Both the position numbers and the translations under genes were made by a program. From Opitutales bacterium (GTDB lineage Bacteria; Verrucomicrobiota; Verrucomicrobiia; Opitutales; Coraliomargaritaceae): DNA of 47,294 nucleotides. The stretch covers positions 1 through 47,294 of the forward strand of contig JBMYNR010000010.1 in assembly GCA_049598495.1 (NCBI GenBank), written 5' to 3'. Positions 1 to 47,294 of the stretch are shown here, in pieces (positions within the stretch are counted from its first letter, which is position 1; each line of letters starts with the position of its first letter). Below the pieces are notes generated by a model. That model was given only the letters and a program-made list of their open reading frames with translations, was not told the origin of the DNA and made no database searches.

Positions 1-39
1 CGCTGCTCACAAAACGGCTCTCACCAGTGGTTCTAACTA

Positions 40-198
40 AATGCAACATGCTCTAAACTAGGGATGTAGCCGCCTCACCAAGTCTCGGCGTAGCTCTCAG
101 AGCGAAGACGGATCTGTTGAGGCGTTCCTGCATGCTGACACGGCAACGGAGTGCCGTGGCTACAGCTCATCCAAGTCTCGTTTAATGCAATTGCTCTA
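40..198. repeat. Composite REP/REPIN-like palindromic element downstream of purH
   Basis: Inverted ends TGTAGCC (65-71) / GGCTACA (158-164). Inner stems CGCCTCA (71-77) / TGAGGCG (118-124) and CACGGCA (139-145) / TGCCGTG (152-158). GCGTAGCTCTCAGAGCGAAG (88-107) nearly matches the unit at 20412-20650. Flanked by AATGCAA(CA/T)TGCTCTA at 40-55 and 184-198. Confidence 0.7.
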
Positions 199-1746
199 GT
201 GCTTAAAGTGGCGCTTGCCGGTAAAGACCATGACCATGTCGCGCTCATCAGCAGCGGCGATCACTTCTTCATCACGGACGGAGCCACCGGGTTGAATGGC
301 AGCCACCGCACCCGCTTCTGCGGCGGCGATGAGGCCGTCGGCAAAGGGGAAGAAAGCATCTGAGGCAACGATGGACCCCTCCAGAGGCAGACCCGCCTCG
401 CCCGCTTTCCAGACGGCGATTTTCGAGCTATCGACACGGGACATTTGTCCCGCGCCCACTCCGAGGGTGCGTTCGCAACCTGCATAAACAATTGCGTTGG
501 ATTTCACATGCTTGACCACGTTCCATCCGAAGATCATTGCGCGCATCTCTGCTTCAGTCGGCTGCCGCTTTGAAACAATGGTCCACTCGCTCGGGCGATC
601 CGGCATCGTGTCACGGTCCTGCAAGAGCAGGCCGCCAACAACGGAGCGAACCTCCTGCAGTGAATCAGCCGGAAGACTATCTTTAACCGTCATGAGGCGA
701 AGGTTCTTCTTCTTGGCGAAGATCTCAAGGGCCGCATCGGTAAACGAAGGCGCAATGATCACCTCGCAGAAAATCTTGCTGATAATCTCCGCGAGATCGG
801 CATCCATCGTCTGGTTGACCACGATGATGCCACCAAAGGGTGCCTGTTTGTCTGTTTCGAAGGCTTGTTCCCATGCCTCAACAAGTGTCTCTGCAGAAGC
901 CACGCCACAAGGGTTCGTGTGTTTCAGAATCGCCACCGTCGGCTTTTGGAATTCACCGATCAAATAGGTCGCTGCAGTAATATCGATGATGTTGTTAAAG
1001 CTCAGTTCCTTACCCTGGAGCTGCTCGAAGCAATCAAAGAAGCTACCGTAGAGGGCCGCTTTCTGGTGCGGGTTTTCACCATAGCGTAGGCTTTGCACCT
1101 GCGGCATCTGAATATCCAGCTGGTTGGGAATACCGGAGATATCAGCAAAGTTTGGTTCCTCAGCGAGCTCCGCTTCGAGATAGGCCGAGATCGCGCCATC
1201 ATATGCAGATGTGCGCTGAAACACCTTCAATGCGAGTTCCCGGCGAAGCTTCGCCAGCGCGGCTTCATCATCCATTGCCGCCAACACACGATCATAGTCA
1301 TCCGCATCGACCACAACGGAGACCGATGCATGATTCTTGGCCGCAGAGCGCAGCATGGAAGGCCCCCCGATATCAATATTCTCGATCGCCAGTTCAAAGC
1401 TCACATTCGGTTTCGCGACGGTTTCCTCAAACGGATAGAGATTCACGACGACCAAATCGATCATATCGATCCCATGCTCGGCCGCAGCTGCCATATGATC
1501 CTGCTTATCGCGGCGGGCAAGCAAGCCACCGTGAATTTTCGGGTGGAGGGTCTTGACCCGCCCCTCCATCATCTCAGGAAAACCAGTATAATCACTCACC
1601 TCGGTCACAGTAATACCCTCTTTCTCGAGGAGTTTTGCGGTGCCGCCAGTGGATAGGAGGCGATAACCATGCTGCTCGACCAGAGCCTTGGCAAAGGGCA
1701 CGAGGCCGGATTTATCGCTTACGGAGAGAAGGGCTGTTTTTTGCAT
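196..1746 (-). CDS. purH: Bifunctional AICAR transformylase / IMP cyclohydrolase
   Basis: [57 protein letters not shown] and RHFKH motifs. Start moved to ATG 1746 (MQKTALL) because the longer ORF overlaps the divergent gene. Confidence 0.97.
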
Positions 1747-1833
1747 AGTAAAAAGATGAAGACGGGGATTAAACCTGCTACGAAAGCAAGGCCAAGTCTT
1801 GATTTGGCGCCCACGTGATTTATCGTCCCCGAG

Positions 1834-2334
1834 ATGAGTTATTCGACCATTTCCGCCCGGCAAATTCCCACCCTTCTCGAATCGGGGGCCCGCGTCATCG
1901 ATGTGCGCACAGCTGCAGAGTTCCGGAGCGCCCATGTGGCCGGCGCCGAACTGCAACCGCTCGACCAACTGGACCCTACGGCCTTTTCCGGTCGGCCTGT
2001 CTATATTCTATGCCAGAGTGGTAAACGGGCGAGCATGGCGGCCCACAAGTTTACCGAGCACGGGCACAGGCACATTTATGTGATCGAGGGCGGGACCGAT
2101 GCCGCGATCGAGGCGGGCCTCACGATCGTCCGGGGCAAACACACCATCTCCATTGAGCGGCAGGTCCGAATTGCTGCTGGCGCACTTGTCTTGATCGGCA
2201 CCCTGCTCGGACTCTTCGTTCACGGTGGCTTATTTGCGATTCCCGCTTTTATCGGAGCAGGACTGCTCTTTGCCGGCGCCACGGACAGCTGTGGTATGGG
2301 CATGATGCTGTCTAAATGCCCATGGAACCGTTAA
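1834..2334 (+). CDS. Rhodanese-domain protein with C-terminal membrane domain (YgaP/DUF2892-like)
   Basis: [10 protein letters not shown], active-site loop CQSGKRA, then [12 protein letters not shown], two hydrophobic helices and CGM..L...PWN. Confidence 0.88.
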
Positions 2335-2374
2335 TTGACGGCCGTTTATCTAGGCCCCTGCCATTCCGACCTGC

Positions 2375-2854
2375 TCATTTCTTCATTACCGTCAGTATCG
2401 CAGTCGCATGAATCCCCAAACCGCGGCCGCAATCGTTGAGGCCTTCGCCGGTCGTCGCGGTGATGCAAACATCCTGCTCACCCACGCCAAGCAATCCGGC
2501 GAGTGAGGCACGCAGAGCCGGAACTTTCGGATCGATCTTCGGCCTTAGACACTCCAGTGCCACGGAGAGGTGACTGATCTGCCAGTCGCCCAGGTCTGCA
2601 AGTGCCCGCTTCAGATATTCTTTACTGTCGGTAATACCCTCCCGACACATGGCATCCGCAACCGCCCCGATGACTGTCCGTCCGGTAACGCCACTGATCG
2701 CATCGGTTACCGCATGGAGGACAACATCGGCATCACTGTTTCCGGAAAGAGCCGGTGCATCATCGAAAACAAGGCCGCCCAGCACAAAAGGACGATCCGA
2801 CTCACCTTCGACGAAGCGATGGCTATCCAGACCGACCCCAGTTTTTATGTTCAC
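2375..2854 (-). CDS. ispF: 2-C-methyl-D-erythritol 2,4-cyclodiphosphate synthase
   Basis: G.G.DSHRF, LGG, SDADVVLHAVTDA, PKIDP, ATTGEGL...GRGLGI; GTG start. Confidence 0.92.
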   Translation of the reverse strand: MNIKTGVGLDSHRFVEGESDRPFVLGGLVFDDAPALSGNSDADVVLHAVTDAISGVTGRTVIGAVADAMCREGITDSKEYLKRALADLGDWQISHLSVALECLRPKIDPKVPALRASLAGLLGVGEQDVCITATTGEGLNDCGRGLGIHATAILTVMKK

Positions 2855-2973
2855 TTCGCGAAAGGAGTTAGGAGGAAGAGGCTAGAAACTAGTGAGCTCA
2901 CAATATGCGGATGACGGCTTCCGCCGAGAATCTGCTTCTGAATTGAAACGACTAAATTCTATCTCCTCTCAAA

Positions 2974-3378
2974 TTATAGCTCTGGAAAAAAGCGTTTCTT
3001 CTCTGCAGCAGCCGTCTCGGGCCCATCAGACGCGTGCACCACATTGCGCATCATGTCGGTGCCCAAATCCCCGCGAATCGTGCCTGCAGGGGCTTCTTTG
3101 GAATTGGTCGGTCCGAGAAGTTCGCGTACCTTCGCGATCACGCCTTCACCACGAAGGATCATCGGCATCACCGTGCGACTGCTCATGAAGGCTTCAATCT
3201 CGGGAAAGAAGGGCATGTCAGCCACATGTGCATAGTGCTCGCGCAAAATTGGGCCGTCGAGCTGCATGATCTTCGAGGCAACGATCTCGAACCCGGCATT
3301 TTCAAAACGAGAGATAACTTCGCCCGCTATGCGCTTGTCCATGCAGTCGGGCTTGAGGATGATAAGTGTTTCTTCCAT
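2974..3378 (-). CDS. ndk: Nucleoside diphosphate kinase
   Basis: ETLIILKPD, GPTNS..APAGTIRGD, NVVHASD (phospho-His). Confidence 0.97.
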   Translation of the reverse strand: MEETLIILKPDCMDKRIAGEVISRFENAGFEIVASKIMQLDGPILREHYAHVADMPFFPEIEAFMSSRTVMPMILRGEGVIAKVRELLGPTNSKEAPAGTIRGDLGTDMMRNVVHASDGPETAAAEKKRFFPEL

Positions 3379-3481
3379 AAGGTTTTAAACAGAGTGCAAA
3401 GGGATGCCCTAGTCCTCAGAGGATGACAAGCCAAAATCAGTCGACCCTGTAGGCGATCAAGCAGCCGATGATTCCAATTAC

Positions 3482-4003
3482 CTAGAAACCAAAGCGTAGG
3501 ATCAAATGGAGGCAAAAGCAGGATGCGATCCCCGCTGCGAGATCATCGGCCACACAGCCCAACCCACCCGGTAGATTTTGCAGACGGGTGATACCAAATG
3601 GTTTGAGGATATCGAAGAGTCGGAAGAAAAGAAAGCCCCCTAGCAGCACAGGCCAACCGCCATGCTGGGCGATAAGGCCGTCGTGCCCGCCCATGCCGAT
3701 GAAGACCAGCGGCACAGCCACCACTTCATCGAGCACAATCATGCCCGGGTCACGCATCTGCAGGCGCTTTTCCGCCGCATCACAGATCGCAATGGACAGG
3801 TAGGCTGCAAGCACTGCGAGAATGATAAAACCAATCGGCGTAGCGTAATGAAAGAAGACCGAATACACCCCGAGACCGGCGACGCTCCCCCAGGTGCCCG
3901 GCGCCTTTTTCATCCGCCCGATTGGACCAAAGGTTGCCAAATTGACAACCAACGGTGTGGGCAAGGCGCGTGTCCAGAAAATGTAGCGATCGATGGACTT
4001 CAC
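3482..4003 (-). CDS. pgpA: Phosphatidylglycerophosphatase A
   Basis: [35 protein letters not shown]; overlaps the pgsA stop by 4 nt. Confidence 0.93.
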
Positions 4004-4596
4004 ACATCCCCCTCATCTTGACCAATAAAGATCGACCAGTATTTGACCATATACTGGGTCCCTGAAGAGACGGTCAACAAGGTCGCGATACAGAAGAATA
4101 TCAGGCCACCCAAGTGGAGCATCTCCCCAACTACCGTTGGCAGAAAATTCGGAAAGTCAGCCTGAACGGCCACCCCGAGAAGGAGCAGCACCGCCGAAAC
4201 AATTTGGGAAACCGTCTTGTGCTTACCCGATTTTTCTGCCGCCAGAACAATCCCCGAGCTCGCTGCCACCAGTCGCAAACCGGTAATCAAGAACTCGCGG
4301 CTAAGAATCAGGAGCAGCAGCGGCAGCGTCCACGCAGGAAGGACGCCCTTTGCCAGCAGGGCGATGAACAAACCCACCATAAAGACCTTATCGGTCAGTG
4401 CGTCCATGAGTTTCCCGAAACTGGAGACCAAGCCCTGCTTGCGCGCGTAATATCCGTCAGCCCAATCAGTGAGCGCCCCAATCACAAACAGCACGAAGGC
4501 CGCGCTACTTGCACCGACAACCGGTAAATACAGGAAGCCGACGATACCAAAGAGGATTGGTATGCGCGAAAGCGTTAGTAAATTCGGTAGATTCAC
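4000..4596 (-). CDS. pgsA: CDP-diacylglycerol--glycerol-3-phosphate 3-phosphatidyltransferase
   Basis: [13 protein letters not shown]-alcohol motif [10 protein letters not shown]...[25 protein letters not shown]. Confidence 0.95.
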
Positions 4597-4722
4597 GCTG
4601 CGCAGGCTGTCCCAGATACCCTGTGTCGGCTAGCCAAAAATTAGGAAAGTTGGCATGTGTTTTCGGCCTTGGGTCGAAAGGTTCCAATTGACGCCCTATA
4701 AAGCAGTTCCTTTTCTGCTTCA

Positions 4723-7389
4723 ATGCGTCACGCCGAGCTCGTTGCCAATATTCAGGCCTTAGTCATAAACACCCCCGATCAATCTGAATTCGTTTACGAG
4801 TTTCTGCGCGCCTACGGCACTCCAAATGCCTCCGTAGCGCGGCTGAAATCCGGCCAGATGAATCTCGCCAAGAGCGACGGCGAACTGCTGCTGAAAAAGA
4901 AGCTCTATTTCAAAGCGACTGAGGGTGACCTCTTCGCTGCCTTGGATGCCCTGAAATCCACCAAAGGCACGCGATCCAATGATCCACGCCTGCTCATGGT
5001 CACGGATTTCGATCAAATTCTGGCTTGGGACCGCAAGCTGGAAGACTCGCTCGATTGCAAGCTGGCCGAACTTGATAGCCACATCGATTTCTTTTACCCG
5101 CTTGCGGGCATGGAGAAGCAAAAGTTCTCCAACGAGAGCGTGGCCGATATCAAGGCCGCCGAGAAGATGGCCAAGCTCTTCGACGCGATCAAGGCGCACA
5201 ATGCCGAGTTCATCGAGCGCAACCCACACGCGATGAACGTCTTCCTCGCGCGCCTGCTCTTCTGCTTCTTTGCGGAAGACACCGGCATCTTCGCGGACAA
5301 CTCCGTGACGAATGCCATCGCCAACGAGACCGCAGCCGACGCCTCCGACCTGCACGACTTCTTCGTCAAACTCTTCGACCTGCTCGACCGCAAACCACGC
5401 GAAGGTCTGCACCAGCCATGGAGCGACTTTCCCTACGTCAATGGCGGCCTCTTCAAGGATCACTACTCGATCCCCGAGTTTTCCATGAAGGCACGGCGCA
5501 TGATGCTCGAGGCGGGCAGCCTCAGCTGGGCCGAGATCAATCCGGACATCTTCGGCTCCATGTTTCAAGCCGTCATCGATCCGGAAGAGCGTCACAACCT
5601 CGGCCAGCACTACACCTCCGTGACCAATATCATGAAGGTCATTGAGCCGCTCTTTCTTAATGACTTTCGCGAAGCACTCGAAAAAGCCTCCGGCCTACAG
5701 CGCGGGAAGGAGGCCGCGCTCCACCGCCTGCTCGACCGCATCTCTAGGGTCAAAATCTTCGACCCCGCCTGCGGCTCGGGCAACTTCCTTATCATCGCCT
5801 ACAAGGAGCTGCGCCGCTTGGAGATGGATATCTTCCGCGAGCTCCAGCGCGAAAGCGGCGAGCTCCCGCTCTCCCGTCTCAATGTGAGTCAGTTCTACGG
5901 CATCGAAATCGCCGACTTCGCCGCCGAGACCGCCGTGCTCGCCCTCTGGCTGGCCGAGCACCAGATGAACCTCGAATCAAAGCAAGTCTTCGGTCAGGCC
6001 CCCGACAACCTGCCCCTCAAAGAAGGCGCTCACATCGTTTGCGACAACGCCTGCCGCATCGACTGGGAAAGCGTCTGCCCGAAAGAAGACGGCGATGAAA
6101 TTTATATCTTGGGGAATCCGCCGTATTTGGGTAAAAGCGAACAGAGTAAGGCGCATAAGGCAGACATGGCACATGTCTTCGCAAGCATCAAAGGCTTCAA
6201 GAACCTAGACTACATTGCCTGCTGGTTTCTGAAGGCCGCGAAATACATAACATCTACTTCAATCAAAGCCGCTTTCGTCACGACCAACTCGATTTCGCAG
6301 GGCGAACAAGTTGCGCTTCTTTGGCCCCATATTTTGACGCGTGATTTAGAAATCGGATTTGCACACCTCTCGTTTAAGTGGACGAATAATGCCAAAGGAA
6401 ATGCAGGTGTCACATGTGCGATCATTGGTCTTAGGAAAATTTCCAACGTAAATAAGTTTATCTTCAAAGATGGTCTATCGAAACAGGTTGATACAATCAA
6501 TCCATACTTGTCTCCGGGGACGAATGTGATTGTGCACCGGCGCTCCAAGCCGATTGCCGACTTACCGGAAATGAGTTATGGAAGTAAACCCGTCGATGGT
6601 GGGCATTTAATTCTTTCCACGTCAGAAAAGGAATCTTTAGAAAACGAATTTCCGACGGCATCTCGTTTCATAAAGCGTTTCATCGGTTCGAGTGAATATA
6701 TTCGAGGCAATGTGAGATATTGCGTTTGGATTGATAACAAAGACTTGAGTATAGCCCTAGAGATACCGCCGATAAAGGCACGCATCGATGCCGTCCAAGA
6801 AATGCGACTAGCCAGCAAGAAAGCTGCGACTCAAGAAGATGCTAATCGCCCACACCAGTTCGGTGAACCTCGTTTTAAAAACTTGGACTCGATTATCGTC
6901 CCTGAGACCAGCTCTGAAAGAAGGGACTATTTGCCTGTGGGTTATATGGATGCAGACACAGTCATTTCAAATTCAGCCTATTGCATCACAAACGCGACCC
7001 CTAGCTCCTTCGGCCTCCTAACCTCCCGCATGCACATGACTTGGGTGCGCGCCGTGGCAGGTCGCTTGGAAGAACGGCTACGCTACTCCGCCGGGCTCTG
7101 CTACAACACCTTCCCCGTCCCGAATCTGAGCGAAGCCCAAAAGCATAACCTGACCGCGCACGTGATGGAGGTCCTGCAGCAGCGGGAGAATCATCCCGAA
7201 AAGACGATGGCCCAGCTCTACGACCCCGACAAGATGCCCGACGGCCTCCGCGCCGCCCACCAAGCCCTCGACCTCGCCGTCGATCAACTCTACCGCAAAC
7301 AAGCCTTCACCTCCGACGAAGAACGCCTCGAACACCTCTTCCAACGCTACGAAGCGATGATTGAACAAGAAAGGAACAAAAAACTATGA
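4723..7389 (+). CDS. MmeI-like / YeeA-family N6-adenine DNA methyltransferase with C-terminal target recognition domain
   Basis: 888 aa. FLARLLFCFFAEDTGIF, FPYVNGGLF, INPDIFGSMFQ, GQHYTS, motif I FDPACGSGNF, motif IV GNPPY, C-terminal RYS...YNTFP and LYDPDKMP..L..AH..LD..VD.LY. No clear PD-(D/E)xK motif seen in the N-terminus. Confidence 0.9.
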   Translation: MRHAELVANIQALVINTPDQSEFVYEFLRAYGTPNASVARLKSGQMNLAKSDGELLLKKKLYFKATEGDLFAALDALKSTKGTRSNDPRLLMVTDFDQILAWDRKLEDSLDCKLAELDSHIDFFYPLAGMEKQKFSNESVADIKAAEKMAKLFDAIKAHNAEFIERNPHAMNVFLARLLFCFFAEDTGIFADNSVTNAIANETAADASDLHDFFVKLFDLLDRKPREGLHQPWSDFPYVNGGLFKDHYSIPEFSMKARRMMLEAGSLSWAEINPDIFGSMFQAVIDPEERHNLGQHYTSVTNIMKVIEPLFLNDFREALEKASGLQRGKEAALHRLLDRISRVKIFDPACGSGNFLIIAYKELRRLEMDIFRELQRESGELPLSRLNVSQFYGIEIADFAAETAVLALWLAEHQMNLESKQVFGQAPDNLPLKEGAHIVCDNACRIDWESVCPKEDGDEIYILGNPPYLGKSEQSKAHKADMAHVFASIKGFKNLDYIACWFLKAAKYITSTSIKAAFVTTNSISQGEQVALLWPHILTRDLEIGFAHLSFKWTNNAKGNAGVTCAIIGLRKISNVNKFIFKDGLSKQVDTINPYLSPGTNVIVHRRSKPIADLPEMSYGSKPVDGGHLILSTSEKESLENEFPTASRFIKRFIGSSEYIRGNVRYCVWIDNKDLSIALEIPPIKARIDAVQEMRLASKKAATQEDANRPHQFGEPRFKNLDSIIVPETSSERRDYLPVGYMDADTVISNSAYCITNATPSSFGLLTSRMHMTWVRAVAGRLEERLRYSAGLCYNTFPVPNLSEAQKHNLTAHVMEVLQQRENHPEKTMAQLYDPDKMPDGLRAAHQALDLAVDQLYRKQAFTSDEERLEHLFQRYEAMIEQERNKKL

Positions 7390-8669
7390 GCCGATGGGAA
7401 GAACAATTTAACAGTCACCCACTGCATCAAACTCTTAAGGATGCAGAATCCTTGATAAGCACTGAAAAAGAGGACGTAACTGAAGACGAAATGCCAGAGA
7501 AGCGGCGGGCAAATAAACTGCTTAATGCATATACCCAGACCCTAGCACAATTAGACCCAGAACTAGTTCCTTTCAACAATCTGGATTCGATCAACAATCA
7601 AATACGTCACGCCAATATCTGGAATCAACTGACAGCCTATAACCAAAACGGAAATGCATCACATTTAAAGAACGCGAATGACCATCTCACTTCGACTCTA
7701 GCGCACCTTGCCCAACTATTATCTATCTCGAAATCCACAGAAGCCACAAACCCGCTTCGAGCACTCGAAAAGAGTTTGGATGAATTCGCTGCGGCGATCT
7801 CTTCAAAAAAGGACTCCCTCCAAGCGGAAATTTCGGGGCACAAAGGTGAACTAACTAAGCAGCAGAAAGAACTAACAAACCTCGCATCACTACTGCAGCA
7901 GAAAAAACAGGAAACTGACCAGATGCTTGCTGAGTGGCAGAAGCAGTTTTCAGAGGCACAGAATACGCGCAATGAGACCTTCTCAAGTGACCAAAAAGGC
8001 AGAACCGCGGAGTTTAACCAGTGGCGCAAAGATACCACGAAAGAAATAAAGGACGCATTCGACAATTTGCTTCAGCAAACTTCCGAGAGGATTTCAAAAA
8101 CTGAGTCTGACTTTGAAGATACTATCAATAATCATCTGGAAGATGCAGATGCAAAGCATAAGCGTATACTCGAACTTTACCAAATAACTGCTGCCGACAG
8201 CGTCGGAGCTGGCTATATCAAGAATGCCGACAATGAAAGGGAACAGGCTAATTTCTGGCGCTGGGCAACCATAACTTTTGTTGGGCTGACGGCAATCTGG
8301 ACTGGAGTTTCTTACTTCTTGGGTCCCCTTTCCGGTGATGAGCCTGGAACCGTTCTCTTGGGTAAAGTCATCAAGGCATTTTCTGTAACCGGTGTCCTTC
8401 TTTTCGGAGCTGTGTATTCAGCAAAACAATCTAATGCTCACCGGAACAACGAGCGGCGTAACCGACGCTTCGCGCTAGAAGTCAAAGCAATCGACCCATT
8501 TATTGCTTCTCTAGATGATGCAGATCAAAAGACCCTCAAGAAAGAGCTCAGTGAACGCTTATTTGGGCATCAAGATGGAGCCTCGGATAACGATAGTAAA
8601 GTTATCGAGGAACATGCGTTTAGCACTGTAGTTAAAGGTCTCATTGATGTTCTAAAAGCCAGCAAATAA
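7386..8669 (+). CDS. Hypothetical protein: long coiled-coil with two C-terminal transmembrane helices
   Basis: 427-aa ORF with ATGA overlap to the methylase stop. E/Q/K-rich helical region; hydrophobic segments WATITFVGLTAIWTGVSYF and VIKAFSVTGVLLFGAVYSA. Confidence 0.8.
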   Translation: MSRWEEQFNSHPLHQTLKDAESLISTEKEDVTEDEMPEKRRANKLLNAYTQTLAQLDPELVPFNNLDSINNQIRHANIWNQLTAYNQNGNASHLKNANDHLTSTLAHLAQLLSISKSTEATNPLRALEKSLDEFAAAISSKKDSLQAEISGHKGELTKQQKELTNLASLLQQKKQETDQMLAEWQKQFSEAQNTRNETFSSDQKGRTAEFNQWRKDTTKEIKDAFDNLLQQTSERISKTESDFEDTINNHLEDADAKHKRILELYQITAADSVGAGYIKNADNEREQANFWRWATITFVGLTAIWTGVSYFLGPLSGDEPGTVLLGKVIKAFSVTGVLLFGAVYSAKQSNAHRNNERRNRRFALEVKAIDPFIASLDDADQKTLKKELSERLFGHQDGASDNDSKVIEEHAFSTVVKGLIDVLKASK

Positions 8670-8672
8670 ACC

Positions 8673-8747
8673 ATGACCACCCACCTCCCGATCACCATAC
8701 CCGACATCCTGCACGGCAAGACCGTGGAGTGGGAGCGCATACTTTAA
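8673..8747 (+). pseudogene. 24-codon remnant resembling the N-terminus of Schlafen/AlbA_2-HATPase ('RecG-like') proteins
   Basis: Translates MTTHLPITIPDILHGKTVEWERIL*. Resembles, from memory, the LPINIxDLLHGxTVEWERLEFK family start, cut just before EFK. GC-rich codons compared with the preceding gene. Confidence 0.55.
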
Positions 8748-8750
8748 ACG

Positions 8751-9134
8751 ATGACGCGAGATATGGATTTAATTCGTGACCTCCTGCTATATGCGGAGGA
8801 ACATGATCGTTGGCCGTTGGATGGCTACGACATCGCTGCCGACACGGAAGAAATCGCACTCGATATTGGCGTGAACCTGATAGTGCTGTATCGCCACACG
8901 AAACTCTTGGAAGAAGCTGGCTTTGTCCGGGGCATCGACACGTCGACGCTCCGATCATACGGATGGGAATTTAAGGAAATCACCTGGGCTGGCTATGATT
9001 TCCTCGATGCAACACGGAGTCAGGAAGTCTGGGAGAAGGTTAAAAGCAAAGCTTTGAAAGCAGGCGGTTGGACGTTTTCCCTCCTCGTCGAAATGGGCAA
9101 AGAGGAACTCAAAAGGCGACTGCTCCCAGACTGA
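8751..9134 (+). CDS. DUF2513-family (winged-helix-like) protein
   Basis: M.RDMDLIRDLLL, YRHTKLL.EAGFV, ITWAGYDFLDATRSQEVWEKVK. Confidence 0.85.
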   Translation: MTRDMDLIRDLLLYAEEHDRWPLDGYDIAADTEEIALDIGVNLIVLYRHTKLLEEAGFVRGIDTSTLRSYGWEFKEITWAGYDFLDATRSQEVWEKVKSKALKAGGWTFSLLVEMGKEELKRRLLPD

Positions 9135-9201
9135 TCCTGATTAAGCTTGTCCCACTCGGTTTCCGCTTTCTCTTTGTCCAGCCTTCCATATACATAAATC
9201 A

Positions 9202-10116
9202 ATGAACACTGCCCCAAAGCCTAAAGCACCCACCTACATGCGTCAGCGGCTACTGCTTTTCTTTCTCGAAGCGGCAGATAGCACCCTGTCCAAGATGGAC
9301 TTACAGAAGCTGCTTTTTCTCTATCATCATGATGCAGATGCGGAGCATTATGCCTTTGTGCCCTTCCGTTTTGGTAGCTATTCCTTTTTGGCCTCCGATG
9401 ATTTAGATTTGATGGAAAAACGCGGCTGGGTGCAGGCAGAGGGCAAGCAGTTGGCGTTGGCGCAGGAAATCGACCGGGAGTCCTGGGCTAGAAGCAGCGA
9501 TGAACGCCGACAGGTCAAACGCTGGCTCTTTCGAAATCCGGAGCGTGGAGATGCGCTCATTGCAAAGGCTTATCGACGCTTTCCCTACTACGCTCTAAAA
9601 AGTGAAATGAAGGAGCGTGTGCTGACGAACGAGGAGTTAGAATCAGTCGATGAGCTATTGTCGGATCTGCAGCGCAAGAAGGAGCTTACTGTTTTTACCC
9701 TTGGCTACGAAGGAATACACTTTGAGACCTACTTGAATAAGCTTATCCGAAATCATGTGTCGATTCTCTGTGATGTGAGAAGGAATCCGCTAAGCCGCAA
9801 ATTCGGATTCTCCTCGAAAATGCTAGCGAGCGTCCTTCCAAAGCTGGGAATCGAATACGTGCATTTGCCGGAATTGGGAATCGCATCTGAGAAACGGCAG
9901 GAACTTAATTCGATGGCGGACTATGAGCGTTTATTTGACGGTTTCCGTAAAGAACTGCCGGGGCGCGTCGAAGGGCTAAACCGTCTAAAGTCGATTATTG
10001 AGCAAAAGAAGCGAGTGGCTCTCACTTGCTTCGAAGCCGAGCCTCATTGCTGCCATCGGCACTGCATTAGTGATTTACTCGAAGAGCAGATGGGCTACAC
10101 AGTAACGCATCTATGA
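9202..10116 (+). CDS. Fusion of an N-terminal wHTH (DUF4065/YwgA-like) domain and a C-terminal DUF488 domain
   Basis: N-terminus LQKLLFL...FVPFRFGSYS...DL..M...GWV. C-terminus FTLGYEG, DVRRNPLSRKFGFS, YVHLPELG and CFEAEPHCCHR (C-x-E-x5-CHR, 10027-10059). Confidence 0.82.
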   Translation: MNTAPKPKAPTYMRQRLLLFFLEAADSTLSKMDLQKLLFLYHHDADAEHYAFVPFRFGSYSFLASDDLDLMEKRGWVQAEGKQLALAQEIDRESWARSSDERRQVKRWLFRNPERGDALIAKAYRRFPYYALKSEMKERVLTNEELESVDELLSDLQRKKELTVFTLGYEGIHFETYLNKLIRNHVSILCDVRRNPLSRKFGFSSKMLASVLPKLGIEYVHLPELGIASEKRQELNSMADYERLFDGFRKELPGRVEGLNRLKSIIEQKKRVALTCFEAEPHCCHRHCISDLLEEQMGYTVTHL

Positions 10117-10949
10117 TAGAGCGAATACTGATCACGGTTAAGACCTATCCTACGCTCTCTGAAAAGTATTCAGAGCTAGTCTGCACGGCAGGCGTGAACG
10201 AAAAGGGCCAATGGCGACGCATCTACCCTGTAAAATTTCGCCAGCTGCAAGATGCCAGTCAGTATAAGAAGTTCCAATGGGTCGAAGCTGATATCGAAAA
10301 ATCGACTAGCGACAAACGTCCTGAAAGCTACAAGTTAGTGCGTCCTGACTGCCTGCAATTACTCGGAGACCCGATCTCGACGAGTGAGAAGTGGGCTGCA
10401 CGCAAGGATGCTTTCCACAATAAAGTTCCACTGGAGAGGGACATATCCAAGCTAATCGAGAATGCGCACGCAGACGTCTGTTCTCTCGCCCACTACCTGC
10501 CCGAAAACTATCTCAAATTTGTCGTCGAAGAAACGAGCCGAGAATGGAGCTCCGAGAAACTGGCTAAACTCGAAGCTCAGAAGCAACAGATGGATTTGTT
10601 CAAGGATGAGGCCACACTTGAGGAAGAATTCAAAGTGGTTGAGAAGTTACCGTATAAATTCTCGTATCAATTCAGCGATCCGAGTGGCAGAAAGCCAAAA
10701 CTCATGATTGAGGATTGGGAGCTTGGTGCACTCTATTTGAATTGCCTCCGAGATGCAAATGGGGACGAAGCGGTTGCAGTTCAAAAAGTCCGCGAGAAGT
10801 ATTGGGATGAATTTGTGATAAGCGGCAAATACGACCTGAGCTTGATTCTGGGAACCACCTATGAATATCACAACAAACGCGCCCCGAACCCGTATGTTAT
10901 AATCGGGGTCGTTCCAACACCTCGGGACGACCAACTTTCGCTGCTGTGA
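10113..10949 (+). CDS. Uncharacterised protein, translationally coupled to the DUF488 gene
   Basis: 278 aa, ATGA overlap. Motifs ITVKTYP, VCTAG, WRRIYP, DKRPESY, PYKFSYQF, IEDWELGALY. QMDLF (10587-10601) and C-terminal QLSLL (10932-10946). Confidence 0.8.
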   Translation: MIERILITVKTYPTLSEKYSELVCTAGVNEKGQWRRIYPVKFRQLQDASQYKKFQWVEADIEKSTSDKRPESYKLVRPDCLQLLGDPISTSEKWAARKDAFHNKVPLERDISKLIENAHADVCSLAHYLPENYLKFVVEETSREWSSEKLAKLEAQKQQMDLFKDEATLEEEFKVVEKLPYKFSYQFSDPSGRKPKLMIEDWELGALYLNCLRDANGDEAVAVQKVREKYWDEFVISGKYDLSLILGTTYEYHNKRAPNPYVIIGVVPTPRDDQLSLL

Positions 10950-10951
10950 GA

Positions 10952-10977
10952 AGGCACCAAGTATAGGCACCAAGTAT
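10952..10977 (+). repeat. Tandem 13-bp direct repeat AGGCACCAAGTAT x2
   Basis: Exact copies at 10952-10964 and 10965-10977. Confidence 0.85.
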
Positions 10978-11006
10978 GAAGCTTAGCATATTCCCCAAGA
11001 ACCAAA

Positions 11007-11055
11007 CAAGCGCTTCCGTTTCCGGAGAGCGCTTGCCGACCGGGAATTCCCAGTC
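11007..11055. promoter_or_regulatory. Stem-loop plus adjacent palindrome upstream of the helicase gene
   Basis: CAAGCGCT-TCCG-tttc-CGGA-g-AGCGCTTG (11007-11035) and GAC-c-GGGAATTCCC-a-GTC (11038-11055); no U-tract. Confidence 0.4.
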
Positions 11056-11104
11056 CACCCACACTGTTTAACATCTAGTCACTTCCGTCAAGAAACCATC
11101 GCCA

Positions 11105-13030
11105 ATGCCAAACCTCATCGAAGTCAACTACAGCCAGACTGGCCAGAGCACGAACACCGATGCACTCGGCATGCGGGAGATGCAGGCGCGGGTCTATGCG
11201 CAGCGGGATGCACAATATCTACTGGTCAAGGCACCGCCCGCCTCGGGCAAGTCGCGTGCGTTGATGTTTCTCGCACTGGATAAGATCCACGATCAAGGGC
11301 TGTCGAAAGTCATCGTTGCCGTGCCGGAACGCTCCATCGCCTCTTCTTTCGCGCCGACCCATCTCTCGGCCTACGGATTTCCCTACGACTGGGAGCTCGA
11401 CCCGCGCTACAACCTCTGCACCTCGGCCAGTGCCGAAAGCAAACGGCAACAGTTTACAAACTTTCTGCAGAGCGACTCAAGGGTTCTGCTCTGCACCCAC
11501 GCCACGTTACGCGGAGCCTTCAACGAGGTCGAAACGGAGTCGCTGAACGATGTGCTGCTGGCCATCGACGAGTTTCACCACGTTTCAGCCGATTCCGACA
11601 ACCAGCTCGGCGAGGTGCTGCGTGAGGTCATCGCCAAGTCCTCCGCCCATATCGTGGCGATGACAGGATCCTACTTTCGTGGCGACAGCGTGCCCGTGCT
11701 TGCCCCGGAAGACGAAGCGCTCTTCCGCAATGTCACCTACAACTACTACGAGCAGCTCAACGGCTACGAGAATTTGAAGTCGCTCGGCATCGGCTATCAC
11801 TTCTATCAAGGCAAATACCTCTCAGCGATTATGGAAGTGCTGGATACCGACAAGAAGACCATTCTCCACATCCCAAGCCCCAATGCCGGCGAATCGACTA
11901 AAGAAGGAAAATACAACGAAGTCGGAGCCATCCTCGATGCGATAGGAAAAGTGATCTACACCGATCCGGAGACGCGGATTATGACGGTGGAACGTAAGTC
12001 CGATGGCAAGCAGCTCAAAGTGGCCGACTTGGTCTGGGATGTAGCCGACGACCGCGACCGAGCCATCAACTACCTGCGAGACATTCGCAAGCCAGAGGAT
12101 ATGGATTTGATCATCGCGCTCGGCATGGCACAGGAAGGTTTCGACTGGCCCTACTGCGAGCACGCGCTGACCGTGGGCTATCGTGGCTCACTGACTCAAG
12201 TCGTTCAAATCATTGGCCGCTGCACGCGGGACAGCTCAAACAAAACACATGCGCAATTCACCAACCTGATCGCCCAGCCGGATGCAGCCGACGAAGAAGT
12301 CACCACCGCAGTGAATAACATGCTCAAGGCGATTACCTGTTCGCTCTTGATGGAGCAGGTGCTGGCTCCAAGTTTCAGATTTAAGGCGCACGTGGAAGAT
12401 GACGGCACAACACCGAATCCCGGTGAGTTGAAGATAAGGGGACTGAAAGAACCAAGCTCCGAGCGGGTCAAAGGTATCATCGAGGCTGACTTGAACGACC
12501 TAAAGGCCACCATTCTTCAGGATAAATCGATTCAGAAAACGATTGCAGGAGGCGTCGATCCGGAGGTCGTCAACCAAGTGCTGATCCCGAAGATCATTCA
12601 AAAGAAGTATCCCGACCTCGACGAACGCGCTGCCGAGGAGTTACGTCAACATGTGGTCGTGGGTTCGGTGCTCTCTGAAGCCGTGATGGAAGAAAGCGGC
12701 GATCGCCGCATTATTCGTATGGCCAACAAATTTGTGAACATTGATGAGCTGAGTATCGATCTAATCGACTCCATCAATCCCTTCCAGAAGGCCTTTGAAA
12801 TTCTGTCCAAGCAAGTGACCGCACCTGTGCTCAAAGCGATTATGGATTGCATAGAGACAAACCGACTTCAGATGACTGAGGAAGAAGCGCTACTTCTTTG
12901 GCCGAAGATCAAAAGCTACGTAAAGCAGAACGGTTGCGAACCGGCTCTCAACGCTTACGATGGTGAAGTGAAACGGATGGCTGAAGCGCTTCAGTTCCTT
13001 AAGCATCAGCGAAGACAGCAAGGTTTGTAA
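11105..13030 (+). CDS. YeeB-like SF2 (DExH) helicase/ATPase
   Basis: 641 aa. Q motif MREMQ, Walker A APPASGKS, Walker B IDEFHH, motif III MTGS, EGFDWP, motif VI QIIGRCTR. Confidence 0.9.
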   Translation: MPNLIEVNYSQTGQSTNTDALGMREMQARVYAQRDAQYLLVKAPPASGKSRALMFLALDKIHDQGLSKVIVAVPERSIASSFAPTHLSAYGFPYDWELDPRYNLCTSASAESKRQQFTNFLQSDSRVLLCTHATLRGAFNEVETESLNDVLLAIDEFHHVSADSDNQLGEVLREVIAKSSAHIVAMTGSYFRGDSVPVLAPEDEALFRNVTYNYYEQLNGYENLKSLGIGYHFYQGKYLSAIMEVLDTDKKTILHIPSPNAGESTKEGKYNEVGAILDAIGKVIYTDPETRIMTVERKSDGKQLKVADLVWDVADDRDRAINYLRDIRKPEDMDLIIALGMAQEGFDWPYCEHALTVGYRGSLTQVVQIIGRCTRDSSNKTHAQFTNLIAQPDAADEEVTTAVNNMLKAITCSLLMEQVLAPSFRFKAHVEDDGTTPNPGELKIRGLKEPSSERVKGIIEADLNDLKATILQDKSIQKTIAGGVDPEVVNQVLIPKIIQKKYPDLDERAAEELRQHVVVGSVLSEAVMEESGDRRIIRMANKFVNIDELSIDLIDSINPFQKAFEILSKQVTAPVLKAIMDCIETNRLQMTEEEALLLWPKIKSYVKQNGCEPALNAYDGEVKRMAEALQFLKHQRRQQGL

Positions 13031-13031
13031 A

Positions 13032-14192
13032 ATGGATAAGGAGACGCTTCAGAAACTGATCGAAGACGACGACCTGGGCTTGCTCGCGATCAGGACAACT
13101 CAAACCGCATCACAGAGTCCGGAAGAGCGTTTGATCGAAAAATTTTACAAGATCGCTGACTTCTACCGCTTGCATGAACGCGAACCCCGGAAAGACCCGA
13201 ACAACATGCAGGAAGCTCAACTAGCCATGTCGCTGGAGGGTATTCGTAATTCGCATGAGAGCATCGCCACACTTCAGGCACTAGATGAGTTCAAACTACT
13301 AGAGCCTCCTGTCCCGCCTGAGTCTTTAAAAGATGTCCTTGCAGACGATGATTTAGGTTTACTCAACGAAACCGAAGCAGCCGAGAGCATTTTTACACTC
13401 AAACATGTCCCGGAACGGATGGAACTGCCCGACTTTGTGGCACAGCGCGAAAAATGTGAGGACTTTGAAAACTACGAAGGACTATTCAAAAGCTGCCAGA
13501 ACGATCTTAGAAACGGCAAACGCCAACTACTTCAGTTTGCTAATGAGCAGCAGATCGAAGCCGGACAATTTTTCGTACTGAAGGGCATTATGGCCTACGT
13601 TGCAGAAGTGGGCGAAAAAGAAAACAAAGGCGGTAAGGTTAACGCACGCTTGCGCTGTATATTTGAGAATGGAACCGAGTCAGCCATGCTCCTCCGCTCA
13701 CTCTCAAGAGAGCTTTACAAGGATGGCCGTCGTGTGACCGAGCATGAAGACCGTCTAATGGATACAATGCAGGACGTCAGTATTGAGGATCAACAAACGG
13801 GATATATTTATGTTCTGCGCTCCCTTAGCAATCAAAAGGACATCTCCGACAAGCAAGACCTATACAAGATTGGATACAGTTCAGGCTCAGTAGAAGAACG
13901 AATAAAGAACGCAGCGGATGACCCAACTTATCTGATGGCTCCCGTTCGGATCTTAACGACATTTGAATGCTTCAACCTAAACCCGCAAAAACTAGAGCTC
14001 ATACTGCACAAGTTCTTTGCCGAAGCTTGTCTGGAGGTAGATGTCTTCGACAGCACTGGAAAGCGCCACTCACCACGAGAGTGGTTTATTGCCCCACTCC
14101 CAGTTGTCGAAGAAGCGATTCGGCTCACGCTAAGTGGCGAAATCATCGATTATTCTTTCGACAAGGACACGAATTTGATTCGTAGGAAGTGA
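13032..14192 (+). CDS. YeeC-like GIY-YIG (T5orf172/MUG113-type) nuclease-domain protein
   Basis: GYIYVLRS...LYKIGYS...VEERI, LE..LH..F, PREWF; repeated DDDLGLL; starts 1 nt after the helicase stop. Confidence 0.88.
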   Translation: MDKETLQKLIEDDDLGLLAIRTTQTASQSPEERLIEKFYKIADFYRLHEREPRKDPNNMQEAQLAMSLEGIRNSHESIATLQALDEFKLLEPPVPPESLKDVLADDDLGLLNETEAAESIFTLKHVPERMELPDFVAQREKCEDFENYEGLFKSCQNDLRNGKRQLLQFANEQQIEAGQFFVLKGIMAYVAEVGEKENKGGKVNARLRCIFENGTESAMLLRSLSRELYKDGRRVTEHEDRLMDTMQDVSIEDQQTGYIYVLRSLSNQKDISDKQDLYKIGYSSGSVEERIKNAADDPTYLMAPVRILTTFECFNLNPQKLELILHKFFAEACLEVDVFDSTGKRHSPREWFIAPLPVVEEAIRLTLSGEIIDYSFDKDTNLIRRK

Positions 14193-14220
14193 ACGGTCCG
14201 ATTCTCCGGAACAACCTCAA

Positions 14221-14970
14221 CTAGAGCACCCTTCTTAGAAACAGCTCACGATGAATTGTGGTGGCACCGTAGGTCTTGAGCGCGTCGCGGTGCTGTTGGG
14301 TGCCATAGCCTTTATGCTGGGCAAAACCGTATTTCGGATACTGTGCGTCGAGCTCTCGCATTCGCCGGTCGCGAACGACCTTCGCGGCGACACTTGCCAT
14401 AGCAATCGAGAGGGACTTCCCGTCCCCCTTCACCACGCCCTCATGCGCATACGGGAAGGGTTTCAAAGGACGCCCATCGACGAGAATTGATACATCGCAG
14501 GGAGCCTTGCCCTGACGCATTCGCCCATCTGTCTTCTGCGGACGGTTGGGGGCAACCGTCCCTACCTCAAATAGAGGGTCTTCGTAAACCGAAGGTAGTT
14601 TCCAATCGCTTGTTCGATCAGCAATCGTTTCGAGCGCCCGGCGCATGGCCAACCGCGTCGCACCCAAGATATTCAGCTCTCCTATCTCCTCAACCGAGCC
14701 CTCCGATACCGCAAAGTCGATCAAGCCATCGGCCTGCAAGTCCTCGAGAATTGCAAATTGCGCCTCACGGTTTTCTCCCGTGAGTTGTTTCGAGTCATTC
14801 ACCTGCCCGCAGATCTCCATTGCCGTATCCGAATCAAAGAGCCCGACAGATACAACGCAGGCAGCCGCGACCACTGGGCCAGCCAAACACCCCCGCCCTG
14901 CCTCATCCACGCCAATCAGGAACGCGGTCTGCGCCAGCCGATCCCTATCATATGCCTGCAATGCATTCAT
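14221..14970 (-). CDS. rnhB: Ribonuclease HII (with an in-frame REP-derived insert)
   Basis: GVDEAGRGCLAGPV, NDSKQL, NILGAT, LVDG, VKGD, MASVAAKV.RD, HKGYGT. Confidence 0.95.
   Translation of the reverse strand: MNALQAYDRDRLAQTAFLIGVDEAGRGCLAGPVVAAACVVSVGLFDSDTAMEICGQVNDSKQLTGENREAQFAILEDLQADGLIDFAVSEGSVEEIGELNILGATRLAMRRALETIADRTSDWKLPSVYEDPLFEVGTVAPNRPQKTDGRMRQGKAPCDVSILVDGRPLKPFPYAHEGVVKGDGKSLSIAMASVAAKVVRDRRMRELDAQYPKYGFAQHKGYGTQQHRDALKTYGATTIHRELFLRRVL
14497..14565 (-). repeat. GTAG-family REP/REPIN-like element inserted in frame in rnhB
   Basis: Minus strand reads GTAG-GGACGGTTG-cccc-CAACCGTCC-...-TCCCTGC. Perfect 9-bp stem; ends GTAGGGA/TCCCTGC are inverted with 1 mismatch; 69 bp = 23 codons. 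Confidence 0.75.
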
Positions 14971-15083
14971 GCTTCACTCCGCTCGTAGTTTGTGCAGCTG
15001 ATCAAGATACGATCAAAAGCTTGGCAACCCACGAATCCGTCTAGCCTGTCATCAACAGATGCAAGTCGGGCTTGATCAACACC

Positions 15084-15111
15084 AAAAGGCCTCCCCGAAA
15101 ACGAGGAGGCC
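15084..15111 (-). terminator. Rho-independent terminator of katG
   Basis: Minus strand GGCCTCCTCG-tttt-CGGGGAGGCC-TTTT, about 40 nt after the katG stop. Confidence 0.8.
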
Positions 15112-15153
15112 CAGAAAAATAACCGCCTTCTATACGACTGGAAGTTCTATTAG

Positions 15154-17406
<2,253 letters not shown>

Positions 17407-17578
17407 TTATAGTTGCTAGAATGACATTTTATCGAGACTCGGAAATCCCGACCACAAATGTTACGAGTTAGGTAAAGAGCTATCACTTGACAACCCGATA
17501 AGGAGAAAACCAGTTAAGTTTTTGCCCTTAACACCAAGCCCGTGTGTTTACCTGAGCTTCCCTAAGAGAGTCCAAAGA

Positions 17579-18568
17579 CTAGTATTTATACCAACTGGGC
17601 TTCGTCGGCGGTTTCAGGCCTTGAGCCTCGTAGGCCGTCTTAAAGTGCATCTTAGCGAAATCCTTAAGCGCATCCGCCCCCTTCTCTCGGACAATTTTCT
17701 TCGCCTGCTCGAGCACCTTAGCACCTGCGCCCTTGACCAGTTGCTCACCGGCTTCATCCGAAAGACGCTTCATCTCGCGAACATAGACCGCCCGGGCAAC
17801 GATTGAAGCCGCCGCCACGACCGGGTCCGACTCAGCCTTTGTTCTACTGACGAGCTTAAAACCGTCACGGTCTTTTACATATGCATCCACAAGCTTCTGC
17901 TTGGTAAATTGGTCGAGCAGTCCCCAGGGCGCGGAACGTTCATCCAATGCCTGAGCCAGTGACTTCCCGTGATACCACGCAAGCAGCTTATTCAGATTAC
18001 GGTCGAACTTATTGTAGAGATCGTTGTATTTCGGCATGCGAGCGAAAGCCGTCTTGATGACAACGCCCTTCGTCTTCCGAATTTCCTTATCCAACTTAAG
18101 GATACTGCTATCAGTCAGCTTCTTACTATCTGCCACCCCTAGTTCGAGCCATTGTCGAACCATATCGCCATCGGCGACCACGCAGGCGGTCACGAGGGGA
18201 CCAAACAAATCGCCCTTCCCACTCTCGTCGCAACCGGCATGCAGGGTGAACCATTCGGGATTATGTACCTCGTCATAGCCGAGCCGGGGATCACCCGTAA
18301 TCTCCGACTCCAGAATATCCCGAACGAATTCCTCCGTGTTCTTACCCGACACCACCAACTTGCCACTTTGGTAACCCACCACGTTGACCTTGTCTCCCTT
18401 GAAAGCAAAGAGCGAGTAGGCGACGTCATACGGGAACCAAACACCCGAGCTATCCTCTTCCAAACGATCGGCCAGCTTATCCAGCAAGTCATCCTCGAGC
18501 TTGATGGTATACATCGTCTTCTTCTTTGGACCTTCGTCCTCATTTTGCTTGGATTTCTTTTTTGGCAT
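17579..18568 (-). CDS. rnhC: Ribonuclease HIII
   Basis: N-terminal TBP-like domain (YQSGKLVVSG), GCDESGKGDLFGPL, VADSKKL, DQF, KAES..VVAAASIVAR, KGAG, KMHFKT. Start taken at MPKKK. Confidence 0.92.
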   Translation of the reverse strand: MPKKKSKQNEDEGPKKKTMYTIKLEDDLLDKLADRLEEDSSGVWFPYDVAYSLFAFKGDKVNVVGYQSGKLVVSGKNTEEFVRDILESEITGDPRLGYDEVHNPEWFTLHAGCDESGKGDLFGPLVTACVVADGDMVRQWLELGVADSKKLTDSSILKLDKEIRKTKGVVIKTAFARMPKYNDLYNKFDRNLNKLLAWYHGKSLAQALDERSAPWGLLDQFTKQKLVDAYVKDRDGFKLVSRTKAESDPVVAAASIVARAVYVREMKRLSDEAGEQLVKGAGAKVLEQAKKIVREKGADALKDFAKMHFKTAYEAQGLKPPTKPSWYKY

Positions 18569-18735
18569 ATAAGACGTTGAGTGTAGAAAGCATACAATAG
18601 AACGAAGCAAATCAAGCCACGATCTCGGCGAGTTAGTTTTCGCTGCATAATGGACATAGCGCTTCGTCTAGGATCCCACGAAGCGACCGAACTCAAAACT
18701 TGCCATTTACCTTATCCTCAAGACTCTACCCTCCT

Positions 18736-19827
18736 ATGTCTGATAGATATGTCGTTATCATGGCGGGTGGCCGAGGCGAGCGCTTCTGGCCGGAAAGCCG
18801 AAACGCACGCCCCAAGCAGTTATTACCGATAGTCGGGAAAAAAGCCATGCTCGCACAGACCGTGGATCGTCTCAACGGGTTAATCGAACCGAAAGATGTT
18901 TTCGTCATCACCAACGCCGAGCAACGCGCCGCCGTGCTCGAAGTCTGCCCTGAGCTCGATCCGGCCAAAGTGATTGGTGAACCCATGGGCCGCGACACCG
19001 CTGCTGCGGTAGCCCTCGCAACCGTTTTGGTGAGGCGCGAAAATCCCGAGGCCAGTTTCGCCATGCTTCCGGCCGATGCAGTCATTCACGATGCGGAGGG
19101 GCTACGCTCCACGCTGAACAGCGCGTTTGAAGTGGCCGAAGCCAAACCTGTGGTCACCACCATTGGTATCACAGCCAGCTTTCCGGCGACCGGTTACGGC
19201 TACATCCAGCAAGGCGATCCGCTCGGCGAGTATGCGGGACGCGCCGTCTACAAGGTGAAGCGTTTTGTCGAGAAACCGAATCTGGAAACGGCACAAGGCT
19301 ACCTCGATTCCAGAGACTACTTCTGGAATGCGGGCATGTTTATCTGGTCCGTCCCCACCATAGTGGCTGAGTTGAAAAAGAGCACCCCATCGCTCTGGCA
19401 GGCGCTTCAAGCAGTCGATCAGGGCCTGGAAGCAGGACAGTCGATCGACTCGCTTCTCGCCGATCACTACCCGAATCTGGAAAAGATTTCAGTCGACTAC
19501 GCGATCATTGAAAAGGCCGATAACGTGGCCATGATCGAATCCGGCTTCGACTGGGACGACGTTGGTGAATGGCCGGCAGTGGCCCGCCACTACCCCCACA
19601 ATGAAGCCGGTAACGTCGTCCGCGGACAAGCCGAGCTATTAGAGGCCTCGGACAATATCGTTTACTGCCGCGACGAAAATCACCTAGTCGCCCTCCTTGG
19701 CGTAAAGGATTTGATCGTAGTCAAAACCGAAGACGCCACTTTGGTCTGCCATAAAGACAAGGCCCAGGAAATCAAGGAACTGGTGAAACGAATCGGCACC
19801 CAAGAGGCACTGAAGCACCTGATGTAG
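18736..19827 (+). CDS. manC: Mannose-1-phosphate guanylyltransferase (no PMI domain)
   Basis: IMAGGRGERFWP.SR...PKQ, EP.GRDTA, PATGYGYI, FVEKP, WNAGMF, ISVDYAI.EK, WDDVG.W. Confidence 0.92.
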   Translation: MSDRYVVIMAGGRGERFWPESRNARPKQLLPIVGKKAMLAQTVDRLNGLIEPKDVFVITNAEQRAAVLEVCPELDPAKVIGEPMGRDTAAAVALATVLVRRENPEASFAMLPADAVIHDAEGLRSTLNSAFEVAEAKPVVTTIGITASFPATGYGYIQQGDPLGEYAGRAVYKVKRFVEKPNLETAQGYLDSRDYFWNAGMFIWSVPTIVAELKKSTPSLWQALQAVDQGLEAGQSIDSLLADHYPNLEKISVDYAIIEKADNVAMIESGFDWDDVGEWPAVARHYPHNEAGNVVRGQAELLEASDNIVYCRDENHLVALLGVKDLIVVKTEDATLVCHKDKAQEIKELVKRIGTQEALKHLM

Positions 19828-19869
19828 TCTCGGATCGCGCTTCCAAAATCCCGTATCCCGCATCCCAAA
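19828..19869 (+). repeat. Degenerate heptamer tandem array filling the manC-ruvX spacer
   Basis: TCTCGGA TCGCGCT TCCAAAA TCCCGTA TCCCGCA TCCCAAA. Confidence 0.6.
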
Positions 19870-19870
19870 A

Positions 19871-20287
19871 ATGAACTACCTTGGCATCGATTGGGGCGAG
19901 AAGCGTATTGGTCTGGCCTACGCGGATGAGATCGGAATCGCGATGCCCCTACCCGCCGCCGTGGCCGCCTCTAAAAAAGAGCGAATGCGGCACATCGACA
20001 GCATGATCCGAGAGCGCCGTATTGATACCCTCGTGGTAGGCTATCCGCTCAATATGGATGGATCCATCGGCTTCAAGGCGCGAGAAGTCGATGCATTTAT
20101 CACCGAACTGGAGAAGCGATTTACGCTACCGGTCCACCGTATCGACGAGCGCCTTTCCAGCCATTCGGTCGAGCAAGGACTCAGGGGACAAAAAAGGAAG
20201 CCCAGCCGTAAAAGCGGCGAGATCGACTCACGGGCCGCCGCCCTGATTCTGCAGGATTTCATCGAAGAGAGGAACTTGAATTCCTGA
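19871..20287 (+). CDS. ruvX: YqgF/RuvX pre-16S rRNA nuclease (Holliday junction resolvase-like)
   Basis: LGIDWGEKRIGLA, VVGYPLNMDG, DERLSS, ID..AAALILQ. Confidence 0.93.
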   Translation: MNYLGIDWGEKRIGLAYADEIGIAMPLPAAVAASKKERMRHIDSMIRERRIDTLVVGYPLNMDGSIGFKAREVDAFITELEKRFTLPVHRIDERLSSHSVEQGLRGQKRKPSRKSGEIDSRAAALILQDFIEERNLNS

Positions 20288-20335
20288 CTTGACCCGTCAC
20301 CCAGAGTATAGACATCTTCCCATCCTCCTACAATT

Positions 20336-20410
<75 letters not shown>

Positions 20411-20411
20411 G

Positions 20412-20650
20412 CTTCGCCTTTCAGGCTACGCATGGCACTGCCATGTTAGCGTGAAAGCTGCGAGCATGAGTGCCCTGCGTAGCTCCCAGAGCGAAGCACG
20501 GGCCCAACCACAATTAGCCTTCGCCTTTCAGGCTACGCATGGCACTGCCACGTTAGCGTGAAAGCTGCGAGCATGAGTGCCCTGCGTAGCTCCCAGAGCG
20601 AAGCACGGGCCCAACCACAATTAGCCTTCGCCTTTCAGGCTACGCATGGC
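20412..20650. repeat. 107-bp tandem repeat (2 full copies + 25 bp) built from inverted REP-like pairs
   Basis: Units start at 20412, 20519 and 20626; one substitution between the full copies (CCATG/CCACG). Each unit holds CTTCGCCTTTCAGGCTACGCA and its imperfect inverse TGCGTAGCTCCCAGAGCGAAG. Confidence 0.92.
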
Positions 20651-20661
20651 GCAGGAAAGCT

Positions 20662-21123
20662 CTATACAAGTTGCCGTAGGAGTTCACGGCAACCGTCCTC
20701 GATCATATTCATGACGTGCTCGAATCCCGTATCCCCACCATAATAGGGATCCGGAACCTCCGCTTCACTGTGCTCGGTGCAATAGTCACAGAAGAGCCGG
20801 ATCTTTTTGTGGTACAGACCTTCCGGGTCGAGCGTCTGCGCATCGGAGAGATTGTCGTTGTCCATAGCCAGAATTAGATCGTATTCCCGCAGATCGGACG
20901 CCTTGAGTTGTCTCGATTGGCCGATAACCGGTATGCCGCGAGCGCGCATGACCTCTTGCATCCGCGAGTCCGGCGGTGAGCCGACATGAAAACCGATAGT
21001 ACCGGCGGACTCGATCTCGAATTGGTCAGCCAAACCTGCCTGATCGACCATATGCTGCATCACGCAATGACCGGCCGGTGAGCGACAGATATTGCCCATA
21101 CAGAGAAATAGGATACGATACAT
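20662..21123 (-). CDS. Low-molecular-weight protein-tyrosine phosphatase
   Basis: [13 protein letters not shown] (CX5R), [24 protein letters not shown]. Start at MYRILF. Confidence 0.95.
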
Positions 21124-21181
21124 GATGTTACTGGTTGTGGGTTGTTGGAGGGTGAACATGCCGCGCAACCCAACAACTTTC

Positions 21182-21342
21182 AACATTCAACCATACTGAT
21201 TCTCTTGGATAGGGCGCGCGCGCCGAGCGCGCCGTCTTGCAGGTGCAACCGCTTGCCCATATGACGATTTATCAAAATATGACTTTCTTATGGCGAACGG
21301 CTGTCTCAGCGAGACAGCCCGACCCAAGAACATTCAACCATA
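21182..21342. repeat. Degenerate REPIN-like element bounded by a 14-bp direct repeat
   Basis: AACATTCAACCATA at 21182-21195 and 21329-21342. Inside: ATAGGGCGCGCGCGCCGAGCGCGCCG and the hairpin GGCTGTCTC-agc-GAGACAGCC. Confidence 0.65.
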
Positions 21343-22326
21343 ACCTCCCTCATACTGCTCGGTATGTCGCTTGGCTACCTTTTCGAGGTCCTCGATTTGG
21401 ACGACTTCGCCAAGTGCGCCTCGGATCTTGCGTGATCCTTCCATCCCTTTCGTCAGCGCAATAAACTTCGGACGCATCCAGCGGAGGTCACGGTGTCTTT
21501 GCTCACGAAACGGACGCGCCATAATCTTGCGGGTGTAATCGATAATTGTGGCCCAACGCTCGGCGATGCTTGGCGGTTCAGGCACCTCACCGTGAGCCAG
21601 ATAGTGTTTAATATCTCGAAAGATCCAAGGATAGCCCAAAGCGGCTCGCCCAATCATGAGGCCTGCGCACTTGGTTTGCCGGCGAATACGAATGACGTCG
21701 TCCGCACTGGCGATATTGCCATTACCAATCACAGGAATCGTCAACTCCTCGGCCACTTCAGCGATCACTGGCCAGTTCGCATCCCCGCGATAGCCCTGCA
21801 CTTTGGTTCGACCGTGAACCGCGAGTGCCTGCGCGCCCTCCCCCTCAACAATATGGCCGATCTCTTTAGCTACGATGCTGTCGTCGTCCCACCCGATGCG
21901 AATCTTGACCGTGACCGGTGTTTCCGGAACGGCCTTGACCACTGCAGATGTGACTTCACCGAGTCGCTTGGGATGACGCAACATCGAGGAACCGGCATCC
22001 ATGCAAATGACACGGTCTGCCGGGCAACCGAAGTTAATATCAATAAAGTCCGGTTTCAAGCGATCGGTCAGCATGCGAGCGGCAGAACCCATTGTCGCAG
22101 GGTTCGATCCGAATATCTGCACACCCATGGGTCGCTGCGCTTCAGTAAAGTCGACCGTCTCCCAGAGCTTCGGATCCTCTCGAGTCAAGGCATCTGCCTG
22201 AACAAACTCCGTCACCATCACGTCTGCGCCCTGCTCTTTACAGAACTCACGAAAAACGATGTCTGTAAATCGGGCCATCGGCGCGAGATACAACGGAAAT
22301 TGACCGTCTTTAAACCAGGGTAGCAT
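21334..22326 (-). CDS. dusB: tRNA-dihydrouridine synthase (DusB-like)
   Basis: [56 protein letters not shown]. Confidence 0.88.
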
Positions 22327-22338
22327 ATATAGTAATCG

Positions 22339-22572
22339 CTAGACCGAGTAATTTTTAAGAAGCACCTTTACCTTCCGGCGTAGGGTAACAGGAATCGAAT
22401 TGTCCTCGGAGACATCCACCAACTCCTTGATCAGCCGCTTCGAAGGTAGAAGATCGAGAATAAAAGTCTCTTCAAGCGATTCACCCAAGCGCACAATCGC
22501 CCGCTCCTTCGATTTTAAGTCTGCCCCCTTTGAGCGGATTAGATTGATTAAGTCATTTTCCTCCGACGTCAT
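22339..22572 (-). CDS. Small hypothetical protein
   Basis: 77-aa ORF, co-oriented with dus and ending 12 nt upstream of it; no family recognised. Confidence 0.6.
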   Translation of the reverse strand: MTSEENDLINLIRSKGADLKSKERAIVRLGESLEETFILDLLPSKRLIKELVDVSEDNSIPVTLRRKVKVLLKNYSV

Positions 22573-22613
22573 GGCACCTAGATAACTTTTGTCCGAGTCT
22601 TGTAACGAATAAA

Positions 22614-23729
22614 ATGCCCGCGATCATCCGTATACTGTTTTTCCTTTTGCTGACACATGTATTCTTCGTCGCTCAGGCAGATGAGGCCGTGCCCGAATAC
22701 GCGAAAAACTTCAGTATCACTGAATACCCCACCTTCAAACTGTTGACGGTTCGCAATGCCTACCGGGATGCTTCAGGGGAATTCAAATACGCGCTCGTGC
22801 CTAAGGACGCCTCTCTCCCCGAAGATCTACCAAAGGATGTCGTCCTCATCCGGACACCGGTGGAGCGCGTCGCCTTGATGGAGACGGTTTACATCGGCCA
22901 CCTCGACGCTATTAATCGACTTGAGAGTATTCACGCGACCGCCACCGCTCGGTATATCAGCCACCCGAAAGTCGTCGCGCGAATCGCCTCGGGAAATGTC
23001 CGCAAGCTTCAATCCGGTCAGGAACTCGATATTGAGCAACTCCTGCTATTGCAACCCGATGCGATTTTCACCACCACCCTGGGCAAGGGAGCATTTCAGT
23101 TTTCACCCGAAATTGAACGGGCGGGACTGCCTCTTGTTGTCACGGCCGATTACATGGAACGACACCCACTCGCACGCACCGAGTGGATCAAGTTCATTGC
23201 CGCGTTTTATCACGCCGATGCGGAAGCCACCAAACTCTTCGATCAAATTCGTTCCGAATACATACGATTGAAAGGAATGACCGAAAGCATCACAGACCCA
23301 CCGAGGGTATTCTGCGGGGCCCCTTACTCTGGAGTCTGGCATGTCCCCGGGGGCGGTAGCTATATTGCACAGCTTATTCTTGATGCAGGCGGCGACTACG
23401 AATGGTCAGAGGACTGTAGCCAGGGCAGTATACCGCTCGATACGGAGCGGGTATTTTTGAAGGCAGCAGACGCCGATTACTGGATTAATCCGAGCCACTA
23501 CCGAAGCCTAGACGAGTTGCTAAGCGCAGATTCGCGTTTCGCCAAGTTTCAGGCCGTGCAACGCAGGCAAGTCTTTAACAACACAAAACAAGAAGGACCG
23601 AGCGGCGGGAACAACATTTGGGAAGCAGGCATCATGCAACCCGAGGTTATATTGGCAGACATGATACAAATCTTTCACCCCGCACGACTACCCGAACGTG
23701 AACTGGTCTACCACATGCCACTTAGGTAA
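22614..23729 (+). CDS. Periplasmic substrate-binding protein, Fe-siderophore/cobalamin ABC family
   Basis: Signal peptide, YAKNFSI, PVERV, DIEQLLLLQPD, E.HPLARTEWIKF, W..PGG.SY, P.VILAD...IFHP. Confidence 0.85.
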   Translation: MPAIIRILFFLLLTHVFFVAQADEAVPEYAKNFSITEYPTFKLLTVRNAYRDASGEFKYALVPKDASLPEDLPKDVVLIRTPVERVALMETVYIGHLDAINRLESIHATATARYISHPKVVARIASGNVRKLQSGQELDIEQLLLLQPDAIFTTTLGKGAFQFSPEIERAGLPLVVTADYMERHPLARTEWIKFIAAFYHADAEATKLFDQIRSEYIRLKGMTESITDPPRVFCGAPYSGVWHVPGGGSYIAQLILDAGGDYEWSEDCSQGSIPLDTERVFLKAADADYWINPSHYRSLDELLSADSRFAKFQAVQRRQVFNNTKQEGPSGGNNIWEAGIMQPEVILADMIQIFHPARLPERELVYHMPLR

Positions 23730-23797
23730 GCTTACGTCCTTACAGATTTCACTGTTTGAATTTGCCCAAAAACTGAATTTTCAAGATCAATATTAAG

Positions 23798-24982
23798 ATG
23801 CAATACCGTCGCTTCGGCAGAACTGAAATTCAAATGCCCGTATTCTCCTGCGGGGGCATGCGCTACCAACAAGCATGGAAGGATATTCCTCCGGAAGAGG
23901 TGCCTGCAAAAAACCAGGAGAACCTAGAAGCGACCATTCGGCGTGCACTGGACCTAGGTATCAATCACATTGAAACGGCACGCGGCTACGGGTCCTCGGA
24001 GATGCAACTCGGCTGGCTACTCCCCAAGCTTCCCCGCGAAAAGATGATTGTACAGACCAAGGTTGGCCCAACGAAGGACCCCGATGAATTCGAAGCGACA
24101 CTGGAAAAATCCCTGGCCTACTTGAATCTCGAATATGTCGATCTCTTCTCGATGCACGGCATCAACAACGAGGAGGTGCTGGATTGGGCGATCCGCGATG
24201 GCGGTTGTATGGAGGTAGCACGCCGCTTTCAGAAAGAGGGCCGCATCCGACATATTGGTTTCAGCACGCATGCACGCCCAAGTACGATTGTAAAAGCTAT
24301 CGAGACCGATCTCTTCGACTATGTAAACCTGCACTGGTATTACATCTATCAGGAGAACGGCCCCGCGTTGGAAGCAGCGACACGGCACGACATGGGCGTT
24401 TTCATCATCAGCCCAAACGATAAAGGGGGTATGCTCTATCAGCCGTCCGAGAAACTGGCCGAACTCTGCGCGCCACTCTCCCCGATGGCCTTCAATGATC
24501 TTTTCTGTCTAATGCGCCCTGATATCCACACCCTGAGCCTCGGCGCCAGCTGTCCGGAGGATTTCGATGAACATGTGGCCACTTTAAACCGCTTCGACGA
24601 ACTCGCTGAGGCCATCCCTGGAATTGAAAAGCGTCTACGCGCGGCCGCAGTGGAGGCCGTCGGCGAAGAATGGCTTGATCACATGCTCGATGGCGTTCCG
24701 CATTGGGATGCCATCCCCGGGAATGTGAACCTGCGGGTCATTCTACGTCTTTGGACACTGGCCAAGTGTTTCGATCTCGTCGAATATGGTAAGCTTCGCT
24801 ACAATCTTCTGGGTAACGCGGGCCACTACTTTCCGGGGGAGAACGCAACAAAAGCTGACCTGGAGGCCATTCGCCCCCGCTTGGGAAACAGCCGTTTCCC
24901 CGAACTCATTCCCACCCGAATTAAAGAAACGCACGAGCTGCTCAAAGGCGCGGAGCAAAAACGCCTCTCGGAGTCGGATTGA
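23798..24982 (+). CDS. Aldo/keto reductase family oxidoreductase
   Basis: MQYRRFGRT, GGMR, GINHIETARGYG.SE, IVQTK, SL..L...YVDL...H, G.IRHIGFSTH. Confidence 0.9.
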   Translation: MQYRRFGRTEIQMPVFSCGGMRYQQAWKDIPPEEVPAKNQENLEATIRRALDLGINHIETARGYGSSEMQLGWLLPKLPREKMIVQTKVGPTKDPDEFEATLEKSLAYLNLEYVDLFSMHGINNEEVLDWAIRDGGCMEVARRFQKEGRIRHIGFSTHARPSTIVKAIETDLFDYVNLHWYYIYQENGPALEAATRHDMGVFIISPNDKGGMLYQPSEKLAELCAPLSPMAFNDLFCLMRPDIHTLSLGASCPEDFDEHVATLNRFDELAEAIPGIEKRLRAAAVEAVGEEWLDHMLDGVPHWDAIPGNVNLRVILRLWTLAKCFDLVEYGKLRYNLLGNAGHYFPGENATKADLEAIRPRLGNSRFPELIPTRIKETHELLKGAEQKRLSESD

Positions 24983-25069
24983 ACCCAGCCAAAGCCGGGG
25001 CTTTGATTTGAGGCCTTGTTTACTTTTTTCTGGCACCACAAGAAACGCTCCGCTTTGCTTGCCCGCTCT

Positions 25070-26734
25070 ATGTCAGATACCGCAGAAACCTCGACTGATT
25101 TCATCCGCCAAATGGTGGCTGCCGACGTGGCAGCAGGCAAGCACGCCGGCCGTGTGCAGACGCGCTTTCCTCCAGAACCAAATGGATATCTCCAAATTGG
25201 GCATGCCAAGGCAATCTGCCTGAATTTTGAGATCGCGAAGGAATTCGGGGGGCTTTGCAACCTACGGTTTGATGACACCAACCCTGAAAAAGAAAGTGAC
25301 GAATTCGTTCAGGCCATCCAAGAAGACATCCGCTGGCTGGGCTACGATTGGGCAAAGATTTGCTTTGCGAGTGACTATTTCGAACAACTCTTCGCCTGGG
25401 CCTGTAAGCTGATCGAATCAGGCGATGCCTATGTGGATGAGTTGAGCTTCGATGAAATACGTGAGCATCGAGGCACTCTCACAGAAGCGGGTAAAAATAG
25501 CCCTTACCGCGACCGACCTGCGGACGAAAGCTTGGATATATTCAAGCGCATGCGTGCGGGCGAGTTTGAGGACGGTGCCAAGGTACTTCGGGCGAAGATC
25601 GACATGGCCCACCCCAACATGAACATGAGGGACCCCGTCATGTATCGTATCAAACGGATGCACCACCACCGCGTGGGCGATGCCTGGCCGATCTACCCCA
25701 GCTACGACTTCACCCATGGCCAGAGCGACTCGATTGAAGAAGTGACACACTCTCTTTGCTCACTTGAATTCGAAGATCATCGACCGCTCTATGACTGGTT
25801 CATCGAAAAACTGGGCATTTTCCCGTCCAAGCAGACAGAGTTCGCTCGGCTCAACCTAAGCTACACGGTCGTTAGTAAAAGGAAACTTCGCGCACTTGTC
25901 GAAGAAGGGCACGTGGAGAGCTGGGATGATCCGCGTATGCCGACTCTTTCAGGAATGCGACGGCGCGGCTACCCGCCCGCTGCGATTCGAAGCTTCTGCG
26001 CCACGGTCGGCATCACGAAAACCCCATCGACCAGCGATATTGCCCTTTTGGAACACGCCGTCCGTCAAGAGTTGAACCGCACTGCGAGTCGCCGCATGGC
26101 GGTTATGAATCCGCTCGAAATTGAATTGACTAATTGGCCAAGTGACAGGGTGCTCGAAGTTGACGCTATCAACAATCCCGAAGACGAATCGGCGGGCACC
26201 CGAAAGGTCCCCTTTACGAAGCGACTTTTTATCGAACAGGAGGATTTTCGGGAAGAGGCCAATAAGAAATTTTTTCGGCTTAAAAAGGGAGGTGAAGTTC
26301 GGCTCCGTGGCGCCTACATCATTCGGTGTGACGACTGCGAAAAGGACGCGGCCGGCAATATAACCAAACTTTTCTGTTCTGTGGACTTCGATACCCTCAA
26401 CAAGAACCCCGAAGATCGAAAAGTGAAAGGCGTGATCCACTGGGTCAGCGTCGATCATGCAATCAAAGCCAAGGTTCGCCTTTACGACCGTCTCTTCAGT
26501 GTCGAGAAACCTGACGCCGACAAGGAACATATATTTACCGATTTTATAAATCCTGAATCGTCAACCGAGATGAGCGCGTATGTTGAACCCAGTCTCGCCA
26601 CCTTACCGATCGGCGCCACTTGTCAGTTTGAAAGGATCGGTTATTTCTGCCTGGACTCAAAGAATAGCCGTCCGGATGCACTCATTTTTAACCGCACCGT
26701 CGCTCTCCGTGATTCATGGGTGAAAAAGGGATAG
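25070..26734 (+). CDS. glnS: Glutamine--tRNA ligase
   Basis: [69 protein letters not shown]. Start at MSDTAE. Confidence 0.96.
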
Positions 26735-26739
26735 TTTAT

Positions 26740-27894
26740 ATGAATACCCTTACTCTGGAACTTTTTGAAAAACAGTTTAACCGTCAGCCAACCCAGCTGG
26801 CCTTTGCCCCTGGTCGGATCGAGTTCATCGGCAACCACACCGACTACAATGGCGGCCTTGTCATGGGTGCCGCTGTTACAGAAGGTATTACGGTAGGAGT
26901 GAGTCCGCGTAATGACGGGAAGATCTGCATCGTGACCGATGCCGGATCCCCTGCCGTTGAGATTCCAGTAGGTAATTTTGCTCCGCTAAAAGGACCCGAT
27001 TCATGGACCAATTATCCGATAGGTGTCACAAAAGTCATGCAGGAAGCGGGGATGCAACTGATCAGCGGCTTCAATATGGCCGTAACGAGCACGTTACCAG
27101 CTGGTGCAGGCATGAGCAGTAGCGCAGCCTTCGAACTAGCGACCGCTAAAGCACTCGCTGCTCTCTTTGGCTTTGAAACCGACACGAAAGGATTCGCCCG
27201 ACTTGGCCGCAAAGCTGAGAACGAATTCGTTGGTATGCCCTGTGGTATCCTCGATCAGGGCGTGTCTGCATTTGGCCAGGCCGATCACCTCGTTAAGATT
27301 GACTGTGCGACGGAGACTTTCGCGACAGAGCCGATGCCAAAGGGAGCCCGCTTCTGGATTTTCAATTCAAATAAACAGCATGCTCTTGTAGACTCCGCCT
27401 ACGCGGATCGTCATCGTGAATGCCAAGAGGCCCTGACTCAGCTACAAGCCGACTACCCTGAAGCCAGCACCTTATCTCATATCAGCGTCGACCAACTAGA
27501 GGCCTCCAAAGACAAGATGGAACCACTCCTCTATCACCGAGCTGCTCATATCATCGGTGAAAATGCCCGTGTCCTGGCCGTCGAGGCTGCACTCAAAGAC
27601 AACAACCTCCATGCAGTCGGAGAAGCATTGAATGCTTCGCACGAGAGCTCGCGAGTGAATTTTGAAAACAGTATCCCGCAGCTGGATACCATTGTAAACA
27701 TCCTCAAGGAGCAGCCGCACGTTTATGGTGCGCGCCTTATAGGCGGTGGCTTTGGCGGAGCTGTCATGGCACTGACCGACGGCGACTTCCAGCATGCAGA
27801 CGCAGACATTGTTGCCGCTGAATACGAAGCGACACATGGCCTCCATCCATCGATCATCCAAACTCGCGCAGGTGGAGGCGCCCGTCTACTCTAA
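26740..27894 (+). CDS. galK: Galactokinase
   Basis: APGRIEFIGNHTDYNGG, PAGAGMSSSAA, AENEFVGMPCGILDQ, GARLIGGGFGG. Confidence 0.93.
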   Translation: MNTLTLELFEKQFNRQPTQLAFAPGRIEFIGNHTDYNGGLVMGAAVTEGITVGVSPRNDGKICIVTDAGSPAVEIPVGNFAPLKGPDSWTNYPIGVTKVMQEAGMQLISGFNMAVTSTLPAGAGMSSSAAFELATAKALAALFGFETDTKGFARLGRKAENEFVGMPCGILDQGVSAFGQADHLVKIDCATETFATEPMPKGARFWIFNSNKQHALVDSAYADRHRECQEALTQLQADYPEASTLSHISVDQLEASKDKMEPLLYHRAAHIIGENARVLAVEAALKDNNLHAVGEALNASHESSRVNFENSIPQLDTIVNILKEQPHVYGARLIGGGFGGAVMALTDGDFQHADADIVAAEYEATHGLHPSIIQTRAGGGARLL

Positions 27895-27922
27895 CGACTG
27901 AAACCTCGATCCTTCGGAACAA

Positions 27923-28585
27923 CTAGGCGCGAACCTGTATCTTGGCAGCAGCTCCGAATCCCAGAGCGAGCGTTCGCTCTCCCTTAACAAGCTCGATACG
28001 AACCGATTCGGCGCTAGCGCTGCGCGAGGTCACACAAAGTGGCACACCAGGGTTGAGGCCCGCCTCCGAAATATAGTTCAAAAAGTCCGTATCCTGATCG
28101 CTGATTCGGGCGACCTTCACGACCGTTTTGAGTGGACACTCTATAAGCGTCTGCATCTGAGCGGCATCCAGAACGCCTGCCGCGGTCGGGATAGGATCAC
28201 CGTGGGGGTCTTCTGTAGGATGGCCGAGATAGCGGTCGATGCGCTCCAGAAGTAGATCGGAGACCACGTGCTCCAACTGCTCTGCCTCGTCGTGAACCTC
28301 TGACCAATCAAAGCCTAAGACCTTCACGAGAAATTGCTCGATTAAGCGATGTCGCCGCAAAACGTGCAGAGCAAGCCTTCGCCCTGGCTCTGTTAATTCA
28401 ACACCAACCCTCGGCGCATAACAAACTAAGCCGGCGTCAGAAAGTGCCTTTACCATCGTGGTTGCCGTTCCCGGAACCACTCCGAGTGCCTCAGCCACTT
28501 GCCCCATCGGCACCTGCTCGGTCGAGTTCTCCTCCGAGACGAGGTAAATGTGTTTAATGTAATCTTCGACGGTAGCACTCGGCAT
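27923..28585 (-). CDS. DtxR/MntR-family metal-dependent repressor with FeoA domain
   Basis: EDYIKHIY, HTH, RRHRLIEQFL, VHDEAEQLEH, P..DPHGDPIP, C-terminal SH3-like GLNPG. Confidence 0.93.
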   Translation of the reverse strand: MPSATVEDYIKHIYLVSEENSTEQVPMGQVAEALGVVPGTATTMVKALSDAGLVCYAPRVGVELTEPGRRLALHVLRRHRLIEQFLVKVLGFDWSEVHDEAEQLEHVVSDLLLERIDRYLGHPTEDPHGDPIPTAAGVLDAAQMQTLIECPLKTVVKVARISDQDTDFLNYISEAGLNPGVPLCVTSRSASAESVRIELVKGERTLALGFGAAAKIQVRA

Positions 28586-28630
28586 GGCGACATAAGGATC
28601 AGCACTGTCGTCATGAAGGCCAAGGATATT

Positions 28631-28649
28631 TTTTAACGTCGCCTAAATT
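28631..28649. promoter_or_regulatory. Putative DtxR/MntR-type operator
   Basis: TTTTAA-cgtcgc-CTAAATT, a one-mismatch TTAG-N6-CTAA palindrome with AT-rich flanks, about 45 nt upstream of the regulator start. Confidence 0.4.
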
Positions 28650-28703
28650 GGATGGACTTCTTTCTTGTTGGCTCATTCAGGATACGGATTCATAAATCAA
28701 AAT

Positions 28704-29540
28704 ATGAGAGCCTTTCGACACTACGCGCTCGTCGCATTGATACTATACAACCCACTACTTTTTGCCAAGACCGCGGACCTGGCTAGCGCGCGCCTGCTAG
28801 ATATCGCCGAAAGAGAGGCCAGGATTTACCAGAAAATCGCCAACGATCCCGAATTCTACAGTGCGGACGACCTAGATCGCCGGATCAATGAACTGGTGCA
28901 ATCATATCGCACCTACCTTGCCGATCAACCCGACGACGCCAACGCATACATTCTCTACGGGAAGCTGCTTCGCCGCGTCGAGCAATATGATCAGGCATTC
29001 ACGGCCTTCCTCAAGGCAGATGAACTCGACCCCGAACTCGCCGTCGTCAAACAACAGATTGGCACCCACCTAGCGGAGCAAGGGCAGGGCAAATCCGCCC
29101 TCACATTCTATCTGCGCGCGGTTGAGCTTGAGCCAGAGACTGCCGTCTACCATTTCGCACTCGGGCAACTCTTATATAATTTCCGGGAAGAGTTCATCGA
29201 CGACGCACTTTTCTCTTTGGACGCACTCGAGCGCGAAATGCTAAAAGCCTTCCGCAAAGCGGCTGCACTGAAGCCAGAGAACTTTGATTTTCAGATGCGC
29301 GCCGGAGAAGCCTATTACGACCTAAGCAGTCCCGACTGGAAGGCCGCGTTGGCTCACTGGAATAAACTCCGCAAGCGAGCCTCCACCAACCTACAAATAG
29401 AGATTTTGGACCTCCACCGTGCGCGTGTGCTCGGAAAATTGGGACACAGAGAGAAAGCGATTGCTCTGACCAACCAAGTCCTCAATCCCGCACTTCAAAT
29501 GTCGAAGCGACAGGTGCTGGATGAGATCACGCAGCTGTAG
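28704..29540 (+). CDS. Exported tetratricopeptide-repeat protein
   Basis: Signal-like N-terminus; repeats such as AYILYGKLL...YDQAFTAFLKADELDP and A..FYLRAVELEP..AVYHFALG. Start uncertain (28665 or 28704). Confidence 0.82.
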   Translation: MRAFRHYALVALILYNPLLFAKTADLASARLLDIAEREARIYQKIANDPEFYSADDLDRRINELVQSYRTYLADQPDDANAYILYGKLLRRVEQYDQAFTAFLKADELDPELAVVKQQIGTHLAEQGQGKSALTFYLRAVELEPETAVYHFALGQLLYNFREEFIDDALFSLDALEREMLKAFRKAAALKPENFDFQMRAGEAYYDLSSPDWKAALAHWNKLRKRASTNLQIEILDLHRARVLGKLGHREKAIALTNQVLNPALQMSKRQVLDEITQL

Positions 29541-29620
29541 TCGATATCCGCAGAACCGGAACCCATACCTTTCGAATTGCACCCACTTTCCTAAGTTTTT
29601 AAACATTAAACAGTCGTCCT

Positions 29621-30061
29621 ATGAACACTGATAATCACAACTTGCCTGAAAACAAAGCATCCGCTCAAGACGAGAAAATCGTCAAGGAAAGTAGTGAACC
29701 TGCTGCCGAACCGCGGGCAAACAAGGCTGGTAGCTACACCATGGGGATACTCTGCCATCTTCTGAGTTTTTGTATTTATCTCTTTCCTTTCGGCAACCTA
29801 GTCGGCCCTCTTTTCCTTTGGTTGGTCAAGAAGGATGAAGACAGTTTCGTCTATGAATCAGGGAAGGAAGTTCTCAACTTTCAAATTTCACTCACCCTCT
29901 ACGCGTTTATCTCCGTATTACTGATTTTTGCATTCGGACTTGGAATCCTACTCCTTGTTATTTTGGGCCTCAGTTCGATTCTATTCACTATCATCGGCGC
30001 GATCAAAGCAAGTGAGGGCACGGTCTACCGGTACCCGTTGTCGATTCGCTTTATCAAATAA
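29621..30061 (+). CDS. DUF4870-family membrane protein
   Basis: LCHL, GPL..WL.KK, GKEVLNFQIS, IIGAIKA..G..YRYP.SIRFIK. Confidence 0.9.
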   Translation: MNTDNHNLPENKASAQDEKIVKESSEPAAEPRANKAGSYTMGILCHLLSFCIYLFPFGNLVGPLFLWLVKKDEDSFVYESGKEVLNFQISLTLYAFISVLLIFAFGLGILLLVILGLSSILFTIIGAIKASEGTVYRYPLSIRFIK

Positions 30062-30075
30062 GAAGCTTCTAGCGC

Positions 30076-30942
30076 GTGGCCCTCCTAAACGATCAACTTG
30101 TTTATTCTCTTTCCGATCTATCCGGCGAGACAGCCAGTCTTGTCTCCGCAGAGGTCAATCATCGCGGATTCAGAGGTCAATTGAAACCCTCGCTACGAAG
30201 CCTCGCCCATAAACTACTCCCACTTGCTGCCTGTTTCTCAAAAGCACCGATTTCTGGAATTCATGTGGGGGCGATTGCGGTTGGCCAGTCGGGGCATCTC
30301 TATTTAGGTGCCAATCTTGAGTTCGAGGGCATTCCGCTCAATGCCACGCTTCATGCGGAACAATCAGCCATACTGAACGCCCGGAATCACGGAGAAACGG
30401 AAATCACGGAAATCCATATCTCTGAGAGCCCATGTGGCCATTGTCGGCAGTTCATGCGGGAGCTTTCCAATGCCTCCGAGCTTAAGATATCCATCAAAGG
30501 TAATATTCATTCTCTGGATAATCTCTTACCAAACGCATTTGCGAAAACTCCTGTCCAAGGCTCAGGGATTCTTGATGCCAACCCTACCCGATTGAGCCCC
30601 ATCAAGCCCGAACCGGACGCCCTAAAGATGCAGGCAATTAAGGCGGCTAGCTTAAGTTTTGCTCCTTACAGTCAATGCCCCGAAGGCTTCGTAATAGAAT
30701 GCATCGACGGAGGGTCCTTCACTGGAAGTGCCGTCGAGTCCGTTGCCTTCAATCCCAGTGTGCCACCTGTGCTTGTTGCGCTAAATCAACGGAACCTTTC
30801 TTCAAGCAGAGACGCCGCGATCACCGCCTGTGCCCAGGCTAAACTTGCGACCACTCTCAACAACTCACTACCGATCGCGAAGGCCGTATTGCGCTCCCTG
30901 ACAGACACCCATGTGAATGTTGTCTTAATGGAGTGCCTGTGA
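30076..30942 (+). CDS. cdd: Cytidine deaminase (two-domain, E. coli-type)
   Basis: APIS...VGA, GANLE, HAEQSA, PCGHCRQF..EL; second domain S.APYS...G..VES.AFNPS; GTG start. Confidence 0.88.
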   Translation: MALLNDQLVYSLSDLSGETASLVSAEVNHRGFRGQLKPSLRSLAHKLLPLAACFSKAPISGIHVGAIAVGQSGHLYLGANLEFEGIPLNATLHAEQSAILNARNHGETEITEIHISESPCGHCRQFMRELSNASELKISIKGNIHSLDNLLPNAFAKTPVQGSGILDANPTRLSPIKPEPDALKMQAIKAASLSFAPYSQCPEGFVIECIDGGSFTGSAVESVAFNPSVPPVLVALNQRNLSSSRDAAITACAQAKLATTLNNSLPIAKAVLRSLTDTHVNVVLMECL

Positions 30943-30995
30943 TAATTCTGATTATGTGGTATGAATCGCATCAAACCGAAACACTGGCCACCCCA

Positions 30996-31991
30996 CTACT
31001 CGCCTTTCGAGACCTTCCCTTCAGCATTGAAACGTTCAGCCACAAAGTAACTCGGTCTCGATTTAACCTCTTGGAAAATTTGCGCCAGATACTGCCCAAG
31101 TATGCCCATGGTCAGTAGATTTAGCCCGCCCAAAAAGAGTAGAACCACCATGAGTGAGGCGTAACCGGGAACATCGCGACCGAAGAGAAGTGTGTAGCCA
31201 ATCAGATACAGACCATAGGCAAAGGCACCTCCTGCGATGAAAAGACCCAAGTAGCTCCAAATTTTTAAGGGGGCGGAACTGAATCCCACGATACCATCCA
31301 GAGCATAATTCCAGAGCTTCCAGTAGTTCCAACTTGAAGAGCCTGCATTTCGTTCGGGTCGGTCAAATTCAACAAACTCGTTTCGATAGCCGACCCAGCA
31401 AAAGAGACCCTTGTGAAAGCGAATCTTTTCCGGGCAGGCCGCGAGGGCATCAAGCACACGTCGATCGACTAAACGAAAATCACCCGCGTTGGCCGGAATC
31501 TCCGTATCCGCCAACTTGTTAAAGCAACGGTAAAACCACTGACCGGTCGTCCGCTTGATCCAGGAGTCACTGTCTCGGCTGCGTCGGACAGGTGTCACGG
31601 AATCGGCCCCGTTTCGCCAGCGCTTGACCATTTCGCCAATCAATTCAGGAGGATCTTGAAAATCTGCATCCAAAACAATTGCAGCACGCCCAAGCACGGC
31701 ATCCAGACCCGCCCTCAGGGCGGCATCCTTTCCAAAATTTCTGGATAAACGAATGAGCTTAAAGTGAGGCTCACGCAACGCCAGCCGCTTAAGGATCTCC
31801 CATGTTGCATCCCGACTACCGTCATCCACAAAGATACACTCATAATCATCCACTGCGGCTTTAACATGTGTTTGCAGGGCTACCGCAAATGATTCGATAC
31901 CACTGGCCTCATCCCTGAGGGGCACCACAACGGATATCTCCGGTTCAACATGCATACTCCCAGAGGAGGACCAAATCGGAGTCGACTGCAA
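30996..31991 (-). CDS. Family-2 glycosyltransferase, GtrB/ArnC-like polyprenol-phosphate glycosyltransferase
   Basis: ISVVVP..DE, FVDDGSRD, LSRNFGK, DADFQDPPE, GDFRL.DR, two C-terminal TM helices, EVKSRP.Y. Start may be 31955. Confidence 0.9.
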   Translation of the reverse strand: MQSTPIWSSSGSMHVEPEISVVVPLRDEASGIESFAVALQTHVKAAVDDYECIFVDDGSRDATWEILKRLALREPHFKLIRLSRNFGKDAALRAGLDAVLGRAAIVLDADFQDPPELIGEMVKRWRNGADSVTPVRRSRDSDSWIKRTTGQWFYRCFNKLADTEIPANAGDFRLVDRRVLDALAACPEKIRFHKGLFCWVGYRNEFVEFDRPERNAGSSSWNYWKLWNYALDGIVGFSSAPLKIWSYLGLFIAGGAFAYGLYLIGYTLLFGRDVPGYASLMVVLLFLGGLNLLTMGILGQYLAQIFQEVKSRPSYFVAERFNAEGKVSKGE

Positions 31992-32244
31992 CAGGATTCA
32001 ACCAGAAGACACACAGTCGGCAAGGGAGAGAAGAATTTCAACTACCCCATCTCACTTTTCCTCCAGAAACAAACGCAGCCCGAAATCGAGGACGTCAGCG
32101 GACCGGTTCACCTGCGTGTGAAACGGCTCAAACATGCGCGTGTCCGGAATGCGTTTGCTACCCATGTGCCAACTGATACCGCTTTAGAAAATCATCCAGC
32201 ACGAAATCATCCAACACGCCCAGTTGTAGGCGGCTTGAAGACAA

Positions 32245-33255
32245 CTACGGACCTGAGTCAGGCCGAGTCGTAGCAAATCCATCCGGATTGGCTTTGTGCC
32301 AGCGCCACGCCGTTTCAATGATATCAGCGACATCAGTGTATTTAATTTCCCAGCCGAGCTCGTTTTGGGCCTTACTGGAATCCGCAAAGAGCGCCGGTGG
32401 ATCACCGGCACGGCGTGCGTCTTCGACCACGGGAACCTTGAGTCCCGTAACATTCTCAACTGCTTCAATAATCTCTCGGACTGAATTCGGAGTTCCTGTG
32501 CCCAAATTATAAAAGAGACCGACCCCGGGGTTCTCAAGTTTCTCAAAGGCAGCGATATGTGCTCGGGAAAGGTCATCCACATGCACGTAATCCCTCAGGC
32601 AGGTGCCGTCCGGTGTGTCATAGTCCGTCCCGAAGATCTTGATGTTTTCACGGCGCCCAGTCGCAGCATCGATAACGAGTGGGATTAAGTGCGTCTCGGG
32701 CGAGTGATCCTCACCAATGCTACCATCCTCGGCCGCGCCGGCCGCGTTAAAGTAGCGGAAGGCTGCGAAACTCAGACCATAGGCCTTGGCAAATGCCTTG
32801 AGGCAATTCTCCACATCCAGCTTGGTCTGGCCATACGGATTGATCGGTGCCTGCGGGAGGGTTTCCACAATCGGAAGCGACTCCGGTTCCCCGTATGTCG
32901 CACAGGTCGAGGAGAAGACAAACTTAGTGACCCCGCTGTCCAGCATGGTTTCCAGCAAGCGCAGGGTCGCGACAAAGTTATTTTCGTAGTATTTCCGTGG
33001 CTCGGTCACCGACTCACCGACATAAGCAAAGGCCGCAAAGTGCATGACCAACTCGATCGATTCGTCTTTTAGAATCTTGGCCACGGCCTCTTGATCCCCG
33101 AGATCCGCATTATAGAAGGGTATCTCCGAGCTGACCGCGGATCGGTGCCCGAACACCAGATTATCCAGCACCACGGGACGGTGCCCCGCTTCAGCCAACT
33201 GACGTACACAGTGACTGCCGATATAACCGGCACCTCCTACAACTAACACATTCAT
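32245..33255 (-). CDS. galE: UDP-glucose 4-epimerase
   Basis: GGAGYIGSH, HFAA...VGES, FSSTCATYG, YGQTK, RYFNAAGA, DGTCLRDYVHV. Confidence 0.96.
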   Translation of the reverse strand: MNVLVVGGAGYIGSHCVRQLAEAGHRPVVLDNLVFGHRSAVSSEIPFYNADLGDQEAVAKILKDESIELVMHFAAFAYVGESVTEPRKYYENNFVATLRLLETMLDSGVTKFVFSSTCATYGEPESLPIVETLPQAPINPYGQTKLDVENCLKAFAKAYGLSFAAFRYFNAAGAAEDGSIGEDHSPETHLIPLVIDAATGRRENIKIFGTDYDTPDGTCLRDYVHVDDLSRAHIAAFEKLENPGVGLFYNLGTGTPNSVREIIEAVENVTGLKVPVVEDARRAGDPPALFADSSKAQNELGWEIKYTDVADIIETAWRWHKANPDGFATTRPDSGP

Positions 33256-33401
33256 AATTCGTTCATAGGTTCAATTCCAGCCCATTTCAAACGGAAAAAC
33301 CCAAATACCGAATAATTTCGGGTCTTCGTTTGTCGTCATACAAAACTCTATCCACGCTTGACAGTCGCGTAGCGAAACATGCTATCCCTTACCGCTTTCC
33401 C

Positions 33402-34640
<1,239 letters not shown>

Positions 34641-34663
34641 CCGACAGCTCTACCACTCTCAAA

Positions 34664-34915
34664 ATGACTGCAGATCAAGTAAAACAAATCGTTATCGATA
34701 TCATCAACGAAATCGCGCCCGACGAAGACACTTCGGACCTTAAGGGCGAGATTAGCCTCCGCGAGCAGATGGACCTGGATTCCATGGACTTCCTCGACAT
34801 CGTCATGGAACTGCGCAAGCAACATGGCATTGAGGTGCCAGAAGAAGACTACCCGCAGCTCGCTTCGCTCGATAGTTGTGCGCACTACCTCACTCCGAAG
34901 TTCAACGCCAAGTAA
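34664..34915 (+). CDS. Acyl carrier protein (atypical, LDSMDFLDIVMELRK type)
   Basis: 83 aa, acidic, phosphopantetheine Ser in LDSMD, directly downstream of the ketosynthase. Confidence 0.92.
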   Translation: MTADQVKQIVIDIINEIAPDEDTSDLKGEISLREQMDLDSMDFLDIVMELRKQHGIEVPEEDYPQLASLDSCAHYLTPKFNAK

Positions 34916-34936
34916 GCGTCCACACGACTTTAAATA

Positions 34937-34964
34937 AGGCAACGGTGCGAACCGTTGCCTTTTT
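34937..34964 (+). terminator. Rho-independent terminator after the ACP gene
   Basis: AGGCAACGGT-gcga-ACCGTTGCCT-TTTT; perfect 10-bp stem with a GNRA loop. Confidence 0.85.
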
Positions 34965-34976
34965 CATACACGGATC

Positions 34977-36416
34977 ATGCCTGCCATAAGCAACGGAGAA
35001 CACTATGAAGTCGTCATCATCGGTGCCGGGATGGCAGGACTCGCCGCAGGCATCCGTCTCGCCCTCGCAGGCAGGAATGTGATCATCCTGGAACGCCACA
35101 ATGCATCGGGGGGTCTCAATTCCTTTTATAGTCAAGCGGGGCGCAAGTTCGATGTCGGCCTGCATGCGATGACCAATTACGTGCCCAAAGGCACGAAAGG
35201 CACCCCGCTGACCAAGCTCCTGCGTCAACTCCGAATCCCCTATGACGCCCTCGATCTTTGCCCACAGAACGGCTCTAGGATTGTCTTCCCTAGCAGTGAA
35301 CTCGCCTTTAGCAATGACTTCGAATTCTTCGAATCGGAGGTCGCCCGCGCTTTTCCGAAGCAGATCGACGGCTTCCGGGCCCTTGCCGAGGAAGTTCGTA
35401 AACTCGACGCCTTTAATCTGGGAGCAATCCCCGTCTCGGCACGCAAAGCTGTTCAGAGGCACATATCAAATCCTCTACTCGAGGATATGATCTTCTGCCC
35501 CGTCATGTATTATGGAAGCGCCGAGGAACACGATATGGACTACGGCCAGTTCGCCATCATGTTCCGCTCACTCTTCTTCGAGGGATTTGCACGACCTTTC
35601 GATGGGGTCCGTGTCATCATCAAGCTACTACAGGACAAATACCGCTCACTGGGCGGGATCCGGAAAATGAAGTGTGGCATTCGGAAGATCCACGCGGAAA
35701 GCGGTCGCGCGAACGCTCTCGAATTGGACAACGGAGAAACGATCACGGCCGACAAGATTATCTCCACAGCCGGAATGGTCGAAACCGCAAGGCTTTGCGA
35801 TGATCAACTAGACGACACCGCAGCGGACAACATCGGCCAACTCAGCTTTACCGAGACCATCACCGTTTTCGACAAGCAACCAGCAGATTTCGGCTGGGAG
35901 AATACAATTATCTTCTTCAACACAGCGGAGCGCTTCCGTTACGCCCGTGTGAAAAACGATCTGGTTGATCCCACCAGTGGCGTGATCTGTTTTCCCAACA
36001 ACTACCAGTATGGCGAAGGGCGACAGCTCAGCGAGGGCTTTCTCCGAGTCACTGCGATGGCCAACCATGATAAATGGTGCGCCCTCGGGGAAGACGATTA
36101 TCTGGCTCAGAAAGCCCATTGGTATGACGAACTTCAAAGGGTCACACTTGGTCTGCTCCCACCTCCAACGAACGGGCTAAAACCAGAGGAGCACCGACTA
36201 GCAACGGATATGTTCACCCCGCGCACCGTGCGTAAATATACGGGTCATCTCAACGGAGCCATCTACGGCGCCCCAAAGAAGGTCAAAGATGGACGCACTC
36301 ACCTAAAGAACCTCTTCATCGCTGGCACCGACCAAGGTTTTCTCGGCATCGTCGGCGCTATGCTGAGCGGCATCTCCATGGCCAACCTACACGTATTGCA
36401 GGGCAGTTCTGATTAA
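34977..36416 (+). CDS. FAD-dependent oxidoreductase, phytoene desaturase-like family
   Basis: VVIIGAGMAGL.A, LERH...GG, FDVGLHA, FTPRT...YTG..NGAIYG, GI.GAMLSG. Confidence 0.88.
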   Translation: MPAISNGEHYEVVIIGAGMAGLAAGIRLALAGRNVIILERHNASGGLNSFYSQAGRKFDVGLHAMTNYVPKGTKGTPLTKLLRQLRIPYDALDLCPQNGSRIVFPSSELAFSNDFEFFESEVARAFPKQIDGFRALAEEVRKLDAFNLGAIPVSARKAVQRHISNPLLEDMIFCPVMYYGSAEEHDMDYGQFAIMFRSLFFEGFARPFDGVRVIIKLLQDKYRSLGGIRKMKCGIRKIHAESGRANALELDNGETITADKIISTAGMVETARLCDDQLDDTAADNIGQLSFTETITVFDKQPADFGWENTIIFFNTAERFRYARVKNDLVDPTSGVICFPNNYQYGEGRQLSEGFLRVTAMANHDKWCALGEDDYLAQKAHWYDELQRVTLGLLPPPTNGLKPEEHRLATDMFTPRTVRKYTGHLNGAIYGAPKKVKDGRTHLKNLFIAGTDQGFLGIVGAMLSGISMANLHVLQGSSD

Positions 36417-36723
36417 GCTCAGTACGACTGCCATAATTTTTTCGAAGTGGACTCAGCGCAGGGTCGCGCTCGTTTAAATTCGGATTCACATCCGGCATCG
36501 CAGGATGGATTGAAGGAACACTGGCTACAAGAACCTGCCCGGACTGATAAAAACAGCGCGCGGATATTCATACCGCTTTATAAACGCTCGCTCAATTAGG
36601 AAATAAAACTGCATGGTTTCAGTGGCACGCTATTCAAGATTACAGGCGTTGAACATTTCCGAGAGTTCAATATTTTTCCTTCAACAATTCGCATTTTTCG
36701 AGCGGCCTGCTATCAAAGAATAA

Positions 36724-39700
36724 GTGCCATTGAAAAAAGAATATATCCGGCTACGCGACCTCCGTCAGAATAACCTCAAGGGCTTCGACCTAGACTTGCC
36801 CATAGGAGAACTCACCGTCGTCACCGGGCTGAGTGGCTCGGGCAAGTCCTCACTTGTCTTCGAAACTCTTCACGCCGAAGGACAGCGTCGTTATGTCGAG
36901 ACTTTCTCACCCTACACACGCCAATTTATGGAACTGCTCGACCGGCCCGAAGTGGGGAGTGTCGAGAATATCCGTCCTTCAATCGCCATCCAGCAGTCCA
37001 ATACTGTAAAATCATCGCGCTCGACAGTCGGCACTATCACCGAGCTTAATGACTACTTTAAAGTCTGGTTCAGCACAGTCGCTACGCTCTACGATCCCGC
37101 CACGGGTGCACCGATCACTGAGGGCAATTCCCAGAGTACATGGAAGCGGCTACTCGCCGATCATAGGGGACAGAAGCTCTTAATCTGTTTCCGGATTGAT
37201 CGCCCCGATAACTTCACCTGGAAGGAAATCCTTAAACCAATTATCGCACAGGGGTATACCCGCGCCATATACAATAAAGAGCTTCACAGAATCGAAGACC
37301 TACTCGTCAAGAACACCATTAGTGATGCGTCCGACTCAAGCATTCAGGTGATTCAGGATCGCTGCACAATTGCCAGTAATCAGCGGGCCCGAACGATTGA
37401 AGCACTGGAGACAGCCTTCAAATTCGGACAAGGCTGCATTCAAGTTTACGGCACGGATAGCGAACCGATCACTGAGTTCATCCACGGACTAAGATCACCG
37501 GAAACAGGCGAGAGCTTCCGACCTGCCAGCCCGGCGATGTTCTCATTCAATTCACCGATTGGCGCCTGCCCAACATGTCGCGGTTTTGGAAGGGTGATTG
37601 AAATCGACGAAGATCTTGTCATTCCCGACCACAGTCTATCAATCGACGATGGAGCGATACGCGCATTTCAGGGTGAAGTCTACAGAGAAAGCCTACGGGA
37701 TCTCCAGCGAGCTGCCCAAAAACATAAGATCCGCACGCACATCCCCTGGTCGAAGCTCAATAAAAAGGAGTTGGCTTTCATCTGGGACGGAGTTCCCGGC
37801 TACAAGAGCGGTTATAATCAGTGGTATGGTATCCGCCGCTTTTTTGAATGGCTGAATTCCAAGCTCTACAAAATGCATGTCCGGGTCTTTCTCTCGAAAT
37901 TCCGGAGCTACACTCTGTGCCCGGACTGCAACGGCGCCCGACTCAAACCGGAATCGCTCTACTGGAAGTGGAACGGCCACACCCTACCCGACCTTTATCG
38001 GAAAAGCGTCAGCCAGTTATATGAGCTTCTCACTTCAAACTTTTCAGCTTCCACGCTTCAAAAAAGTGAGGCGAGCAAGAATACCGCTCTCGAGGGAATT
38101 ATCAACCGACTCTCATTCCTGAAGGATGTTGGACTAAACTACCTTACACTCGACCGTAGCTCCCGCAGCCTATCCGGCGGCGAAACCATGCGGGTCAACC
38201 TCACCTCCTGCCTAGGGTCCGCACTGACCGATACACTCTTTGTTCTCGACGAACCATCCGTCGGGCTCCACCCACGTGATATGGATCGGCTAATTGCCAT
38301 CCTCCGCCAACTGACTGATCTGGGCAATACCGTCGTTGTAGTCGAGCACGACGAAGCTATCATGCGGGCAGCCGACCACCTCATCGAAATCGGCCCCATG
38401 CCAGGGGTAAACGGTGGCCTGCTGAGCTTTCAAGGAAACTTCAGTTCGATCTTGAAATCCGATACGCATACGGGGCGTTTTCTTTCCGGCCGAGAACAGA
38501 TCGATATTCCAACTAAACGTCGCAGTCCGAAGGGACCTTCACTCTCAATCTATGGCGCGAGGAAGCATAACATCAACGGACTCGACATCCATCTCCCCCA
38601 GCAGCAACTCGTCTGCCTAAGTGGTGTTTCAGGCTCGGGCAAGAGTACCGTGCTCAATCATGTTATCTACCAAAACTTACTCGCGCAAAAGGGCCTTGTG
38701 AGTGAGGATCCCGCGTTCATCAAGGACATTGAGTCGGCCTTACCTCTTTCGGACGTGGTCATGATCGACCAAAGCCCGGTTAGTAAAACACCACGATCGA
38801 ACCCTGCGCTCTTTACGAAAGCATGGGATGATATTCGGAAACTATTCGCCAAACTGGACGCGTCGCACGCCGCCGGCATGCTGGCGGGCCACTTTTCCTT
38901 CAACAGCGGGGAGGGACGCTGTCACAGCTGCTCCGGACTGGGCTACGAACGAATCGAGATGCAGTTTGTCTCCGATCTCTTTGTCCCGTGTGAAACCTGC
39001 GGGGGTCAACGTTTCAAATCAGAGGTATTGGAGATCCAGTTCAACGGCCGGTCGATCGCCGGGATCCTCGAACTCGACATTGATGAGGCGGTACTCTTTT
39101 TCCGAGACCACCCAAATATTGTGCGTGCTCTTCAACCGCTCATTGAGGTCGGACTCGGTTACATCAAGCTCGGTCAACCCCTGAACACCCTTTCGGGCGG
39201 AGAGTCTCAGCGCCTCAAGCTCGTTCGTTATCTGGGCAAAGTAGCAGACGCATCAGGACACGCACTTATTCTGATCGACGAACCGACGACCGGGCTACAC
39301 CGCGCCGATGTCAAACGTCTCATCAAAGTCCTTCAGAGACTCGTCGACACGGGGCACTCGGTCATTGTTATCGAGCACAATATCGATGTCCTAAAGGTCG
39401 CCGACTGGATCGTCGAAATGGGCCCTGATGCCGGAAGCAAAGGAGGCAAGGTCGTCGCCTACGGCACGCCGGAGCAAATTGCGGCGAAGGATTGCCCGAC
39501 CGCTCCCTATCTAGCGGAAGCTCTTGCAGAAACCTTAGCGGCGACGCCCACCGGGCTCAAAGTCGCCGAAGGGCAATCCACCTACAATTCAGGGCATCAG
39601 CACTTCAATAACTCAAAACCTCCTAATCCCACGAATACTTTGAGCATTCGCGGCGCGCGCGTGCATAATCTTAAAGACGTTTCGACAGAAATTCCTCACA

Positions 39701-42297
39701 AAGCATTGACCGTGGTCACTGGCGTCTCGGGATCCGGCAAATCCTCGCTCGCCTTCGACATCGTTTTTGCCGAAGGGCAGCGCCGCTTCATGGAAAGTAT
39801 GTCTGCCTATACAAGGCAATTCGTCGAGCAGATGCCCCGCGCTGATGTCGATGAGATAAAGGGTATCGCACCCACTATAGCAATTGAACAGCGAGTTACG
39901 CGTGGCACCCGAAAATCGACCGTCGCAACGATCACCGAAGTGGCTCAGTATTTACGTCTACTCTACGCCCGCATTGGCATCCAGCACTCCCCCACAAGCG
40001 GCGAAGTCGTTATCTCACAAAGCGAATCGGCTCTAATCAAGCGATTGAAAAGGATTCTATCAGAAAGCAAAGCGAAGCGTCTTTATCTCTGCGCACCAAT
40101 GATTCGAGGACGAAAGGGACATCACGAGCCACTTGCGAATTGGGCACGCGACCATAGCTATGAGCTGCTATGTATCGACGGCGCCCTGGTCCATCTGGAT
40201 CAGTTCAAGAAACTCGACCGCTACGTGGAACACGATATTGATCTCATCATCTGTGATCTCCGCTCTCAAACCTACACTCTCCACTCACAACTCAAAACTG
40301 CACTCGAATACGGAAAGGGCTCTGCCCTTGTCCTAACTGATCAAGGTGCGGTTTTGTCCTGGCTCTCAACCAAACGCACCGATCCTACCACAGGCGAAGC
40401 TTTTCCCGAGCTCGACCCGAAGCACTTCTCGTGGAATAGCCCACGCGGTTGGTGCCCGGATTGCCGGGGATACGGACGGATCTTTGACTGGATTGACAAA
40501 GAGGACAAAGAAGAAAATCCCCTCAAGGATCATCTGGATGACATGGAGAATGGCGACACTTGCCCGAGTTGTGACGGAGCCCGTCTTAATGCTGTAAGTC
40601 GCTCGGTCAGGCTTCCAACTTCAAAACCTCTTGATTTCCCAACCTCTCAACCGAAGGCCATTTCACTCCCCGAATTACTCCATTTAACCCCCTCAAAGCT
40701 ACTCGAAACACTGAATAATATTTCGGTCAGCAAACGGGATCAGAGGGTTTTAGACGAGTTGTTGCCCGAAATCGAAGGACGTTTGCGTTTCATGGATCGT
40801 GTGGGGCTTGGCTATCTCGAGCTCGACCGTGCGACGGCCACCCTTTCCGGCGGGGAGGCTCAGCGTATACGCTTGGCCGCGCAACTAGGCTCCAATCTAT
40901 CAGGTGTACTCTACGTGCTCGACGAGCCTTCCATCGGTCTTCACGCACGTGACAATAATAAACTTCTCCAATCACTGAAGCAGCTTAAGGAACGCGGTAA
41001 CACTCTCGTCGTAGTGGAGCATAATGAAGCTACCATGCGACATGCCGATCGAATTATTGATCTTGGTCCGGCAGCAGGAATCCATGGCGGCGAGATCATT
41101 GGCAGCGGTTCCTTAGCCCAGATCAAGCAAAACAAAAAATCTCTGACCGCGCGCTATCTGCGCAAACAAATGCAGCATCCTTTGCGCGGCGATCACCGCA
41201 ATCTGCCCCCAACTTGGAGTCCCCGAAAAAAGAAAGGTAAGGAACACTGGATCGCTTTACAAAAGGCTTCGCTGCGCAATTTAAAAGGCTTCGATCTCAC
41301 CATTCCAAAGAACCGGCTGACCGTGGTCTGCGGGGTCTCCGGCGCAGGCAAGTCGACCCTGATCCGAGATTTGCTCAAACCACTCGTTGAAGAAGCAATC
41401 ACCACAAATAGCACGAAGCTCACGAAAAAGGAACTCTCCACTCTCAACTCACCACTCTCAACTAGCTTCCGCGCCCTTAGCGGAGCTGAGACAGTCCGAA
41501 AAGTCGTCGAAGTCGATCAATCACCCATAGGAAAAACACCACGTTCCACACCCGCCACCTATATCGGTGCATTTGATATTATCCGTCGGATCTACGCGCA
41601 ACTACCTGAGGCGAATATGCGCGGCTACAATGCGAGCACTTTTTCCTTTAACACCAAAGGGGGACGCTGTGAGACCTGCAAAGGGGCCGGCCGGATAAAA
41701 TTGGAAATGAATTTTATGCCCGACACTCATGTAACCTGCGAGGACTGCAATGGTCGTCGCTACGGAGCCGAGCTTGATGAACTTCGCTGGAACGGAAAAA
41801 GTATCGCCGATGTCCTCCGAATGAGCTTCGAGGAAGCCGCAGAATTTTTCAGTTTTCATACACAGCTAAGCAAGCTGATGCAACTCATGGTCGAAACCGG
41901 ACTCGGCTATATCACCCTCGGCCAATACTCGCCGACCCTATCCGGAGGCGAGGCCCAACGCATGAAGCTCGTGAGCGAACTCGCGAAAGGACAGCCCACA
42001 TTTAAGGAGCACCAATACAATAGATGTCAGGGCAATCTCTATATCCTAGAGGAACCCACGATCGGACTCCACCTCGCCGATGTCGAGCGACTCATCGAAC
42101 TCCTCCATCGCCTCGTTGACAACGGACACACAGTCATCGTCATTGAACACCACCTGGAAGTCATACAGGATGCGGATTATGTGGTCGAAATTGGCCCCCA
42201 AGGCGGTGACGCCGGCGGAGAAATACTCTATCAGGGAAATCTGGCAGGTTTAAGGACGGCGAAACAAAGCGTCACTGCTGAATTTCTCAGCCTGTAG
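36724..42297 (+). CDS. uvrA: Excinuclease ABC subunit A, double-length (two fused UvrA units)
   Basis: 1857 aa. Four Walker A motifs (GLSGSGKS, GVSGSGKS x2, GVSGAGKS), four LSGGE signatures, two AEGQRR motifs, two KTPRS motifs and multiple CxxC zinc fingers. Confidence 0.95.
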   Translation: MPLKKEYIRLRDLRQNNLKGFDLDLPIGELTVVTGLSGSGKSSLVFETLHAEGQRRYVETFSPYTRQFMELLDRPEVGSVENIRPSIAIQQSNTVKSSRSTVGTITELNDYFKVWFSTVATLYDPATGAPITEGNSQSTWKRLLADHRGQKLLICFRIDRPDNFTWKEILKPIIAQGYTRAIYNKELHRIEDLLVKNTISDASDSSIQVIQDRCTIASNQRARTIEALETAFKFGQGCIQVYGTDSEPITEFIHGLRSPETGESFRPASPAMFSFNSPIGACPTCRGFGRVIEIDEDLVIPDHSLSIDDGAIRAFQGEVYRESLRDLQRAAQKHKIRTHIPWSKLNKKELAFIWDGVPGYKSGYNQWYGIRRFFEWLNSKLYKMHVRVFLSKFRSYTLCPDCNGARLKPESLYWKWNGHTLPDLYRKSVSQLYELLTSNFSASTLQKSEASKNTALEGIINRLSFLKDVGLNYLTLDRSSRSLSGGETMRVNLTSCLGSALTDTLFVLDEPSVGLHPRDMDRLIAILRQLTDLGNTVVVVEHDEAIMRAADHLIEIGPMPGVNGGLLSFQGNFSSILKSDTHTGRFLSGREQIDIPTKRRSPKGPSLSIYGARKHNINGLDIHLPQQQLVCLSGVSGSGKSTVLNHVIYQNLLAQKGLVSEDPAFIKDIESALPLSDVVMIDQSPVSKTPRSNPALFTKAWDDIRKLFAKLDASHAAGMLAGHFSFNSGEGRCHSCSGLGYERIEMQFVSDLFVPCETCGGQRFKSEVLEIQFNGRSIAGILELDIDEAVLFFRDHPNIVRALQPLIEVGLGYIKLGQPLNTLSGGESQRLKLVRYLGKVADASGHALILIDEPTTGLHRADVKRLIKVLQRLVDTGHSVIVIEHNIDVLKVADWIVEMGPDAGSKGGKVVAYGTPEQIAAKDCPTAPYLAEALAETLAATPTGLKVAEGQSTYNSGHQHFNNSKPPNPTNTLSIRGARVHNLKDVSTEIPHKALTVVTGVSGSGKSSLAFDIVFAEGQRRFMESMSAYTRQFVEQMPRADVDEIKGIAPTIAIEQRVTRGTRKSTVATITEVAQYLRLLYARIGIQHSPTSGEVVISQSESALIKRLKRILSESKAKRLYLCAPMIRGRKGHHEPLANWARDHSYELLCIDGALVHLDQFKKLDRYVEHDIDLIICDLRSQTYTLHSQLKTALEYGKGSALVLTDQGAVLSWLSTKRTDPTTGEAFPELDPKHFSWNSPRGWCPDCRGYGRIFDWIDKEDKEENPLKDHLDDMENGDTCPSCDGARLNAVSRSVRLPTSKPLDFPTSQPKAISLPELLHLTPSKLLETLNNISVSKRDQRVLDELLPEIEGRLRFMDRVGLGYLELDRATATLSGGEAQRIRLAAQLGSNLSGVLYVLDEPSIGLHARDNNKLLQSLKQLKERGNTLVVVEHNEATMRHADRIIDLGPAAGIHGGEIIGSGSLAQIKQNKKSLTARYLRKQMQHPLRGDHRNLPPTWSPRKKKGKEHWIALQKASLRNLKGFDLTIPKNRLTVVCGVSGAGKSTLIRDLLKPLVEEAITTNSTKLTKKELSTLNSPLSTSFRALSGAETVRKVVEVDQSPIGKTPRSTPATYIGAFDIIRRIYAQLPEANMRGYNASTFSFNTKGGRCETCKGAGRIKLEMNFMPDTHVTCEDCNGRRYGAELDELRWNGKSIADVLRMSFEEAAEFFSFHTQLSKLMQLMVETGLGYITLGQYSPTLSGGEAQRMKLVSELAKGQPTFKEHQYNRCQGNLYILEEPTIGLHLADVERLIELLHRLVDNGHTVIVIEHHLEVIQDADYVVEIGPQGGDAGGEILYQGNLAGLRTAKQSVTAEFLSL

Positions 42298-42386
42298 AGT
42301 GTGTCAACTGAAGTAATGTGCCAATGACGATTGCTTTGCTTTGAGCTTTGCTCCCCGCTGCAAAACAAGATACATAACTAAAAGAT

Positions 42387-43178
42387 ATGAAATCTCACGA
42401 AGTTGACTACAAAATCTACGGTAACGATCTTCAGACAGTAGAAGTTGAACTGGATCCGGGCGAAACTGTTATTGCTGAAGCAGGAGCCATGAACTGGATG
42501 GAAGAAGACATTTCTTTTGAAGCCAAAATGGGAGACGGTTCCGACACAGGTGGAGGGTTCGTGGGGAAATTTCTGTCTCTTGGTAAACGTGCGCTAACCG
42601 GAGAATCATTGTTTATGACCCATTTTACAAACAGGGGAAACAACGGGAAACGTCGCTTAGCCTTTGCAGCGCCTTACCCAGGGCAAATCATACCGGTGGA
42701 TTTGTCCGAAATCGGTGGAACTATTTTGTGTCAAAAGGATGCTTTCTTGGCAGCAGCGCTGGGGACCAAAGTATCGATTGCATTCAAGAAAAAGCTTGGC
42801 GTAGGTTTCTTTGGCGGTGAAGGCTTCATTCTTCAAAAACTCCAAGGTGACGGCAAAGCATTTATTCACGCAGGCGGAAGCGTCGTAAAAAAAGTGCTTC
42901 AGGGTGAGACCCTACGTATTGATACTGGTTGTATCGTAGCCTTCAGCGATGGAATCGATTACAATATCGAAAGAGCCGGTAATCTAAAAAGCATGCTCTT
43001 CGCTGGTGAAGGACTTTTTCTAGCCACTCTCAGAGGGCACGGAACTGTTTACATCCAGACGATGCCATTCTCACGCTTGGCAGACCGCATCATCCAAAAC
43101 GCTCCTTCAAGCGGTGGAAAAAGTAAAGGTGAAGGCTCCGTTCTTGGACGCCTGGGCCGTCTAGTCGACGGAGATTAA
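42387..43178 (+). CDS. TIGR00266/AIM24-family protein
   Basis: G.DLQ.V.VELDPGE...[40 protein letters not shown]...L.G.G.V..Q. Confidence 0.92.
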
Positions 43179-43192
43179 CGAAGCATTCAATT

Positions 43193-43223
43193 AAAAAGGC
43201 GAAGCCGATGACTCGGCTTCGCC
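43193..43223 (-). terminator. Rho-independent terminator between convergent genes
   Basis: AAAAA-GGCGAAGCCGA-tgac-TCGGCTTCGCC; perfect 11-bp stem with the U-tract on the minus strand. Confidence 0.85.
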
Positions 43224-43266
43224 CTGAAATTCCAGTGCCAATAGTAGACACACTCGGTAACTTTGA

Positions 43267-43571
43267 CTACTTACCTTTGTTCAGCCATTCAGTAACGTCA
43301 ACCGAATCGTCACCATTGCTATCCCACTTCTCAAAATCTGTAGCGAACTGTTTTTCCGGCTCTGGGAACTTTGCATTATAGGCATCGACACCATGACCTT
43401 GTTTAATGAACCAGTCTCTAGTGCCGTCGATTCTCGCAGCAACGTATTCTTCCTTAGTTAGTAAACCATTCTTGTCTGCATCATTGCGCTTGAAGGCGCC
43501 CGGTGCTTTTGCCGCAAAAACACTGCTTGAAACGAATACTAAACTCAATGTGAACAGAATTATTTGTTCAT
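43267..43571 (-). CDS. Small secreted EF-hand protein; likely start codon is out of frame (possible pseudogene or sequence error)
   Basis: Two EF loops, DADKNGLLTKEE and DSNGDDSVDVTE; signal-peptide core IILFTLSLVFVSSSVFA. The ATG at 43571 reads ATG AAC AAA TAA, one base short of frame. Confidence 0.7.
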
Positions 43572-43784
43572 AATCAATATTTATATAGGGTGTATGTTTA
43601 TAGGACCAGAGAGAACTGTTCAAAACGCAACAAGAAGCCGCGGTTCAAGAAAATTATTGATAAATACAAGATAGAGATTGGTCATGCGAGCTTCTGTCGG
43701 CATGGTGAATACTTAGCGGAAATCCCGAGCGTAATCTCACATAAACTCATACCGCCAACAAAATTCCTCTCAATTTGTTTCTCC

Positions 43785-45536
43785 CTAAGACAGTTCCGCG
43801 TGAAAATTGTTCCCCGCGGTGGTCGCCTTAACATAGCCCTTACGAATTGTGAAGTCACCAAAGCGCTCCCCGTCATTCCGCTCTTTTGCGTAGTCTAGTA
43901 GAATGGGCTTCAACTCATCGATGATCTGTTCATGCGTGACGGAACTACGATAGAGTTTGTTTAAGCGCTCCCCATCAAAACCAGCTCCCAAATAAAGATT
44001 ATACTTACCCGGCACTTTACCGACGAGACCGATCTCACCCAGATACGGTCGGCCACAACCATTCGGACAACCCGTCGACCGGATCACTATTTCGTCATTT
44101 TGCAGACCTGCTTCTTCGAGAATCACCTCAAGGTCGGAAACCAGGTTGGGCAGATAGCGCTCAGACTCGGCCAGCGCAAGGCCACAGGTCGGCAAGGCAA
44201 CACAGGCAATCTGGCTACGGCGCATACCGGAGGCAGTCTTGTAAGCGTCGAGACCATATTCGGCAACGAGTGCATCAATCGTATCCTTATCTTCCGGTGC
44301 CACGTTTCCAATGACCACGTTTTGGTTACCCGTCAAACGGAAGTCTCCCCGGTGGATCTTCGCGATTTTACGCATCCCGGTCTTAAGCAGCTTGCCATCC
44401 TTATCAACCACACGACCGCCCTCGATAAAGAGCCCGAGATTCCATTTGCCATCGTTGCCCTCCATCCAACCGAAGCGGTCACTGGTGCTTGTAAATTTAT
44501 ATTCACGCGGATCCTCCAGCGCATAGCCGAGTCGCGTCTCTAACTCATTGCGAATCCAATCAGCCCCCAGACGCTCGACCGTATATTTGAAACGTGCATT
44601 GGTGCGCTCGACCCGATTGCCATGGTCGCGCTGGATCGTAACGATTTTCTCGGCCACCGCGACTGCCTGGTCGGGCCTACAGAAAGCGATCACATCCGCA
44701 AGACGCGGAAAGGTCTTCTCGTTACCATGAGTCATGCCCATGCCCCCGCCCACGGTTACATTGAAGCCAACCAGCTTACCGCTCTCAACAATCGCGATAA
44801 AGCCTAGGCAGTTAGCGAAAATATCTACGTCGTTGTAAGGTGGAACCGCGACTGCAATTTTGAACTTTCTAGGGAGGTAAGTCTTGCCGTAGAGAGGCTC
44901 TACCTCGTCGCCGCCGCAGTCCTTCGAGCGCTCGGCAGCCTGATCAATCCCAAGTTTGATCGGCTTACCGTCCAGCCACATCTCCGAAAACGCCGGTGTC
45001 TGCGGCTTTAAATGAGCGTCGATCTCTTCGGTGACTCGTTGGACCGCTTCGTATATTTCCGAGGCGAAGGGAACGGGGTTGCACATTACGTTGCGGTTCA
45101 CGTCACCACAGGCAGCCAGCGTTGTCATCGCGGCGTCGTTACAGCGGCTGATCACATCTTTCAAATTACCCTTAAGGATTCCGTGCAACTGGAAGGCTTG
45201 TCGGGTTGTCAGCTTGAGTGTGTTGAAAGCACAATAATTGGCCAGCTCATCGACAATCATCCACTGCTCAGGGGTGCAGACACCACCCGGGAGACAGATG
45301 CGTGCAAGAAAGGAATACGCTTTGTCCAGCTTATGCTTTCGGCGCTGAGCACGAACATCGCGGTCATCCTGCTGATAGAGCCCGTGGAATTTAGTCAGCT
45401 GCTGGTCATCGGCCGCAATTGAGCCTGTCGAGACGTCAGCAAGGCTCTCAAGAATCGTGCCACGAAGATAATCACTGCGTGTCTTGATTCCCTCGTTCTT
45501 GTGAAGCTGAGGAGCGGATTGACTGTCAGAAATCAT
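43785..45536 (-). CDS. cysI: Assimilatory sulfite reductase hemoprotein subunit
   Basis: KFHG.YQQDDRD, LTTRQ.FQ.HG, ACGDVNRN, YLPRKFK, ACVALPTCGLA and TGCPNGC (siroheme/4Fe-4S Cys). Start at MISDSQ. Confidence 0.95.
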   Translation of the reverse strand: MISDSQSAPQLHKNEGIKTRSDYLRGTILESLADVSTGSIAADDQQLTKFHGLYQQDDRDVRAQRRKHKLDKAYSFLARICLPGGVCTPEQWMIVDELANYCAFNTLKLTTRQAFQLHGILKGNLKDVISRCNDAAMTTLAACGDVNRNVMCNPVPFASEIYEAVQRVTEEIDAHLKPQTPAFSEMWLDGKPIKLGIDQAAERSKDCGGDEVEPLYGKTYLPRKFKIAVAVPPYNDVDIFANCLGFIAIVESGKLVGFNVTVGGGMGMTHGNEKTFPRLADVIAFCRPDQAVAVAEKIVTIQRDHGNRVERTNARFKYTVERLGADWIRNELETRLGYALEDPREYKFTSTSDRFGWMEGNDGKWNLGLFIEGGRVVDKDGKLLKTGMRKIAKIHRGDFRLTGNQNVVIGNVAPEDKDTIDALVAEYGLDAYKTASGMRRSQIACVALPTCGLALAESERYLPNLVSDLEVILEEAGLQNDEIVIRSTGCPNGCGRPYLGEIGLVGKVPGKYNLYLGAGFDGERLNKLYRSSVTHEQIIDELKPILLDYAKERNDGERFGDFTIRKGYVKATTAGNNFHAELS

Positions 45537-45622
45537 AATGTACCCGTAATAAATGTCATCACTTTGACGATGCAAATGCGAATGCAAGCATTCAGAAAAG
45601 ATTTGTCATCACACAATTCGTT

Positions 45623-45659
45623 CTTTTCTTAGGTTTGTCACTCAAAAACCTAAGAAAAG
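45623..45659. promoter_or_regulatory. Perfect 14-bp inverted repeat in the divergent cysI-cysJ promoter region
   Basis: CTTTTCTTAGGTTT-gtcactcaa-AAACCTAAGAAAAG. Confidence 0.6.
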
Positions 45660-45730
45660 CCTGCAAATCACCCAATTTGGCTAGCATTTCAGGCAATCAG
45701 TGCTTTCATACGAAGCTTTCCCAAAGAACT

Positions 45731-47294
45731 ATGAGCCAACCCGACCCTGTCGTCCCGAACAACGCACCACTCGCTCCCGAGCAGGCGGCCTCGTTGAACA
45801 GCCTTCTCAAAGGCCTACAAGCTGATCAGCTCCTCTGGATGGAGGGCTTTATTAGTGGCCTACGCGCAAGCTCCGGTGCCCCCGCAGCGGGAGCGACCGC
45901 CGCAGTCCCTGCCCCGGAATTGACCGTGCTCTACGGCACTGAGTCGGGTAACTCGGAAGCGCTGGCCGATCAGACCGCCAAGGCCGCCAAGGCCAAGGGA
46001 TTCAAAGCCCGCGCGATGAATATGGCGGACACGAAAGTTGCCCAATTAAGAGAGATAGAGAATCTCCTCGTGATCGTCAGCACCTGGGGCGAAGGCGATC
46101 CACCGGAGACTGCGGTCGATTTCTATGAGACCTTCATGAGCGACAAGGCTCCAAAGCTGAACAATACTCGCTTCTCAGTACTTGGGCTTGGCGACACCAG
46201 CTACGAGGATTTCTGCAAAATGGGCAAGGACTTCGACGCCCGTCTGGAGACACTTGGTGCTAAGCGTATCAGCGACCGTGTCGATTGCGATGTCGATTAC
46301 GACGACGACTTTGAAGCATGGAAAAACAAGGTGCTCGCGGTCTTGGAAGCCGAAGCCAAGCCGGCCGCAACAGCCACCACGGTTGCACCCCCTGCGCCAG
46401 CAGCTCCCGTCAAATACTCCCGGAAGAACCCCTTCCCCGCGGAGCTATCCGAGCGCATCCTGCTCAACGGGGAGGGCTCCGCCAAGGAGACGATCCACCT
46501 TGAATTTAACCTGGAAGGTTCAGGGCTCAGTTATGAAACGGGCGACGCACTCGCGGTCCTGCCTCATAATGCCCAAGACGTCGTTGAGGATATCATCAAA
46601 ACCGCTGGGCTCGATGCAGACGCACTCGTCCAGATAAAGGACCAGGAGTTCACCCTCCAGGAGGCACTCACCAGCCAGCTTGATATCACAGCCATCTCCC
46701 TCCCCGTTCTCAAGCGATACAATGAAATAGCGAAGGATAAGAAGCTGCAAAAACTTCTCGATCCGAACAATAAATCCGAGCTCCAGGACTACCTCTACGG
46801 GCGCGAGATCATCGATGTGCTACAGGATTTTCCGGCCAAGGCAATCTCTGCAAATGCCCTCGTTGGTGTCATGCGTAAATTGCCCCCCCGTCTCTACTCC
46901 ATCGCATCCAGCCCGAATGCACACCCCGGCGAGGTCCACCTAACGGTGGGTGTCGTTCGTTACGATGCACACGGGCGTAAGCGCAAAGGGGTCTGCTCCA
47001 CCTACCTCGCCGATCGGATCGAAAAGGGTGGCAAAGCCGATGTCTTCGTCACACCGAACAAACATTTCAAGATTCCTTCTGACCCGAATGCACCCATGAT
47101 CATGGTTGGGCCGGGCACAGGAATCGCACCCTTTCGAGCCTTCATCGAAGAGCGCAAGGAACTCGGCGCGAAGGGCAAGAACTGGCTCTTCTTTGGCGAC
47201 CAACACTATCTAACCGACTTCCTCTACCAGACCGAATGGCAGGAATACCTCGCCGACGGCATTCTGAACAAACTCGACTTGGCCTTCTCACGCG
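45731..47294 (+). CDS. cysJ: Assimilatory sulfite reductase flavoprotein subunit (truncated by window end; absent from the ORF track)
   Basis: Hand-translated from ATG 45731: MSQPDP...QLLWMEGF, flavodoxin motifs TVLYGTESGNSE, STWGEGDPP and LGLGDTSY..FC, FAD motif RLYSIASS (46889, in frame), GVCSTYL, MVGPGTGIAPFRAF, WLFFG. Confidence 0.95.
   Translation, partial: MSQPDPVVPNNAPLAPEQAASLNSLLKGLQADQLLWMEGFISGLRASSGAPAAGATAAVPAPELTVLYGTESGNSEALADQTAKAAKAKGFKARAMNMADTKVAQLREIENLLVIVSTWGEGDPPETAVDFYETFMSDKAPKLNNTRFSVLGLGDTSYEDFCKMGKDFDARLETLGAKRISDRVDCDVDYDDDFEAWKNKVLAVLEAEAKPAATATTVAPPAPAAPVKYSRKNPFPAELSERILLNGEGSAKETIHLEFNLEGSGLSYETGDALAVLPHNAQDVVEDIIKTAGLDADALVQIKDQEFTLQEALTSQLDITAISLPVLKRYNEIAKDKKLQKLLDPNNKSELQDYLYGREIIDVLQDFPAKAISANALVGVMRKLPPRLYSIASSPNAHPGEVHLTVGVVRYDAHGRKRKGVCSTYLADRIEKGGKADVFVTPNKHFKIPSDPNAPMIMVGPGTGIAPFRAFIEERKELGAKGKNWLFFGDQHYLTDFLYQTEWQEYLADGILNKLDLAFSR

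Follow-up and report, generated by a model that had tools for sequence, protein, structure and literature searches.

The question raised by this locus, two overlapping genes in a contig of an Opitutales bacterium (hereafter the window, 47,294 nucleotides), is whether the pair constitutes an anti-phage system and, if so, by what means it would act. The original prediction proposed an undescribed defense system here, and its description of the pair holds: the two open reading frames, their ATGA overlap (positions 10113 to 10116), and the named motifs (LQKLLFL, FVPFRFGSYS, and CFEAEPHCCHR in gene A; VKTYP, CTAG, WRRIYP, and IEDWE in gene B) are confirmed by the coordinates and by conserved residues in the alignments (Table 1). 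Its novelty does not hold. The pair is the PADLOC anti-phage candidate PDC-M19, gene A matching PDC-M19A (PDLC04505; E 1.1e-95, residues 12 to 303, profile positions 2 to 293 of 294) and gene B matching PDC-M19B (PDLC04508; E 9.1e-98, residues 3 to 277, profile positions 4 to 268 of 269). Because both proteins match full length, the label 'undescribed' falls, a full match to an existing model being what the prediction itself had named as its refutation.

Table 1. Coordinates of the gene pair, its domains and motifs, and the surrounding island genes.
Feature	Position	Strand	Basis or remarks
MmeI-like type IIG restriction-modification enzyme (first island gene, scaffold)	4723..7389	+	PADLOC REase_MTase_IIG, 1039.7 bits; five MmeI Pfam domains
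Coiled-coil protein with hydrophobic C-terminal segments (cargo)	7386..8669	+	No confident family; weak matches only
DUF2513 protein (cargo)	8751..9134	+	Pfam PF10711, E 1.4e-19
Gene A, PDC-M19A	9202..10116	+	ORF of 304 aa; PADLOC, Pfam, structure model
Gene A, winged-helix domain	residues ~11-152		Most like the DarG C-terminal domain
Gene A, DUF488 domain (PTP/rhodanese fold)	residues ~160-304		GYEG, DVR, C-x-E-x5-CHR
Gene B, PDC-M19B	10113..10949	+	ORF of 278 aa; PADLOC, structure model, HHalign
Gene B, internal clamp-binding-like motif QMDLF (residues 159-163, flexible insertion)	10587..10601	+	Conservation
Gene B, C-terminal clamp-binding-like motif QLSLL (residues 274-278)	10932..10946	+	Conservation
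SF2 helicase (scaffold)	11105..13030	+	Pfam DEAD, ResIII, Helicase_C
T5orf172/MUG113 (GIY-YIG-like) protein (last island gene, scaffold)	13032..14192	+	Pfam PF13455, PF10544

Nothing essential distinguishes the window pair from PDC-M19. Both proteins match their models end to end and form an adjacent cassette with a 4-nt overlap, a linkage also seen in relatives, and the pair lies within a restriction-modification (RM) operon, as relatives lie within type I or type III RM systems; the host system here is an MmeI-like type IIG/helicase/GIY-YIG island. Such candidate sets were defined by their location within BREX, DISARM, or type I RM systems, and the 145 PDCs predicted in this way were put forward for later tests (Payne et al., bioRxiv 10.1101/2024.01.29.577857). 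Sections 10 and 17 of that preprint do not give a fold or mechanism for PDC-M19, and its supplementary tables may annotate it, including as a dual-OB protein. The literature search found no study testing PDC-M19, and the names PDC-M19, PF04343, PF22557, and PDC-M45 go without mention in the papers retrieved. Judged by titles and abstracts, the publications retrieved on DuOB or dual-OB proteins do not deal with this family either.

Comparison with related genomes confirms that the pair resides in a true island. In relatives G307 and G204, pgsA adjoins rnhB without an insert, and GC content drops over parts of the island: it is 0.47-0.51 at 6-11 kb and again at 13-14 kb, vs. ~0.55 in the flanks, but stays at 0.52-0.59 at 5-6 kb and 11-13 kb. 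The MmeI-like gene is followed by the SF2 helicase gene in relatives as well, and the A-B pair is cargo in the variable slot of this MmeI–helicase–GIY-YIG island: the slot is empty or differently filled in G305, G096, G325, and G319, the alternative cargo being of the HEPN, reverse-transcriptase, AlbA_2, or AAA kind. The coiled-coil gene was not seen in nine stretches mapped from relatives, no convincing family of cassette-type repeats was found around the cargo (4500-14400), and a promoter and terminator scan of 8600-11200 gave counts at chance level (2 vs. 2.2; 3 vs. 3.2). Spacer matches in relatives fall instead on an AlbA_2/RecG-C/Fic-like gene.

Genomic neighborhood analysis shows that A and B are coupled far beyond chance. 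A gene A homologue lies directly upstream in 75 of the 80 genome loci found with gene B; in the other five, gene B starts within ~120 nt of where the contig stops, and the tail of gene A is still visible in two of them. Conversely, gene B lies downstream in 74 of the 80 metagenome loci found with gene A (three at a contig edge, three without it). No dedicated third partner emerged among the clusters present in at least 3 of 181 loci; of three recurrent clusters without a family name, two have no Pfam match and the third overlaps gene B on the other strand. The five commonest neighbor clusters across these 181 loci are HsdS, HsdM, HsdR, Res, and Mod. Of 125 immediate neighbors, 28 match RM families, and these come from 22 of 76 loci; none of 115 control ORFs does so, the controls being drawn from two genomes only and related loci not being independent. 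In 10 of 76 loci the pair interrupts an RM operon, either one of type I, between hsdR and hsdS (L036, L052, L056, L060, L067), or one of type III, between mod and res (L002, L003, L004, L005, L012); 54 of the 76 have no RM gene as immediate neighbor, and many lie among housekeeping genes. The spread is wide and patchy: 5,887 relatives of gene B were found at E 0.001 or better, the pair occurs in 17 of 301 genomes of the class, and it is present on 23 plasmid and 7 phage records. In Nymphadora, a phage of Gordonia, the B gene comes directly after the gene annotated as the immunity repressor and overlaps it by 1 nt, an arrangement reminiscent of CarolAnn 43/44, proven defense genes cotranscribed with their repressor (PMC6426606); in the passages of that study considered here, Nymphadora appears only as an attacking phage.

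Structurally, gene A is modeled (pLDDT 94.8) as a winged helix resembling the DarG C-terminal domain fused to a putative DUF488 enzyme of PTP/rhodanese fold. Pfam DUF488 (PF04343) covers residues 175 to 293 (E 7e-26, 91.6 bits vs. a cut-off of 22.2) and is matched by 64 of 64 homologues. Across the 64 aligned sequences, C276, E278, C284, H285, R286, and D191-V-R193 are invariant, and C276 is also kept in head-less and ParB-headed DUF488 copies. Residues 160 to 304 can be superposed on PTP-fold phosphatases (Z 7.7-8.7, rmsd 2.6-3.4); phosphatase matches at Z 8.3-8.7 are level with those to tetrapyrrole methylase N-domains (Z 8.7-9.7), and the C...R spacing differs from the classical CX5R. The Rossmannoid PTP/rhodanese fold and the candidate active-site cysteine agree with the features of the DUF488/rhodanese-phosphatase superfamily. 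Burroughs and Aravind reportedly predicted in 2023 that a DUF488 clade processes DNA ends, and their work may already make the dual-OB assignment described below. PDB sequence searches with the gene A and gene B alignments returned nothing below E 0.05.

The head of gene A was originally read as a Panacea-type antitoxin or regulator, a reading that the family as a whole weakens. In structure searches the head comes closest to the DarG C-terminal domain (PDB 7yk3), both by VIA (Z 11.2, rmsd 4.3, 139 aligned) and by Foldseek (E 7e-4), with a weak NCBIfam DarG match (E 0.006, score 15.8 vs. a cut-off of 250). Panacea (PF13274) does not match the window protein, and 11 of 64 homologues show weak SocA/Panacea matches (best E 4e-4); the GPV motif of Panacea (PMC8832971) is replaced by G-[SC]-YS, in which G58 and S61 are invariant. 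Moreover, some plasmid and phage copies retain gene B and DUF488 while the head is absent or swapped for ParB, and this exchangeability weakens the antitoxin reading. An acidic DNA-mimic head was also considered; a mean net charge of +4, admittedly a crude test, does not suggest one.

These observations bear on a toxin-antitoxin or abortive-infection pair like SocAB or DarTG, in which B would poison replication via the clamp and single-stranded DNA (ssDNA), A would restrain it through its DarG-C/Panacea-like head or reverse its effect, and phage would free B. The DarG C-terminal domain, whose winged-helix fold the head shares, sequesters DarT (PMC7003065); SocB, encoded like gene B with a related winged-helix protein upstream, blocks replication via a clamp-binding motif (PMC9690074). 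With gene A placed first and overlapping gene B, the layout suits an operon led by its antitoxin, and the occurrence of A without B in three of 80 loci also counts for this reading. Unlike DarG, gene A carries DUF488 rather than a macrodomain or NADAR domain, and its partner is an OB protein; no DarT ADP-ribosyltransferase was matched by any island gene or seen among the recurring neighbor clusters, and a DarT search of the genome itself gave no match, nor did its controls, so that it is uninformative. Unlike the head of SocAB/Panacea (DUF4065) pairs, that of gene A is fused to an enzyme, falls below the Pfam cut-off, lacks GPV, and is dispensable. Gene B, moreover, persists beside a DUF488 gene that lacks the head, and that often lies on the opposite strand, on plasmids of Pseudomonas, Rhizobium, Pseudochrobactrum, Burkholderia, Streptomyces, Arthrobacter, and Calothrix and in Nymphadora; in Saccharolobus its partner is a ParB-headed DUF488; and on pSOG2 no DUF488 lies within 3 kb upstream or 2.1 kb downstream, where the record ends. 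We regard a toxin-antitoxin pair as quite unlikely. A complex prediction with full-length A and B scored 0.00, with controls that were not folded, and carries no weight either way.

Gene B, for which the original prediction could name motifs and no function, can now be assigned: the motifs stand, and the protein is predicted to be a tandem OB-fold protein distantly related to DuOB (PF22557), below the Pfam cut-off. Neither Pfam nor NCBIfam matches it. The predicted structure (pLDDT 90.4) retrieves mostly OB folds in the Foldseek and VIA lists (CST, RPA, TEBP, HIN, PriB, and SSB), the best at Z 8.5 (rmsd 2.7, 79 aligned), scores that are moderate and concern chiefly the first OB. HHalign to DuOB gave a probability of 79% (E 1.6e-5, residues 16 to 141) against 0.4% and 0.9% for controls, and another run gave 55%, both covering the first 141 residues only. 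A global HHalign failed (probability 0.3%, no usable alignment), so that homology of the second OB to DuOB would follow from fold and motif order only. Pfam DuOB is listed for 0 of 68 homologues as well as missing the window protein; it scores 18.6-18.7 bits, vs. a cut-off of 27, on Nymphadora gp43 and the pSOG2 copy, with a best E of 0.002 in distant copies, and an Atlas DuOB cluster match at 0.83 serves as a lead only. Sequence conservation singles out Y12, P13, C24-T-A-G27, R36, P39, and L197-E203, invariant in 68 sequences; the conserved residues of the first OB are C24, R36, D67, R69, and E71, and those of the second are D201-W-E203. The cysteine is kept in 97% of 112 diverse sequences; E21 is absent from two archaeal copies.

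This assignment brings PDC-M19 close to the DUF488 + DuOB pairs, including PDC-M45, in which a DUF488 enzyme likewise stands beside a double-OB protein starting C-x-AG...W-x-R-x-P (L082). Gene A also matches PDC-M45B/C. Gene B differs from DuOB in missing the Pfam cut-off, in being ~55 aa longer, and in carrying clamp motifs.

In another rival reading, the pair would act on the ends of RNA, or on a small molecule derived from a nucleotide or from ADP-ribose, and would serve signaling or RNA repair in conflict. OB folds bind RNA too, tRNA-synthetase OB domains are among the VIA matches of gene B, and rhodanese-phosphatase enzymes remove terminal sugar phosphates and occur in ADP-ribose conflict systems (PMC9503650). 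The clamp motifs, the RM neighbors, and both kinds of head, ParB and winged helix, indicate DNA instead, and we consider an RNA or nucleotide substrate highly improbable.

Gene B carries two conserved clamp-binding-like motifs, through which binding to the sliding clamp is predicted. The original reading of a cysteine enzyme in gene A and clamp motifs in gene B gains from both the invariant residues and the motif counts. In the internal motif, Q159 is kept in 78%, L162 in 79%, and F163 in 86% of 112 diverse sequences, within a region (residues 151 to 180) where pLDDT falls to 66-78. A tail pattern in the last 12 residues, loose and made by us like the other clamp patterns, occurs in 103 of 120 close homologues and in 42 of 111 diverse ones, vs. 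11 of 430 flanking ORFs, 0 of 120 DuOB tails, and 0 of 64 gene A tails; the strict pattern is found in 31 of 112 sequences internally and 21 of 111 at the tail. Two Sulfolobales plasmid copies have a PIP-like QATLxxYI at the columns of the internal motif; among 150 unnamed representatives, no PIP-like motif lies at the clamp positions, and four matches fall elsewhere.

Clamp motifs are also typical of repair proteins (PMC9690074), and the same parts could make up a protective module that shields or mends the carrier's own DNA, for example where it has abasic sites or ends with a 3'-phosphate, or where the carrier's restriction enzyme or a rival nuclease has damaged it. A clamp tether, an ssDNA binder with a reactive cysteine, and an end-cleaning phosphatase would then resemble SRAP/HMCES combined with a 3'-phosphatase; HMCES crosslinks abasic sites in ssDNA during replication, and gene B holds a conserved cysteine. 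The presence of the pair on plasmids and temperate phages, and the many loci without a defense neighbor, are consistent with such a role. SRAP chemistry requires an N-terminal cysteine, and C24 is internal. No repair gene is among the top recurring neighbors, and the patchy spread, together with insertion between RM subunits or in a slot otherwise used for HEPN, reverse-transcriptase, AlbA_2, or AAA cargo, fits conflict genes better. A repair module is unlikely in our judgment.

The reading that we favor, at about even chances, is that PDC-M19 is a mobile two-protein accessory directed against invaders, which would dock on the clamp, bind ssDNA, and process phosphates at DNA ends. The full PDC-M19 matches, the two-way linkage, the RM neighbors, the patchy spread, and the empty slots count toward it, as do the position of the Nymphadora B gene behind a repressor, the OB and PTP-like folds, the clamp motifs above background, and the PIP-like archaeal form. 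The fold matches, invariant residues, clamp motifs, and RM neighbors also support the earlier notion of a self-contained, nucleic-acid-directed unit in a defense context. The tetrapyrrole methylase tie, the non-CX5R spacing, the middling OB scores, the loss of E21 in the two archaeal copies, the 54 loci without an RM neighbor, the two-genome control, and the loose clamp patterns weigh against the favored reading. RM embedding shows mobile cargo, and since repair genes of mobile elements are also carried as cargo, it limits the inference of defense.

Mechanistically, prediction and conservation suggest that B consists of a pair of OB domains, of the type that binds ssDNA, and bears two clamp-binding-like peptides. 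These peptides would tether B to the sliding clamp, where it would meet ssDNA, nicks, and ends, either at the forks of incoming phage or plasmid DNA or at DNA freshly cut by a neighboring restriction enzyme. The polar cluster of the first OB (E21, C24, R36, D67, R69, and E71) may then grip or chemically engage the strand, and the cysteine loop of the DUF488 domain may remove or transfer the terminal phosphate, so that the invader DNA could no longer be ligated or extended. The winged-helix head would be an exchangeable DNA- or partner-binding add-on rather than part of the core, and the unit, inserted as cargo into RM operons, would work without them too. A bolder version, which we hold to be improbable and offer as speculation, makes PDC-M19 a clamp-riding immune effector common to bacteria and archaea, with a clamp peptide that changed from QxxLF to a PIP-like form along with the clamp of its host; the OB cysteine would capture ssDNA or ends and DUF488 would strip end phosphates, so that restriction cuts or fork breaks in the invader could not be repaired.

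As a catalogue entry the pair is not new; its value lies in a sharper test of a widespread candidate. If the pair does defend by making DNA ends at the replication clamp unusable, DUF488 would gain a first function and the frequent placement of the pair between RM subunits would be explained, and a clamp-riding effector would supply RM with an end-poisoning partner activity. The anatomy described here names a class of substrate, ssDNA or DNA ends located at the clamp, along with target residues for mutation and homologues amenable to experiment, which include those of a Gordonia temperate phage, of plasmids, and of Synechococcus elongatus and Methanosarcina acetivorans, two control genomes in which matches were also found.

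Both proteins of the pair belong to PDC-M19, a two-gene phage defense candidate of the PADLOC catalog. PDC-M19A matches protein A (E 1.1e-95, profile positions 2-293 of 294) and PDC-M19B matches protein B (E 9.1e-98, positions 4-268 of 269). The pair, put forward in the original prediction as an undescribed defense system, is therefore already catalogued and represents a further member of this candidate family, not a new system. A literature search for PDC-M19 by name found no paper; the anatomy added here makes the candidate directly testable. The two ORFs are joined by an ATGA overlap, and every motif named in the original prediction was recovered in the window proteins and proved conserved. 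In protein A, aligned with 63 of 71 full-length homologues (those omitted being mostly near-duplicates), Q35, K36, F52, P54, G58 and S61 are invariant, as are G168-Y-E170, D191-V-R193, C276, E278 and C284-H-R286. Protein B, aligned with 67 of 76 homologues, retains Y12, P13, S16, E21, C24-T-A-G27, R36, P39, D67, R69, E71 and L197-E203 without exception.

Features of the pair and its surroundings (window positions unless residues are stated)
Feature	Position	Strand	Size	Remark
gene A	9202-10116	+	304 aa	ORF
gene B	10113-10949	+	278 aa	ORF
QMDLF	protein B residues 159-163			within low-confidence insertion of the model
QLSLL	protein B C-terminus
coiled-coil protein	7386-8669		427 aa	hydrophobic C-terminal segments
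rnhB (RNase HII)	14221-14970		249 aa	231 aa in genomes G307 and G204

Relatives of B are abundant: 5,887 of 6,478 candidates score at E 0.001 or better, with 1,953 among the 50% representatives, and the B model matches 17 of the 301 genomes of the class. Linkage to A is tight. Gene A lies directly upstream of B in 75 of 80 genome loci (retained out of 219 located with B), the remaining five starting at a contig end. Among 80 metagenome loci (retained out of 573 located with A), B lies downstream in 74, three stop at a contig edge, and three (L106, L119, L134) have no B beside A. All 11 viral-contig loci carry both genes, both being broken in one.

Structurally, protein A is modeled as two domains (pLDDT 94.8). 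Residues 11-152 have the DarG C-terminal domain (7yk3) as best match in both structure searches (Foldseek E 7e-4; Z 11.2, rmsd 4.3, 139 aligned; the next winged-helix match has Z 9.8). In E. coli, DarG uses this domain to sequester DarT (PMC7003065). Residues 160-304 correspond to Pfam DUF488, and PTP-fold phosphatases and tetrapyrrole methylase N-domains match them about equally. Burroughs and Aravind reportedly placed DUF488 in the rhodanese-phosphatase superfamily in 2023, and are said to have predicted DNA-end processing for it. Rhodanese-phosphatase enzymes remove terminal phosphates via a cysteine, as described in PMC9503650.

The family is mobile, and its plasmid and phage forms delimit the core. 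Plasmid records with a B homologue number 23 and phage records 7; the arrangement was inspected in nine of the former and one of the latter. Six plasmids (Pseudomonas, Rhizobium, Pseudochrobactrum, Burkholderia, Streptomyces, Arthrobacter) and Gordonia phage Nymphadora have B tail to tail with a stand-alone DUF488 gene of 150-167 aa (230 aa in Streptomyces). On a Calothrix plasmid B is followed on the same strand by a DUF488 gene of 140 aa, the DUF488 of a Saccharolobus plasmid bears a ParB head, and pSOG2 has B with no DUF488 found in the inspected flanks. The winged-helix head of A is not the core; what stays constant is B together with a DUF488 catalytic domain, a pattern that favors a shared reaction and speaks against a Panacea-type antitoxin being what defines the family. 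A SocAB/DarTG-like toxin-antitoxin pair, with which the DarG likeness of the head is consistent, seems unlikely to us. Nymphadora gene 42 (L208:5813-6265), the partner of gene 43 (the B homologue), is recorded as a 'HipA toxin', although Pfam identifies it as a DUF488 protein (E 1e-29); gene 43 comes after an annotated immunity repressor. At locus L008, a second DUF488 gene, this one stand-alone (L008:6841-7464), lies tail to tail with gene B, and a headed gene A is also present upstream.

For protein B (confidently modeled, pLDDT 90.4), the Foldseek hits were CST, RPA, telomere end-binding protein and HIN domains, all nucleic-acid binders with several OB folds (best E 2e-4). Residues 1-86 match the OB folds of PriB, RPA and SSB (VIA; best Z 8.5, rmsd 2.7, 79 aligned), residues 1-271 match HIN domains (VIA; Z 7.0, rmsd 6.8), and baculovirus LEF-3 proteins, which have an SSB role, rank first in a viral structure library. 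These scores, individually middling, concur in predicting an OB fold. HHalign related B to 55 DuOB (PF22557, double-OB) proteins with a probability of 55%, rising to 79% (E 1.6e-5; controls 0.4% and 0.9%) with a diverse alignment. Since the match is restricted to residues 16-141 and B scores under the Pfam cut-off, B appears to be a relative of DuOB, not a member. By OB topology, the modeled strands would put E21, C24, R36, D67, R69 and E71 on the face where ligands usually bind (strands 2-3 and loop 4-5). An action of A and B on RNA or nucleotides also comes into consideration; we deem it highly improbable. Actinobacterial-phage and archaeal B proteins (L208:4968-5822, L209:3001-3867, L210:3001-3861) contain a C-x4-C-x2-H segment that may bind zinc and has no counterpart in window protein B.

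Protein B also carries two clamp-binding-like motifs, QMDLF and QLSLL. PMC9690074 gives the beta-clamp consensus as QL(S/D)LF and the PIP box as Qxx[I/L]xxFF. The query was aligned with 111 of 150 B representatives (length 250-310); of these 112 sequences, 78% retain Q159, 79% L162 and 86% F163. A loose pattern of our own devising occurs in 75 of 112 internal segments and 42 of 111 tails (background: 53 of 2,150 random windows, 11 of 430 tails), and a strict pattern in 31 of 112 and 21 of 111 (11 of 2,150 windows, 3 of 430 tails). Two Sulfolobales plasmid copies read QATLDQYI and QATLEQYI at the internal motif columns, suggestive, in these two related sequences, of PIP-like spacing with one aromatic residue. 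B would be tethered to the clamp, holding single-stranded DNA or a DNA end, and the cysteine loop of A would process a terminal phosphate, hindering replication or repair of the invader; for this reading as a whole, our confidence is evenly balanced.

Genomic neighborhood analysis covered the nearest ORF of at least 150 aa on either side at 76 of the 80 genome loci (four near-duplicates left out), counting restriction-modification (RM) family matches at E 1e-8 or better; the DEAD/ResIII helicase of L048 was left out and the opposite-strand Res of L044 included. Such matches were found for 28 of 125 neighbor ORFs, spread over 22 loci, versus none in the control set, 115 of the 119 ORFs on 15 evenly spaced 12-kb stretches of genomes G294 and G023. 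The Fisher p of 2e-9 overstates the difference, as there is relatedness among the loci and only two genomes supplied the controls. The pair lies inside an RM operon in 10 of 76 loci, between hsdR and hsdS (L036, L052, L056, L060, L067) or between mod and res (L002, L003, L004, L005, L012), and the top five neighbor clusters across 181 loci are HsdS (17), HsdM (15), HsdR (14), Res (13) and Mod (12). Counted against the association are the 54 of 76 loci with no RM gene next door, many among housekeeping genes. A and B might instead guard the DNA of their own carrier, a reading we hold less likely than the invader-directed one. A family of ~145-155 aa with no Pfam match occurs near the pair at five loci (L026:6850-7281, L029:6812-7282, L063 and L066:4648-5091, L100), directly adjoining it in the four genome loci.

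The island around the pair spans about 4.65-14.2 kb of the window, in the order MmeI-like type IIG enzyme, coiled-coil protein, DUF2513, A, B, SF2 helicase and T5orf172 protein. In genomes G307 and G204 the island is absent, and pgsA directly adjoins rnhB. Relatives again show the MmeI-helicase-T5orf172 scaffold, but its middle slot varies. Nothing occupies it at two loci of G305; G096 has a reverse transcriptase, DUF3800 and a RecG-C/Fic piece there, G325 an AlbA_2 protein, G319 an AAA protein (with no T5orf172 gene seen), and G294 HEPN, A and B. The pair is therefore exchangeable cargo of a conflict operon.

The G096 slot (L184:4661-8321), with its 525-aa reverse transcriptase and DUF3800 gene, is possibly RT-based defense cargo. 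A 4-nt overlap couples the window's coiled-coil gene to its MmeI-like neighbor, and the coiled-coil product has weak defense-family matches only. Spacers at 8673-8747 and about 11003-11057 flank DUF2513-A-B and resemble remnants of an AlbA_2/RecG-C/Fic-like gene, which the present cargo may have displaced: one is a mini-ORF of 24 codons that matches, at the DNA level, the beginning of an AlbA_2 ORF of G315, and one has a stretch 95% identical to the DNA starting the G096 RecG-C/Fic-like ORF. A 13-nt exact tandem duplication (10952-10977) lies immediately 3' of the gene B stop. The window RNase HII is matched in two stretches (region of about 14480-14620), and positions 14539-14567 of rnhB occur again at G000:C1:82676-82704; the gene possibly carries an in-frame repeat insertion.
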